Source: Roseiarcus sp.
Lineage (GTDB): Bacteria; Pseudomonadota; Alphaproteobacteria; Rhizobiales; Beijerinckiaceae
Assembly (NCBI GenBank): GCA_036488815.1
Contig: DASXGX010000040.1
Coordinates: 50,447 to 114,446 of the forward strand
Direction of reading: 5' to 3'
DNA length: 64,000 bases
Positions 1 through 64,000 of this stretch are shown here, in pieces. Each line of letters opens with the position of its first letter. Position 1 is the stretch's first letter. Below the pieces are notes generated by a model. It was not told the origin of the DNA and searched no databases. It saw only the letters and a program-made list of their open reading frames with translations. The position numbers were made by a program, and so were the translations under genes.

Positions 1-1
1 T

Positions 2-601
2 CTCGGCAAGCGACGCCTCGAGCAGGCGATCGCGCAGACCGAGGGGCCGATTACAGTGCGCTGGCGGCCCTACCAGCTCGATCCGACCATCCCGGAGGGC
101 GGACTCGACCGGCGGGCCTATATGAAGAACAAGTTCGGCGACGACGCCCGTCTCGCGGCGATCCACGACCGCTTGACCGCGCTTGGCGAGGACGTGGGCA
201 TCACCTATAATTTCAACGCAATATCTCGCTCGCCTAACACATTGGACGCACACCGGCTCATCCGCTGGGCCGCCGGGGCGCAGGTGCAGGACAAAGTCGT
301 CGAACGCCTGTTCCATCTCTACTTCGTGGAGGGCCGGGACATCAGCGAGCGAGCGCAGCTCGTCGAAGTCGCGCGCGAAAGCGGCATGGACGGCGACATC
401 GTCGCAGCCTTGCTCGCCGAAGGCCGGGACGCCGAGGCCGTGCAGCAGGAAATTGCTCAGGCGCAGTCGATCGGCGTCACTGGGGTGCCGTTTTTCATCT
501 TCGCCTCGCGCTTGGGGGTGCCGGGCGCTCAGGACACGGACGTGCTGGCGCAGGCGATTGCCCAGGCGCGCGCCGGCCTCTCTGGCGTCGAAGTCGCTTG
601 A
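2..601 (+). CDS. DsbA/FrnE-family oxidoreductase (5' truncated by window edge)
   Basis: Frame is open from position 2 (LGKRRLEQAIA...VRWRPYQLDP). Contains SPNTLDAHRL and GVTGVPFFIF, typical of FrnE-like DsbA proteins. Confidence 0.85.
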   Translation, partial: LGKRRLEQAIAQTEGPITVRWRPYQLDPTIPEGGLDRRAYMKNKFGDDARLAAIHDRLTALGEDVGITYNFNAISRSPNTLDAHRLIRWAAGAQVQDKVVERLFHLYFVEGRDISERAQLVEVARESGMDGDIVAALLAEGRDAEAVQQEIAQAQSIGVTGVPFFIFASRLGVPGAQDTDVLAQAIAQARAGLSGVEVA

Positions 602-608
602 TTCAGGA

Positions 609-2003
609 TCACGCCGCCTCGGCGAGCGCGGCAAGCATGTCGGCCGGCAATTGCACGGGCGGCGCGAGATCCTCGGTGAGCGTCAGCCAGCCAAACGGCT
701 CGACCGCGGGCGCGCAATCGTCCAGCGCGGCGGTCGCCGCGTCGATCAGCAGCGGCGCGCAATCGTCGCCGCGTTCGGCGGTCTGCAAGGGAGTTTCGAC
801 CGGCGGCGCGACGCAGTCCTCCAGCGCGGCGGCCACCGCGTCGATCAGCAGAGGCGCGTAGTCCGACGGCCCTGTGATCGCGAGCGGCTTCGTCGATTCG
901 ATGAGCGCGGCTTTCTCCGCGAAGGAGCGAGCGCTTTGACGCGCGGCCTCCACCGCCAGGCGCGCCAGGAGAGCGCGGAGCGGCGCGGCGGCCGGATCGG
1001 CGCCGCAGGCTTGCATCGCTCGCTCGGCCAAGGCGAGCGAGAGCGTCTCGCCGGCGCCAGGTCCCGCGAAGTCGAGCGCGGCCCGGAAGGCTGGCAGGAA
1101 CGCCAGGGGAAGCCCCGCCTTCGCGTAAAGCGCCGCAAAGCCGTGGCTCGCAGGGCTGCGCGCGAAGGCGGCGACCCGCGGCCGTGGCATATCCGTGAGT
1201 TCGACCATCGCCTGAACGAAGAGGTCGCGCTCGCCGCACAGCACCGAGCGCATCAGCACAGCCACCGTGAGCGCACCGCTGGTCCGCATCCGTCGCACGA
1301 GATCGTCGAGGTCGCCGCTTTCGATCCCACGCGCAATCTCGACCGTCACCTGCTCGCGCGTCTCGCGTGCGATCCGCTCGGCGCGCGGCTCGCTCAGCCA
1401 GCCGCAACGCGCGACGAACTTCGCCAACGTGCGCGCCGTTGTCGCCGCCAGCTCGTTGCGCAGCGCCGGCGGAAGCCATGCGCGCGCCAACAAGGCTTCA
1501 CGCAGTTCCGCATCCTCGCCGAAACGTTCGAAGATCCGCCACAGCGAGCCGGCGGACAGAGCCGCCTCGAGATTATCCACAAGCGCGAGAACCGCATCCC
1601 GCGCGCCAATCTCGGCGAGGGCCGCCGCCACGCCGGCGCCGAGGCGAGGACGCGCAGCGATGGCCGCTTGCGCGATCGCGTCGCCCATCGCCGCGCAATC
1701 CACGAGTTCGGCGTCGGCAAGCGCGGGGGAACGGCACAAGATGACGCTCGCGACCTCGGACTGGTCGCAGGCGAGCGCGAGCACGATGTGGCGCGGCGCC
1801 TCGGCGGCGCTCGCCAGCGCCTCGGCCAAGGCGCGACGCACCATCGCGGAAGGGTCGTCGAGCAGCGCGGTCAGGCCCAGCGCAGCCTCCGCCCGCGCCT
1901 CCGCGGTCAGATCGGAATAGAGATAGGCCCGCGCGAGCGCGCTCGCCGCGTCGGCGCGGCATTCGGCGTCAGCCCGTTGCGTCCAGGCGAGAAATCGTCG
2001 CAC
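609..2003 (-). CDS. DUF2336 domain-containing protein
   Basis: VRRFLAW...RADAASALARAYLYSDL...LLDDPSAMVRRALAEAL...SPALADAELVD matches the alphaproteobacterial DUF2336 family. Start placed at GTG 2003; the upstream part of the called ORF is antisense to the MaoC gene. Confidence 0.8.
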   Translation of the reverse strand: MRRFLAWTQRADAECRADAASALARAYLYSDLTAEARAEAALGLTALLDDPSAMVRRALAEALASAAEAPRHIVLALACDQSEVASVILCRSPALADAELVDCAAMGDAIAQAAIAARPRLGAGVAAALAEIGARDAVLALVDNLEAALSAGSLWRIFERFGEDAELREALLARAWLPPALRNELAATTARTLAKFVARCGWLSEPRAERIARETREQVTVEIARGIESGDLDDLVRRMRTSGALTVAVLMRSVLCGERDLFVQAMVELTDMPRPRVAAFARSPASHGFAALYAKAGLPLAFLPAFRAALDFAGPGAGETLSLALAERAMQACGADPAAAPLRALLARLAVEAARQSARSFAEKAALIESTKPLAITGPSDYAPLLIDAVAAALEDCVAPPVETPLQTAERGDDCAPLLIDAATAALDDCAPAVEPFGWLTLTEDLAPPVQLPADMLAALAEAA

Positions 2004-2128
2004 AATGCCATGACGATCAGCCGGTTCGGCCGGCTGGCGATCGGCGATGGCTTCGATCTCTCTCACGTCCTGCTCCGGAGCGACCAAGCGGGGATTCTGG
2101 GCACGATCCATTGATCGCCGATTTACGG

Positions 2129-2144
2129 TAAACGCCCGCTTAAC
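2129..2144 (+). promoter_or_regulatory. Possible CtrA box upstream of the DUF2336 gene
   Basis: TAAA-CGCCCGC-TTAAC, one mismatch from TTAA-N7-TTAAC. Confidence 0.35.
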
Positions 2145-2165
2145 AGCGCCTCCCAGAGGTTTACG

Positions 2166-2666
2166 ATGAGCTATTCCGAAAGCGCCCATCCGCGTGGCGG
2201 GCTTTACTTTGAAGATTTCGCGGTCGGCCGGCTCTTCCGGCACCGCCTGACGCGCACTGTGACGCAGATGGACAACATGCTGTTCTCCAACATGACGCTC
2301 AATCCGCAGCCCCTGCATATCGACGCCCATTTTTGCGCCACCGAAACCGAATGGGGCCGCCCCCTGATGAATTCCCTGTTCACCCTCGGCCTCATGATCG
2401 GAATTTCCGTCAACGACACCACGCTCGGCACGACGATCGCCAATCTCGGCATGACCGACGTCAAATTCCCCGCCCCGCTCTTCGAGGGCGACACGGTGAA
2501 CGCAACCAGCGAAGTCATCGCCGCCCGCGCCTCGAAGTCGCGCCCCGACGCGGGCCTCGTCGAATTCCTTCACCGCGCCTTCAAGCAGGATGGAACCCTC
2601 GTCGCGGAGTGCAAGCGCACCGCCTTCATGCGGCGCCGGCCCGGCGCCTATACGGTCTCGGTCTAG
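2166..2666 (+). CDS. MaoC-family (hot-dog fold) acyl-CoA dehydratase
   Basis: GLYFEDF...RTVTQMDNMLFSNMTLNPQPLHID...TIANLGMTDVKFPAPLFEGDT. Confidence 0.85.
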   Translation: MSYSESAHPRGGLYFEDFAVGRLFRHRLTRTVTQMDNMLFSNMTLNPQPLHIDAHFCATETEWGRPLMNSLFTLGLMIGISVNDTTLGTTIANLGMTDVKFPAPLFEGDTVNATSEVIAARASKSRPDAGLVEFLHRAFKQDGTLVAECKRTAFMRRRPGAYTVSV

Positions 2667-2670
2667 TCGC

Positions 2671-3543
2671 ATGCGCTCTTTGCTGTTCGTTCCCGGCGAC
2701 GACGAGAAGAAGCTCGCCAAGGCGCTGACGAGCGAGGCCGACGCCCTGATCGTCGATCTCGAAGATTCCGTCGCCTTCGCCGCCAAACAGGCGGCGCGCC
2801 ACACCGCCGCCGCCTTCTTGAGCGAGGCGCGCAGCCTCATGCCTCGGCCGCGCCTCTACGTGCGCGTAAACCCGCTCGACGGCGGCCTCACCGACGAGGA
2901 TCTCGATGCGGTGATGCGAAGCCAGCCCGACGCGATCATGCTGCCGAAATGCCTCGACGGGGCGGCGGTTCAGCAACTCGGCGCGAAACTCGCAGTCCGC
3001 GAAGCGGAGTTGGAGTTGCCGGACGGCGGGACGCGCATTCTCGCTATCGCCACCGAGACGGCGCAAGCGCTGTTCGGATTTGCAAGCTATCGCGGATGCA
3101 GCCGCCGGCTTGAAGGGCTCGCGTGGGGCGGCGAGGACCTGAGCGCGGACCTCGGCGCCGAGACCAACCGGCTGCCCGACGGCGCCTTCGCCCCGCCCTA
3201 CGTTCTCGCGCGGACCCTGACCCTCGTCGGGGCGGCGGCCGCGGGCGTTCAGCCGATCGACACCGTCTACACGAATTTCCGCGACGCCGCCGGGCTGCGC
3301 CAAGAGGCGCTCGCGGCGCGACGGGATGGGTTCACGGCCAAGATGGCGATCCATCCGGCGCAGGTTCCCGTCATCAATGAGGTGTTCACGCCGTCGCCAG
3401 AAGCCGTCGCCCATGCGCGAGCGGTGATGGCCGCGTTCGAGGCCAAACCCGGCGCTGGTGTCGTGTCGCTCGAGGGCCAGATGCTGGACCTGCCGCATCT
3501 GACTCGCGCCAAGAAGGTTCTGGCCCGAGCCGGCCTCATCTGA
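2671..3543 (+). CDS. CitE-like CoA-ester lyase (HpcH/HpaI aldolase/citrate lyase family)
   Basis: MRSLLFVPGD, DLEDSV, YVRVN, GGEDLSAD, GFTAKMAIHPAQ, GQMLDLPH. Confidence 0.85.
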   Translation: MRSLLFVPGDDEKKLAKALTSEADALIVDLEDSVAFAAKQAARHTAAAFLSEARSLMPRPRLYVRVNPLDGGLTDEDLDAVMRSQPDAIMLPKCLDGAAVQQLGAKLAVREAELELPDGGTRILAIATETAQALFGFASYRGCSRRLEGLAWGGEDLSADLGAETNRLPDGAFAPPYVLARTLTLVGAAAAGVQPIDTVYTNFRDAAGLRQEALAARRDGFTAKMAIHPAQVPVINEVFTPSPEAVAHARAVMAAFEAKPGAGVVSLEGQMLDLPHLTRAKKVLARAGLI

Positions 3544-3577
3544 CGCCCGCGGAGCCGTGGTCACTGACCCAGACAAG

Positions 3578-3608
3578 GAAACAGCGGGGCATTCAGCCCC
3601 GCTGTTTC
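3578..3608. terminator. Hairpin between convergent genes, probable terminator
   Basis: Perfect 13-bp stem GAAACAGCGGGGC-attca-GCCCCGCTGTTTC. Confidence 0.6.
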
Positions 3609-3644
3609 GCAATTCCTCTGCCCGGAAGTGGCGAGGCGCAGCTT

Positions 3645-3938
3645 TTAAAACGTAGGCCGCACTGCGAAGCCCGCCGCCTCGCCCTCGCCGCTGGCGCCTT
3701 CCTCGACCCGCAAGGCATGAACCGCCGCGCCCGGCGGCCCCTGCCGCAATTTCTCAAGCATCAGGTCGATGTCCGCCGCGGCGCCGCAGACGAGCGCTTC
3801 GACTGCGCCGTCGCGCCGATTCCGCACCCAACCGGAAATGTTGAGCCGCATCGCCCATCGCCTGGTGAACTCCCGATAGCCGACACCCTGGACGACGCCC
3901 TCCGCAACCACGCGGCGGGCGACCGCGCATTCCTTCAT
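3645..3938 (-). CDS. acyP: Acylphosphatase
   Basis: GVVQGVGYR and GWVRNRRDGAVE signature motifs. Confidence 0.9.
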   Translation of the reverse strand: MKECAVARRVVAEGVVQGVGYREFTRRWAMRLNISGWVRNRRDGAVEALVCGAAADIDLMLEKLRQGPPGAAVHALRVEEGASGEGEAAGFAVRPTF

Positions 3939-4071
3939 TGGCGCTCTCCTGCTTGCCGCCTCTCACGAATATTCTACCCTGCATCAATTGACAGCGGCGA
4001 GGCCGGACCGCCACTTAACCGCCCATAGAGACGGGGTCCAAAGCGGGTTGGGCCGCCGCCAGGAGAGGCAC

Positions 4072-4743
4072 ATGCTGAAGTTCTATTTCAACGCATCCCC
4101 CAATCCCACGAAAGTCGCACTGTTTCTCGAGGAATCCGGGCTTCCGTACGAGGCCATTGCCGTCGACACGCGCGCCGGCCAGCAGTTCGCGCCGGATTTC
4201 TTGAAAATCAATCCGAACGGCAAGGTGCCGGCGATCGTCGACGGCGCGACGACGATGTTCGACAGCAACGCCATCCTGCTCTATCTGGCAGAGAAGGCCG
4301 GCAAGTTCCTGCCCAGGCCGGACGCGCGCGCCGAAATGTTGTCGTGGCTGATGTTCGTCGCCAGCGGCGTCGGCCCCTATACGGGCCAGGCGGTCCACTT
4401 CAAGCACTTCGCGGCGGAGAAGATCCCCTATGCCACCGACCGCTACCTCTTCGAGGCGCGCCGGCACTTCCATGTTCTGGACGAGCGGCTCTCGCATCGG
4501 CGCTACGTCGTCGGCGACACGTACACGATCGTCGACATGGACGTCTGGGGCTGGGCGCGCATGATCCCGTTCGTGCTCGGCGACGACGCCTGGGCAAGCT
4601 TGCCGCACCTCAAGCGTCTGCACGACGAGATCGACGAGCGTCCGGCGGCCGCCCGGGCAAAGGGTCTGAAGGATCGTTATCCCTTCAAGGCCGAACTGGA
4701 CGCCGAGGCACGGCGTTACCTTTTCAAGCACACCACCGCCTGA
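4072..4743 (+). CDS. Glutathione S-transferase, YfcG/YghU-like
   Basis: SPNPTKV, INPNGKVPAI, FDSNAILLYLAEK; AGGAGAG RBS before ATG 4072. Confidence 0.9.
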   Translation: MLKFYFNASPNPTKVALFLEESGLPYEAIAVDTRAGQQFAPDFLKINPNGKVPAIVDGATTMFDSNAILLYLAEKAGKFLPRPDARAEMLSWLMFVASGVGPYTGQAVHFKHFAAEKIPYATDRYLFEARRHFHVLDERLSHRRYVVGDTYTIVDMDVWGWARMIPFVLGDDAWASLPHLKRLHDEIDERPAAARAKGLKDRYPFKAELDAEARRYLFKHTTA

Positions 4744-4824
4744 GGGAGCCCTCGAACAGGCGGCTTTCGCCTTCGACAGACTGTGCTTGCGCATTTTACG
4801 TGTGGAAGCACATTTGATTCCCGT

Positions 4825-4842
4825 CTGTCATCCCGCCGACAT
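4825..4842 (+). promoter_or_regulatory. Putative Pho box (PhoB site)
   Basis: CTGTCAT-cccg-CCGACAT: one perfect and one 5/7 heptamer at 11-bp spacing, about 50 nt upstream of the plcP-like start. Confidence 0.6.
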
Positions 4843-4893
4843 GAGAATCTGTGCAAGGAGAGCGCCAACGGGCTGTTAACGACCGAGGCTCCC

Positions 4894-5727
4894 TTGGCCA
4901 AGACCGAAGACTCGATCCGACGCTATCGCACCATCTTCATCTCCGACCTGCATTTGGGGACGCGTGGCTGCCAAGCCGAATTGGTGCTCGATTTCCTTCG
5001 CCACACCGACGCGGACACGATCTTCCTCGTCGGCGACATCATCGACGGCTGGCGCCTTCGCTCGGGCTGGTACTGGCCGCAGGCGCACAACGACGTCATT
5101 CAGAAGCTGCTGCGCAAGGTGCGGCACGGCGCGCGCATGATCTTCGTGCCGGGCAATCATGACGAATTCGCGCGCCAGTTCATCGGCCTGACCTTCGGCG
5201 GCATCGAGATCGTGCGCAACACGACGCATGTCGCGGCCGACGGCAAGACCTACCTCGTCATGCATGGCGACGAATTCGACGTCGTCGTCCGCCATTCCAA
5301 GTGGCTCGCGCATTTCGGCGATTGGGCCTACGACGCCGCGCTGTTCGTCAACACCCGCTTCAACGCGATCCGCCGGCTGTTCGGCTTCGGCTATTGGTCG
5401 TTTTCGGCCTGGGCGAAGCTCAAGGTGAAGAACGCCGTCAACTTCATCGGCTCCTTCGAGAGCGAACTGGCGGCGGAGGCCAAGCGACGCGGCGCCGACG
5501 GCGTCGTGTGCGGCCATATCCACCACCCGACGATTCGCGAACTCAATGGCGTGACCTACGTGAACACCGGCGATTTCGTCGAATCCTGCTCGCTCGTCGT
5601 CGAGCATTTCGACGGCCGGTTCGAGGTTCTCTTCTGGTCGAAGCCCTTTGCGCAGCGCCCGCGCGAGCTCGCCGCGGCCACCGTCGCGGCGCCGATCCAA
5701 CAGCCGGCGGAGGCGGAAGCCGCTTGA
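4894..5727 (+). CDS. Calcineurin-like metallophosphoesterase, PlcP/LpxH-like (probable phospholipase C)
   Basis: SDLHLG, GDIIDGW, PGNHD, HGDEFD, CGHIHHP motifs; overlaps the downstream GT4 gene by 1 nt. Confidence 0.8.
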   Translation: MAKTEDSIRRYRTIFISDLHLGTRGCQAELVLDFLRHTDADTIFLVGDIIDGWRLRSGWYWPQAHNDVIQKLLRKVRHGARMIFVPGNHDEFARQFIGLTFGGIEIVRNTTHVAADGKTYLVMHGDEFDVVVRHSKWLAHFGDWAYDAALFVNTRFNAIRRLFGFGYWSFSAWAKLKVKNAVNFIGSFESELAAEAKRRGADGVVCGHIHHPTIRELNGVTYVNTGDFVESCSLVVEHFDGRFEVLFWSKPFAQRPRELAAATVAAPIQQPAEAEAA

Positions 5728-6755
5728 TGCGCATCCTGGTCGCGACCGACGCCTGGCGCCCGCAAGTGAACGGCGTCGTGCACACGCTGGAGCGGATGTC
5801 CGCTGCGGCGCGCGACCTCGCGGAATTCATCTTTTTGACGCCACAAGGCTTCGCCTCCCTGCCGATGCCGACCTATCCCGACATCCGGCTCGCCATCGCG
5901 ACTCCGTGGGAAGTCGCGCGGCGGATTGAGGCCGCCGGCGCCGACCACATCCACATCGCGACTGAAGGGCCGATCGGCTGGGCGGCGCGGCGCTATTGCC
6001 GCAAGCGCGGCAAACTCTTCACGACGAGCTATCACACGCGCTTTCCCGAATATATCGCCGCCCGGACGCGCCTGCCCGAGGCGATCTCGTATGCCGCCCT
6101 GCGCCGCTTCCACGCGCCCGCGGCGGCGACTCTGGCGCCGACGACGTCGATCAAGAACGAGCTTACGCAGCGCGGGTTCGATCGCGTCAAGGTCTGGACG
6201 CGCGGCGTCGATCATGCGCTCTACCGCCCGCGAGCAGCCGATACGGTCGATCTGCCTCGCCCGATCTTTCTGTGCGTCGGACGCGTCGCGGTCGAAAAAA
6301 ATCTCGAAGCGCTGCTTGATTTGAATCTGCCCGGATCGGTCGTCATCGTCGGCGACGGGCCGGCGCGGCCGACGCTCGAGCGACGCTATCCGCATGCGCA
6401 TTTCCTCGGCGCCCTCTATGGCGAGGCGCTGGCGCGCGTCTACGCAGGCGCCGACGTGTTCGTCTTTCCCTCCAAGACCGACACCTTCGGCATCGTGCTG
6501 ATCGAGGCGTTGGCGAGCGGCTTGCCGGTCGCCGCCTTCCCGGTCTCCGGGCCGCTCGACGTGATCGGCGAAAGCGGGGCCGGCGTGCTCGACACCGATC
6601 TGCGCGCCGCGTGCCTGGCTGCGCTGGAAATCCCGCGCGAGCGCGCGCGCGAGCATTCGCTCCGATTCACGTGGCGGGAAAGCGCGCGCCAGTTCCTGCA
6701 CCACGTCGAAATGAGCCGCGGCGGCGCCGCTTCTCTGGTTTTGCAGACCGCCTGA
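5727..6755 (+). CDS. GT4 glycosyltransferase, Agt-like (glycosyl-diacylglycerol synthase candidate)
   Basis: MRILVATDAWRPQVNGVV, SYHTRFPEY, VGRVAVEKNL, DTFGIVLIEALASG. Confidence 0.8.
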   Translation: MRILVATDAWRPQVNGVVHTLERMSAAARDLAEFIFLTPQGFASLPMPTYPDIRLAIATPWEVARRIEAAGADHIHIATEGPIGWAARRYCRKRGKLFTTSYHTRFPEYIAARTRLPEAISYAALRRFHAPAAATLAPTTSIKNELTQRGFDRVKVWTRGVDHALYRPRAADTVDLPRPIFLCVGRVAVEKNLEALLDLNLPGSVVIVGDGPARPTLERRYPHAHFLGALYGEALARVYAGADVFVFPSKTDTFGIVLIEALASGLPVAAFPVSGPLDVIGESGAGVLDTDLRAACLAALEIPRERAREHSLRFTWRESARQFLHHVEMSRGGAASLVLQTA

Positions 6756-6795
6756 AACGCGCTTGTGATCGCGCAGGCGCGTTACCCCGCTTGAT

Positions 6796-6815
6796 TTGGA
6801 AACGAACGTTTTCTA
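6796..6815. promoter_or_regulatory. Putative TetR autoregulatory operator
   Basis: Imperfect palindrome TTGGAAACG-aa-CGTTTTCTA between -35-like TTGATT and -10-like CTATTT. Confidence 0.45.
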
Positions 6816-6825
6816 TTTGCGGGGC

Positions 6826-7446
6826 ATGACGCCAGCCGACCATAGCGCGCACGGCGCCCGTGGGCGCGGGCGCCCGCGGGAATTCGACCTCGACGCCGCG
6901 CTGGACGGCGCGATCGAGGTTTTCCGCGAGCGCGGCTACCACGCCACATCCATTCCTGATCTCGCCGCCGCGATGAACATCGCCGCGGGTAGTCTCTACA
7001 AGGCGTTCGGCGACAAGCACGCCGTGTATCTCGCCGCGCTCGAGCGTTATGCAAGCGGACACGCCGAGCGGCGGCGGCGGTTGGCCTCGCGCCCGGCGAC
7101 GGCCCGCGAGAGACTGCGCGACCTCCTCGCAGCCTATGTCCAGCTCTCAGGGGGCTTCGAGGGTCGGCGCGGCTGCCTGATGGTTGGCGGCGCGGTCGAA
7201 CTCGCCTCCCGCGATCCCGCGGTCGACGCGCGGGTGGCAAGCGAACTCCAGGCGGTCGAAGGATTTTTGGCCGATCTGATCGCGCAAGGTCACGGCGACG
7301 GCTCGATCCCTCGACATGTCGATCCGCAGGCGACCGCGCGCACGCTCATCTGTCTCCTTCAGGGAATGCGCGTCGTCGGCCGCACGCGGCTGCAGTCATC
7401 CTCGCCACTCGGCGTCGTCGACGTCGCCATGAAACTCGTGGCGTAA
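6826..7446 (+). CDS. TetR/AcrR-family regulator
   Basis: GRPREFD...FRERGYHATSIPDL...GSLYKAFGDK helix-turn-helix; GCLMV in the C-terminal domain. Confidence 0.9.
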   Translation: MTPADHSAHGARGRGRPREFDLDAALDGAIEVFRERGYHATSIPDLAAAMNIAAGSLYKAFGDKHAVYLAALERYASGHAERRRRLASRPATARERLRDLLAAYVQLSGGFEGRRGCLMVGGAVELASRDPAVDARVASELQAVEGFLADLIAQGHGDGSIPRHVDPQATARTLICLLQGMRVVGRTRLQSSSPLGVVDVAMKLVA

Positions 7447-7489
7447 CCCCCCGCCAAATGAATCCGACTGTTCCCCACGGAGAGACGTT

Positions 7490-8695
7490 TTGTCCCAACA
7501 GAAACTTGCGTACGCCGAACCTTCGCTCTCCGCGGGGCTGATGGCGCTTTTGGCCATCGGCAGCGGAATGATCGCGGCGAACATTTATTACGCCCAGCCG
7601 TTGATCGCGCCCATCAGTGCGAGCCTCGGCCTGCCGACGCAAGCCGCGGGGCTGATCGTCACGCTCATCCAAGTGGGTTACGGCGCGGGACTTCTGCTGA
7701 TTGCTCCTCTCGCCGACCTCGCCGAGAATCGCCGGCTGGTGCTCGCCTCGATGGCGCTCGCAACGGTCGGCCTGCTCGGCGCGGCGCTGTCGACGCAGGC
7801 GGCTCCGTTCTTGTTCTTCGCCCTGTGCATCGGGCTCGGCTCGGTGGCGGTGCAGGTGCTCATCCCGCTGGCGGGGCACTTGGCGCCCGCCGAGACGCGC
7901 GGACGCATCGTCGGCGACGTGACGACGGGGCTGATGCTCGGCATCATGCTGGCGCGGCCGGCCTCGAGCTTCATCGCCGCCGCCTCGTCGTGGCGGACCG
8001 TGTTTTTCGCCGCAACCGCAGGCATGGCGGCGCTCGCCATCGTGCTCGCGATCGCCTTGCCGCAGCGCCGGCCGAACGCACGTATGCATTACGGCTCGAT
8101 GCTCGCGTCGATGGTCCATCTGGCGCTGAAGACGCCCATCCTTCGCCAGCGCGCGCTTTATCACATGTTCCTTTTCGGCGCGTTCAGCCTGTTTTGGACC
8201 ACGACGCCTTTGCTGCTGGCGGGGCCTTTCCACCTCTCGCAGAACGGCATCGCGCTTTTCGCACTTGCCGGGGTTTCAGGGGCGATCGCCGCGCCGCTGA
8301 CGGGGAGGATCGCTGATCGCGGCCACAGCCGCCTGGCGACCGGGCTCGCCATAGCTACGGTGGCGGTCGCCTATCTCATCACGAATATCGCGCCTTCGGG
8401 CTCCAACCTGGCCTTGGGGCTGCTCGTCCTCGGCGCGATCCTGGTCGACTTCGGCGTGCAAGCCCACCTCGTGCTTGGCTATCGCGCAATCTATGGGCTC
8501 GACGCGGAAGCGCGCGGTCGCCTCAATGGGCTGTTCATGGCCAGTTTCTTCGTTGCCGGCGCGGTTGGATCGGCGCTCGGCGCCTGGGCCTACGAGCACG
8601 GCGGCTGGAGGTTGGCGAGCGGGTTCGGCCTCGCCTTCCCCACCCTCGCCCTCATCGCCTTCGCAATCGACGTGCGCAGCGCGAAGCGTTTCTAA
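7490..8695 (+). CDS. MFS transporter
   Basis: ANIYYAQPL, PLADLAENRR, GLMLGIMLARP; about 12 hydrophobic segments. Confidence 0.9.
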   Translation: MSQQKLAYAEPSLSAGLMALLAIGSGMIAANIYYAQPLIAPISASLGLPTQAAGLIVTLIQVGYGAGLLLIAPLADLAENRRLVLASMALATVGLLGAALSTQAAPFLFFALCIGLGSVAVQVLIPLAGHLAPAETRGRIVGDVTTGLMLGIMLARPASSFIAAASSWRTVFFAATAGMAALAIVLAIALPQRRPNARMHYGSMLASMVHLALKTPILRQRALYHMFLFGAFSLFWTTTPLLLAGPFHLSQNGIALFALAGVSGAIAAPLTGRIADRGHSRLATGLAIATVAVAYLITNIAPSGSNLALGLLVLGAILVDFGVQAHLVLGYRAIYGLDAEARGRLNGLFMASFFVAGAVGSALGAWAYEHGGWRLASGFGLAFPTLALIAFAIDVRSAKRF

Positions 8696-8718
8696 AAGCT
8701 GCGCTGAGCCTGTCCCGG

Positions 8719-9417
8719 TCAGGGCAGCGCTCCGCGCTCAGCGTCCATTTGGCGTTTCCACCGGGCTCTCAGCTCGGCGGGACGACGGCCATGGCTCTCG
8801 TCGAGGAATTCGGCGGCGACAATGCGGTCCGTCCTGAAGTGCCGGAACGCCTGGCGTAATTCGCACCACGCCGCCAGCAGGCGCACCGTCTCGGCATATC
8901 CGATGATCACCGGCCAGATGGCGCGCTCGCTGTCTTGCCCCTCTTTGTTTCGATAGCGGATCCGAATCTTGCGCCCGGTTCGAATCCATAAGCGGGTCTT
9001 GGCGATATCCAGTCCGTCCTGCGCCAATACATTGGCGGGCGGCGCGCCGATCGTGGGCTCGGCGATGAAGGGACGCAGGCGATCGGGCACGGCGGTTTCG
9101 ATTTTCGCCATCAGGTCGCGCGCCGCTCGAGCCAGCACGGGATCGCCCCGCTCGGCGACCCATTGCGCGCCCAAAACCGCGGCTTCGATCTCATCCGGCG
9201 TAAGCATCAGCGGCGGCATGTCGAAGCCTCGCTCGAGGACATAGCCCAGTCCCGCCTCGCCCTGGATCGGCACCCTCTGCGCCATCAAGTCTGCGATGTC
9301 GCGGTAAACCGACCGCTTCGAGACCTCCAGCTCCTCGGCGATCGCGCTGGCGGTGACCGGACGGGTCGTGCGCCGCAGGATCTGGATGATCTGAAACAGT
9401 CGATCGGCCCGGCGCAC
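8719..9417 (-). CDS. YafY-family HTH-WYL transcriptional regulator
   Basis: RRADRLFQIIQIL, LEVSKRSVYRDI, GLGY, LAAWCELRQAFRHFRTDRI. Confidence 0.9.
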   Translation of the reverse strand: MRRADRLFQIIQILRRTTRPVTASAIAEELEVSKRSVYRDIADLMAQRVPIQGEAGLGYVLERGFDMPPLMLTPDEIEAAVLGAQWVAERGDPVLARAARDLMAKIETAVPDRLRPFIAEPTIGAPPANVLAQDGLDIAKTRLWIRTGRKIRIRYRNKEGQDSERAIWPVIIGYAETVRLLAAWCELRQAFRHFRTDRIVAAEFLDESHGRRPAELRARWKRQMDAERGALP

Positions 9418-9427
9418 GGCGTCCTCC

Positions 9428-9449
9428 TGCTGACAACATGCTGTCAACA
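9428..9449. promoter_or_regulatory. Inverted repeat, probable operator of the WYL regulator
   Basis: TGcTGACA-acatgc-TGTCAaCA between divergent WYL and VOC genes. Confidence 0.6.
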
Positions 9450-9519
9450 GCCCTCCGTTACAAGCGGCGCACCGAGGCGCCGCACGTCACATGCGGAGCG
9501 GCTTTTTCAGGAGGATACG

Positions 9520-9930
9520 ATGGATTTCGTCTCGACGCGCGTGATCACAAACGACATTAACCGTCTGGCGCGATTTTACGCGGACGTAACCGGAATTTCG
9601 CCGACCTGGTACACGCAGGACTTCGCCGAACTCGCGACGCCGACCGGCGCCCTGGCGATCGGCAGCAAACGGACAATGGAGATGTTTGGGGCCAGCGCGG
9701 CGCGCGCCGCCGACAACCATAGCGCCATCATCGAGTTCCGCGTTGAAGACGTCGACAAAGAATATGAAAGGCTGGACAAAGTGATCACCGACATCGTTCA
9801 GCCGCCGACGACCCAACCCTGGGGAAATCGCTCGTTGCTGTTTCGCGACCCTGACGGAAACTTGGTCAATTTCTTCACCCCCGTGAGCCCTGAGGCCATC
9901 AAAAAGCACGACAAAGCTGCGCATCGCTGA
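9520..9930 (+). CDS. VOC-family (glyoxalase/bleomycin resistance) protein
   Basis: LARFYADVTG, IIEFRVEDVD, QPWGNRSLLFRDPDGNLV; AGGAGG RBS. Confidence 0.9.
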   Translation: MDFVSTRVITNDINRLARFYADVTGISPTWYTQDFAELATPTGALAIGSKRTMEMFGASAARAADNHSAIIEFRVEDVDKEYERLDKVITDIVQPPTTQPWGNRSLLFRDPDGNLVNFFTPVSPEAIKKHDKAAHR

Positions 9931-10068
9931 TGCTACTGTTGCATTGAGCGTCACAGTTCGTGAACGGCTCGGCTGCAGGCAAGGTCTCACTCTCGCCACA
10001 TCCGTGACCGATGAGGCGGTCGCGCGCGCATTGCGGGCGCGGCGGCCGTTAGGCTGCGTCAACGGGGG

Positions 10069-11337
10069 ATGTCGATGACCGCGGCTTCGAGCGGCGCGAG
10101 AGAGGTTTTCGGCGTCGTGGGCCGGCTGGTCGCGATCGCCTCCCTCTCGCTTGTGCTTGCGGGCTGCGAGACCGACATCGAGGGGGCGGCCGGTTATGTC
10201 GGCTCGCTCGCCGGCGGTCCAAGCGCGGCGGCTCCGACCGCCCGCCCGGTGCAACTCTTCGTCGCTTCGACGCGCAAGGGCGAAACCGGCGCAGCGGAGC
10301 AGGCGCTCTCGACCGGCGGCGCGCATTTCGCGCTCGACATCATGACGATCCCGCCCGGCCATCACGCCGGTTCGATCGAGGAGCCGATGTGGGGCGCCGC
10401 CAACGCTCGCGATCACATCGTCCTCGCGCAAGAGCGTAAGCTCGACGCCGACGAATTCCGCGCCGAGCTCGCCTCGCACGTCTCCGGCCGCATCGGCGTC
10501 AATCGCGACGTTCTGGTGTTGGTGCACGGCTTCAACACCGGCTTCGAGGAAGCGCGCGATCGCGCCGCTCAGATCGTCGCCGACAGCCGCTTCGGCGGCG
10601 TCGCGGTGCTGTTCACCTGGCCGACGAAACAGCAGTTGTTCGGCTACGTGTCAGACAAGGACAATGCGACGGCGTCGCGCGACGCGCTGCAGAACCTTCT
10701 CCAGCAGATCGCCGCGACCCCGGGCGTCGGCAAGGTGCACGTGCTCGCGCATTCGATGGGCGGCTGGATTGCGATGGAGGCGCTGCGGCAGGAATCGATA
10801 TCCGGGGATCGCGATCTCAACGGACATCTCGGCGAAGTGATGCTCGCGTCTCCCGACATCGATCTCGACGTTTTCGCTGCGCAGATGAGCCATCTCAGGC
10901 CGGCCAAGGTCACCGTCTTCGCCACGGCGAACGACAAGGCCCTTTCCCTGTCCAGCGCGATCGCCGAATCCCGCCAGCGAGTCGGCGCCATCAACCCGTC
11001 CAGTCCGGTCGATCGCGAGAAGCTGGAGAAGCTTGGGGCCAAGGTCTACGACCTCTCTAGCTTTTCCGACGGCTTCATTGATCACGCGGCCTACGCCGAC
11101 ACGCCGGACGTGTTGCACGCGATCGGCGCGCAAGTCGCTGCGCCGCGGGCGCAGGACGCCGCCACGATGTCCGTCATCGACGCCAGAAACTATGCGGACC
11201 CCTCCTCTCAGCCGGGTGCGCCCAATTCCCCGCCGAGCGCGCCCGCGCCGCCCGCCGCCGCCGGGGCGCCGGCAGCCGATTTGTCCCTTGCGACGACCCC
11301 GCCTGCCCCACCGGCCTCCCCCACCGCGCCGAATTGA
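10069..11337 (+). CDS. DUF900-type alpha/beta hydrolase, probable lipoprotein with Pro/Ala tail
   Basis: Lipobox LAGC; VLVHGFN, FTWP, AHSMGG nucleophile motif, SPDID. Confidence 0.8.
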   Translation: MSMTAASSGAREVFGVVGRLVAIASLSLVLAGCETDIEGAAGYVGSLAGGPSAAAPTARPVQLFVASTRKGETGAAEQALSTGGAHFALDIMTIPPGHHAGSIEEPMWGAANARDHIVLAQERKLDADEFRAELASHVSGRIGVNRDVLVLVHGFNTGFEEARDRAAQIVADSRFGGVAVLFTWPTKQQLFGYVSDKDNATASRDALQNLLQQIAATPGVGKVHVLAHSMGGWIAMEALRQESISGDRDLNGHLGEVMLASPDIDLDVFAAQMSHLRPAKVTVFATANDKALSLSSAIAESRQRVGAINPSSPVDREKLEKLGAKVYDLSSFSDGFIDHAAYADTPDVLHAIGAQVAAPRAQDAATMSVIDARNYADPSSQPGAPNSPPSAPAPPAAAGAPAADLSLATTPPAPPASPTAPN

Positions 11338-11349
11338 GCTTTCGCCGCG

Positions 11350-11378
11350 CTTGCGTCATATCGCCGCGGGGCCCATAT
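11350..11378 (+). promoter_or_regulatory. RpoH (sigma32)-like promoter upstream of tal
   Basis: CTTGCG-N16-CCCATAT. Confidence 0.4.
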
Positions 11379-11421
11379 TTCCATCAAACGCCCACATTCT
11401 GGACTCCAGGGAGATTTCGCC

Positions 11422-12375
11422 ATGCCTAGTAAGCTGGATCAATTGCGCGCGATGACCACGGTCGTCGCTGACACCGGCGATATGGAGGCGATCCGCCGCT
11501 TCAAGCCGACCGATTCGACGACCAATCCGACCTTGATCCTCAAGGCCGCGCAAATGCCGGCCTACGCCCACCTGCTCGACGAAGCGATCGCCTGGGGCCG
11601 CAAAGCCGGAGCGCAGACGAGCGCCGTGACGGATCGCCTCGCGATCAACTTCGGCGTTGAGCTCAGCCGGATCGTCCCGGGCCGCGTCTCGACCGAGGTC
11701 GACGCCGATCTCTCCTTCGACACCGTCAGCACCGTCGCCAAGGCAAAGGCCCTGATCGCCGACTACGCCGCGCGCGGGGTTTCGCGCGAGCGCATCCTCA
11801 TCAAGATCGCTTCGACCTGGGAGGGCGCGCAGGCCGCCGCGGCGCTGCAGCGCGAGGGCATCGACTGCAACATGACGCTCGCCTTCTCGCTCACCCAAGC
11901 GATCGCCTGCGCCGACGCGGGCGCTTTCCTGATCTCGCCTTTCGTCGGGCGCATCCTCGACTGGCACGTGAAAGCCGGCGGCGGCCCTTACGAGGGCGCG
12001 AACGATCCCGGCGTCCAGTCGGTGCGGTCCATCTACGCCTATTACAAGACCTATGGCGTTTCGACCGTCGTGATGGGCGCCTCATTCCGCAACGTCGCCG
12101 AAATCGAAGCGCTCGCCGGCTGCGATCGCCTGACCATCTCGCCGCAACTGCTCGACGAATTGTCGAAGGACGAGCGCAAGCTCGAGCGGACACTGTCGCC
12201 TGACGCGCCGGGCCATGCCCCGCAACGCGTCGCGATGGACGAGAAGCGCTTCCGGTGGATGCTCAACGACGACGCGATGGCGACGGAGAAACTCGCCGAG
12301 GGCATCCGCACCTTCGCCCACGACCTTGGGAGCTTGCGCAGCCTGGTCGAACGCCGCCTCGCGCTCGCGGCGTAA
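11422..12375 (+). CDS. tal: Transaldolase
   Basis: [55 protein letters not shown]. Confidence 0.97.
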
Positions 12376-12984
12376 CTACCCGACCCAGCGGAACGCGCCC
12401 TTGTCGAAGACGAGTGCGCGTCCCTGCCAGATGTTCGCGGTCGCCGCGACGCTGGGGGGCACATCGGCGAGGATCGCCATAAAAGCGCGCGCGACGCCGC
12501 CGTGTGAGGCGACCAAACAGTCGCCTTGGCGCGCTTCGAGCCAGGGCTTCACGCGAGCGACCAGCATTGCGTAGCTTTCGCCGCGCGGCGGGGCGAAGTT
12601 CCATTTGTCAGCCTCGCGCGCTTGCGCCCCGGCCGCGTCCAGCCGCTCGACCTCTGGCCATGTGAGGCCTTCCCAATCGCCGAAGGTCAGTTCCATCAGG
12701 GTCGAACAGAGATGATAGCGCTCGGGGTCGAGCCCCATGGCGGCGCGCGCCAGTTCAATCGTCTGGCGCGTACGCGCGAGAGGCGAGGCGTAGAAGGCGC
12801 CCACTGCTTCGAGCCGCGCGATCTCCTCAGACAGCCGCTCGCGCAGCATCCGCCCGACCGCGCCGGCCTGTTCGCGTCCCTTGCCGTTGAGCGGGATGTC
12901 GCGCTGGCCCTGGAGCCGGCCCTCGGCGTTGTATGCAGTTTCCCCGTGGCGCACGAAAACGATGCGGTGCGGAAAAATCGCCAC
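12376..12984 (-). CDS. Histidine phosphatase (phosphoglycerate mutase family)
   Basis: RHGET motif, ASPLARTRQT, LMELTFGDWEG, SHGG. Confidence 0.9.
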   Translation of the reverse strand: MAIFPHRIVFVRHGETAYNAEGRLQGQRDIPLNGKGREQAGAVGRMLRERLSEEIARLEAVGAFYASPLARTRQTIELARAAMGLDPERYHLCSTLMELTFGDWEGLTWPEVERLDAAGAQAREADKWNFAPPRGESYAMLVARVKPWLEARQGDCLVASHGGVARAFMAILADVPPSVAATANIWQGRALVFDKGAFRWVG

Positions 12985-13042
12985 GGCTGATGCGCTCCAT
13001 TTGCCTGAGACGCGTCGCGCGTCCCATATGGCGCTGCGCGCG

Positions 13043-14065
13043 TCAAGCCGGCGCTGGCCGGTAACCCCACCGCTCGGCGAGCGCCAAGCATTCCGCGACC
13101 GGCGCAACGCCGGCCGTTGTCGAGACTGCGCGCGCCGAGGCGGCCGCCGCGGCGTGAGCGAGCCGCAGGCTGGCCTCGATGTCCCAGCCCTCGTGCAAGG
13201 CGTAAAGCAGCCCGGCGGCAAAAGCGTCGCCCGCCCCGTTGACGCCGGCGATCGCCTCGGGCGGCGCCGCAAGCGAGCCTACCGCGAACCGTCCGCCGTC
13301 GCGCGTCACCGCGATCGCGCCTTCCGGGAAATGCGCCACCACGAGGTTCATCGCGCCGAGCGGCAGCGCCGCCTCGACCGCCGCGGCGATGGCGGCGACG
13401 TCCGGCCCGTTAGCCCTGCCCGTCTCGACGTTCGCCACGGCGCCGATCTCGAATTCGTTGGCGATCAGCATGTCGAGATGGGGCAGGCACGGCCGGGAGA
13501 GCGCGGCGACCTTTTCGCGCGCGATCGTCATCAGTTCGAGATTGGCCAGGAGGCCGCTGCGGCGCGCGGCGCGCAGCGTCGTCACCCAGCCGTTCGCATC
13601 CTCCCGCCACGGCGCGTCCATGCGCGCATGTGCGCCGGGCAGGCCAAGGTGCAGAAAGCGGGCCTTGCACCGCGAAAAGTCGAAATGCTCGGGCGTCATC
13701 AGCGCCGCGACGCCCTGATGGAAGAAGTGCGTACGGCGGCCGCTCGACAACACGTTGAAGGCGTCGACGCTCATCGTCGCACCGCCGGACAGAACGACCA
13801 GGCCGCCGCGCTCGATCCCGTAAGCGTCGCATTGCGCGACCAGAAAAGCCGCGTGGTCGTCGTCGCCCACGACTCCCATCGTCTCCACGGGAAAGCTGGG
13901 ATCGAGCCGCTTGAGGTCGATCGCCATGTTGCAGGCGGAGCCCCCGCCCTGTCGCTCCACAGCGAGAACCTCGTTCGTCGTGTCTTCTCCGGGCCAGCGT
14001 GCGATCGACTTGTTGAAGTCGACGCACCAGGTTCCAGCGGTCAAGACGCCCCGCCTTGCGCTCAT
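13043..14065 (-). CDS. PfkB-family carbohydrate kinase
   Basis: GGGSACN, GVVGDD, ANEFE, GVNGAGDAFAAG signature. Confidence 0.9.
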   Translation of the reverse strand: MSARRGVLTAGTWCVDFNKSIARWPGEDTTNEVLAVERQGGGSACNMAIDLKRLDPSFPVETMGVVGDDDHAAFLVAQCDAYGIERGGLVVLSGGATMSVDAFNVLSSGRRTHFFHQGVAALMTPEHFDFSRCKARFLHLGLPGAHARMDAPWREDANGWVTTLRAARRSGLLANLELMTIAREKVAALSRPCLPHLDMLIANEFEIGAVANVETGRANGPDVAAIAAAVEAALPLGAMNLVVAHFPEGAIAVTRDGGRFAVGSLAAPPEAIAGVNGAGDAFAAGLLYALHEGWDIEASLRLAHAAAAASARAVSTTAGVAPVAECLALAERWGYRPAPA

Positions 14066-14072
14066 CGGCGCC

Positions 14073-15092
14073 TCAGCTTTGCTTGAGTACGGTCTCGGTG
14101 ATTTCGTTGTCCGCCGCGAGATCGCGGACCGGCTTCACCCCGTCGCGGCGCAACCCGTCGTGGTAGGCCTTCACGGCTTCGGCGGGTTGCAGATCCCCGT
14201 CCGCCACCGCGCGCAGGAACCGAACGATGTCGAGCGGCGATTCGGCGAGATTGATCTTGCGGCCGAACAGCGCGACGCGCGCGCCGTACTTCTCGGCTTG
14301 GTGGAGCAATTCGAAGCAATCCCGCGTCGTGCCCGCGCCGCCGCCGAGCACGCCGACGACGAGCCCGGGATCGAACGAGGCGAGTTCATCGAGCGCGCGC
14401 GGGCCGTTGTAGACGATCTTGAGAAAGCGCGGCCGTTCGGCCTCGGTAAGGCCGGCGAGACAGCGCACGATCGCGTCGTTGACGAAAAGCGGGACGTCCT
14501 GCGGGGCGATCCCGCCGGCGTTTGGATTGAACACCTCGAGGAAATAGCGAAAGTCGTTCGCGGCCGCGTCGGCGCGAAAGTCGCCGAATGCCTCGAGCGC
14601 TGCGACGTCCTGCTCGACCTCGCCAGTGAATGTCACCGAGTAGAGGCCGAGGTCGGTCAGCGCGACGGGCAGATCGGGCCGAGGGGCCGGCGTTCCCGAG
14701 CGCACTCGCGACAGCGAAGCGGTTCGGAACGGCCGGGAGGGAGTCGCCGCGTAGTTCGCCCCGCGCAGGCGCCAGATGTCGGTCGTATCGTTGGCGCGAA
14801 TCGCGGGTTTGACGCGCGAGCCCGCAAATGCGCCGCGCCGCGTGAGAAGCTCCAGATTGGACGCCGACGTCAGCATGACGTCGACGACGTCCTGCCGGAT
14901 CACCGCCTCGATCGAATCGATGAATTCGGCGCGCGTGCGCAACCGGGGCGCCGAGCCCTCGCGCTGGCGCGCGGGTCCGATGGCGTTGAGACCTGGCCCC
15001 ATGTCGGGGTCCTTGGCGTCCGCAATGACGAAATCCGACCGCCGATACGACCCGGCGCGAATACGCGCGAGCTTTTCCTCCAAACGAAACAA
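14073..15092 (-). CDS. Uncharacterised class I aldolase-like TIM-barrel protein
   Basis: YFLEVFNP, candidate Schiff-base lysine in RFLKIVY, VLGGG and FGRKI phosphate-binding-like motifs; TTG start after GGAGAG. Confidence 0.6.
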   Translation of the reverse strand: MFRLEEKLARIRAGSYRRSDFVIADAKDPDMGPGLNAIGPARQREGSAPRLRTRAEFIDSIEAVIRQDVVDVMLTSASNLELLTRRGAFAGSRVKPAIRANDTTDIWRLRGANYAATPSRPFRTASLSRVRSGTPAPRPDLPVALTDLGLYSVTFTGEVEQDVAALEAFGDFRADAAANDFRYFLEVFNPNAGGIAPQDVPLFVNDAIVRCLAGLTEAERPRFLKIVYNGPRALDELASFDPGLVVGVLGGGAGTTRDCFELLHQAEKYGARVALFGRKINLAESPLDIVRFLRAVADGDLQPAEAVKAYHDGLRRDGVKPVRDLAADNEITETVLKQS

Positions 15093-15259
15093 CGGCTCTC
15101 CCCCCGGCGGTTGATGTATTTGTCGCAATCTTATAGGGGGTCGCGGCGATGAGGCAAATGCGGTCGCAGCGCGAGACTTTCGTCCACAGTTTCGCCGCCT
15201 TGTCCTGAAATGAGCCTTTCGGTACCCTCGCCGCTCTGTTCGTCCGCTCGGAGCCTCCC

Positions 15260-15889
15260 GTGCCTGCCTCCCGTCTGCGAATTCTGGTCATCGGCGCCAG
15301 CGGCGTCCTTGGGCGCGCAATCGTCGCCGAACTCGGGGGCCGCCACGACATAGTCACGGCCGGATCGAAGTCGGGCGACGTGCGGATCGACATCGCCGAT
15401 CCCGCCAGCATCGCGGCTGGGCTCCAGGCCGCGGGGCCGCTGGACGCGGTGGCCTGCGCGGCGGGCGCGGTCAATTTTGCGCCGCTCGGCGGCATCCAGC
15501 CCGCGCCGATCGCGCAGTCCTCCTACGGCCTCGGCCTGGTCAATAAGCTCATGGGGCAGGTGAATCTGACCCTGGCGGCGCGCGAGACGCTGCGCGATGG
15601 CGGCTCGATCACGCTGATCGCGGGCGTGCTGGCGGACGAGCCGATCGCCGCCGGATCCTCTGCCAGCATGGTCAACGGCGCGCTCGAGAGCTTCGTCAAG
15701 GCGGCGGCGATCGAGTTGCCGCGCGGGCTTCGCATCAATGTCGTGAGCCCGACCGTGTTCGAGGAATCGATGGCGGACTATGGGCCATTTTTCCCCGGCT
15801 TCGACCCCGTGCCGGTCGCGCGCGCGGCGCGCGCCTTCGAGCGCAGCATCGAGGGGCGCCAGACCGGCCAAGTTTACAAGGTGTTGTGA
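15260..15889 (+). CDS. Short-chain dehydrogenase
   Basis: IGASGVLG Rossmann motif; NKLMGQVNL, RINVVSP. Confidence 0.85.
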   Translation: MPASRLRILVIGASGVLGRAIVAELGGRHDIVTAGSKSGDVRIDIADPASIAAGLQAAGPLDAVACAAGAVNFAPLGGIQPAPIAQSSYGLGLVNKLMGQVNLTLAARETLRDGGSITLIAGVLADEPIAAGSSASMVNGALESFVKAAAIELPRGLRINVVSPTVFEESMADYGPFFPGFDPVPVARAARAFERSIEGRQTGQVYKVL

Positions 15890-16635
15890 CGTTGCGGACA
15901 AGGGGTCTTGCGACGCTGATCGTGCTCCTGGCTGGGGTCGGCGCCATCTTCGCACTGTGGCCTGGCCTCGATCTCGCGGTCACCCATCTTTTCTACGATC
16001 ACGGCGGCTTCATCGGCTCCAGCCGCGCCGCGCGCTTCGGACGCGACTTTTTCCGCATGACGCCGTTCGTGGTGCTGGCGCTCTTCGCGCTGATCTACCT
16101 CGCTCGCCGTTACACCGCGCGCCTTGAGGCGTGGCTCACCCACAAACCGCCCCGGTTGGGCCCCCTCGCCCCCGCGGCGATCCGGCTCAACCGCAAGCTC
16201 GCGTCGCTCGCCTGGGCGCCGGACGGACGGGCGGTCGTCTTTCTCGTCGCCTCGATCGTCATCGGCTCGGGCCTCATCGTCAATCTCGGCATGAAGGACC
16301 ATCTGCATCGGCCGCGTCCCGTGCAGACGGTGGAATTCGGCGGCAAGGACGAGTTTCGGCCCTGGTACCGGTTTGACGGCGGCTGCAACAAGAATTGCGG
16401 CTTTCCCTCAGGGGAGGCTTCGTCAGGCTTCTGGATGGTCGCGCCCGCCATGCTGACGCCGCCGCCCTTCGACGGCTTGGCGCTCGCGGCAGCCTATGCG
16501 TTCGCGATCGGCGCCAGCGTGCTGCGCCTCGCCTTCGGCGGCCACTACCTCTCGGATGTCCTGATGGGCGGCCTCATCTCGCTGATCGTGGTGTTCAGCG
16601 TGCGACGCCTCCTGTGGCGAAGCGGCGCGCCCTGA
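15886..16635 (+). CDS. PAP2-family membrane phosphatase, LpxF-like
   Basis: [31 protein letters not shown] motifs; transmembrane segments. Confidence 0.75.
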
Positions 16636-16721
16636 CAATTTGCGCACTGCCCGCGTCCGTCTATAAGGGTCCGCCAGCGCGCTTTCGCGCCAGTCCGTCC
16701 TCTATCTCGGTTGCCGATCCC

Positions 16722-17969
16722 ATGTCCCAGCCCAAGACAAAAGTGAAGAAGGTCGTCCTCGCTTATTCCGGCGGGCTCGACACGTCGATCATCCTGAAGT
16801 GGCTCCAAACCACTTATGGCTGCGAGGTCGTCACCTTCACCGCCGACCTCGGCCAGGGCGAGGAGCTGGGACCGGCGCGCAAAAAGGCGGAGCTGTTGGG
16901 CGTCAAGCCCGAGAACATCTTCATCGAGGACGTTCGCGAAGAATTCGTCCGCGACTACGTCTTCCCGATGTTCCGCGCCAATGCGCAATACGAAGGCCAG
17001 TATCTGCTCGGCACTTCGATCGCGCGGCCGTTGATCGCCAAGCGCCTCGTCGAGATCGCGCGCCGGGTCGGCGCCGACGCGGTCGCGCACGGCGCGACTG
17101 GCAAGGGCAACGACCAGGTGCGCTTCGAACTCAGCGCCTATGCGCTCGAGCCCGACATCAAGGTGATCGCGCCCTGGCGCGAATGGGAGTTCGCATCGCG
17201 CAATGCGCTGATCGCCTTCGCCGAGCAGAACCAGATCCCGATCGCCAAGGACAAGCGCGGCGAGGCGCCATTCTCGACCGACGCCAACCTGCTGCATGTC
17301 TCCTCGGAGGGGAAGGTGCTCGAGGACCCTGCGCAGGAAACGCCGGCCTACGTCTATTCGCGCACCCTCGACCCGGAGGCGGCGCCGGATAAGCCGACCG
17401 TCGTCGAAATCACCTTTGAGAACGGCGACCCGGTCGCCGTCGACGGCGAGCGCCTGTCGCCCGCCGCGCTGCTGACGAAGCTCAACCAGCTTGGACACGA
17501 CAACGGGATTGGACGGCTGGACCTCGTCGAGAACCGTTACGTCGGCATGAAGTCGCGCGGCATGTACGAGACCCCCGGCGGCACGATCCTGTTGACGGCG
17601 CATCGGGCGATCGAGTCGATCACGCTCGACCGCGGCGCTGCGCATCTCAAGGACGAGCTGATGCCGAAATACGCCGAGCTGATCTACAACGGCTTCTGGT
17701 TCTCGCCCGAGCGCGAAATGTTGCAGACGCTGATCGACAAGAGCCAGGAGTTCGTCAGCGGCCGGGTGCGTCTGAAGCTGTACAAGGGCGGCGTGTACAC
17801 GATCGGCCGCGACAGCCCCCATTCGCTCTACGATCAGGACCTCGTCACCTTCGAGGAAGGCGCGGTCGCCTACGACCACAACGACGCCGCCGGCTTCATC
17901 AAGCTGAACGCGCTGCGCCTGCGAACGCTCGCCAAGCGCAAGCGCAAGTCGGACGCCAAAGCGCACTGA
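16722..17969 (+). CDS. argG: Argininosuccinate synthase
   Basis: [46 protein letters not shown]. Confidence 0.98.
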
Positions 17970-17970
17970 G

Positions 17971-18154
17971 CTAGCGCCATTTGCAGATGGGTTGACGCAC
18001 ACCGTCTTGGCCGGGCTTGTCCCGGCCATCCACGCGGCGCCGTCACGAAAACCCCTATGACGTTAGAATCGTCGGCCCGGCGTGGGTGCCCGGCACAAGG
18101 CCGGGCATGACGAAAAGGGGTGCGGCGCGTCCCCTAGAATGCAAATGGCGCTAG
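17971..18154. repeat. Nested palindromic (REP-like) element
   Basis: Perfect outer 15-bp inverted repeat CTAGCGCCATTTGCA (17971-17985, 18140-18154) enclosing an inverted pair GTCTTGGCCGGGCTTGTCCCGGCCATCCACGC / GCGTGGGTGCCCGGCACAAGGCCGGGCATGAC. Confidence 0.8.
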
Positions 18155-18169
18155 TCGAGGTGCGCGCCC

Positions 18170-18193
18170 CCTTCCCCCGCAAAGGGGGGAAGG
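18170..18193. repeat. C-run/G-run hairpin repeat, possible helicase terminator
   Basis: CCTTCCCCCGCAAAGGGGGGAAGG, similar to the hairpin at 48033-48053. Confidence 0.5.
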
Positions 18194-18206
18194 AGCCGCG
18201 AGCGCC

Positions 18207-19499
18207 TCAGCGCGCGGGCGCGCTCTTGGCCTGATAGGCGGGCCGCGGGCGGCGGTTTTGGCGCGAGCGGCGCGGCTGCTGGTTGGGCGAACGCGCGTCG
18301 TGGTGCGGCGCGTGGTGCCGCTCAGGCGGCGTCTCGGCCTTGCGCACGACCGGCGCCGGCGGCGGGCCCTTGTCGCCGCGGCGATCGATCGAGAAGAGGC
18401 GAAGCCGCGTCAGCCTCTCGATGGCGCGCAAGGAGTCGCGCTCCGAGCCGTCCACCAGCGAGACCGCCTGCCCCGCCCGGCCGGCGCGCGCGGTGCGGCC
18501 GATGCGATGGACGTAGGCTTCGGCGACCTCCGGCAGCTCGAAGTTGATGACATGGGTCACGCCGTCGATGTCGATGCCGCGCGCGGCGATGTCGGTTGCA
18601 ACCAGCGCCCGCGCCTCGCCGCCGCGGAACGACTCCAGCGCCCGCACGCGCTGGCCTTGGCTCTTGTTGCCGTGGATGGCGCGCGCGCTGATCCCCGCTT
18701 CGTCGAGCGTCTTCGCGACGCGATCGGCGCCGTGCTTGGTGCGCGTGAAGACGATCGTGCGGCTGAGGGCCGCGTCGGCGAACAACTCGACCAGCATGTC
18801 GCGCTTGCGCGCCGCGTCGACGAAGATGACGGTCTGATCGACGCGGTCCGCCGTCTTGGCGACCGGCGTCACCGAAACTTCAGCGGGGTCGCGCAGCAGT
18901 TCGCCCGCAAGGGCGCGAATGTCCGGCGGCATGGTGGCGGAGAAGAACAGGTTCTGCCGCGTCTTCGGCGTATCGCGCACGATGCGGCGGATCGGCTTGA
19001 TGAAGCCGAGATCGAGCATCTGATCGACCTCGTCGAGAACGAGGAACTCGACGGCGCCGAGATGGGCGACACGCGCGTCGAGATGGTCGACGAGACGGCC
19101 GGGCGTCGCCACGAGAACGTCAAGCCCTTCCCCCAGCGCGCGGATCTGCGCGCCATGCGGCACGCCGCCGAAGACGACGGCGATCTTGAGCGACGATCCA
19201 GCGGAGAGGTCGCGGAAGCTCTGCGCGATCTGGCTGGCGAGTTCGCGCGTCGGGCTCAGCACCAAGGCGCGGGCTCCGCCGCGCGGCGCCGGGCGCTTGT
19301 CGACGAGCAGGCGGTGGAGGATCGGCAGCGCGAAGGCGGCGGTCTTGCCGGTGCCGGTCTGGGCGATGCCGACGAGATCGCGGCCCTGCATCAAAACTGG
19401 AATCGACTGGGCCTGGATCGGCGTGGGCTTGGTGTAGCCCATTTTCGACAAGGCGAGGAGAAGCGGCGCGGCGAGGCCAAAGCCGTTGAAATTTTCCAA
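18207..19499 (-). CDS. DEAD-box RNA helicase, RhlE-like
   Basis: PTPIQ, AQTGTGKT, PTRELA, DEVD, SAT, HGNKSQ, YVHRIGRTAR; basic tail. Confidence 0.95.
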   Translation of the reverse strand: MENFNGFGLAAPLLLALSKMGYTKPTPIQAQSIPVLMQGRDLVGIAQTGTGKTAAFALPILHRLLVDKRPAPRGGARALVLSPTRELASQIAQSFRDLSAGSSLKIAVVFGGVPHGAQIRALGEGLDVLVATPGRLVDHLDARVAHLGAVEFLVLDEVDQMLDLGFIKPIRRIVRDTPKTRQNLFFSATMPPDIRALAGELLRDPAEVSVTPVAKTADRVDQTVIFVDAARKRDMLVELFADAALSRTIVFTRTKHGADRVAKTLDEAGISARAIHGNKSQGQRVRALESFRGGEARALVATDIAARGIDIDGVTHVINFELPEVAEAYVHRIGRTARAGRAGQAVSLVDGSERDSLRAIERLTRLRLFSIDRRGDKGPPPAPVVRKAETPPERHHAPHHDARSPNQQPRRSRQNRRPRPAYQAKSAPAR

Positions 19500-19811
19500 A
19501 TGTAGAGTCTTTCAGGCAGCCGCATATGCGCGGAAGACCCGCGGGGCGGCGAAGGATCGTTGGGGAGACGCCCTGCGTGTCCGGGCGGCCGAGCGGATTA
19601 CGAGAGCGCTCAGCAGGAGAGCCTTACGGCCCTTCACGCAACCGGCGCGCATTCGACCGCAAGGGAGCGGTGCGCGGCTTATTGATGATGCGGCGCACAA
19701 TGTCAAGGGAAGGCACGAAGTGCAGGCTATGTGACAAGACGCCGCAGCTTTATGTTAAACACTTGATTGCGCGAAAGCGCTCAGCAAGCGCAAAGGCGGG
19801 AGACAGCGAAC

Positions 19812-21350
19812 ATGGCGAATCTGCTTCTCGCGGCGCCGCGTTCGCTCGCAACGCCGGCGGTCGCGCTCGCCGCGCTGTGCCTTTGCGCGCATCTCGCAGC
19901 GAATGGACATTACGGCGTCTTCCGCGACGAACTTTATTTCATCGCCTGCGGAGAACGCCCGGCCCTCGGCTACGTCGATCAGCCGCCGCTCGTTCCCCTG
20001 ATCGCCGCGGCGTCGCACGCGTGGTTCGGCGTGGCGCTGACGCCGCTGCGCCTCGCGCCGGCGCTGGCGATGGCGGCGACCGTCGCGCTGACGGCGAACT
20101 TCGCCAAGCGCCTTGGCGGCGGCAGCTACGCCCAATGGCTCGGCGGATTGGCGACGCTGCTCAGCCCCGTCCTCTTGGTGGACGGCGTGCTGCTGTCGAC
20201 GGACATGCTCCAGCCGCTGACCTGGCTCGCCTGCAGCTGGCTTCTCGTCCGGCTCATCGAGACGCGCGACGAGCGCATCTGGCTGGCGTTCGGCGTCGTC
20301 GTCGCGATCAGCCTTTGGAGCAAATATCTGATCGGATTCTTTCTCGTCGGCCTGGCGTTCGGGATCGTCGCGACGCCGCTGCGCCGCTCGCTCGCCAAGC
20401 CTTGGATCTACGCCGGCGCGGCGGTCGCGGTCGTGCTCGTGGCGCCGAACGTCCTGTGGCAAGCCGCGCACGGCTGGCCCTTTCTCGAACTGAGCAAGGC
20501 CGGCGCCAGCGGGAAAAACCTGGCTCTGTCGCCGCTCGCATTTCTGGGCCAGCAAGCCCTCATCGCCGGTCCGACCTTGGCGCCCCTCTGGGTCGCGGGC
20601 CTCTGGAGTCTCGCCGCGCGTCCCGGGCAACCCGAGCTGCGCGCATTCCCGATCGCCTATGTCGTGATGACGGCGATCTTTCTCCTCGCGCACGGCAAGG
20701 CCTACTATCTCGCGGCCTTCTATCCGACGTTGTTCGCCGCCGGCGCCGTCGCCTTCGAACGCTGGTTTCCCTCTCGCGCGTTGCGTTGGACCGTGGCGGG
20801 CGTATTCGTCGTCGGCGGACTCCTGGCGGTCCCGCTCGCTTTGCCGATCCTGCCTCCCGATCGATTCATCGCCTATTCCCGCGCGCTCGGATTGACGCCG
20901 TCAGTCACCGCGACGGAACGCGGCGCGCAAAGCCAGCTGCCGCAATATTTCGCGGACATGTTCGGCTGGCGAGAGATGGCGGAGCAAGTGTCGGCGGTCT
21001 ATCAAGCGCTGCCGGAGACCGACCGTCGCCGTGCGGTGTTCTTCGGCCGCAATTACGGCGAAGCCGCCGCGCTCGAGATCTATGGTCCCTCATTCGGCGG
21101 ACCGCCGGCGATCAGCGGACACAATAGCTACTTTCTCTGGGGTCCGGATGGATACGACGGCTCGGTCGTCATCGTGCTCGGCGCCGCTGGCCCGCGGCTC
21201 GCGGCGAAATACTACGACGATATCCGCACCGCCGGCCGCATCGAGAACCCCTATGCGATGCCGAGCGAGACCAACGTCTCGATCAGCGTCCTGCGCTCGC
21301 CGCGAGTCCCCTTGAGCGAGATTTGGCCTGCATTGAAGCACTACGAGTAG
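19812..21350 (+). CDS. GT39/ArnT-like integral membrane glycosyltransferase
   Basis: FRDELYFIACG, GYVDQPPL, LWSKY; many TM segments plus a soluble C-terminal domain. Confidence 0.8.
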   Translation: MANLLLAAPRSLATPAVALAALCLCAHLAANGHYGVFRDELYFIACGERPALGYVDQPPLVPLIAAASHAWFGVALTPLRLAPALAMAATVALTANFAKRLGGGSYAQWLGGLATLLSPVLLVDGVLLSTDMLQPLTWLACSWLLVRLIETRDERIWLAFGVVVAISLWSKYLIGFFLVGLAFGIVATPLRRSLAKPWIYAGAAVAVVLVAPNVLWQAAHGWPFLELSKAGASGKNLALSPLAFLGQQALIAGPTLAPLWVAGLWSLAARPGQPELRAFPIAYVVMTAIFLLAHGKAYYLAAFYPTLFAAGAVAFERWFPSRALRWTVAGVFVVGGLLAVPLALPILPPDRFIAYSRALGLTPSVTATERGAQSQLPQYFADMFGWREMAEQVSAVYQALPETDRRRAVFFGRNYGEAAALEIYGPSFGGPPAISGHNSYFLWGPDGYDGSVVIVLGAAGPRLAAKYYDDIRTAGRIENPYAMPSETNVSISVLRSPRVPLSEIWPALKHYE

Positions 21351-21407
21351 CGCCGCGCTTCGAGAGCAAAAGAGCGGGCGGCGGCGCTCGCGCCGCCCGC
21401 GCCGCCG

Positions 21408-22622
21408 TCAGGCCTGAATCAAGTCGCCGAACAACACCCAGCTCTGGCCGTCGAACTTGGCGAGCTGCATCTGGCGGATGGGGTTGTAGTTGGTCGGCGA
21501 CGTGTTGAGCTTCATGCCTGGCAGCAGCACCGGCACTTCGAAATCCTTGAGGTTCGCCGCCTCCTTCATGATGCGCTCGCGCGACAGGTCGGCGCCGCAT
21601 TGCTTGAGCACCTGCACCATCGTAATCGCCGCGCCGTAGCCGTAGACGATGTTGTTGTCGGTCTGGCTCGCTCCCGCCATGTATTTGTTCATGAACTCGC
21701 GCCACCCAGCGATACCCGGATCGTCCTTCCAGGTCGGGTCGGTCGGCTCCTTGCCATAGGCGCCGGTCAGCGCGCCGACGCATTTCTCGAGGCCGGCCGG
21801 CTTCAGCACGGCGCCGACGGAATAGGAGACGTTGGTGAGATATTCGAGCGGCTTCCAGCCGACGTCATAGGCCTTGCGCAAAGCCTGGGCCGCGAATTTC
21901 GGCGTCGCCGCGATGAGGAAGGTGTCGGCGCCGGAGCTTTGCAGATCGATGATTTGCGAATCGACCGTCGGCTCGGAGGTTTCGTACGAGGCTTCCTTCA
22001 CGACCATGGCGCCGTATTTGTCGCCGAAGACGTCCTTTAGGCCGATCAGATAGTCCTTGCCGAAATCGTCGTTCTGATAGAGCACGCCGATCTTGGCGTT
22101 CGGCTTGGTCGACTGGATGTGCTTGGCGTAGATGCGCGCTTCCGTCTGGTAGCTCGGGTTGTAGCCCATGGTCCAGGGATAGTGCTTGTAATCGCCGAAT
22201 TTGCTCGCCCCGGTGGACACGAACAACTGCGGGACCTTGTTTTCGTTGAGATAGTCGCGGATCGCCGAATTCGGCGCGGTGCCCAGGGTGTTGAACGTGA
22301 ACGCGACCTGTTCCTGCTCGACGAGGCGACGGATCTGCTCGACGGTCTTAGGCGGGCTGTAGCCGTCGTCGAGGCTGATCAGGTTGATCTTGCGCCCATT
22401 CACACCGCCCTGCTCGTTGATCATCTTGAAATAGGCGGCCTCCGTTCGGCCGATGACGCCATAGGCCGAAGCCGGACCGCTATAGGGCATGGTCTGGCCG
22501 ATCTTGATCTCGGTGTCGGTGACTCCAGGCGCATTCGCCGCCAGCGAGGGCCAAGGCCGCATCGCCAGCGCCGCGGCGCCGGCGCCGCCTGCTTTCAAAA
22601 TGGCGCGTCGTGAGATCATCAT
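21408..22622 (-). CDS. Liv/HAAT-type ABC substrate-binding protein with Tat signal
   Basis: SRRAILK twin-arginine leader; EIKIGQTMPYSGPAS, DDGYSPPKT. Confidence 0.9.
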   Translation of the reverse strand: MMISRRAILKAGGAGAAALAMRPWPSLAANAPGVTDTEIKIGQTMPYSGPASAYGVIGRTEAAYFKMINEQGGVNGRKINLISLDDGYSPPKTVEQIRRLVEQEQVAFTFNTLGTAPNSAIRDYLNENKVPQLFVSTGASKFGDYKHYPWTMGYNPSYQTEARIYAKHIQSTKPNAKIGVLYQNDDFGKDYLIGLKDVFGDKYGAMVVKEASYETSEPTVDSQIIDLQSSGADTFLIAATPKFAAQALRKAYDVGWKPLEYLTNVSYSVGAVLKPAGLEKCVGALTGAYGKEPTDPTWKDDPGIAGWREFMNKYMAGASQTDNNIVYGYGAAITMVQVLKQCGADLSRERIMKEAANLKDFEVPVLLPGMKLNTSPTNYNPIRQMQLAKFDGQSWVLFGDLIQA

Positions 22623-22671
22623 TTCCTCCCTTGTTATTGCGCGCGCTTTTGCGCGGCGCGATTGAAACGTT

Positions 22672-23682
22672 TCAAGCCCGGCGCAACCGTGCGACGGCCG
22701 CAACCAGCTTGCGTCCGGCGCCCGCCGCGCCCGACGGCGCCGCGTACATGATCAGGATCAGCAGGAGCCCGTAGATCGCCCAGGGCATCGCTTTTGCGCT
22801 CTCGCCGAACACGTCGGCGATCGAGTCCGCAATGTTGGGGATGAACTCGATGAAAACGGCGCCGACGACGACGCCGGGGATCGAAGCGAGGCCGCCGACG
22901 ACGATGCCGACGACGAACGACAGCGAGAGGAACAAGCCGAAGCTGTCGGGTGAGACGAAGCCGACGATCAGGCTCATCAGCGCTCCGGCGACGCCGGTGT
23001 AGGCGGCGCTGACGCCGAAGGTCGTGGTCTTGTAGAGCGCGGCGTCGACCCCCATCGTCTCGGCCGCAATCGGATGGTCGCGGATCGCGATCAGCGCCCG
23101 CCCGATGCGGCTATGCACGAGGTTCGACGCGGCCCAGAACAGCGGCGCCGCGAAGGCGAGGCACAAGAGGTAGAGCCACTGGTCGCGCGTCAGCGGCAGG
23201 CCGAGCGGCGCCTGCGGCTTCGTCAGCAGCAGGCCCTGCACGCCGCCCGTGTAGGCGTCGAACGCCTTGAACTTGAGGAGTTGCGGCGTCGCCATCGCGA
23301 GGGCGAAGGTCGCGAGCGCGAGATAGAGGCCGCCGAGCCGCAGCGCCGGCAGGCCGAACAGGAATCCGGCGACAAAGCAAACCACGCCAGCGATCGGGAT
23401 CGCGAAGGCATAGGGGACATGAAGCTTCACGATCAGGATCGCCGCCGCATAGCCGCCGATCGCAAAGAATGCGCCGTGGCCGAGCGAGATCTGGCCGTTG
23501 ACGCCGGTCAAGAGATTGAGCCCGAGCAGCGCGACCGCATAGACGACGACCTGCGACAGTTGGAAGGTCTGATAGCCGCTCGTCACGAAGGGTAGCGCAA
23601 CGGCAGCGACAAGAACGACAGCGATCGCGAACCAGCGCGCCCTCATCTCTATCGGCATCGCGGCGGCTGAGGCTAAACTCAT
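22672..23682 (-). CDS. Branched-chain amino acid-type ABC permease (LivM-like)
   Basis: GQISLGHGAFFAIGGY, YLALATFA, AIRDHPIAAETMG. Confidence 0.9.
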   Translation of the reverse strand: MSLASAAAMPIEMRARWFAIAVVLVAAVALPFVTSGYQTFQLSQVVVYAVALLGLNLLTGVNGQISLGHGAFFAIGGYAAAILIVKLHVPYAFAIPIAGVVCFVAGFLFGLPALRLGGLYLALATFALAMATPQLLKFKAFDAYTGGVQGLLLTKPQAPLGLPLTRDQWLYLLCLAFAAPLFWAASNLVHSRIGRALIAIRDHPIAAETMGVDAALYKTTTFGVSAAYTGVAGALMSLIVGFVSPDSFGLFLSLSFVVGIVVGGLASIPGVVVGAVFIEFIPNIADSIADVFGESAKAMPWAIYGLLLILIMYAAPSGAAGAGRKLVAAVARLRRA

Positions 23683-23695
23683 GCGGCGGTTCCTC

Positions 23696-24568
23696 TCATA
23701 CGCGCGTCACGACCACCCGGCCAAACAGGCCGGAGGGCTTTGCGACCAGCACCCCGACGATGATCGCCAGCGCGACCGAGAGCTTGATCTCGCTACCGAC
23801 GAGATAGGCGCCGGCGAGGTTCTCGAGCACGCCGACGAGGAAGCCTCCGGCGGCCGCTCCCCAGGGATTGTCGATCCCGCCGAGCAGCGCGGCGGCGAAG
23901 CCATAGAGCAATATGCCGCCCATCATATTGGGATCGAGATAGACGATCGGCGCCGCCATCATGCCCGCGACTGCGCCGACGGCGGCCGCGAGGCCCCAGC
24001 CGATCGCCAGCATCCGGCCGACGCTGATGCCGACGAGCCGCGCCGACACCGGGTTCTGCGCCGCCGCGCGCATCGCGAGGCCGAGCGGGGTGAAGCGAAA
24101 GAAGGCGTAGATCAGCGCGAGCATCACCAGCGTCACGCCGATCGCACCCATTTCGTGCGGCGAGATGTAGCCGGCGCCGAAGCGCGCGGTGTCGGGGAAC
24201 GGACTGTCGAAGGTCTGGATCTCATAGGTGAACAGCCAGCCGGCGACGCTGTTGATGATGACGAGCAAGCCGATGAACACGATGACGACCGTCAGAACCG
24301 GCGCCCCGTCGAAGCGGCGGATCACGAGCCGCTCGATCGCCGCGCCGACGACGAAGGAAATCGCGACCGTCAGGAAGAACGCGGCCCAATAGGGCACGCC
24401 CGCCTGGATCATCGCCCAGGCGAGATAGGTCGACAGCATGGCCATCTCGCCCTGCGCGAAATTTACGAGGCGCGTCGCCTGGTAGATCATCACGATCGCC
24501 AGCGCGACGCAGGCGTAGATGCTTCCCATCGCGAGGCCGGAGAGGAGTTGATGCGTGAGCGCGAACAT
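23696..24568 (-). CDS. Branched-chain amino acid-type ABC permease (LivH-like)
   Basis: GSIYACVALAIVMIY, VNFAQGE, GLAMRAAAQNP. Confidence 0.9.
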   Translation of the reverse strand: MFALTHQLLSGLAMGSIYACVALAIVMIYQATRLVNFAQGEMAMLSTYLAWAMIQAGVPYWAAFFLTVAISFVVGAAIERLVIRRFDGAPVLTVVIVFIGLLVIINSVAGWLFTYEIQTFDSPFPDTARFGAGYISPHEMGAIGVTLVMLALIYAFFRFTPLGLAMRAAAQNPVSARLVGISVGRMLAIGWGLAAAVGAVAGMMAAPIVYLDPNMMGGILLYGFAAALLGGIDNPWGAAAGGFLVGVLENLAGAYLVGSEIKLSVALAIIVGVLVAKPSGLFGRVVVTRV

Positions 24569-24578
24569 CCCTGCCCTC

Positions 24579-25292
24579 TCAATAGCCCAGATAGACGCGG
24601 CGGACGGATTCGTCGGCGCGCACCTCGCTCGAGGCGCCGCTGACCGCGACGCGGCCGGTCTCCAGGAGAAAGGCGCGGTCGGCGAGATCGAGCGCGAGAT
24701 TCGCGTTCTGCTCGACGATCAGCATACTCACGCCCTCATCCCGATTGATGGCGCGGAGGATGCGGAAGATGTCCTTGACGACGAGCGGCGCGAGGCCGAA
24801 CGAGGGCTCGTCGAGCAGCAACAGGCGCGGCCGAAGCATCAGCGCGCGGGAGATCGCCAGCATCTGCTGCTCGCCGCCGGATAGAGAGCCAGCCTGCTGG
24901 CGGCGCCGCTCCTCGAGGCGGGGAAAGTGGTCGAAGGCGCGCTTGAGATCGCGCGCAACCTCGCTCCTGTCCTTTCGCGTATAGGCGCCGAGGCGAAGGT
25001 TCTCTTCGACCGTCAGCTCGAGAAAGGTGCCCCGTCCGTCGGGCACGTGAGCGATCCGCCGCCGTGCGGCCTCCTCGGCTTCCCGAGGGTTGAAGGGCGC
25101 ACCCTCGAAAAGAATCTCGCCTTGGCGACGAACCATCGCGCAGAGCGCGCGCAGTAGCGTCGTCTTGCCGGCGCCGTTGGCGCCCAGCACCGCCGTCACG
25201 CCGCGCTCCTCGACCGTCAGATCGACGTCGAACAGCGCCTGCGTCTGACCGTAGAAGGCGCTGAGGCGGCGCGTTTCGAGCAAGGCCGCCAT
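24579..25292 (-). CDS. ABC ATPase (LivF-like)
   Basis: GANGAGKT, LSGGEQQM, LLLDEPSFGLAP. Confidence 0.9.
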   Translation of the reverse strand: MAALLETRRLSAFYGQTQALFDVDLTVEERGVTAVLGANGAGKTTLLRALCAMVRRQGEILFEGAPFNPREAEEAARRRIAHVPDGRGTFLELTVEENLRLGAYTRKDRSEVARDLKRAFDHFPRLEERRRQQAGSLSGGEQQMLAISRALMLRPRLLLLDEPSFGLAPLVVKDIFRILRAINRDEGVSMLIVEQNANLALDLADRAFLLETGRVAVSGASSEVRADESVRRVYLGY

Positions 25293-26122
25293 CAGCTTGC
25301 GTCTCCGAGATAGGCGCGCACGACGTCGGGGTTGCAGCGCACCTCGGCGGGCGGCCCGTCGGCGATGACGCGGCCGAAATCGAGCGCGACGACCTGGTCT
25401 GAGACGCGCATGACGAGGTTCATATGGTGCTCGACGAGCAGAACGCTGATCCCGCGCCGATCTCGAATCGCCTGGATCTCGGCCCTCAGCGCGTCGACCT
25501 CCTCGTGACTGAGGCCGGCCGCGGGCTCGTCGAGCAGCAGCAGCTTGGGCTCGAGGGCGAGCGCGCGGGCAAGCTCGACCCGCTTTCGCGTACCGAACGG
25601 CAACTCGCGCACCAGCGTTCCCGCTACCGCAGCGAGGCCGAACTCCTCGATCAGCGCCATTGCGCGCTCGCGGATGCTGCATTCCTCGTGGCGCGCGCCA
25701 GGCAGCCCGAGCGCGTTGGCGAGGAAGCCGCCGCGCGCGATCGCGTGCGTGCCGACCATCACGTTTTCGAGCACGGTCATCGTGTCGAACAGCGCGAGGT
25801 TCTGGAAGGTGCGGGCGACGCCGAGCCGAGCGATCTCATGCTTGCCGAGGCGCTCGATCGGGCGCCCCTCGAAGCGGATCTCGCCGCGCTGCGGCCGATA
25901 GAGCCGCGAGAGGCAGTTGAACAAGGTGGTCTTGCCCGCCCCGTTCGGGCCGATCAACCCGCAAATCTCGCCCCGCGCGACATCGAAGCTCACGTCGTCG
26001 AGCGCGACGACCCCGCCGAAGCGCACGGTCAGGCCATCGATCGACAGAAGCGGCCGCAAGGCGGCGGCCCGCGCCGGCGGCCGGGCGCGCAAATCGGCAA
26101 CGGACGGCGTCGAAAGCCCCAT
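25292..26122 (-). CDS. ABC ATPase (LivG-like)
   Basis: GPNGAGKT, RTFQN, LLLDEPAAGL, VEHHM. Confidence 0.9.
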   Translation of the reverse strand: MGLSTPSVADLRARPPARAAALRPLLSIDGLTVRFGGVVALDDVSFDVARGEICGLIGPNGAGKTTLFNCLSRLYRPQRGEIRFEGRPIERLGKHEIARLGVARTFQNLALFDTMTVLENVMVGTHAIARGGFLANALGLPGARHEECSIRERAMALIEEFGLAAVAGTLVRELPFGTRKRVELARALALEPKLLLLDEPAAGLSHEEVDALRAEIQAIRDRRGISVLLVEHHMNLVMRVSDQVVALDFGRVIADGPPAEVRCNPDVVRAYLGDAS

Positions 26123-26244
26123 CGGTCGCTTCCACCCTGAAATTCATTCTGGCTTTGTTTTTTACGGAGTTTCGCCGCTTCCGCGGGATTTGTCACCATC
26201 CTTTTCCGTGATCGCCATGCGAGACTTTTGTCGCACCCGTTCGT

Positions 26245-27030
26245 TCAGGACGCTGCGTTCCCGCTGAACTCCTCTAGAAAGCTCAGCACACCCGCCTTAT
26301 AGACTTTGTCACCGACCGCGAGATTGTGATCGCGCCCGGGAATATCGAGCGCTTTCCCGCGCGGAAACATCGCCGCCAGCCGATGCGCGTCGCCCGCCAC
26401 TTCGTCGCGCGTTCCAATCGCGACCAGGGTCGGCGCGGCGATGTTCGCTATCTCCGCCTCGCTCAAGGTCTGGCGCGAGCCGCGAATGCAGGCCGCGAGC
26501 GCCGCCCGGTCGCTCTTGGTCTGCTCGGCGAAGGCGCGAAACATGCGCTGCATCGGATCGGCGAGGCTGTCGAGCGAGGGCGCCTCCATCGCGTCCGCGA
26601 TGCCGAGCGGCAACCCGACGCCGTCGACGAGATGGTCGCCGAGGCCGCCAAGGATCAGCGCGCGAACGCGCTCGGGCGCCGTCAGGGCGAGAAAGCTGGC
26701 GATGCGCGCGCCCATGGAATAGCCCATCACGTCGGCGCGGCCGATGCCCAAATGGGCAAGCAAATTGGCGGCGTCGCGCGCCATCACCGAGGAATGATAG
26801 TCGTCCGGCTCGTAGAGCTTCTCGCTTTCGCCGTGGCCGCGATTGTCGAAGGCGACGACCCGCCGTCCGGCTTTGGACAAGGTCTCTACCCAGCGCGGAT
26901 TGACCCAGTTGATGCGGTGATTCGAGGCGAAGCCGTGAATCAGCAGGATCGGCTCACCCCGATCCGGGCCTTCGGGGGCGACATCGATGAAGGCGATGCG
27001 CACGCCGTCGGATGAGAAATGCTGTATCAT
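26245..27030 (-). CDS. Alpha/beta hydrolase
   Basis: LLIHGFAS, DNRGHGES, GYSMG nucleophile, GRDHN. Confidence 0.85.
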   Translation of the reverse strand: MIQHFSSDGVRIAFIDVAPEGPDRGEPILLIHGFASNHRINWVNPRWVETLSKAGRRVVAFDNRGHGESEKLYEPDDYHSSVMARDAANLLAHLGIGRADVMGYSMGARIASFLALTAPERVRALILGGLGDHLVDGVGLPLGIADAMEAPSLDSLADPMQRMFRAFAEQTKSDRAALAACIRGSRQTLSEAEIANIAAPTLVAIGTRDEVAGDAHRLAAMFPRGKALDIPGRDHNLAVGDKVYKAGVLSFLEEFSGNAAS

Positions 27031-27203
27031 GCGGCCCGCTCCATAAACCCTATCGCGACGCACATAGACGGCCCGCGCCGGGCTGAAAAGGCGCCGCGCC
27101 GAGGCGGCGACTTGAAATCAACGTTAGGTCCGCGTTGGCTGTTATCTTGCCAGTTCCCCCGAAGGGGGCCAATGTCGAGACGGCCTTCAGCACCGAGCCG
27201 CGC

Positions 27204-28376
27204 ATGATCCCGAACCGCCCCGCCGTCCTCAACTTCGATCTCGGCGAAGCCGCCGACATGATCCGCGATTCCACTCGAGAATTCGCCGAGGACGAGATCG
27301 CCCCGCGCGCCGCCGCGATCGACCGCGACAACCAATTTCCTGGGGATCTCTGGCCCAAGATGGGGGCGCTCGGACTGCACGGAATCACGGCCCCGGAGGA
27401 GTACGGCGGCCTCGGGCTCGGCTACCTCCAGCACTGCGTCGCGGTGGAGGAGGTCTCACGCGCCTCGGCCTCGGTCGGCCTCTCCTACGGCGCGCATTCC
27501 AACCTCTGCGTCAATCAGCTCGTGCGCAACGGGAACGAGACGCAGAAGCGGCGTTATCTGCCCAAGCTCGTCTCGGGCGAGCATGTCGGGGCTCTGGCGA
27601 TGTCCGAGCCCGGCGCGGGCTCCGATGTCGTCTCGATGACGACGCGCGCCGACCGAAAGGGCGACCGCTTTGTCATCAATGGCGCGAAGATGTGGATCAC
27701 CAACGGCCCGGTCGCCGACACCCTGATCGTCTACGCCAAGACCGACCCCGCTGCCGGGCCGCGCGGCATCAGCGCCTTTCTGATCGAGCGCGGCATGAAC
27801 GGTTTTTCGACCGGAACCAAGCTCGACAAGCTCGGCATGCGGGGATCGGACACCTCCGAGTTGATCTTCAGCGATTGCGAGGTTCCCGAGGAGAATCTCC
27901 TCGGCGAGCTCGGACGCGGCGCCAATGTGCTGATGAGCGGGCTCGATTACGAGCGCGTGGTGCTCGCCGCCGGGCCGCTCGGCATCATGCAGGCGGCTAT
28001 GGATGTCGTTCTGCCCTATGTCCACGAGCGCAAGCAGTTCGGCCAGCCGATCGGCGCCTTCCAGCTCGTGCAGGGCAAGCTCGCCGACATGTATGTCGTC
28101 ATGAACGCCGCGCGCGCCTACGTCTATGCGGTGGCGAAGGCGTGCGATCGCGGCGAGACGACGCGCGAAGACGCCGCCGGCGCCATCCTCTACGCAGCCG
28201 AACGGGCGACCCAGGTCGCGCTCGACGCGATTCAGATCCTCGGCGGCAACGGCTACACCAACGACTATCCGGTCGCCCGCCTCTTGCGTGACGCCAAGCT
28301 CTACGAGATCGGCGCCGGCACCAGCGAGATCCGGCGCATGCTGATCGGACGCGAATTGTTTGCGAAGAGCCAATGA
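27204..28376 (+). CDS. ivd: Isovaleryl-CoA dehydrogenase
   Basis: [48 protein letters not shown]. Confidence 0.92.
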
Positions 28377-29119
28377 ACGCGATTGATCGCACGCGCGTTG
28401 GCGCCTCAGATGCGATGCGCGCGCCTTCCGATGCTCCTCCCGTCGAATGGGTCGTCTCGCCCGGCCTCACCGAATACCCCGCCGCCCTCGCCGAGATGGA
28501 ATCGCGCGCCGAGGCGATTGCGGAAGGGCGCGCGGCGGAGCGGGTCTGGCTCGTCGAGCATCCCCCGCTCTACACCGCGGGCACCAGCGCCAAGCCGGCG
28601 GATCTTCTCGATGCGCGCTTTCCGGTCTTTCGCGCCGGGCGCGGCGGTCAGTTCACCTATCACGGGCCAGGTCAAAGGGTCGCCTACGTGATGCTCGACC
28701 TCAAGCGGCGCCGTCCCGACGTGCGCGCGTTCGTCGGCGCGCTTGAGAATTGGCTGATCGACGCGCTCGCCGCCTTCAGCGTGATTGGCGAGACGCGCGA
28801 GACGCGCGTCGGCGTCTGGGTCGCGCGGCCTGACAAACCGCGCGGAATTGACGGCTCGATGGCCGAGGACAAGATCGCCGCCATCGGCATTCGCGTGCGT
28901 CGGTGGGTGTCGTTTCACGGCGTCGCGCTCAACGTCGCGCCCGACCTCTCGCATTTCCAGGGCATCGTTCCCTGCGGCATTGGCGAGGCGCACTACGGTG
29001 TGACGAGCCTCAGCGACCTCGGCCGCGCCGTCTCGATGGCAGACGCGGATGCGGCGCTCCGAACCGCCTTCGAGGCGCGCTTTGGACCGACGCTGGCGGA
29101 CGCCGCGCGCTTGGCTTAG
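28373..29119 (+). CDS. lipB: Lipoyl(octanoyl) transferase
   Basis: [38 protein letters not shown]. Confidence 0.95.
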
Positions 29120-29155
29120 GAAAGCGGTTCCGACCTCCTCCTCGACAGGCGCCCC

Positions 29156-30643
29156 ATGTACGCCGGCCCCCGGCACGATCGCGACCGCATCGACGGGCTG
29201 GCGGCCTTCGCCGCCGCCGCCTTCCTCACCGGCATGGGCCTCGTCGCCGCTCTGGCGCGCGTCGGCGCGCCGGATCACCTGGTCGAAGCGCTGGGGCCGC
29301 TGATCGCCCTGGTCGGCCTCCTCGTCATCGGCGCGCTGACCCGCACCGCGCGGCTGGCCGATTTCCTCGCCGCGCGGCGCGCGATGCCGCCGCTCTACGG
29401 CGGCCTCGCCTTCGCCGCGACCGCTGCGGGATCGGTCCTCGCGCTCGCGGGCGAACCCGGCCGCCCGATGCCCGTGCCCGGCGCGTTCGTCGCGCTCGGC
29501 CTGGTGATCGCAGCGCTGATCGTCGGCCCTCTCCTGCGCGCCGCCAATGCAAGCGCCGTCAGCGACATCTTGGCGACGCGCTTTCCCATCGCGCGCTGGC
29601 CGCTCTCCCTCGTGCTGTGGGTGTGCGGGCTGCTCGCGACGATCGCGGGCCTCGACGCCGCCGTCGACGTCATCGTCGCGCATGTCGGCCAAAGCCGTCG
29701 GGCGGCGGAAATCATCGTTGCGATCGCGCTCGCCGTGACCGTCGTTCCCGGCGGGCTCAAGGGGTTGCTCTGGAGCGACGCGGCGAGCGCGGGCGGCGCC
29801 CTGGCGATCGCGGCGATCGGATCGGGCTTGGCGTGGCTCGGCGCGGGAGCGGCGGCGCCCAGCCTCGCCTGGCTGACCGAATTGCAAGCGCCGGCCGACG
29901 CAAAGACACTGCTACTCGACGCAGCCGTGGCGTTCGGCGTCGGCACGTTTTTCGTGTTTCTCTCCCCCGCGATCGGGGCGCCGCCCGGCCGTGCGATGCG
30001 AACCGGCCTCTCCGGCCTGCTGCTCGCATGTCTCGCTTTCGCGCTCGGCGCCGCTAGCCTCGCCGCGTTCGGGCCGCGCGGCGCGGTAGGCGCCCCCTCC
30101 CCGGCGGTCGGCGCGCTCGTCGGCGCGGCGACGTGGTTGCCGGCGCTCGCGCTGGCGCGTGCAGGCGTCCTCGGAGCCTCGCGCGCGGCTGGCGTCGACC
30201 TAGCGACCGCCTACGGTCGCCTCGCCGTCCTCGCGAGCGCCCGCATCGCGCGCGCTCGGCTAATGATGCTCACGGTCATCGCAATCGCGACCGCGGCGTC
30301 GGACGCTCGGCTCCTCTCCGCATCCCAGGCGATCGTTCTGGCGCTGTCGCTCAATCTGGCGCTCGTCGCCCCATCGCTTGCGCTCGCCGCGGCCACGCGC
30401 TGGCGCTCGCCTGCGGCCTACGCAGCGCTGGCGGCGGGCGCGACGGCGCTGGTCGAACTCGCGCTCCGCGTCGGCGTCAAAGCGACCGCACGCGAAATTC
30501 TCGTCAGCGGCCTGATCGCCGGCGCGGCCGCGCTGATCGCAGGGGTCGTTGCGGGCGCCGGCGCGGCGTGGGCCTTCGGCCCACAACGGCGCGTCGCCCG
30601 CGCCGACCCCTTCAGCGATCTTCCCTTCGAGGCGAACGATTGA
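29156..30643 (+). CDS. Ala/Leu-rich multi-TM protein, divergent sodium:solute symporter (ActP-like) homologue
   Basis: DFLAARRAMPPLYGGLAFAA resembles the SSS motif DFxxAGRxxPxxYNGMAxAA; PGGLKGLLWSD resembles GGMKxxxWT. Confidence 0.55.
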   Translation: MYAGPRHDRDRIDGLAAFAAAAFLTGMGLVAALARVGAPDHLVEALGPLIALVGLLVIGALTRTARLADFLAARRAMPPLYGGLAFAATAAGSVLALAGEPGRPMPVPGAFVALGLVIAALIVGPLLRAANASAVSDILATRFPIARWPLSLVLWVCGLLATIAGLDAAVDVIVAHVGQSRRAAEIIVAIALAVTVVPGGLKGLLWSDAASAGGALAIAAIGSGLAWLGAGAAAPSLAWLTELQAPADAKTLLLDAAVAFGVGTFFVFLSPAIGAPPGRAMRTGLSGLLLACLAFALGAASLAAFGPRGAVGAPSPAVGALVGAATWLPALALARAGVLGASRAAGVDLATAYGRLAVLASARIARARLMMLTVIAIATAASDARLLSASQAIVLALSLNLALVAPSLALAAATRWRSPAAYAALAAGATALVELALRVGVKATAREILVSGLIAGAAALIAGVVAGAGAAWAFGPQRRVARADPFSDLPFEAND

Positions 30644-30646
30644 GGC

Positions 30647-31465
30647 TCACCCGACGAGCTTGCGGCGCGCCTCCTCATAGACGCGGCGGTCGCCGGCGGC
30701 GATGATGCGTCCGCCCTTGGCGGCGTCCTCGCCGTCCCACGTCGTCATGATTCCGCCCGCGCCCTTCACGATCGGCGCCAGCGCCACGACGTCATGCGGC
30801 TTGAGGTTGGTCTCGATCACCAGGTCGACAAAGCCGCCCGCGAGCGCGCAATACGCGTAGCAATCGCCGCCATAGCGCACGAGACGCGCCATCTCTTCGA
30901 CATGTCGATAGGCAAGCCGGTCGGCGTCGTCGCGGATGAGCGCGGGGCTCGTCGTCATCACCGTCGCCTCGGCGAGACTGGCGCAAGCGCGGGTATGAAG
31001 CCCACGCGTCGACCAGTCGCTCGGCGGCGCTTCGCCGCGCGAGGGGGCAAGGCAGCGCACGCGCGAGCGCTTCCCGTCGCCGAAATAGCGCTCGCGCGTG
31101 AAGGGCTGGGACATCATGCCGTAGACCGGCGCGCCCCGATGCATCAGCCCGATCAGAGTGCCCCAGGTCGGCAAGCCGGAAATGAAGCTCTTGGTGCCGT
31201 CGATCGGATCGAGAACCCAGACATACTCCGCGTCCGGCCGGTCCTGGCCATATTCCTCACCGATGACGCCATGGGCGGGGAAGGTCTGCGCGATCAGTCG
31301 CCGCATCGCCGCCTCGGCGCCGCGATCCGCCTCGGTGACCGGATCGAATACGCCTCCGCGCGATTTGTCCTCGGCACCCATCGCGCTGCGGAAAAAAGGA
31401 AGGATCACCTCGCTGGAAACCTGCGCGAGTCGATCGACGAAGGCGGCAAAATCCACGGCGGTCAT
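30647..31465 (-). CDS. hisN: Inositol monophosphatase-family histidinol-phosphatase (HisN-like)
   Basis: DPVTEADR, GEEYG, WVLDPIDGTKSF, GGDCYAY, LKPHD. Confidence 0.8.
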   Translation of the reverse strand: MTAVDFAAFVDRLAQVSSEVILPFFRSAMGAEDKSRGGVFDPVTEADRGAEAAMRRLIAQTFPAHGVIGEEYGQDRPDAEYVWVLDPIDGTKSFISGLPTWGTLIGLMHRGAPVYGMMSQPFTRERYFGDGKRSRVRCLAPSRGEAPPSDWSTRGLHTRACASLAEATVMTTSPALIRDDADRLAYRHVEEMARLVRYGGDCYAYCALAGGFVDLVIETNLKPHDVVALAPIVKGAGGIMTTWDGEDAAKGGRIIAAGDRRVYEEARRKLVG

Positions 31466-31676
31466 GTGAGACGCCCTGAACGGACGAACAAGACTTGCAT
31501 AGAACGCATATCAGCTATTCCTACTTATGAGAGACGATTCCAGAAATGGAGCGTTGAATCCCCTGTAAACCCCTGCATTCCGCAAGGTTCTCGCCGCCGC
31601 CCTTCTTTAGGCGCGCGAATCGCTGTTGCAGAATGGTCGCACACCGCACATTCGTTGTCTGACTACGCAGAAATAT

Positions 31677-31705
31677 CTTGCATTTGTTGCGACGCAAGGA
31701 CATAT
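31677..31705 (+). promoter_or_regulatory. Sigma70-type promoter of the sRNA, with a TGC-N3-GCA site in the spacer
   Basis: CTTGCA-N17-ACATAT; TGCGACGCA at 31688-31696. Confidence 0.5.
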
Positions 31706-31711
31706 TGTTGC

Positions 31712-31799
31712 GGTGCGGCATGACCTGCCGCATATGCCCTCCTTGGGCGTTTCCTCCCTAGACTCAAGGCCGCCGTGGCGACATGGCGGCCTCCTTTTT
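31712..31799 (+). ncRNA. mmgR: MmgR / alpha-r8 (suhB motif) small RNA
   Basis: 5' hairpin TGCGGCA-tgacc-TGCCGCA; core CCCTCCTTGGGCG-TTTCCTCCCT-AGAC; terminator AGGCCGCC...GGCGGCCT plus T-run; lies between an IMPase-family gene and N-formylglutamate amidohydrolase. Confidence 0.8.
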
Positions 31800-31837
31800 G
31801 TCTAGGTCTCCGATTCGTTTCGCGGCCTGTTGCGGCG

Positions 31838-32719
31838 TCATTCCGCCGCCAGGCGCCCCATGTCGGCAATTTGGGCCGTCAGCGCCGCAGCCGCCGCGAA
31901 CAGCGCCTCGCTCAGCCCCTCGGCGCGCTCAAGCTTCACGATGCGCCGCTCGTCCATATAAAGTGTGCGGTTGATCTCGATCTGCACCGCGTGGCGTGCG
32001 CCAGCGGGAGAGCCGTAGTGCTCGGTGATGAAACCGCCGGCGTAGGGCTTGTTGCGCCGCACGCGATAGCCGCGCTCGATCAGTGCCGATTCGAGCGCGT
32101 CGACGATCCAGCCCGCCGCGCTGGTGCCGAATCGGTCGCCCAGCACGACGTCGAGCGGGCCGCCCTCGGCGAGCGTCGAGGGCATGGAATGGCAATCGAT
32201 CAAGATCGCCAGGCCGAATCGCGCGCGCGCCCGTTCGATCAGCGCGGCGAGACGTTCGTGATACGGCCTGTGGAAAGCCGCGATTCGGCCGAGGCCGTCG
32301 GCGACGGGGATGCGCCCGCGATAGATCGGCTGCGTATCGCCGACGACGCGAGGAATCACCCCGAGCCCCGCCGCGACGCGCAGCGAGCGGGTGTTGGCGA
32401 ATGCCGGAAGGGTTCCCTCGAACATTTGCGGGTCGAGTTCAAACGGCTCCCGGTTGAGATCGAGAAAGGCGCGTGGGAAGTGCGCCCGCAGGAGCGGCGC
32501 GCCGAGCGCGACGCAGGGCAGGAACAGCTCGTCGACGAAGGCGTCTTCCGAGCGGCGCAGCGCGAGCGGATCGAGCCGGGAGGCGGCGAGGAAGCGCTTG
32601 GGATACCGCGCGCCGGAATGCGGCGAATTGAACACCAGCGGCGTGGCGAGGACGCGCGGCTCGACGATATCGAACGGCGGCTGCAGTTCCGCCTCTTCCG
32701 TCCATTCCGCTTCGGTCAT
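31838..32719 (-). CDS. N-formylglutamate amidohydrolase
   Basis: FNSPHSG, RRSED, PRAFLDLNREP, IDCHSMPS, PYAGGFIT, QIEINR. Confidence 0.9.
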   Translation of the reverse strand: MTEAEWTEEAELQPPFDIVEPRVLATPLVFNSPHSGARYPKRFLAASRLDPLALRRSEDAFVDELFLPCVALGAPLLRAHFPRAFLDLNREPFELDPQMFEGTLPAFANTRSLRVAAGLGVIPRVVGDTQPIYRGRIPVADGLGRIAAFHRPYHERLAALIERARARFGLAILIDCHSMPSTLAEGGPLDVVLGDRFGTSAAGWIVDALESALIERGYRVRRNKPYAGGFITEHYGSPAGARHAVQIEINRTLYMDERRIVKLERAEGLSEALFAAAAALTAQIADMGRLAAE

Positions 32720-32873
32720 TTCGACCCGCACTCCTCAAGCGCCCCGCCGGGCCCGGCTTTATCATAATCGCAATCGCGCCTTACCTCGAAGGGCGAGCTG
32801 CAATAAAGTTGCGCCGCCTTCACTCGATTTTTACTCGATGCAGGCGAGGATGGCGACATTTAGAGGACCCTTG

Positions 32874-33257
32874 ATGAACGCGCCGGCTGAAGTGACTCCC
32901 CGTATCCTCCTTGCCGAAGACGACGGCGACATGCGTCGTTTTCTGGTCAAGGCGCTGCAAAACGCCGGTTACAGCGTCGCTTCCTTCGACAACGGCCTTT
33001 CCGCCTACAACCGCCTGCGCGAAGAGCCGTTCGAGCTCCTTTTGACCGACATCGTCATGCCGGAAATGGACGGCATCGAACTGGCGCGGCGCGCGACCGA
33101 GCTCGATCCGGAGATCAAGGTGATGTTCATCACCGGCTTCGCCGCCGTGGCGCTCAATCCCGACAACAAGGCGCCGCGCGACGCGCGCGTTCTCTCCAAG
33201 CCCTTCCACTTGCGCGACCTCGTCAACGAGGTCCAGAGGCTGTTGCAAGCCGCTTGA
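32874..33257 (+). CDS. cpdR: Single-domain response regulator CpdR
   Basis: ILLAEDDGDMRRFL...LLTDIVMPEMDGIELARRA...MFITGFAAVAL...VLSKPFHL. Confidence 0.93.
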   Translation: MNAPAEVTPRILLAEDDGDMRRFLVKALQNAGYSVASFDNGLSAYNRLREEPFELLLTDIVMPEMDGIELARRATELDPEIKVMFITGFAAVALNPDNKAPRDARVLSKPFHLRDLVNEVQRLLQAA

Positions 33258-33389
33258 GTCGCCCCGCGGCCTGACGCGAGCCTGCGCATCCGCTATGATG
33301 GGGCGGCCGGCGACGCGTCTTCCACATCTGGATCGCGGCCGGCGGCTCGCCCGCAGCCGGATATGCAAGCGGTCCAGGCGGAGGCTCGA

Positions 33390-34913
33390 ATGTCCACTGT
33401 CCGTCGCTTCCTCCTGGCTGTCGCGGCGGCGTCCGCCCTCGCTTCGGCGCCGCTCGGCGCCGCTTTTGCGCAGGAGCGACCGGCCGCAACGCACGAGGCC
33501 AAGCCGCAGCCGCCCGCTGGCCCTTCTCTCCCCGCCGATGTTACGTCCGCATTCACCCTGAGTCTCGGCGGCCGCGCGCTCTCCTTCAAGGCGACCGCCG
33601 GCTCCATCCGGCTGAGCGACGACAATGGCGCCTTGCAGGCGGAGGTCGCCTATGTCGCCTACCGGCTCGATGGCGCCGACGCCGCCAAGCGGCCGGTGAC
33701 CTTCGCCATCAACGGCGGACCCGGCGCCGCGTCGGCCTGGCTGCAGCTTGGCGCGATCGGGCCGTGGCGACTGCCGATGCAGGGCCTTTCGCCTTCGACG
33801 CCGCCAGTCCTCGTCGACAATGCGGAGACCTGGCTCGATTTCACCGATCTCGTCTTCGTCGACCCGCCCGGAACCGGTTACAGCAAGATCGTCGGCGGCG
33901 AAGACGCAAAGAAGCGGTTCTGGTCGGTCGATGGCGACATCGACGCGCTGAGCGCCGTCATTCGCCGTTGGCTGGTCGCCAACGAGCGGCTGATATCGCC
34001 GAAATTCATCGTCGGCGAGAGCTACGGCGGCTTTCGCGGCCCTCACCTGGCCGAGCGTCTGGCCTCCAACGACGGCGTCGGAGTGAGCGGCCTCGTGCTC
34101 ATCTCGCCCGTGCTGGATTTCGGCGCCTACGAGGACCAGCCGAACAATCCGTTTCCGCTTCTGACCCGCTTGCCCTCTTATGCAGCGGCCTATCGGGAAA
34201 AGAGCGGGCCCGTCACGCGCGCGGACCTCGCCGACGTCGAACGTTATGCGGTGGGGGACTATCTCGCCGATTGGCTGCGCGGCCCGCGCGATCAGGCCGC
34301 GGTCGAGCGCCGCGAACAGCGCGTCGCCGCCTTGACCGGCCTGGACCCCGCGACCGTCCGCCGGTTCGGCGGCGCGATCGACAAGGACGAATTTCTCCAC
34401 GAGTTCGAACGATCGCAAGGCAAGGTCGCCGCCTTCTACGATGCAACCATCACGGCCTATGACCCCTTCCCGGCCGCCGATCGGAGCCACGCGCTCGATC
34501 CGGTCCTGCCCGGATTCCAAGGTCCCTTCACCAGCGCCATCGCCGACCTCTACGCCCGGAAGCTCGGCTGGAAGATCGAAGACCGCTACGAACTGCTGAA
34601 CGACGCGGTCGATCGCGCGTGGAACTGGGGTTCGCGCCTGAGCCCCCCGGAATCCATCACCGCGCTGCGGCGGATGCTCGCGCTCGACCCGCATTTCCGC
34701 GTCCTTGTCAGCCATGGGCTGACCGACGTGCAGACGCCGTACATGGCCACCCAGCTCCAGCTCGATCAGATTCCGGACTATGGCCCTCCGGGCCGTCTGG
34801 TGCTGAAGGTCTATGCGGGCGGGCATATGCACTATAGCCGCGACGATACGCGTAAAGCCTTGCACGACGACGCGCGGCGCCTCCTCGAAGGTCCCTCCGG
34901 CGTGGGGCCGTAA
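33390..34913 (+). CDS. Secreted S10-family serine carboxypeptidase
   Basis: Signal peptide; NGGPGAAS, DPPGTGYS, GESYGG, AGGHMH. Confidence 0.9.
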   Translation: MSTVRRFLLAVAAASALASAPLGAAFAQERPAATHEAKPQPPAGPSLPADVTSAFTLSLGGRALSFKATAGSIRLSDDNGALQAEVAYVAYRLDGADAAKRPVTFAINGGPGAASAWLQLGAIGPWRLPMQGLSPSTPPVLVDNAETWLDFTDLVFVDPPGTGYSKIVGGEDAKKRFWSVDGDIDALSAVIRRWLVANERLISPKFIVGESYGGFRGPHLAERLASNDGVGVSGLVLISPVLDFGAYEDQPNNPFPLLTRLPSYAAAYREKSGPVTRADLADVERYAVGDYLADWLRGPRDQAAVERREQRVAALTGLDPATVRRFGGAIDKDEFLHEFERSQGKVAAFYDATITAYDPFPAADRSHALDPVLPGFQGPFTSAIADLYARKLGWKIEDRYELLNDAVDRAWNWGSRLSPPESITALRRMLALDPHFRVLVSHGLTDVQTPYMATQLQLDQIPDYGPPGRLVLKVYAGGHMHYSRDDTRKALHDDARRLLEGPSGVGP

Positions 34914-34964
34914 ACCAAACTCGAAAAAGCTGCCTCGCCCCGGCCTTTTTCTCCAGCCATGCCT

Positions 34965-34993
34965 CTTGACGGGCTTTCCGGCGCCCCCTATCT
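34965..34993 (+). promoter_or_regulatory. RpoH-like promoter of groESL
   Basis: CTTGAC-N16-CCTATCT directly upstream of CIRCE. Confidence 0.6.
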
Positions 34994-35004
34994 CGGCGTC
35001 TCCG

Positions 35005-35031
35005 TTAGCACTCTGCTGAGGCGAGTGCCAA
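35005..35031. promoter_or_regulatory. CIRCE element (HrcA operator)
   Basis: TTAGCACTC-N9-GAGTGCCAA, one mismatch from consensus. Confidence 0.95.
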
Positions 35032-35099
35032 TGGATAGGGAGCCTCAATCCGGCCCGCCGATCAGCGCGCGGGCGAACTCGAGATAGGAAGCTGATCTC

Positions 35100-35387
35100 A
35101 TGAAATTCCGTCCCCTGCATGACCGCGTCGTCGTTCGCCGCCTCGAAGGCGAAGAGAAGACGAAGGGCGGCATCATCATCCCGGACACCGCCAAGGAGAA
35201 GCCGCAAGAAGGCGAGATCGTCGCCGTCGGGCCTGGCGGCCGCGACGAGAGCGGCAAGCTCACCCCGCTCGACGTCAAGGCGGGCGACAAAGTGCTGTTC
35301 GGCAAGTGGAGCGGCACCGAAGTCAAGATCGACGGTCAGGACCTTCTGATCATGAAGGAATCCGACATCATGGGCGTGATCGCCTAA
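35100..35387 (+). CDS. groES: Co-chaperonin GroES
   Basis: [28 protein letters not shown]. Confidence 0.99.
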
Positions 35388-35412
35388 TCCGGATTCTTCG
35401 CTAGCTATTTAA

Positions 35413-37080
<1,668 letters not shown>

Positions 37081-37103
37081 TCGCTTCGATCAGAACATTC
37101 CGA

Positions 37104-37132
37104 GGGGAGGCCTCCCGGCCTCCCCTTTTTCT
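37104..37132 (+). terminator. Rho-independent terminator of groESL
   Basis: GGGGAGGC stem / GCCTCCCC followed by a T-run. Confidence 0.85.
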
Positions 37133-37177
37133 TTGGCAGTTCGGGGGCGGGAGCTTGCTTCTGGCCGACGCGGGGCT

Positions 37178-37259
37178 GCCATTCCCCGCGAAAGCGGGCC
37201 AGACAACCGCCGCAGGCCATCGCGGTTGGCGCCTGGGATGCCCGCTTTCGCGCGGATGA
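37178..37259. repeat. REP-like inverted pair
   Basis: GCCATTCCCCGCGAAAGCGGG ... CCCGCTTTCGCGCGGATGA. Confidence 0.65.
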
Positions 37260-37437
37260 GACCAGGCCGAGGCCCTGGCGTCGACGCAAAGACGCCCGCT
37301 TCTGCATTTTCGCCGCCTCGGGCGAGCGCATTGCGAAGATTTCATGCTCCGAATCCGCCAGCGGCCTTCTTTTGCCACGAACGGTCTGCTAGTGCGCAAG
37401 GATCGTAACCGCCGTACAACTCCGGTTTTTGTTCCCC

Positions 37438-39531
37438 ATGCGAACCCTGAGCCTCGCAGTCGCCGTATTCGCGTTCGCCGCCTTCTTCGTGGGGCTGCGA
37501 AGTCCCGACGTCGGCGTATTCCTGTTCTCCGGGGCGGCGTTGCTGTGCGCCGGCGCGACATATCTGTCGCAGCGCATTTCGGTGTTCCTGCGCATCTTCG
37601 AGGCGATTTTCGCCGTCGAGACGATCCTGTTCGGAACTGCCTATCTCGCCGACCAACTCGGCTTTTGGCCTTCGGCCTATGCGGATTATGCGCTGCCGTC
37701 CTCGCTGCCGCTGACAGTCGCCCTGTTCGGCTCCTTCGCCTATGCCGTCTCCTTCATCCCCGTGATCCGAAGGATGACCAACATCGCGGATCCCTATTTC
37801 CACGAGCGCGCGCCGACGGTCGCGCGCATTTGGCCGTTCCGCTCGTTCACGGTCGCGCAAAACCATCTCGCGACCGCCGCGTTGGTGTTCCTGATCGTCA
37901 TCAATCAGATCGAAGTCGCCCTCGACGTGCGCTTGTCCTTCTTCAGCCGCGACTTCTACAACGCCCTGCAAGAGAAGAACCTACCTGAGTTTTGGCACCA
38001 GCTCTTCGTGGTCTTCCTGCCTTTTGCGTCAATCCTGATCGCCAGCCTCGTCGTCGAATACGTCGTCACCTCGACCTTCGTGATCCGTTGGCGGCGCTGG
38101 CTGACCGCCCGCTACATCGGCAGATGGCTCGGCGGCGGCGCGCATTATCCGATGGCGCTCGCCGGCAGCCCGGCCGACAACCCGGACCAGCGCATCAGCG
38201 AGGACATTTACGGCTTCATTTACGGCGGCGGGGCCGGAACGGGTCTTTACGGCTATTCCGTCACGGTGCTGCAAACCCTGACGTCGCTGGTCTCCTACGC
38301 GATCGTGCTGTGGGCGCTGTCGGCGAGCTTCACCTTCCCGGGCACCGCCCTCGTCGTCCCCGGCCTGTTGTTCTGGATCGCCCTCGTCTACGCGGCGGTG
38401 GGCACCGCCATCACGCATCTCATCGGCCGGTCGCTCATCCGCCTGAACTTCCAGCAGCAACAATTCGAAGCGAACTTCCGCTTCGGCCTCGCGCGCTTAC
38501 GCGAATACAGCGAACAGATCGCGCTGCTGCGCGGCGAGCCGGTCGAGGGCGCTGAGGCGATGGGCCGCTTCGAGGATATTTACGACAACTACATGCGCAT
38601 TGTGCACGTGCGAAAGCGCTTGCGCGTCTTCACCAGCGCCTACGACCAGATCAGCCAGTATTTCCCGATCATTATCGGCGCGCCCTTCTATTTCGCCGGC
38701 AAGATTCAGCTCGGCTCGCTGGTGCAGGTCGCGCGCGCGTTCGGCAACGTCAACACTTCGCTCAACTTCTTCGTCTCGCAATACGTCGGCCTTGCCGACT
38801 TCAAGGCGGTCCTCGATCGTCTGACCTCGTTCGACGAGGCGATCGGGCGCGCCCAGCACGTCATCTCGCACGAGCACGGCGTCCATCTCACCGCTTCGGA
38901 GTCTGGCGACCTTTCGATCGACGACCTCGAACTCGGTTTGCCGGACGGGCGCCGACTGGCGCGCATCGAGACCTTCGCCTTCGCGGCCGACGAACCCACG
39001 CTGCTGGTGGGGCCGTCCGGCGCCGGCAAATCGACGCTGCTGCGCGCCGTCGCCGGCGTTTGGCCGTACGGCTCCGGCACGATCGCCAAGCCGAAGGCGA
39101 GCATCATGCTGCTGCCGCAGCGGCCCTACATCCCGATCGGGGCGCTGCGCGAGGCGATCGCCTACCCGACCCCGAGCGAGTCCGTGCCCGACGAAGCCAT
39201 TCGGGACGCGTTGGCGAAGGTCGGTCTGCCGGCGCTGATCGACCGGCTCGACGAGCACGACAATTGGCAGATGCGGCTTTCGGGCGGCGAACAGCAGCGT
39301 CTCGCGGTCGCCCGCGCGCTGCTGGCGGCGCCCGACTGGCTGTTTCTCGACGAAGCAACGTCGGCGCTCGACGAGGTGAGCGAAGCGCAGGTCTACCGCG
39401 CCATCGCCCAGACCTTGCCGCGCACGACGCTCGTCTCGATCGGCCACCGCTCGACGCTCGGGGCGTTTCACAGACGCCGCGTCGCGCTCACGCCGCATGT
39501 CGGCGCGCCGGCGACGATGGCCGCCGAGTGA
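37438..39531 (+). CDS. Fused permease/ATPase ABC transporter, YddA/SbmA-BacA-like
   Basis: RWRRWLT, DNPDQRISED, EANFRFGLARLREYSEQIA, GPSGAGKST, LSGGEQQR, LDEATSALD. Confidence 0.88.
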   Translation: MRTLSLAVAVFAFAAFFVGLRSPDVGVFLFSGAALLCAGATYLSQRISVFLRIFEAIFAVETILFGTAYLADQLGFWPSAYADYALPSSLPLTVALFGSFAYAVSFIPVIRRMTNIADPYFHERAPTVARIWPFRSFTVAQNHLATAALVFLIVINQIEVALDVRLSFFSRDFYNALQEKNLPEFWHQLFVVFLPFASILIASLVVEYVVTSTFVIRWRRWLTARYIGRWLGGGAHYPMALAGSPADNPDQRISEDIYGFIYGGGAGTGLYGYSVTVLQTLTSLVSYAIVLWALSASFTFPGTALVVPGLLFWIALVYAAVGTAITHLIGRSLIRLNFQQQQFEANFRFGLARLREYSEQIALLRGEPVEGAEAMGRFEDIYDNYMRIVHVRKRLRVFTSAYDQISQYFPIIIGAPFYFAGKIQLGSLVQVARAFGNVNTSLNFFVSQYVGLADFKAVLDRLTSFDEAIGRAQHVISHEHGVHLTASESGDLSIDDLELGLPDGRRLARIETFAFAADEPTLLVGPSGAGKSTLLRAVAGVWPYGSGTIAKPKASIMLLPQRPYIPIGALREAIAYPTPSESVPDEAIRDALAKVGLPALIDRLDEHDNWQMRLSGGEQQRLAVARALLAAPDWLFLDEATSALDEVSEAQVYRAIAQTLPRTTLVSIGHRSTLGAFHRRRVALTPHVGAPATMAAE

Positions 39532-39534
39532 GGT

Positions 39535-39993
39535 TCAGAGCGAGCGGACGAGCCGCAGCGAGCCGCGCGTGCCCTTGATCACGAGATCGCCGTTGACGAG
39601 GTCCCACGAGGGCTGGTTCAGCAGCGCCGACAGGAAGCTGAACTCGATCGCCATGGTGTCCTTGTCGCACTGCTTCTTGGTCAGGGCGTAGGGGCCGACC
39701 AGCAGATGCTGGTCCTTGATCGGATACATCGTCGCCGACCACGTATTGCAGCCGGTGAAGCCCGAGCCGCGCAAGGCGCCGTCGATCTTGAGGCTCACGT
39801 CGAGCGCCGACGGCACCGGCTTGCCGTTGAGCTCACGCAGCGACCAAGTCTCGTCGAGCGGGAAATTCTTCTGCTGCGGCGGCAGCGGCTTTGGCGCCGC
39901 AGGCGTGTCCGTGTCGCGCATCTGCGCCTGCGCCGCGCAGATCGCGCCGAGCGCGGCCGCAACGATCGCCATTCGCGAAATAAGGCGTTTCAT
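39535..39993 (-). CDS. Secreted META-domain (HslJ-like) protein
   Basis: Signal peptide; WSLRELNG, GSGFTGCNTWSA, TKKQC. Confidence 0.8.
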   Translation of the reverse strand: MKRLISRMAIVAAALGAICAAQAQMRDTDTPAAPKPLPPQQKNFPLDETWSLRELNGKPVPSALDVSLKIDGALRGSGFTGCNTWSATMYPIKDQHLLVGPYALTKKQCDKDTMAIEFSFLSALLNQPSWDLVNGDLVIKGTRGSLRLVRSL

Positions 39994-40120
39994 CGATTCG
40001 TTCCTTGCGTTGCGCGGGACCACATCCGCCGGCCGGATATACCCAGCGGCCCGACCCCGCGCAATCCGAGCGATAGGGCCGGATCGCAGCAATTTTGCGA
40101 CCTTAGGCGACGATCCACCC

Positions 40121-40148
40121 CTTGCGTGTAAGCGCGCCGATCCCAAAT
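40121..40148 (+). promoter_or_regulatory. RpoH-like promoter of ibpA
   Basis: CTTGCG-N15-CCCAAAT. Confidence 0.5.
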
Positions 40149-40154
40149 GAAGTG

Positions 40155-40241
40155 TCGCGCGGGCCCGATGGGACGCGCATTTCGCCGGCGCCGCCAATCG
40201 GGGCGCAGGCGGTCATGTCGCTTCCAATGGAGGATGTGAAT
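40155..40241 (+). promoter_or_regulatory. ROSE-like RNA thermometer in the ibpA 5' UTR
   Basis: 3' hairpin 40213-40239 pairs UCGCU (bulged G) with the SD AGGA; two further hairpins upstream. Confidence 0.7.
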
Positions 40242-40718
40242 ATGCTGAATTATGATCTGTCCCCGTTCTATCGCTCGACGATTGGTTTCGATCGGTTGCT
40301 GTCGCTGCTCGACAAGAGCACCGGTCTCGATGCGAGCGCGCCGACCTATCCCCCCTACAATATCGAGCGTATGGGCGAGAACGCCTATCGCATCACGCTG
40401 GCGGTCGCCGGCTTCGGGGAGAACGAACTCTCCGTCGAGACCCGCGAAAACACCCTCACCGTGCGCGGCGCGAAGGAGGTCCAGCAGAAGAACGACGAGA
40501 AGCGCGACCTGCTCTACCAGGGCATCGCCGCCCGCGCCTTCGAGCGTCGCTTCCATCTTGCCGACCACGTGACGGCGACGGCCGCGAGCTGCGAGAACGG
40601 CTTGCTGCACATCGATCTCGTGCGCGAGGTCCCCGAGGCGCAGAAGCCGCGCGTCATCGCGATCCAGACTGCGGGCAAGACGATCGACGTTACGCCGTCC
40701 GCCAAACAGGCGGCCTAA
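40242..40718 (+). CDS. ibpA: Small heat-shock protein, IbpA class
   Basis: DLSPFYRSTIGFDR, YPPYNIE, YRITLAVAGF, YQGIAARAFERRF, NGLLHIDL. Confidence 0.93.
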   Translation: MLNYDLSPFYRSTIGFDRLLSLLDKSTGLDASAPTYPPYNIERMGENAYRITLAVAGFGENELSVETRENTLTVRGAKEVQQKNDEKRDLLYQGIAARAFERRFHLADHVTATAASCENGLLHIDLVREVPEAQKPRVIAIQTAGKTIDVTPSAKQAA

Positions 40719-40752
40719 CCAACCCGCGCCGCAGCGCGCGGCTCGAATAGCG

Positions 40753-40780
40753 AAGGGCGCCTCTCGGGGCGCCCTTTTTT
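40753..40780. terminator. Terminator hairpin between convergent genes
   Basis: AAGGGCGCC-tctcg-GGCGCCCTT followed by Ts. Confidence 0.75.
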
Positions 40781-41610
40781 CAGTCCAGCGGCGTGACCGG
40801 CAGATCGTTGACCGGCTTCGTCTTCGACGCCGGCTTGGCGTCTGTCACCTCCGCGCGCGGCGGGGCCTTGGCGGCGCCGGGAAGCATCGAAGCCCCGTCG
40901 GACTTGGCGGTCACGGTCGGGCTCGCCGCGGCCGCCGCTGCGGCTGGCGGTTCGCTCTTGGCCGGATGAGGCGCGGCGGAAGCGGCTGGCGAAGCCGCCG
41001 TCGCGGCCGGAGCGGTCGCCGCAGCGCCCGCAGAGGCCTCGGTGTGCGCCGAAGCTGGCGCCCTGGCGAGCGGAGCGCTCTTGTGCCTGGCCTCGTGCGG
41101 CTTCGGCTTTGGGCCGTCGGCGGTATCGCCCAGGCCGGTAGAAGTCGTCCGCGGCGCCCCGGTGCCCAGCGCAGGATCCTCCTGACGAGCGAACTCGTCG
41201 CGAGGCGGCGGCTGGTCGACGTCGGCGGGCGGGCGCGAATCCGGGCCCCACACGCTCTCTTCGGAATCCATCTCACGCGGCGCGTCGCGCCAGCGCGCCG
41301 GCTGCATCCGGTAGCGTTCAATGATGCGACCCGTGTGTGCGTCGATCACGAGGCGCTGCTGGTCGCGTCCGCCAGCGGTGACGACATCGGCGAGCCAAAC
41401 GCCGCCTCGCTGCTTCAGCGGGCCAGTCAGAGCGTAGCCGGACCTGTCGAGCCGACGCTCGATGTCATAGGGAGAAGGCGCGGAGGGCGCGAAGAACGAG
41501 AACAGACCCTGCGCCCGCGCGGCTGGCGCGAGCGCGAGAAGCGCTGCGACCGCCGTCGCGAATTGGATGGATCGTCTCCGCCGCCGTGCGGCGCTCTGAT
41601 GCTCGAGCAT
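40780..41610 (-). CDS. Exported hypothetical protein with long Pro/Ala-rich tail
   Basis: Signal-like N-terminus, a small PepSY-like segment (RLVIDAHTGRII), conserved-looking C-terminus VNDLPVTPLD. Confidence 0.6.
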   Translation of the reverse strand: MLEHQSAARRRRRSIQFATAVAALLALAPAARAQGLFSFFAPSAPSPYDIERRLDRSGYALTGPLKQRGGVWLADVVTAGGRDQQRLVIDAHTGRIIERYRMQPARWRDAPREMDSEESVWGPDSRPPADVDQPPPRDEFARQEDPALGTGAPRTTSTGLGDTADGPKPKPHEARHKSAPLARAPASAHTEASAGAAATAPAATAASPAASAAPHPAKSEPPAAAAAAASPTVTAKSDGASMLPGAAKAPPRAEVTDAKPASKTKPVNDLPVTPLD

Positions 41611-41644
41611 GGTCCTACTCCTCGTCGCAGCCTTATATTGTGCG

Positions 41645-42721
41645 CTAAGAATTGCGGCGTGGGTACGGCGCCTGGGCCAAGGCGAGCAAAGCTTCGATTT
41701 CTTCCTTGCTCGTTTCGAACGAAGCGACGAGACGGATCAGCGTCTCGCCCTCGCGCGGACCCCGTTCCGGCGCAATCGAACGCGACGACCACGGGTGGAA
41801 CTTCGCTCCCGCCTCGCGCCAGCGCGCCGCGAGTTCGTTGGGCGCTACGGCGAACACCTCGTTCGCCTCGCTCGGCCACACGAGCCGAACGCCCGGCGCC
41901 TCGACGAGCCCCTTGGCGAGCCGCGCCGCCGACGCATTGGCGCGCCGCGCGAGGTCGAGCCACAGGCCGCCGCTCAAAAAGGCTTCCATCTGAGCGCCGA
42001 GAAACCGGCCCTTCGAGAGGGTCTGGCCCGCGCGCTTACGCTGGAAGACGAAGTTGGCGGCTTTGTCGAGATCGAAGAACACCACGGCCTCGCAAGCGAG
42101 CCCGCCGTTCTTGGTCGCGCCGAGCGACAAAACGTCAACGCCGGCGCGCCACGTCATGTCGGCGGGCGAGGCGTCGAGGGCGACCAGCGCGTTGGCGAAG
42201 CGGGCGCCGTCCATGTGCACGGCGACGCCCGCCTCATGCGCGATTCCGGCGAGCGCCTTGATCTCGTTCAGCCGATAGATCGTGCCCGCCTCGGTGGCCT
42301 GGCTGAGGGAAAGCGCGCCCGGCTGCGTCGTCTTGACCTGGCCGCGCGGAAAGCGCTCCAGCGTCTCGCGCAAGCCCTCCGGGGTAACCTTGCCGCCTTC
42401 TCCGGCGACGCCGACGAGCTTGGCGCCCGCAGTGAAGAGCTCGGGAGCGCCGCATTCGTCCTCGATGATATGCGCTTCTTCGTGGCAGAAGACCGCCTCC
42501 CACGGGCGCGTCAGGGCGCCCAGCGCCAGCGCGTTGGCGGCCGTGCCGGTGGCGACCAGAAAGGCGGCGACCGGACGCTCGAAGACCTCACTGAGCATCG
42601 CCTCGGCGCGCCGGGTGTAGTCGTCCGTTCCGTAGGCTGGCGCATTGACGCGGCTCGATTGGACGATCGCCTCGAGAATCGCCGGCGCAACGCCGGCCCC
42701 ATTGTCGCTCGCAAAATTCAT
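41645..42721 (-). CDS. ltaE: Low-specificity L-threonine aldolase
   Basis: MNFASDN, ATGTAANAL, HMDGARFANA, SLGATKNG. Confidence 0.9.
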   Translation of the reverse strand: MNFASDNGAGVAPAILEAIVQSSRVNAPAYGTDDYTRRAEAMLSEVFERPVAAFLVATGTAANALALGALTRPWEAVFCHEEAHIIEDECGAPELFTAGAKLVGVAGEGGKVTPEGLRETLERFPRGQVKTTQPGALSLSQATEAGTIYRLNEIKALAGIAHEAGVAVHMDGARFANALVALDASPADMTWRAGVDVLSLGATKNGGLACEAVVFFDLDKAANFVFQRKRAGQTLSKGRFLGAQMEAFLSGGLWLDLARRANASAARLAKGLVEAPGVRLVWPSEANEVFAVAPNELAARWREAGAKFHPWSSRSIAPERGPREGETLIRLVASFETSKEEIEALLALAQAPYPRRNS

Positions 42722-43090
42722 TTGCCTCGGCCCCGGTCGTTCGGCTTGATGTCGCCGGCCTGAATGCCCCGGCGGCGGCGGATTGGCAATCGCCCGATTT
42801 CGGAGCGATTACAAAAAACTTTTTTCGACGCGCGCTCGTGTCTTGTATCAGGAGAGTCTTTCTGGCATGTTCGTCAGAATTAGGACAGCCGTGCTGACCA
42901 TTTGAGGTTTGCCCGGCCATGGCGAAGAGCGATGTCGGACGCACCGATCAAAACGGATCGAAAAAAACGCGCCGCGTGAAGCCTGAACGGCTGCCACGCT
43001 ATCGCAGCCGCATGTTGTCCCAGTAACTGTCAGCAAATCTTTGACGAACCACGGTCGAAACGGAGCGCGACCGTGCGGGGGAGTGGAGAG

Positions 43091-47803
<4,713 letters not shown>

Positions 47804-47932
47804 GGCTTCGGCTCGGCGCTGAATTTGCGACGCGCCGAGAGGGAAATGAGGTTCACGAACGCCGGCGTTTCTCTTAACATCGGCGAAAACGAAACGCGGC
47901 GCGCGTGAACCTTAGAGCGCCGCCAACAAGCA

Positions 47933-48055
47933 GCCGCCTCGCTCCGGGGCGGCGACCACCCTCGCCGCGAGAGGGGCCGGTCAGGGTTTCATGCGATATG
48001 GGCCAGCGCGGGCGCAAAGCGCCCCGCCCCGGCCCTCCCCGCCTGGGGGAGGGGG
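47933..48055. repeat. Cluster of short palindromic repeats between gltB and gltD
   Basis: Hairpins GCCGCCTCGCTCCGGGGCGGC, CCCTCGCCGCGAGAGGG and CCCTCCCCGCCTGGGGGAGGG. Confidence 0.5.
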
Positions 48056-48066
48056 AAGGATAGAGT

Positions 48067-49485
48067 ATGGGAAAGGTGACGGGTTTTCTGGAAATCGATC
48101 GTGCAGATCGGCGCTATGCGCCCGCTTCGGACCGGATTCGCCACTATCGCGAGTTCGTGCTGCCGCTGTCGCAGGAGGCCACGCGCAACCAGGCGGCGCG
48201 CTGCATGAACTGCGGCATTCCGTTTTGCCATAACGGCTGCCCGGTCAACAACCAAATCCCCGACTGGAACGATCTCGTCTACCGCGACGACTGGCAGGAG
48301 GCGGCGCGCAACCTGCACAGCACCAACAATTTCCCCGAATTCACCGGGCGCGTCTGCCCTGCCCCGTGCGAAGCGGCCTGCACGCTGAACATCCAGGATA
48401 CGCCGGTCACCATCAAGACGATCGAATGTGCGATCGTCGACCGCGCTTTCGCCGAACACTGGATCATGCCTGAGCCCGCCGCACGCAAGACCAGCAAGCG
48501 CGTCGCCGTCGTCGGCTCGGGCCCGGCTGGGCTCGCCTGCGCCCAGCAACTCGCGCGCGTCGGCCACGAAGTGCACGTCTATGAGAAGCACGCCAAGGCC
48601 GGCGGTCTGCTGCGCTACGGCATTCCCGACTTCAAGCTCGAGAAGCACCACATCGACCGGCGCATCGAGCAGATGGAGGCGGAAGGCGTCGTTTTCCACA
48701 CCAACGTCACAGTCGGCCGCGACGTGAGCGCCAACTCGCTCGTCGATTCCTACGACGCCGTCGCGCTCGCCGGCGGCGCCGAAGCGCCGCGCGACCTGCC
48801 TGCGCCAGGGCGAGATTTGGCGGGCGTGCATTTCGCGATGGACTTCCTGCCGCAGCAGAACCGCCGCGTGTCGAACGAACAGATCGGCAGCAACGAGCCG
48901 ATTCTGGCCGGCGGCAAGCATGTCGTCGTCATTGGCGGCGGCGACACCGGGTCGGACTGCATCGGCACCTCGATCCGTCAGGGCGCGCTCAAGGTGACGC
49001 AGCTTGAAATCATGCCGACGCCGCCCGAGCGCGAGGACAAGATGCTGAACTGGCCGAATTGGCCGCTGAAGCTGCGCACGTCGTCGAGTCACGAGGAAGG
49101 CGCCGAGCGCGACTTCGCCGTGATGACGCGCGCCTTCACCGGCGAGAACGGCGTCGTCACGGGCATCGATTGCGTGCGGGTCGACGAGCGGATGCAGCCG
49201 ATCGCGGGGACCGACTTCCACATCAAGGCCGATCTCGTGCTGCTGGCGATGGGCTTCGTCTCGCCGGTGCGCGACGGCATGCTGAGCGAACTCGGCGTCT
49301 CGCTCGACGGGCGCGGCAACGTGGCCGCCGACGTCGTGCGCTACGCCTCGAGCCTCGACAAGGTGTTCGCCTGCGGCGACATGCGGCGTGGCCAGTCGCT
49401 CGTCGTGTGGGCGATTCGCGAAGGGCGGCAATGCGCGGCGTCGATCGACCAGGCGCTCATGGGCTCGACGATTCTGCCGCGCTGA
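48067..49485 (+). CDS. gltD: Glutamate synthase small subunit
   Basis: [34 protein letters not shown]. Confidence 0.98.
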
Positions 49486-49525
49486 GCGTGGCGGCTATCC
49501 CCATCTCCACGCAGCTACGGCATGC

Positions 49526-49975
49526 TCAAAGTAGGCTCGCCGGCTTCTGACTGCGCACGACCATCACCGTGCAGCTCGCGTGGCGAACGATCGCCGCGGC
49601 GGTCGAGCCGAGGAGGTAGCTGGCCATCGAGCGCTTGTGGGCGCCCACGATGACAAGATCGGCGCCCCATTCCTCGGCCTCGGCGAGAATTTCCGGATAG
49701 ACGCCGCCGACCCTGACCACGGTCGAGACCGCTTCGCCCGGCCGAACGAGGCTGGCGGCGACCCGCTCGAGTTCGGCTTTCTCGGCGACGCCGAGATTGT
49801 CGTAGACGGTCTGCGGGATGACCGCCATCGGCGAGGCGACGACGATCGGGCTCGCGACATGGATGAGGCGGAGCTCGGAATTGTAAGTCTTGGCCAAGCT
49901 CGCGGCGACCTTGCTCGCCTCCTTGGCGACCTCCGCCTCGCTGATGTCGATGGGCAGCAGGATCTTGAGAAACAT
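49526..49975 (-). CDS. Universal stress protein
   Basis: KILLPID, ADLVIVGAH, LLGSTAAAIVRHASC. Confidence 0.9.
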   Translation of the reverse strand: MFLKILLPIDISEAEVAKEASKVAASLAKTYNSELRLIHVASPIVVASPMAVIPQTVYDNLGVAEKAELERVAASLVRPGEAVSTVVRVGGVYPEILAEAEEWGADLVIVGAHKRSMASYLLGSTAAAIVRHASCTVMVVRSQKPASLL

Positions 49976-50167
49976 GGGGCATACTCCACGCCGCAACAAC
50001 TTCGGCTCCGAGGATGACACGACGAGGGGGCCGATCCTTGACGCGGCTAAAAAAACCGCCCGATCGTCGGCGGCTCGAGGCTTGCCACCGCCACGCGGGC
50101 GCCGCAACATAGCGCGCCGCCATCGGCTCTTTTTGAGAGGAGCCCGAGCCGGCCAGGGAGGAACGGT

Positions 50168-51367
50168 ATGAAGACGGGATGGCCGCTCGCCGGCGCGCTG
50201 TGCGCGTATTTTTTCGCCGCAAATGCATATGCCGACGCCAATAAGGTGGTGATCGGCGACATCGACGACATGTCGGGCCCCTACGCTGACGTGATCGGCG
50301 CAGGGGGCATCGACGCCATCAAGATGGCGATCCAGGATTTCGGCGGCTCGGCGCTCGGGAAGCCGATCGAAGTGCTGACGACCGACCACCAGAACAAACC
50401 CGACGTCGGCGTGCAGAAGTTCCGCGAATGGGCGGACGAGAACGGCCTGACGATGGTGCTGGGCGGTTCGAACACCGGCGTGAGCCTCGCGATGAGCGCC
50501 GCGGCCAAGGAGAAGAAGGTCCCCTTCTTCGCCATCGGCGCCGCGGGCGCTTCGCTCACCGGCAAGGATTGCACGCCCTATACGATCCATTACGGCTACG
50601 ACACGACGGCGCTCGCCAACGGCACCGCGAAGACCATCCTCGCCCAAGGCGGCAAGTCGTGGTTCTTCCTGACGGCGGACTACGCCTTCGGCACGCAGTT
50701 GCAAAACGCCGCCGCCGACATCGTCAAGGCGGGCGGCGGCACGGTCGTCGGCTCGGTGCGCGTGCCGCTCGGCACGACGGACTTCGCCTCCTACCTGTTG
50801 CAGGCGCAGGGCGCCAACGCGCAGGTTCTCGGCCTCGCCAACGCCGGCACCGACTTCTCCAATTCATTGAAAGCCGCCAATGAATTCGGCATCGCGAAAA
50901 CGATGAAACCCGCCGCCCTGCTCGCCTTCCTCACCGACATCAACGCGATCGGCCTCGAAGCCGCGCAGGGCCTCTATCTCACCGCCGGCTGGTACTGGGA
51001 CCTCGACGACAAGTCGCGCGCCTTCGCCAAGCGATTCTTCGACAAGGTCCATCGCGAGCCGACCTTCCCGCAGGCGGCGTATTATTCTGCGACGCTCACC
51101 TACCTCAACGCGGTCAAGGCGGTCGGCTCCACCGATCCCGACAAGGTCATGGCGGAACTGCACAAGACCAAGGTCGACGACATGTTCACCTCCAACGGCG
51201 TGATCCGGGCGGACGGCCTGCTGGAGCACGACATGTACATCATGCAGGTGAAGACGCCTGCGGAGTCCAAGGCCCCGTGGGACTACTACAAGCTCGTCCA
51301 GACAATGAAGGGCGAGGACGCGTACGGCAAGCTCGCCGACTCCGCCTGCCCTCTCGTGAAGAAGTGA
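50168..51367 (+). CDS. Orphan Liv-type ABC substrate-binding protein
   Basis: Signal peptide; IDDMSGPYAD, DHQNKPD, FLTADYAFG. Confidence 0.88.
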   Translation: MKTGWPLAGALCAYFFAANAYADANKVVIGDIDDMSGPYADVIGAGGIDAIKMAIQDFGGSALGKPIEVLTTDHQNKPDVGVQKFREWADENGLTMVLGGSNTGVSLAMSAAAKEKKVPFFAIGAAGASLTGKDCTPYTIHYGYDTTALANGTAKTILAQGGKSWFFLTADYAFGTQLQNAAADIVKAGGGTVVGSVRVPLGTTDFASYLLQAQGANAQVLGLANAGTDFSNSLKAANEFGIAKTMKPAALLAFLTDINAIGLEAAQGLYLTAGWYWDLDDKSRAFAKRFFDKVHREPTFPQAAYYSATLTYLNAVKAVGSTDPDKVMAELHKTKVDDMFTSNGVIRADGLLEHDMYIMQVKTPAESKAPWDYYKLVQTMKGEDAYGKLADSACPLVKK

Positions 51368-51538
51368 CCCCCGGCGCGCCCGCCCCCGCGGGCGCGCTTT
51401 TCGGCCAGCGCAATCCCCGCCCGCAATCAGGCTTAACACTTTGTTTGCGCTGACTTTAGTTTGGCGAACGAAGAGTGAAAAAGAACGGTAAACGTCTTCC
51501 AATCCCGCTCGCCGGAGCTGGGCCAGGAGGATATTTTC

Positions 51539-52150
51539 GTGCGCCGCATTGCTCTTTCGTATTCCGCTTTTGCTCTTAGCCTTGCGCTCGCAGCTTCCAG
51601 CGCGCGCGCGGATGGATTGTACCCTGTATTCACAGGACCCAACGGCGCCGATTTTTCCGGCTTCGAAGTCGGGCCGGATGTCGGCCTGGGCTTGGGGACC
51701 GCAAGCTCGGCGAGCGTGTCCGGGCCAGTTGGCGGCGCGCATCTCGGCTACAACCTGCAGACCGGCCGCATCGTCGGCGGCGTCGAGGGAGACGTGATGT
51801 TCAGCGGCATGTCGAGCGGCTCGTTCGGCTCCGCCTCGTTCGGTCAGGATGTCCTTGGCTCGGCGCGCGTCAAGGGCGGCTATTCCTTCGGCGACATAAT
51901 GGCCTACGGCACGATCGGCTGGGCGTGGTCGAACACGAGCTTCCAGGACCTCGGCGTGACCAGCAGCGAGACGGTCAAAGGCTTGGCTTTCGGCCTCGGC
52001 GCCGAATACGCGATCACGCGCAACTTTTCGGTGCGCGCCGAATACCTGCGTTATGACTTCGGCAACGCCAACTACGTGACGCCGGCCTCCGCGCAGACGA
52101 TCAACACCTCAACCAATCTGCTGCGCATCGGCGGCAGCGTCCATTTCTGA
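51539..52150 (+). CDS. Omp25/RopB-like outer-membrane beta-barrel protein
   Basis: Signal peptide; GAHLGYN, GAEYAIT, VRAEYLRYDFG, terminal Phe. Confidence 0.85.
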   Translation: MRRIALSYSAFALSLALAASSARADGLYPVFTGPNGADFSGFEVGPDVGLGLGTASSASVSGPVGGAHLGYNLQTGRIVGGVEGDVMFSGMSSGSFGSASFGQDVLGSARVKGGYSFGDIMAYGTIGWAWSNTSFQDLGVTSSETVKGLAFGLGAEYAITRNFSVRAEYLRYDFGNANYVTPASAQTINTSTNLLRIGGSVHF

Positions 52151-52155
52151 AAGCT

Positions 52156-53247
52156 TTAACGGCCGGTTTGCGCGCGATGGCGCAGAAACGCGTCGGCGAG
52201 CACGCAGGCGACCATCGCCTCGCCGACCGGCACGGCGCGAATGCCGACGCAAGGGTCGTGTCGACCCTTGGTCAGGATGTCGACCTCCTCCCCGCCGCGC
52301 GTCACCGTGCGGCGCGGCGTCAAGATCGACGAGGTCGGCTTGACGGCGAAACGCGCGACGATCGGCTGGCCGGTCGAGATGCCGCCGAGCACGCCGCCAG
52401 CGTGATTGGAGAGGAACAATGGCTTGCCGTCATTGCCCATGCGCATTTCGTCCGCATTGTCCTCGCCCGAAAGCTCGGCGGCGGCGAATCCGTCGCCGAT
52501 CTCGACGCCCTTGACGGCGTTGACGCTCATCAAAGCGCTTGCGATTTCGCTATCGAGCTTGCCGTAGATCGGCGCGCCCCAGCCGGCCGGCGCGCCCTCG
52601 GCGACGACTTCCACCACAGCGCCGATCGAAGAGCCAGACTTGCGCACTTCGTCGAGATAATCGGCGAAACGGGCGGCGGCCTCCGCGTCGGGACAGAAGA
52701 ACGGATTGCGCTTCGTCTCCTCCCAGTCCCAGCGGGAACGGTCTATTTTCAACTTGCCCATTTGCACCAGCGCGGCACGGATCGTGACGCCCGGGATCAC
52801 CTTGCGGGCGATGGCGCCGGCGGCGACCCGCGTCGCTGTTTCGCGCGCCGAGGAGCGCCCGCCGCCGCGATAGTCGCGGATGCCGTATTTGGCGTCGTAG
52901 ACATAGTCGGCGTGGCCGGGGCGGTATTTGTCTTTGATGTCGCCGTAGTCCTTGGAGCGCTGATCGATGTTTTCGATGTAAATCGCGATCGGCGTTCCCG
53001 TCGTCACTTGGCGACCGCTCGCTTCGTCGAGCATCACGCCTGAAAGGATGCGCGCTTCGTCGGTTTCGCGCCTCTGGGTGGTGAAACGCGAAGAGCCTGG
53101 ACGGCGCCGATCGAGATCGGCTTGGATGTCCGCAACCTCAACAGGAATCAACGGCGGGCAGCCGTCGACGACGCAGCCGATTCCCACCCCATGACTCTCG
53201 CCGAAGGTTGTTACGCGGAAGAGATGGCCGAAGGTATTGTGAGACAT
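52156..53247 (-). CDS. aroC: Chorismate synthase
   Basis: [27 protein letters not shown]. Confidence 0.98.
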
Positions 53248-53387
53248 GTGCAAAACCCCGACGGCTTCTTACGAAGCCGCCAACGCGGCGTCAAACACGC
53301 GGGATTGTTCATCATCAATTCATGTTGGATTGTCCATTGAATGTAGGAGTCCCACGCATGTCGAAGACTCGCAACGGAGAAACAAAA

Positions 53388-53630
53388 ATGCTGAAGAAGC
53401 TTGCCGCTATCGGCCTGGGGGCCGCTCTCATCCTCGCGCCGGTCGCCTCGATGGCGCAGACCTCGACCGACACCAACGCTGCTCCGGCTGCGGCCCCGGC
53501 CGACCAGGGCACGATGAAAGCTCCCGCGCCGAAGAAGCACAGGATGAAGAAGCACACCACCAAGAAGCACATGGCCAAGAAGCCGGCTGCGGCTCCGGCC
53601 CCGGCTGCGACCGAGGCGCCGAAGTCGTAA
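53388..53630 (+). CDS. Small exported Lys/His/Ala-rich protein (Asr-like composition)
   Basis: GGAG RBS, signal peptide MLKKLAAIGLGAALILAPVASMA, KKH repeats, own terminator. Confidence 0.75.
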   Translation: MLKKLAAIGLGAALILAPVASMAQTSTDTNAAPAAAPADQGTMKAPAPKKHRMKKHTTKKHMAKKPAAAPAPAATEAPKS

Positions 53631-53667
53631 TTTCGGAACGCTGCCGGCGCGTTCAGCCAAATGATCG

Positions 53668-53709
53668 ACGGCCGCCGCCGCTTGCCAAAGCGGGGCGGCC
53701 GTTTTCTTT
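53668..53709 (+). terminator. Rho-independent terminator
   Basis: ACGGCCGCC...GGCGGCCGT stem followed by TTTCTTT. Confidence 0.7.
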
Positions 53710-53725
53710 GAGAGCAGCAGCCGCG

Positions 53726-54322
53726 ATGCCGCAGATCGAGTTTTGGTACGAGTTCGCCAGCACCTACTCCTACCCCGCCGCAATGCGCATCGACGCCCTT
53801 GCCGTAGCGCGGGGCGTATCGGTCGCGTGGAGGCCCTTTCTGCTCGGGCCATTGTTCGCCGGACAGGGCTGGCGCGATTCGCCGTTCAACCTCTATCCCG
53901 CCAAGGGTCGCTACATGTGGCGCGACTTGGAGCGAGTCTGCGCCGCTCTCGACCTACCATTCCGACGGCCTGAACCCTTCCCGCAAAACAGCCTGCTCGC
54001 GGCGCGCGTCGCGCTGGTCCTCGACGATCCGGCGCGGGCTGAATTTTCCCGCGCGGTCTATCGCGCACAGTTCGCCGAGGGACGGCAGATCGCCGAGCCT
54101 GCGACCCTCGCGGATGCGCTGCGCGCCGCGGGCGTCGCGCCCGATTACGCGCTTTCGCTGGCCCAGACGCCGGCGAACAAGGAGCGGCTGAAAGCCGAGA
54201 CCGCCCGCGCCATGAGCCTCGGCGTACCCGGCGCGCCCGCAGCGGTGACGGCGGACGGCGAGATCTTCTGGGGCAACGACCGGCTGGAGACCGCCCTGGA
54301 TTGGGCGGCTGCGCGCGCCTAG
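53726..54322 (+). CDS. 2-hydroxychromene-2-carboxylate isomerase-like DsbA/GST-kappa protein
   Basis: FWYEFASTYSY, WRPFLLG, KGRYMWRDL, FWGNDRL. Confidence 0.88.
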   Translation: MPQIEFWYEFASTYSYPAAMRIDALAVARGVSVAWRPFLLGPLFAGQGWRDSPFNLYPAKGRYMWRDLERVCAALDLPFRRPEPFPQNSLLAARVALVLDDPARAEFSRAVYRAQFAEGRQIAEPATLADALRAAGVAPDYALSLAQTPANKERLKAETARAMSLGVPGAPAAVTADGEIFWGNDRLETALDWAAARA

Positions 54323-54502
54323 GGCCTGCGACGAAGGAATGGCCACCGGTTTTTCGCCAAACGCGCGGTCTTAGACCAGAGCCCGCTGCAAAAGCGGGCC
54401 GCCGGCGCCTCCGACCAGGGTGCGACAATGAAACACTCTTGATCGCGCCGCGATTCGAGTACGGTCGTCGCCGGCGGCGCATTGGGCCGCCTTGCATGGA
54501 GA

Positions 54503-54982
54503 ATGGAGACCGCAGTGCCAAGGCGAGGTTCCTTGACGAGCCGAAGTGCGAGCACGCGTCTGCGTAACTTCGTCGATCCAATCGGCAATCTGCTGTCCGA
54601 GGCGTTTCACCTGCTGGGTCTGTTCGCGATTGGCGCAGCGACGGTTTGGGCCGCCGTTTTCGCTTTCACCGACATGCTCGCCAAGGGCCACCCGATGCTC
54701 GAGGATCTCCTGCTGCTCTTCATCTACCTGGAGATCGGCTCGATGGTCGGCATCTACTTCAAGACCAAGCACTTACCGGTGCGCTTCCTCATCTATGTCG
54801 GCATTACCGCGCTCACGCGACACTTGATCATCGTCGTTCAGAGAGAGCCGGCGCCCGACGAAGGCGTTCTTATCCTCGCCGGCGCCACGCTCGTCATGGC
54901 GGTCGCCGTGCTCATCGTGCGCTTCGCGTCGTTTCACTACCCCAGCGAAAGCGATAAGTCAGACGAGACGGTGGACCCGTGA
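54503..54982 (+). CDS. PsiE-family membrane protein
   Basis: DLLLLFIYLEIGSMVGIYFKT.HLPVRFLIYVGITALTR. Confidence 0.8.
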   Translation: METAVPRRGSLTSRSASTRLRNFVDPIGNLLSEAFHLLGLFAIGAATVWAAVFAFTDMLAKGHPMLEDLLLLFIYLEIGSMVGIYFKTKHLPVRFLIYVGITALTRHLIIVVQREPAPDEGVLILAGATLVMAVAVLIVRFASFHYPSESDKSDETVDP

Positions 54983-55078
54983 CCACGCTGGTATTGCCGC
55001 CACACTCCCCACGTGCGATACGTAAATTGTAAGACAACCGTAGCAACGGGCACAGAAAAGCGCCTCGGGAGGAGGAAT

Positions 55079-55453
55079 ATGACCGGCCTCTTGAGCGTAT
55101 TGGAGCCGCTGTCCGTACTGAGGATCGCCTGCGGCCTGTTCTTCATCCCGCATGTATGGGGAAAGCTTCAGTTCCCTCCGCCGTTGGTCGAGTTCTTTGA
55201 GCAAGCGGGGCTGAAGCCGGCGAAGGCGTTCATGCTGCTCGCGTGCGCGGTCGAGGCCGTCGCGGCGACGGCGCTGATCTGCAATCTGTTCACGCCGGCG
55301 GCAGCCATGCTGGCTGCGGCCAATCTGGCTGTCGCAACCATTTGCCTCTATCGAGTCCGAGGATTTCTTTGGATCTGGAACAGCGGCGGCTTCGAATTCC
55401 CGCTGTTCTGGGGCCTCGTGCTGCTCGTGGTCGCACGCGTTTATTCGGCTTGA
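55079..55453 (+). CDS. DoxX-family membrane protein
   Basis: LRIACGLFFIPH, WNSGGFEFPLFW; GGAGG RBS. Confidence 0.85.
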   Translation: MTGLLSVLEPLSVLRIACGLFFIPHVWGKLQFPPPLVEFFEQAGLKPAKAFMLLACAVEAVAATALICNLFTPAAAMLAAANLAVATICLYRVRGFLWIWNSGGFEFPLFWGLVLLVVARVYSA

Positions 55454-55519
55454 AATCATAACCGGCGATCGGCAGCGCCCGCCGCAATATCTTGCCATTG
55501 ATGACATTGATAGGGAGGT

Positions 55520-56245
55520 ATGGAGATGCCTGGGACGGAACAGCATATCGTTGTGGTTGGGGGAACGTCCGGCATCGGGCTGGCGGTGGCGAAGGCGGCG
55601 TATGCGCGCGGTCAGCGTGTCACGATCGCTGGTCGAGGCGCAGATCGCGCTGCGGAGATCGCGAGCTCGATCGGCCCGGAGGCGCGCGGCGCCCACGTCG
55701 ATCTGGCGGATCTCGCCTCGATCCATGCGGCGCTGGCGGACGGGCCGGCCATTGATCATCTGGTGCTGACGGCGATCCATCGACTCGCGACCAGCGTGAA
55801 GGATTTCAATTCCGCCGAGGCTGCCCGACTCGCGCAGGTCAAGCTCACCGGCTACGTCGAGGCCGTCAGCGTCGCCTTGCCGCGACTGAAACCGACGTCT
55901 TCGATCGTGCTGTTCGGCGGACTCGCCAAGGCGAACCCCTATGTCGGCTCGACGATGATCTCGATCGTCAATGGCGGCATCGTGGGCATGACGAGAACGA
56001 TGGCGGTCGAGCTGTCGCCGATCCGGGTCAATTGCATTTCGCCTGGCTTGGTGCCCGATTCGCCAGTTTGGGAGCGCGCCATCAAGCAGGGGGCGACCGC
56101 CGTCGTCGACGCCATGGCCGCCCGCACGCCCGCGCGACGGCTGGCGTCGACCGGGGACATCGTTCACGCCGTGCTCTTTCTGCTCGATAATCGCGCCGTG
56201 AACGGAATCGACCTGGAGATCGACGGCGGCATCCAGTTGGTTTGA
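55520..56245 (+). CDS. SDR-family oxidoreductase
   Basis: GGTSGIG, RVNCISPG, IDGG. Confidence 0.85.
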   Translation: MEMPGTEQHIVVVGGTSGIGLAVAKAAYARGQRVTIAGRGADRAAEIASSIGPEARGAHVDLADLASIHAALADGPAIDHLVLTAIHRLATSVKDFNSAEAARLAQVKLTGYVEAVSVALPRLKPTSSIVLFGGLAKANPYVGSTMISIVNGGIVGMTRTMAVELSPIRVNCISPGLVPDSPVWERAIKQGATAVVDAMAARTPARRLASTGDIVHAVLFLLDNRAVNGIDLEIDGGIQLV

Positions 56246-56268
56246 CGCGGTTCGATTTGGGGGAGGCC

Positions 56269-57144
56269 CTACCCCGCCAGACAGCACTTCTTGTATTTCT
56301 TGCCGCTGCCGCAGGGGCATGGGTCGTTCCGGCCGACATCGCGCAGCGGATTGACGTAGGGAGACCCCAACGCCGCCCAGTGATGTTCTTTGTCCTCCTC
56401 GTCCCATCCGACCGCCGAAGTCCAGGACGACAAGGTCTCGATTGCGTTGGCGAAGGGGCGAACGTCCTCGGCTTCGAAACCTCCGAGTCCCGCCGGGTCC
56501 TCACGCGCCGCGCGCGATTGACGATCGAAGTCTGCGAGCGTGAAATCGACGATGCCGATCCATTCGTCCTTGTTCAAGGTCGCGACGTCGAGACGCAGAT
56601 CCTCATAACCGAGGTTTGCGGCGGTCGCCGCCCAGGCGGTCCAGAGGTAGGACTCGCCGCGCGGCTTCATTTCTCGGCGCAAGGCGCGCAAATACGCCAG
56701 CATCTCGGCGTCGCTGAGCGCGCCGCGCGTGCGCGCGAGATAGCCTAGCGCCTCGAGCGCCGACGCACGAGCGAATTCGTCGCCTTTCTCCGCCTCGATC
56801 GCCCGCTTGAGCGGCTCCGGATCGCCGTCATAGACGCTGACGAGGACGCCGGTCAGCGTCTCCGTCACACCGTCGCCGAGCATCTCCGCGATGGTGTCGT
56901 CGTTGGCGATGAGTTCGCAAAGGGGCGCATAGGCGCGCTCTTCGTGTTTTTCGCCGCAGAGATGGACAATGTAAAAGAGCGCGTCCATCGCGGCGTCGGC
57001 TCGGTTGGCGCCCGCCGCAAAGGCCCGCAACCGCGCAATGAAACGCGGGGCCGCCTCGCTCCAATTGTCCAGCGCCCATTGCATCGTGGCCGCTGGAAAT
57101 TCCTCGCTTTCTGAAAATTGGCGCAGCGCCTCGTCAACGTTCAT
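56269..57144 (-). CDS. DUF1186-like protein with C-terminal SEC-C motif
   Basis: Ends in [19 protein letters not shown]; body resembles DUF1186 ([18 protein letters not shown]). Confidence 0.8.
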
Positions 57145-57207
57145 CGTCGCCGTTTCTCCGCATCGATCCGAGCCATCCCTGACGGAACCCGACGCCGCGC
57201 GCAACCC

Positions 57208-57984
57208 TCATTTTCCCGCCACGGCGCGGGCGCCGCCGACCATCAGCGCCGCCCCCGAGCCGAGCAGCAGGACGAGCACGACGCGCTCGAAGGCCTTCTC
57301 ACTGATCCGGTGATAGAAATGGGCCCCGATGAAAGATGGGATCAACATCGCCGGCGCGACGAGCGCAAAAAGCCGGAACGCCGTCGCATCGAGCGTTCCG
57401 GTGCGGGCATAGGCGGTCAGGGTCAGGACGTGCATGCAGATGTTGTAGATTTGCATCGTCGCCCGCCTTGCGTCGCGCTTCCATCCCCGCAATTGCGTCC
57501 ACATTGCCGGGACCGTCCCGGACATGCCGCCCAGGCCGCCGAGCACACCGCCGATCAGGCCAGCAAACGCGTCGACCCCGCCGGCGCCGGCTTTCACCCG
57601 CGGCGGATCGCGCGCCAGCAGCCCGAACAGGCTGTACAGCGTCATCAGCGAGCCGATCGCGAGCCTGAAGCGGGCCGGGTCGACATTGTGCAGGATGAAC
57701 ACCCCGACCGGAACGCCGAGTGCGCCGCCAACGATGAGGGGCGTGATGCGCTTGAAGTCGAAGCCGCGCCGCACCGAGGCGAGGCTCGCGACCTGCCCGA
57801 GCAACGCCCCGAACACCGCGAGGGGGGCCGCGATCTGCGGCGGCAGCGTCCAGGCCCAAAAGCCCATCGCGACAAGCGAAAAGGCGAAACCCGACAACCC
57901 CTGGACGAAGCCCGCCAGGGCCGCGCCGAGCGCGACGGCGCCGAGCATCAGCCAGGAATCCGGCAACGCCCCCAGGCCACTCAC
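57208..57984 (-). CDS. TauE/SafE-family exporter
   Basis: AGFVQGLSGFAF, GGVLGGLGGMSG; about 8 TM segments. Confidence 0.85.
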   Translation of the reverse strand: MSGLGALPDSWLMLGAVALGAALAGFVQGLSGFAFSLVAMGFWAWTLPPQIAAPLAVFGALLGQVASLASVRRGFDFKRITPLIVGGALGVPVGVFILHNVDPARFRLAIGSLMTLYSLFGLLARDPPRVKAGAGGVDAFAGLIGGVLGGLGGMSGTVPAMWTQLRGWKRDARRATMQIYNICMHVLTLTAYARTGTLDATAFRLFALVAPAMLIPSFIGAHFYHRISEKAFERVVLVLLLGSGAALMVGGARAVAGK

Positions 57985-59663
57985 CCCTCGGAACGCCGCT
58001 TGAGCGCCGCGTCACGGATCGCGCTCAGGGTCGTCGCCGGCGTGATCGCCTCCGGATCCACCTTCACGTGCAGGATCGCAGGCTTGCCAGACGCGGTGGC
58101 CCGCTCGAAAGCGGGCAGAAAATCGGCGGTCGCTTCGACCGTCTCGCCATGGCCCCCGAACGCCCGCGCATAGGCGGCGAAATCGGGATTGCGCAATTGC
58201 GTCGCACTGACGCGGCCGGGATACTCGCGCTCCTGATGCATCCGGATGGTGCCGTACATGCCGTTGTCGATCACGACGACGACGATCGGCAGGCCATATT
58301 GAACCGCCGTGGCGAACTCCTGCCCGTTCATCAGGAAATCGCCGTCGCCCGCAAAGGCGATCACGGGCCGGTTCGGAAAGGCGCGCTTGACGGCGACGGC
58401 CGCCGGCACGCCAAAGCCCATCGAGCCCGAGGTCGGGCCGATCTGCTGGTTGAAGCGGCGGAAGCGCAGGAAGCGGCCCGGCCAGATTGCGAAATTGCCG
58501 GCGCCGTTCGTGTAGAATGCGTCCGGCGCGACCTCCCGCAGCGTCAGCATGATCTCGCCGAGCTGGACCGGCCCCGGATTTCGCGTCGCGGCGTCGCTCC
58601 AGGCGAGGTAATCGGCGCGAGCGGCCTGGGTCGCCTCGCTCCAGGCGATCGCATTGGGGGGCTGAAGCCCCTCGAGCGCCGCGCAGAAGGCCGGCGGCGT
58701 CGCGACAATGCCGAGCCGGGGATGATAGACGCGACCAATCTCGAGCGGATCGGCGTGCACATGCACCAGCGCCTGACGAGGTTCGGGAACGGCGAACAGC
58801 GTATAGCTCTGCGAGGCCATCTCCGACATGCGCCCGCCGACCAGCAGCACCAGATCCGCCGCTTCGATCCGCGCCTTGAGCTTGGGGTTGGGCCCGATCC
58901 CGATCTCCCCCGCGAAGTTCGGATGTCCGCCGTCGACGAGGCTGGCGCGACGGAAGGAGCCGACCACTGGCAGGTCGAAACGCTCGGCGAAACGCAGGAA
59001 GGCGGCCCCGGCGCGCTCGGTCCAGCCGCCGCCGCCAAGAATCGCGATCGGCGCCTTGGCGGCCCACAGCATCTTCTGCAATTCGGCCATCTGAGTCAGG
59101 CCCGGCCAGATCGCGGCGGCCTCGGCCCGCGGCGCGTCGGCCGTCCTGACAGCCTCGGTCAACACGTCCTCCGGCAGCGCAATGACGACCGGCCCGGGCC
59201 GCCCCTGCATCGCCACGTGAAAGGCGCGTTGGACGATCTCAGGGATCCGCGCAGGGTCCTCGACCTCGGTCGCCCATTTGGCGGTCGAGCCGAAAAACGC
59301 GCGATAGTCCATCTCCTGGAAAGCGCCGCGGCCCAGCATGCCGCGCTCGACCTGCCCGATAAACAGGATCATCGGCGCCGAATCGTGCTCGGCGATGTGG
59401 ACGCCATGCGCGGCGTTGGTCGCGCCCGGGCCGCGCGTCACGAAGCAAATTCCCGGCCGCCCGGTCAACCGCCCGTCGGTGAGCGCCATGATCGCAGCGC
59501 CGGCTTCCTGGCGGCAAACCGTCACGTCTATGGCTGCGTCGTGCAGGGCGTCGAGGGCGGCGAGGTAGGATTCGCCTGGCACGCAATAGACGCGCTCGAC
59601 GCCCTGCGCCACGAGTTGGTCGACAAGAATCTGTCCGCCGGTTCGCCCAGCCGCTTCAGCCAC
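57981..59663 (-). CDS. Thiamine-diphosphate-dependent enzyme, acetolactate synthase-like
   Basis: CVPGESYL, TRGPGATN, GSMGFG, GDGDFLMNGQE...NG ThDP motif. Confidence 0.9.
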   Translation of the reverse strand: MAEAAGRTGGQILVDQLVAQGVERVYCVPGESYLAALDALHDAAIDVTVCRQEAGAAIMALTDGRLTGRPGICFVTRGPGATNAAHGVHIAEHDSAPMILFIGQVERGMLGRGAFQEMDYRAFFGSTAKWATEVEDPARIPEIVQRAFHVAMQGRPGPVVIALPEDVLTEAVRTADAPRAEAAAIWPGLTQMAELQKMLWAAKAPIAILGGGGWTERAGAAFLRFAERFDLPVVGSFRRASLVDGGHPNFAGEIGIGPNPKLKARIEAADLVLLVGGRMSEMASQSYTLFAVPEPRQALVHVHADPLEIGRVYHPRLGIVATPPAFCAALEGLQPPNAIAWSEATQAARADYLAWSDAATRNPGPVQLGEIMLTLREVAPDAFYTNGAGNFAIWPGRFLRFRRFNQQIGPTSGSMGFGVPAAVAVKRAFPNRPVIAFAGDGDFLMNGQEFATAVQYGLPIVVVVIDNGMYGTIRMHQEREYPGRVSATQLRNPDFAAYARAFGGHGETVEATADFLPAFERATASGKPAILHVKVDPEAITPATTLSAIRDAALKRRSEG

Positions 59664-59758
59664 GAAACGCTCCTCACCCCGAGGGAATTGTGCGCCTGTT
59701 TCGCAGGAAGGGCGCCGAACCGCAAGCCGCGCCGGGAAGAGACGCCAATGGCCCCAGT

Positions 59759-60190
59759 CTAGGGGGCGGCCGCCTTCTCATGCTCGGCGAGGCCCACCGC
59801 CTTGTAGTCGTAGGTCGGATAAAATTCGGTCCGATACACGCCCCAGGCTGTGTCTTCGAGGACGCGATTGACTTCGCGCAGGCGCGAGGCGGGCAAGCGC
59901 AGGGTGACAATCTGGCCGATGCCCATCGCGACCACCCAGCTCACGACCTCGACGCCCGGAGGCGGAAACGCCTTGTAGAACCCCTGCCGCGCGAGTTGCG
60001 CGTTCAGATCACCGAGCGGGCGCGACTCATCGTGTCGGAGAAAGATGGTGAGCAGGACGGCGTTGTCCGCCGTCGCCGTCTCGGAGCCCGCCGGCGGGGC
60101 TGCGACCGTCTGCGCTGCGGCCTCGCCGCAGAGCAACCCCATGATGAGAGCCGCGGCGATCGGCGCGCGGAACTTGAAACCTTTGGTCAT
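59759..60190 (-). CDS. Exported hypothetical protein
   Basis: Signal peptide followed by a compact domain (LTIFLRHD...FPPPGVEVVSW...GIGQIVTL...TEFYPTYDY). Confidence 0.7.
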   Translation of the reverse strand: MTKGFKFRAPIAAALIMGLLCGEAAAQTVAAPPAGSETATADNAVLLTIFLRHDESRPLGDLNAQLARQGFYKAFPPPGVEVVSWVVAMGIGQIVTLRLPASRLREVNRVLEDTAWGVYRTEFYPTYDYKAVGLAEHEKAAAP

Positions 60191-60277
60191 GGCTTCAGCC
60201 TCACAAGCAACGTTGGCGGGGCCGATCTCGCCACCGATACGGCGCGGCGCCAAGCGCGAGTTTTGCACGTCGCCTGA

Positions 60278-62578
60278 TCAGGCGACATGCAGTGCGCTCC
60301 GCCCCTCGAGAAGCTTCTCGACTGCGGCGCTCGGGATCGGCTTGCTGAACAGATACCCCTGCCCCTCCGCGATCGGCCCCAGCCGCTTCATCCGTTCGAG
60401 CTGCTCGGTCGTCTCGACGCCTTCGACGGTGACGACCATGCCGAGCTGGCGCGAAAGCCGTGCGACGTTCTCGATCAGGATCGCAGCCTTCTCCTCTTTG
60501 TCGGAAAGGGCCGTGAAGGACTGGTCGATCTTCACCTTGTCGAGCGGGAAGCGCATCAGGTGGCTGAGGCTGGAATAGCCCGTTCCGAAGTCGTCGAGCG
60601 CGATCCTCACGCCGAGCGCATGGATTCGCTGCAACGTGTTTTGCGCCGCCTGGCTGTCTCGCAGCAGCGCGGTTTCCGTGATCTCGAGTTCCAGCCGATT
60701 GGCCTGAAGCCCGGCCGCATCGAGGGCGCGCCGCACCGCGTCGTAGAGAAAATCCGCCTCCAATTGCTTGGCCGAAACGTTCACCGACACACGAACGTGA
60801 GGCGGCCATCGCACCGCGTCGGCGCAGGCGCGCTGAAGCGACCAAGCGCCGAACGCGTGAATCAAGTTGAGCTCTTCGAGCGCGGGAACGAAGGCGGCGG
60901 GAGAAATCGGTCCGCGGGTCGGATGGATCCAGCGCGCCAGCGCCTCGCAGCAGACGACGGCGCGCGTCTCCAGATCGACGATGGGCTGGTAGACAAGCGT
61001 GAACGCCTGCTCCGCCAGCGCGACGTGCAAGTCCAGCTCCAGCAGGCGCCGCTCTTGCGCGTCCCTGCTCATCGCATCCTCGTAGACGCGGTAGCGACCG
61101 CGGCCCTCTCGCTTGGCGGTGTAGAGCGCCATATCCGCCTGCTGCAGAATGACGTCGGCGCACGGTTCGCCGCCGATCGCGACGGCGATCCCGATGCTCG
61201 CCCCGAGCACGATCTCGGCCCCCTCGATCGAACTCGGGCGGGACAATTCGGCGATGATCTTCGCCGCGTAGGCTTCGATAGGCGTCGACCCCGCAAGCTT
61301 CGTGCGCAGGATCACGAATTCATCGCCTCCCCAGCGCGCGATGAAATCGTCCTTGCCCGCCAGTGCACAAAGCCGGTCCCCCGCAATCACGAGCGCCTTG
61401 TCGCCGACTTTGTGTCCGAGCGTGTCGTTGACCTGCTTGAAGCGGTCGAGATCGATGAACAACACTTCTGTGCGTCCGCCGCCCACGCGCGACGCCGCGA
61501 GCGTCTCCGCCAAGGCGACCTCGAAGGCCCTGCGATTGCGTAGATTGGTCACAGAATCGAAGCGAGCCATGTGGTCAATGGCTCGTTCGGCCTCGCGCTT
61601 CTCGGTGACGTCCTGAACGACGATCACGCAAGAGCCGTTGGAATGGCGCCTAAGCGTGACGTCGTAGAGGCGCCCGCCGGCCATCTCGATCTGCACGTCG
61701 CATTGGCTGGCCTCGGCGTTGGCCGTCATAATTAAGTCGAGGAGCCTATCGGCGTGCTCGTGGGAAATCGCCCCGCGCTCGATCGCCTCCGACAGCAAGG
61801 ACGTGAAGTCGACATGGGTGACCGCGGCGTCGGCAGGCATCCCGAAAAACTCGGCAAACTTCGCGTTCGAGACGAGAATGAGCCTGCCGGTCGAAATCAT
61901 GCACATGCCGTGCGACATGTTGTTGATGGCGAAGTCGAACTGCGCCGCGATGCTCTCGGAACGGCGACGATAGGACATCTCGCTGAGAAGCGTGCTGCGC
62001 AATCGCGTCGCCGACGACTGAACGAACATCGAGAGGGGCGCGACCAGCATCGGGATCAGCAGGAGGAAAAAGCCCCCGCGAACTAGAAAAGCGCTCGCGA
62101 GCGGCACGGCAACTGCCGCGACTTGCCAGCCGACGCCCTTTTCGACCGCGAAATTTCGCAGCGCTATGGCCGCGGTATTGGCGATTGCGACGGTCAGACC
62201 AAGGACAAGAACGAAAGTGTCGGAGGACCACACGATCGCAATAAAAGCGAGGGCGCCGATCCCGAAAAGGTAGGCGCACACGCCCAGAATGTATTCTCTT
62301 TCTATCCGCCGAATATCGGCGCCACTCCCCCTCAATCGCGATCGCGCTCTGTTTTGCCTGAAGAGGGCGAACCTCATCGCTGTCACGACGATGAGTCCGA
62401 CCGTTGCGACGTCCGCCGCCCATTGGCCGGTAAGAACAGCGATGACCAACCCGCTGAGCACCGTTACGAACGAGCCGAGCATCATCGATTGCTCGTCGGC
62501 GAACAGGGACTCGACCAACCCGCACCGTACATCGTCGGGCAGGTCGCCTTTTTCGCAACGCAAAGTCTGCTCAGACAT
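60278..62578 (-). CDS. Multi-TM PAS-GGDEF-EAL c-di-GMP signalling protein
   Basis: About 6 N-terminal TM segments, PAS (AINNMSHGMCM), DLDRFKQVND, GGDEF, EAL, DDFGTGYSSL, EGVET, GQGYLF. Confidence 0.92.
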   Translation of the reverse strand: MSEQTLRCEKGDLPDDVRCGLVESLFADEQSMMLGSFVTVLSGLVIAVLTGQWAADVATVGLIVVTAMRFALFRQNRARSRLRGSGADIRRIEREYILGVCAYLFGIGALAFIAIVWSSDTFVLVLGLTVAIANTAAIALRNFAVEKGVGWQVAAVAVPLASAFLVRGGFFLLLIPMLVAPLSMFVQSSATRLRSTLLSEMSYRRRSESIAAQFDFAINNMSHGMCMISTGRLILVSNAKFAEFFGMPADAAVTHVDFTSLLSEAIERGAISHEHADRLLDLIMTANAEASQCDVQIEMAGGRLYDVTLRRHSNGSCVIVVQDVTEKREAERAIDHMARFDSVTNLRNRRAFEVALAETLAASRVGGGRTEVLFIDLDRFKQVNDTLGHKVGDKALVIAGDRLCALAGKDDFIARWGGDEFVILRTKLAGSTPIEAYAAKIIAELSRPSSIEGAEIVLGASIGIAVAIGGEPCADVILQQADMALYTAKREGRGRYRVYEDAMSRDAQERRLLELDLHVALAEQAFTLVYQPIVDLETRAVVCCEALARWIHPTRGPISPAAFVPALEELNLIHAFGAWSLQRACADAVRWPPHVRVSVNVSAKQLEADFLYDAVRRALDAAGLQANRLELEITETALLRDSQAAQNTLQRIHALGVRIALDDFGTGYSSLSHLMRFPLDKVKIDQSFTALSDKEEKAAILIENVARLSRQLGMVVTVEGVETTEQLERMKRLGPIAEGQGYLFSKPIPSAAVEKLLEGRSALHVA

Positions 62579-62641
62579 CGACCGCTCGCAGCTAAACTGC
62601 TGAGGAGCCAAACACAGATCGATTAACAGAATGCTCGCGGA

Positions 62642-63367
62642 CTAGGCGTCGGTGAGTGCGCTCTCCGCCGCATCTCCGATGGCTTGCCTGACTCCTCTCA
62701 AGATATTTGAGGATCTCTCGAAAAGCTCCGCGCGTTCCGATTCGCTCGATCGATAATATGGATAGCGCCTGTGGAGCGCCTCCCGCTGGTTCCGGCATTC
62801 GTAGCGCAGGAAAGCCATCGGTTTGTTCAAGTTAGGGTATTCGCGCGCCTCAGCCCAGGGGATGCAGCGATACATGCGGCGATAGAAAGCTTGATGCTCC
62901 ACGCGGCACGCCACCGTGATCAATTCAGCTCTGAAGTGCTCCTCAGCAAGAAAGATGGGACGTAGAATTATGTACGGCATCTCCGGATGACGTTGCGAAT
63001 ACTCGAGTTTGCTCACAAATCTCGTGCCGTCGATAAGCGTGCGGCCGGCGCCGAGAAGCGGCGTCAGGAGGTCGGGATACACCTCCGTCGCAGGCAATGG
63101 AGCGCTCAAGCTCGCAGAAACGTGCAACCGCAGCGAGCCGGCAAGGTCGCCGTCGATGAACAATCCAACTAGCCAGACGTTCGGTGTCTCGTCCATAGGA
63201 TCATGAAAGAGGCCCGACGGCTTGGGGGCGATGGTGCCGGCGCGGGTATAGGCCTCGTGCCGCATGGCGAAGATCGCCGCCTTCTCTTCCGGCGTTTCCG
63301 CGCGCCGATATTCCACACGCTCAAGCAGGGAGAAAACCCGATCGTGCAATTGGCGAGATCTTTCCAA
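62642..63367 (-). CDS. FeeM-like N-acyl amino acid synthase / LuxI-fold GNAT acyltransferase
   Basis: RVEYRRAET.EEKAAIFAMRHEAY, HDPMDE, AGSLRLH, LPATEVYPD, IDGTRF, HQAFYRR. Confidence 0.7.
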   Translation of the reverse strand: MERSRQLHDRVFSLLERVEYRRAETPEEKAAIFAMRHEAYTRAGTIAPKPSGLFHDPMDETPNVWLVGLFIDGDLAGSLRLHVSASLSAPLPATEVYPDLLTPLLGAGRTLIDGTRFVSKLEYSQRHPEMPYIILRPIFLAEEHFRAELITVACRVEHQAFYRRMYRCIPWAEAREYPNLNKPMAFLRYECRNQREALHRRYPYYRSSESERAELFERSSNILRGVRQAIGDAAESALTDA

Positions 63368-63382
63368 TTTGAAATTTCCTAG

Positions 63383-63397
63383 TTAGCAATGCGTTAA
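63383..63397 (-). promoter_or_regulatory. Possible CtrA box
   Basis: Minus strand reads TTAA-CGCATTG-CTAA(C), one mismatch from TTAA-N7-TTAAC. Confidence 0.45.
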
Positions 63398-63519
63398 TGA
63401 TTGATTACAAATCGTTGCGATTGCAAGGGGCGCCATATGGGGGGTCCACAGCCGGCGCGCCCGACCTGTTGACGGCGCAACCCCTTGCGAGTCACGGCCC
63501 CGCCCGGCATTGTCGGACG

Positions 63520-64000
63520 ATGACGCCCACCCCCGCCAAGCCTGGCGCCGAGACCGGCGCCCTCGCCAATCTCGACGCGCGCGCCCGTGAAATCTTCCGC
63601 CGTATCGTCGATTCCTACCTTGCGAGCGGCGAGCCCGTCGGCTCGCGCCATCTCTCGCGCCTTCTGCCGATGTCGCTTTCGCCGGCCTCGGTGCGCAACG
63701 TGATGCAGGATCTCGAGGAACTCGGCCTCATCTACGCCCCGCACACCAGCGCGGGGCGCTTGCCGACCCAACTCGGCCTGCGGTTCTACGTCGACGCGCT
63801 GCTGGAATTCGGCGGTCTTGCGTCCGAGGAGCGCTCACGAATCGAGAACGAGGCGCGGGTTGCGGCCGAGGAAGGCGGCTATGAGGGCGCGCTGACGCAG
63901 ACGACGGCGCTCCTGTCCAACCTCACGCGCGGCGCCGGCGTCGTGCTGACCAGCAAGAACAACGCCCACATCAAGCACGTCGAATTTGTCCGTCTCGAAC
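63520..64000 (+). CDS. hrcA: Heat-inducible transcription repressor HrcA (3' truncated by window edge)
   Basis: Translated by hand: [43 protein letters not shown]...[30 protein letters not shown]. Not in the ORF track because there is no stop codon in the window. Confidence 0.95.

Follow-up and report, generated by a model that had tools for sequence, protein, structure and literature searches.

Among the described systems, the closest to the locus reported here is RpfF-RpfR of Burkholderia cenocepacia and Cronobacter, in which the gene for the synthase of the signal BDSF adjoins that for a PAS-GGDEF-EAL receptor of this fatty-acid-derived product, and signal perception results in a change in c-di-GMP. 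RpfF displays the crotonase fold, while RpfR is a soluble protein that lacks a 6TM domain, binds the ligand in its PAS domain and also physically binds its synthase. To our knowledge, co-varying allele types of synthase and receptor have not been described for Rpf. Detection of a hydrophobic autoinducer in a six-helix membrane domain with negligible periplasmic loops is known from the CqsA-CqsS (CAI-1, Vibrio) and LqsA-LqsS (Legionella) systems, whose synthase and sensor are encoded side by side; the Vibrio synthase CqsA is a PLP-dependent acyl-CoA transferase, and the output of CqsS-type sensors is a phosphorelay. The staphylococcal agr and Bacillus comQXP pherotype loci use peptide signals and histidine kinases, and their between-type specificity has been shown experimentally. 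Enzymes of the FeeM type occur in biosynthetic clusters, alone or beside exosortase systems, and none of them is known to have a cognate sensor. The native function of N-acyl amino acid synthases has been described as unclear, and two enzymes that make N-acyltyrosine, Nas343 and Nas354, are fused to a PilZ domain, which links the class to c-di-GMP (PMC4897644). In the literature, where the word "FeeM" is swamped by unrelated acronyms, we found no description of a FeeM or N-acyl amino acid synthase with a c-di-GMP-enzyme or quorum-sensing partner.

The window (the whole stretch of 64,000 nucleotides that was analysed) carries on its minus strand a gene for a 241-aa FeeM-family N-acyltransferase, a candidate acyl-amide synthase supported by profile and fold matches (62642..63367), directly upstream of and co-oriented with a gene for a 766-aa c-di-GMP enzyme of the architecture 6TM-PAS_7-GGDEF-EAL (60278..62578; gene-caller product P0001), hereafter the sensor. 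The acyltransferase ORF starts with TTG and has an AGGA ribosome-binding site 8 nt 5' of it, whereas the sensor ORF spans 60278-62611, with the ATG at 62578 as the likelier start according to the gene caller and the homologues. From the stop codon of FeeM to the ATG of the sensor there is a spacer of 63 nt (62579..62641, minus strand), in which no terminator-like site was found on the minus strand, and the two genes are likely to be co-transcribed. On its other side the FeeM gene faces the divergently transcribed hrcA, whose likely start is the ATG at 63520; the intergenic region (63368..63519), which gave no match to the sigma-70 consensus, presumably contains the FeeM promoter. The initial annotation had described a co-oriented pair made up of a FeeM/LuxI-fold acyltransferase and a protein with about six TM helices, a PAS domain, an intact GGDEF domain devoid of an RxxD site and a full set of EAL motifs; this anatomy is borne out by the Pfam matches and the translation, and profile searches place the acyltransferase with FeeM. 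Its term "c-di-GMP receptor", however, is a misnomer, as a protein with GGDEF and EAL domains is an enzyme that metabolises c-di-GMP.

The synthase matches the Pfam FeeM profile PF21926 with E=1e-37 and 129.9 bits (curated cut-off 27) over profile positions 1-157 of 158, and the same profile is carried by all 98 of the homologues found. A PDB search with the single FeeM sequence gave nothing useful, so that a fold search was needed to confirm the relationship: an AlphaFold2 model of the protein (pLDDT 93.9) retrieved FeeM itself (2G0B) as its best PDB match, with E=2.7e-11 and a target TM-score of 0.82. The FeeM core encompasses residues 31-189, and invariant residues comprise R36, Y40, D56, D59, G73, R80 and R116, together with an acidic residue (D/E) at position 113. 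In a weak profile match (E=0.13) to the AHL synthase TofI, the best PDB sequence match of the synthase family, position 113 of the motif D/E-x-T/S-R116 is aligned with the glutamate of the TofI ELSRF motif; the catalytic acidic residue of the known enzymes is Glu95 in FeeM and Glu103 in Nas354. Sequence identity to the known FeeM-type enzymes is only about 16-17%, and the window subfamily differs from them in having conserved elements outside the Pfam model, namely an N-terminal helix-strand (residues 7-23) and a C-terminal extension of the form RYPF..S..ER..LF (residues 201-216). Based on the shared Pfam family and fold, we propose that the chemistry is probably also shared, with an acyl-ACP and an amino acid being joined into an N-acyl amino acid. 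We also considered a PEP-CTERM/exosortase-associated acyltransferase and rejected it: TIGR03694 did not match the window synthase at E<=0.01 (weak matches appear in 9 of 21 relatives, best E=3.5e-5), and exosortase genes are not among the neighbours of the locus, which are hrcA, DUF308, PPDK, a TPP enzyme and TauE.

The sensor begins with a membrane domain and a linker helix (residues 1-217; 61928..62578, minus strand) that belong to no known family. Its six hydrophobic helices lie at about 29-50, 53-74, 95-117, 120-141, 149-167 and 169-188, and are joined by periplasmic loops of only about three residues. Conserved residues in this region include G35, R69, E93, Y96, G108, D120, R141-N142-F143, Q152, P159, G168 and P181. 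The domain had no Pfam match at E<=10, and the TM-PAS region had no PDB sequence match; Foldseek searches with a TM-PAS model returned PAS domains only, and as the model was searched uncut, no structural relative of the membrane domain came to light. Profile searches with the domain recovered 420 representative proteins, in all of which it occupies the N-terminus. It is followed by a PAS_7 domain (residues 218-332; 61583..61927), a GGDEF domain (residues 339-494; 61097..61564; PF00990, E=1e-38) and an EAL domain (residues 516-747; 60338..61033; PF00563, E=4e-66), all on the minus strand. The GGDEF domain retains RWGGDEF, DLDRFKQVND and GHKVGD, with GKDD at the position of the RxxD I-site, and conservation of its signature motif reaches 90% or more across 54 members of the family. 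The EAL domain displays the full catalytic set (EAL, NVS, ELEITE, DDFGTGYSS, KIDQSF, EGVET and QGYLF). From these motifs both the GGDEF and the EAL domains look active.

The initial annotation had proposed a comparison of gene neighbourhoods, and this recovered the pair from many families of the order, arranged in three ways. Of 21 loci, the majority of them from the window's genus, 19 have FeeM adjoining a 6TM-PAS-GGDEF-EAL gene; in other families, 18 of 20 loci examined over wide regions show the two genes next to each other, with FeeM there lying downstream of the EAL domain and hence beyond 1.5-kb flanks of the TM domain. Of 300 further genomes sampled evenly from the order, every one with a strong FeeM match (E<=1e-34; 34 of 34, though kinship makes the genomes non-independent) had a match to the TM domain 2.4-3.4 kb away on the same contig. 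Counting the window's own genome, which has two FeeM-sensor pairs divergent from each other, 35 of 301 sampled genomes contain the pair. Adjacency recurs in at least a dozen families, and complete genomes of cultured strains with the pair include Bradyrhizobium, Mesorhizobium, Tardiphaga, Devosia, Pelagibacterium and Phreatobacter. These counts place the pairing far beyond chance, and the module is a common one in rhizobia-like bacteria. No exporter or other accessory gene was found conserved with the pair. Sensors also occur in genomes without any FeeM, such as the complete genome G240, which fits a diffusible signal, and FeeM genes without a neighbouring sensor were found at two loci (L038 and L040). 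In one variant (P0152, locus L060) the TM domain is fused to a hybrid histidine kinase without a PAS domain, and a divergent FeeM gene lies alongside.

We then compared the evolutionary history of the synthase with that of the different parts of the sensor. Across the pairs, the pairwise identity of FeeM correlates with that of the TM domain (r=0.90) and the PAS domain (0.88), as against 0.56 for GGDEF and 0.53 for EAL; when the catalytic part is controlled for, FeeM and TM retain a partial correlation of 0.63 (permutation p=5e-4). A clade common to the FeeM and TM+PAS trees is rejected by the GGDEF+EAL data (p-AU 7e-6), and the reverse tests gave p=2e-7 and 3e-5, the groups in these AU tests having been named after the trees had been seen. 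At the window locus itself, the nearest relative (L001, a positional orthologue) shares about 94% nucleotide identity in the flanks and 65-80% in FeeM and TM, with dS of about 0.97 (0.96-0.98) in the latter versus about 0.17 (0.14-0.26) in the flanks. The dN/dS ratio is 0.2-0.3 for FeeM and TM in this comparison and below 1 throughout, so that a direct sign of diversifying selection is absent. The window's own type recurs in a more distant relative, L054, which is 83-87% identical in the flanks and has nucleotide identities of 82% in FeeM and 87.5% in TM, falling to 0.68 in the FeeM-hrcA intergenic region. In this comparison of three genomes the cassette is thus incongruent with its flanks. 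Identity, dS and GC delimit a hypervariable cassette (61750..63530) consisting of the FeeM upstream region with the intergenic region, FeeM, the spacer, the TM domain and the first half of the PAS domain. In two loci of one genus with FeeM downstream of EAL (L105 and L106), identity is 62-67% in TM and 50-59% in FeeM, with 85-92% in the middle formed by PAS-C, GGDEF and EAL; the divergent blocks are here separated by a conserved 1.5-kb middle, which argues that the co-variation of FeeM and TM is not mere linkage. Taken together, the comparisons indicate that the synthase shares its history with the membrane domain of the sensor and not with its catalytic half, and that it has repeatedly changed type together with that membrane part.

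In light of these observations, we favor, with middling confidence, the interpretation that the two proteins form one signalling module, in which a type-specific lipid amide is sensed in the membrane and sets the level of c-di-GMP. The FeeM-type enzyme would move a fatty acyl chain, probably from acyl-ACP, to an amine acceptor, probably an amino acid, and the resulting amphipathic acyl-amide would partition into the membrane. There the sensor would recognize it by its cognate six-helix domain, which has nearly no periplasmic loops, and the signal would run down the long helix that TM6 forms with the linker, pass through PAS and reach the GGDEF-EAL pair, shifting cellular c-di-GMP in one direction or the other. 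That the product is an acyl amino acid is probable from family and modelled fold. By these comparisons the synthase and sensor domain come in many matched types that are older than the species carrying them and have been exchanged or kept as alleles, which points to type-specific signalling between cells. The pair thus shows both the conserved adjacency and the co-variation with the sensing part by which a cognate autoinducer synthase and receptor are recognized, and probably represents an undescribed pairing of a self-made lipid signal with its receptor. The initial annotation had put forward a quorum-sensing-like circuit of this kind, leading from an acyl-amide signal to c-di-GMP without LuxR; it gains from the conservation of the pair and from the co-variation of the synthase with the hydrophobic domain, also where the output is a histidine kinase, while "without LuxR" proves true of the neighbourhood only.

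A serious if unlikely rival is direct coupling between the proteins, with FeeM docking on the cytoplasmic face of the TM/PAS region and its lipid product being an output (a surfactant, or a membrane or matrix component) rather than a sensed input. In one variant of this explanation the synthase is held or controlled by the sensor, much as RpfF is bound by the FI domain of RpfR; in another, FeeM serves the sensor as an accessory subunit with a regulatory role. Co-evolving interfaces would give just such a co-variation of FeeM with TM and PAS. The segments of the sensor that vary most between types are the cytoplasmic N-terminal tail, which is 25% identical to that of L001, and the loop 75-94, at 40%; this would suit an interface with the cytoplasmic FeeM no less than a pocket for a ligand, and the divergence per segment fits ligand binding and protein contact alike. 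The conserved C-terminal extension of FeeM lies outside the catalytic core, and the PilZ domain of Nas343 and Nas354 provides a precedent for control of the enzyme class by c-di-GMP (PMC4897644). However, the occurrence of sensors in genomes without any FeeM, and of FeeM genes without a neighbouring sensor, speaks against such coupling, and old, exchanged allele types are more easily explained by discrimination between cells than by a complex internal to one.

It is improbable that FeeM instead makes a structural aminolipid of the membrane, with the 6TM enzyme monitoring membrane composition in the context of lipid homeostasis or envelope stress. Such a role would suit a TM domain that is almost wholly membrane-embedded, and acyl-amide lipids are membrane constituents in many bacteria (for a review, see PMC11631085). 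Yet a housekeeping lipid would need neither many matched types, nor two divergent pairs in one genome, nor old alleles swapped between near-identical flanks, and the pair is confined to the minority of sampled genomes counted above.

Highly doubtful, too, is the possibility that the FeeM-like enzymes are non-canonical AHL synthases feeding two LuxR-type solos, with adjacency to the c-di-GMP enzyme reflecting co-regulation only. While the window has no LuxR gene, and the initial annotation saw none nearby, two Autoind_bind+GerE solos are encoded on other contigs of the genome, matching in number its two FeeM-like genes; these LuxR genes, however, have unrelated neighbours. The LuxI profile PF00765 matched nothing in the genome, but the control search also matched nothing in any control genome, so that the absence of a LuxI is weakly indicated. 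As for the FeeM-like proteins themselves, neither the window synthase nor its paralogue matches this profile (Autoind_synth) even at E<=10. Besides the TofI match, a LuxI-like spacing of R36/Y40/D56/D59/R80 and D113-x-T-R116 and the annotation of one orthologue, from Bauldia, as an AHL synthase speak for such an activity. Nevertheless, the fold match to FeeM (E=3e-11) is better than all those to AHL synthases, with BjaI, MesI, EsaI, LasI and TofI matching at 1e-6 to 1e-5, and both the co-variation with the TM domain and the adjacency in 34 of 34 genomes would be left unexplained. A 251-aa ORF beside one of the LuxR solos was considered as a hidden synthase and discarded (hhalign probability 0.3%). 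The window pair accordingly resembles LuxI-LuxR in its related GNAT-type fold, its residue spacing, the placement of synthase and partner side by side and the existence of solo sensors or receptors in genomes without a synthase, but differs from it in the lack of an Autoind_synth match and in having as partner a membrane c-di-GMP enzyme instead of a cytoplasmic transcription factor.

Returning to the lipid-signal interpretation, the window pair is like RpfF-RpfR in placing a synthase gene beside one for a PAS-GGDEF-EAL protein, but the synthase has a GNAT/FeeM fold and the sensor a 6TM N-terminus, such that it would work like Rpf without being a member of that system. With CqsA-CqsS it shares the six-helix domain with tiny loops, and the histidine-kinase variant at L060 has the same layout; the output in the window is c-di-GMP instead, and the Pfam and PDB searches, which gave no match for the window's TM domain, detected no homology between the TM domains. 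As in the pherotype loci, the hypervariable segment takes in the gene for the candidate signal synthase and, of the receptor, just the portion that would do the sensing, and is bordered by flanks and a catalytic part that are both conserved; the alleles are older than species and incongruent with the flanks. Type specificity, though, is here a prediction from sequences, and the candidate signal is a lipid amide rather than a peptide. More tentatively than for the module itself, we suggest that Hyphomicrobiales, including the cultured Bradyrhizobium, Mesorhizobium, Tardiphaga, Devosia and Pelagibacterium, might possess an unrecognised class of quorum sensing in which a FeeM-made lipid amide is read by the six-helix domain and relayed to c-di-GMP or, rarely, a phosphorelay, with mutually specific, pherotype-like "dialects" on which solo sensors could eavesdrop. 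If true, this would provide N-acyl amino acid synthases, which early metagenomic screens already brought to light, with a function in cell physiology, define a new membrane sensor domain without a Pfam family, and add, besides BDSF/RpfR, a second kind of system that wires a self-made lipid signal straight into c-di-GMP, in this case one that is diversified in the manner of pherotypes. As culturable rhizobia, both soil-dwelling and symbiotic, carry the module, it is directly testable, and biofilm formation, motility and root colonisation are processes that it could affect.

Many of the compared loci come from metagenome-assembled genomes with frameshifts, but there is next to no chance that the genes are neighbours by accident and differ locally only through a recombination scar or assembly artefact, given recurrence in at least a dozen families, among them complete genomes of cultured strains, and an independent instance of the same divergence pattern in another genus (L105/L106). 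The cassette also stands out in base composition, with a GC content of 0.56-0.62 over about 61500-63400 against 0.64-0.70 elsewhere, so that the low GC originally ascribed to the stretch holds for FeeM and the TM/early PAS region but not for the GGDEF-EAL part. The flanking genes of the window locus are common only to L001 and L054, the other loci of the genus lying in different contexts.

We recovered both genes that the initial annotation had described as a FeeM-fold synthase co-oriented with a gene for a 6TM/PAS/GGDEF/EAL protein, each with the expected domain matches. The former is a minus-strand ORF (62642-63367) coding for a 241-aa protein whose sole Pfam match is to PF21926 (FeeM; E=1e-37), which places it with FeeM rather than the autoinducer synthases; it starts with a TTG preceded by an AGGA ribosome-binding site. 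The latter, likewise on the minus strand (60278-62611), codes for a predicted sensor with Pfam matches to PAS_7, GGDEF and EAL, and both the gene caller and homologues place its start at the ATG at 62578, giving a protein of 766 aa. The FeeM stop is separated from this ATG by 63 nt, and no terminator-like site was found between the two genes. The lower GC noted by eye for the gene pair holds over FeeM and the region coding for the N-terminal TM domain and early PAS (0.56-0.62), and the dip is limited to that part.

Comparison with the nearest positional orthologue (L001) revealed about 94% nucleotide identity on either flank and 65-80% exactly over 61750-63530, a cassette that takes in FeeM together with the region upstream of it, the TM domain and the early PAS. 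The dS reaches 0.96-0.98 in this cassette and 0.14-0.26 in GGDEF, EAL and the genes on either side, with a dN/dS of 0.21-0.29, indicating an older allele rather than local acceleration. In a second positional orthologue, L054, the flanks are more distant (83-87%), yet the cassette is of the same type as that of the window (FeeM 82%, TM 87.5%), so that cassette and flanks yield opposite groupings. Across 19 pairs, FeeM identity correlates with that of TM (r=0.90) and PAS (0.88), and less so with GGDEF (0.56) and EAL (0.53); for instance, loci L036 and L049 share 90% identity over the catalytic half, 38% over FeeM and 24% over TM. The FeeM and TM+PAS trees agree, and their common clade is rejected by the GGDEF+EAL data (p-AU 7e-6), just as the catalytic clade is rejected by the FeeM and TM+PAS data (p-AU 2e-7 and 3e-5), the groups for these tests having been named once the trees had been seen. 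As linkage alone could explain co-variation when FeeM lies right next to the start of the sensor gene, we tested loci with the order sensor-then-FeeM, where FeeM still tracks TM best (partial correlation given the catalytic part 0.63, p=5e-4). Between two such loci from one Mesorhizobium-like genus, L105 and L106, identity falls jointly to 62-67% in the TM block and to 50-59% in the FeeM block, and remains at 85-93% in the 1.5 kb separating them and in the outer flanks. Judged from these sequences, we propose as the best-supported reading, to which we give an even chance, that FeeM and the sensor are a cognate signal/receptor pair existing in many matched types: FeeM would make an acyl-amide, the 6TM domain would sense it within the membrane, and the sensor would convert it into a change in c-di-GMP. 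The main rival, which we consider rather doubtful, is direct contact between the FeeM and sensor proteins with the lipid as output; the co-variation is compatible with both alike and does not separate them.

The expected conservation of the gene neighborhood was borne out: counting related genomes, which are not independent samples, and many MAG loci with frameshifts, 19 of 21 loci with a FeeM homologue (most of them in the window's genus) have an adjacent 6TM-PAS-GGDEF-EAL gene, with FeeM upstream, divergent or downstream. We also searched 301 genomes sampled evenly across the order with the TM-domain profile and PF21926, and found the TM domain in 49 of them, in 24 of 130 genera. In every one of the 34 other genomes matching FeeM strongly (E<=1e-34), that match lies 2.4-3.4 kb from the TM match on the same contig, a distance placing FeeM directly beside the sensor gene; FeeM was seen in 18 of the 20 of these loci taken at 9 kb, usually just downstream of the EAL. 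Carriers named by exact-sequence look-up include Bradyrhizobium sp. KBS0727, Afipia, Tardiphaga, Mesorhizobium, Devosia, Pelagibacterium, Phreatobacter and Bauldia, the proteins being annotated as 'hypothetical', 'FeeM domain-containing' and once 'AHL synthase'. Fourteen genomes have a TM-domain protein without FeeM at E<=1e-5, one of which (G240) is complete. With the TM domain and no FeeM-family match at that threshold, the genomes G240, G217, G070, G164, G204, G239 and G271 (one complete, five in one genus) look like carriers of solo sensors, comparable to LuxR solos. Such solo sensors in FeeM-less genomes favor a diffusible signal over protein contact. Conversely, genome G007 has two FeeM paralogues (L038:6112-6870 and L040:5893-6702), about 50% identical to that of the window and with no sensor gene within 6 kb, which look like solo synthases; its only paired sensor gene looks frameshifted. 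Sensor genes are also split by frameshifts in the MAG loci L035, L037, L039, L044, L045, L053 and L054-L057, which could reflect either errors of long-read assembly or genuine pseudogenes.

The N-terminal 217 residues of the sensor gave no match to a Pfam family (E<=10) or to a PDB chain. Hydropathy and an AlphaFold2 model (pLDDT 82.6) indicate six TM helices whose periplasmic turns span about 3 residues, the sixth predicted to run on into the PAS as a single long helix. The most variable segments by segment-wise divergence are cytoplasmic, which fits protein contact. As initially described, the GGDEF is intact and lacks the RxxD site, and all EAL motifs are present in the translation; both catalytic domains look active and are conserved. 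Among 1.84 billion representative proteins the TM-domain profile found 420 matches, the domain being N-terminal in every one. GGDEF accompanies it in 52 of the 54 long matches (PAS_7 in 51, EAL in 46), and the remaining two are PAS-less hybrid histidine kinases. One of these (L060:454-2730, plus strand; HisKA-HATPase-REC-Hpt), on a short contig, has as its divergent neighbour a FeeM gene truncated at the contig edge (L060:2-241, minus), whose N-terminus matches PF21926 (E=5e-8) and is 39% identical to the window FeeM; a single-domain response regulator lies downstream of this kinase. No FeeM was found on the 4.9-kb contig of the second kinase (P0261, locus L061), which has a small PilZ-domain gene (L061:838-1152, plus) just upstream.

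The FeeM model (pLDDT 93.9) best matches FeeM 2G0B (E=2.7e-11), followed by AHL synthases and other GNATs (E~1e-6). Its invariant residues R36, Y40, D56, D59, G73, R80 and R116, plus D/E at 113, are spaced in a LuxI-like manner; a weak profile match sets D113-x-T-R116 against the ELSR motif of TofI, and beyond the FeeM core there is a conserved extension at the C-terminus (residues 201-216). Membership of the window protein in the exosortase-type family TIGR03694 was rejected in a family-model comparison. A family of 989-aa 'hypothetical' proteins (NCBIfam NF011425, PRK14852) is matched weakly over its first ~220 residues by the FeeM-like protein (E=9e-10), so a FeeM-like domain is also found fused into a much larger protein. 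The FeeM/sensor pair is similar in logic to RpfF-RpfR and CqsA-CqsS, and in allele structure to the agr and comQXP pherotype loci, but its components lie outside all these families. We found no literature linking FeeM-type synthases to GGDEF/EAL proteins, the nearest precedent being N-acyltyrosine synthases with a fused PilZ (PMC4897644).

A structural-lipid role of the FeeM product, an AHL/LuxR-solo role of FeeM and chance adjacency of FeeM and the sensor are all less likely than a signal/receptor pair. The window indeed contains no LuxR gene, but two LuxR-type solos (Autoind_bind plus GerE) occur on other contigs of the genome, at C133:5448-5873 (plus) and C138:10468-10905 (minus), with unrelated neighbours, one adjoining genes for a phosphopantetheinyl transferase and FMN reductase, the other genes for a phasin and a UDG-family protein. 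A PF00765 synthase was not found in this genome in a search whose control likewise matched nothing anywhere. The genome holds a second pair, with FeeM at C2:92241-92984 (plus) and a divergent 6TM-PAS-GGDEF-EAL sensor gene at C2:89050-91401 (minus), 41% identical to the window pair in FeeM and about 32% in the TM domain; two pairs of different type suggest two separate channels in one cell.

Beginning 10 nt past the sensor stop, a small ORF (59759-60268, minus) has a likely product of ~142 aa whose N-terminus resembles a signal peptide (MTKGFKFRAPIAAALIMGLLCGEAAAQ) and which matches no Pfam family; it is kept only in the positional orthologues L001 and L054, and is not conserved with the pair elsewhere. 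On the other side, the longest hrcA ORF begins at 63397 (plus strand); the L054 homologue and the sequence suggest instead the ATG at 63520 (MTPTPAKPG...), a start that would leave hrcA and FeeM diverging from a common intergenic region of 152 nt.
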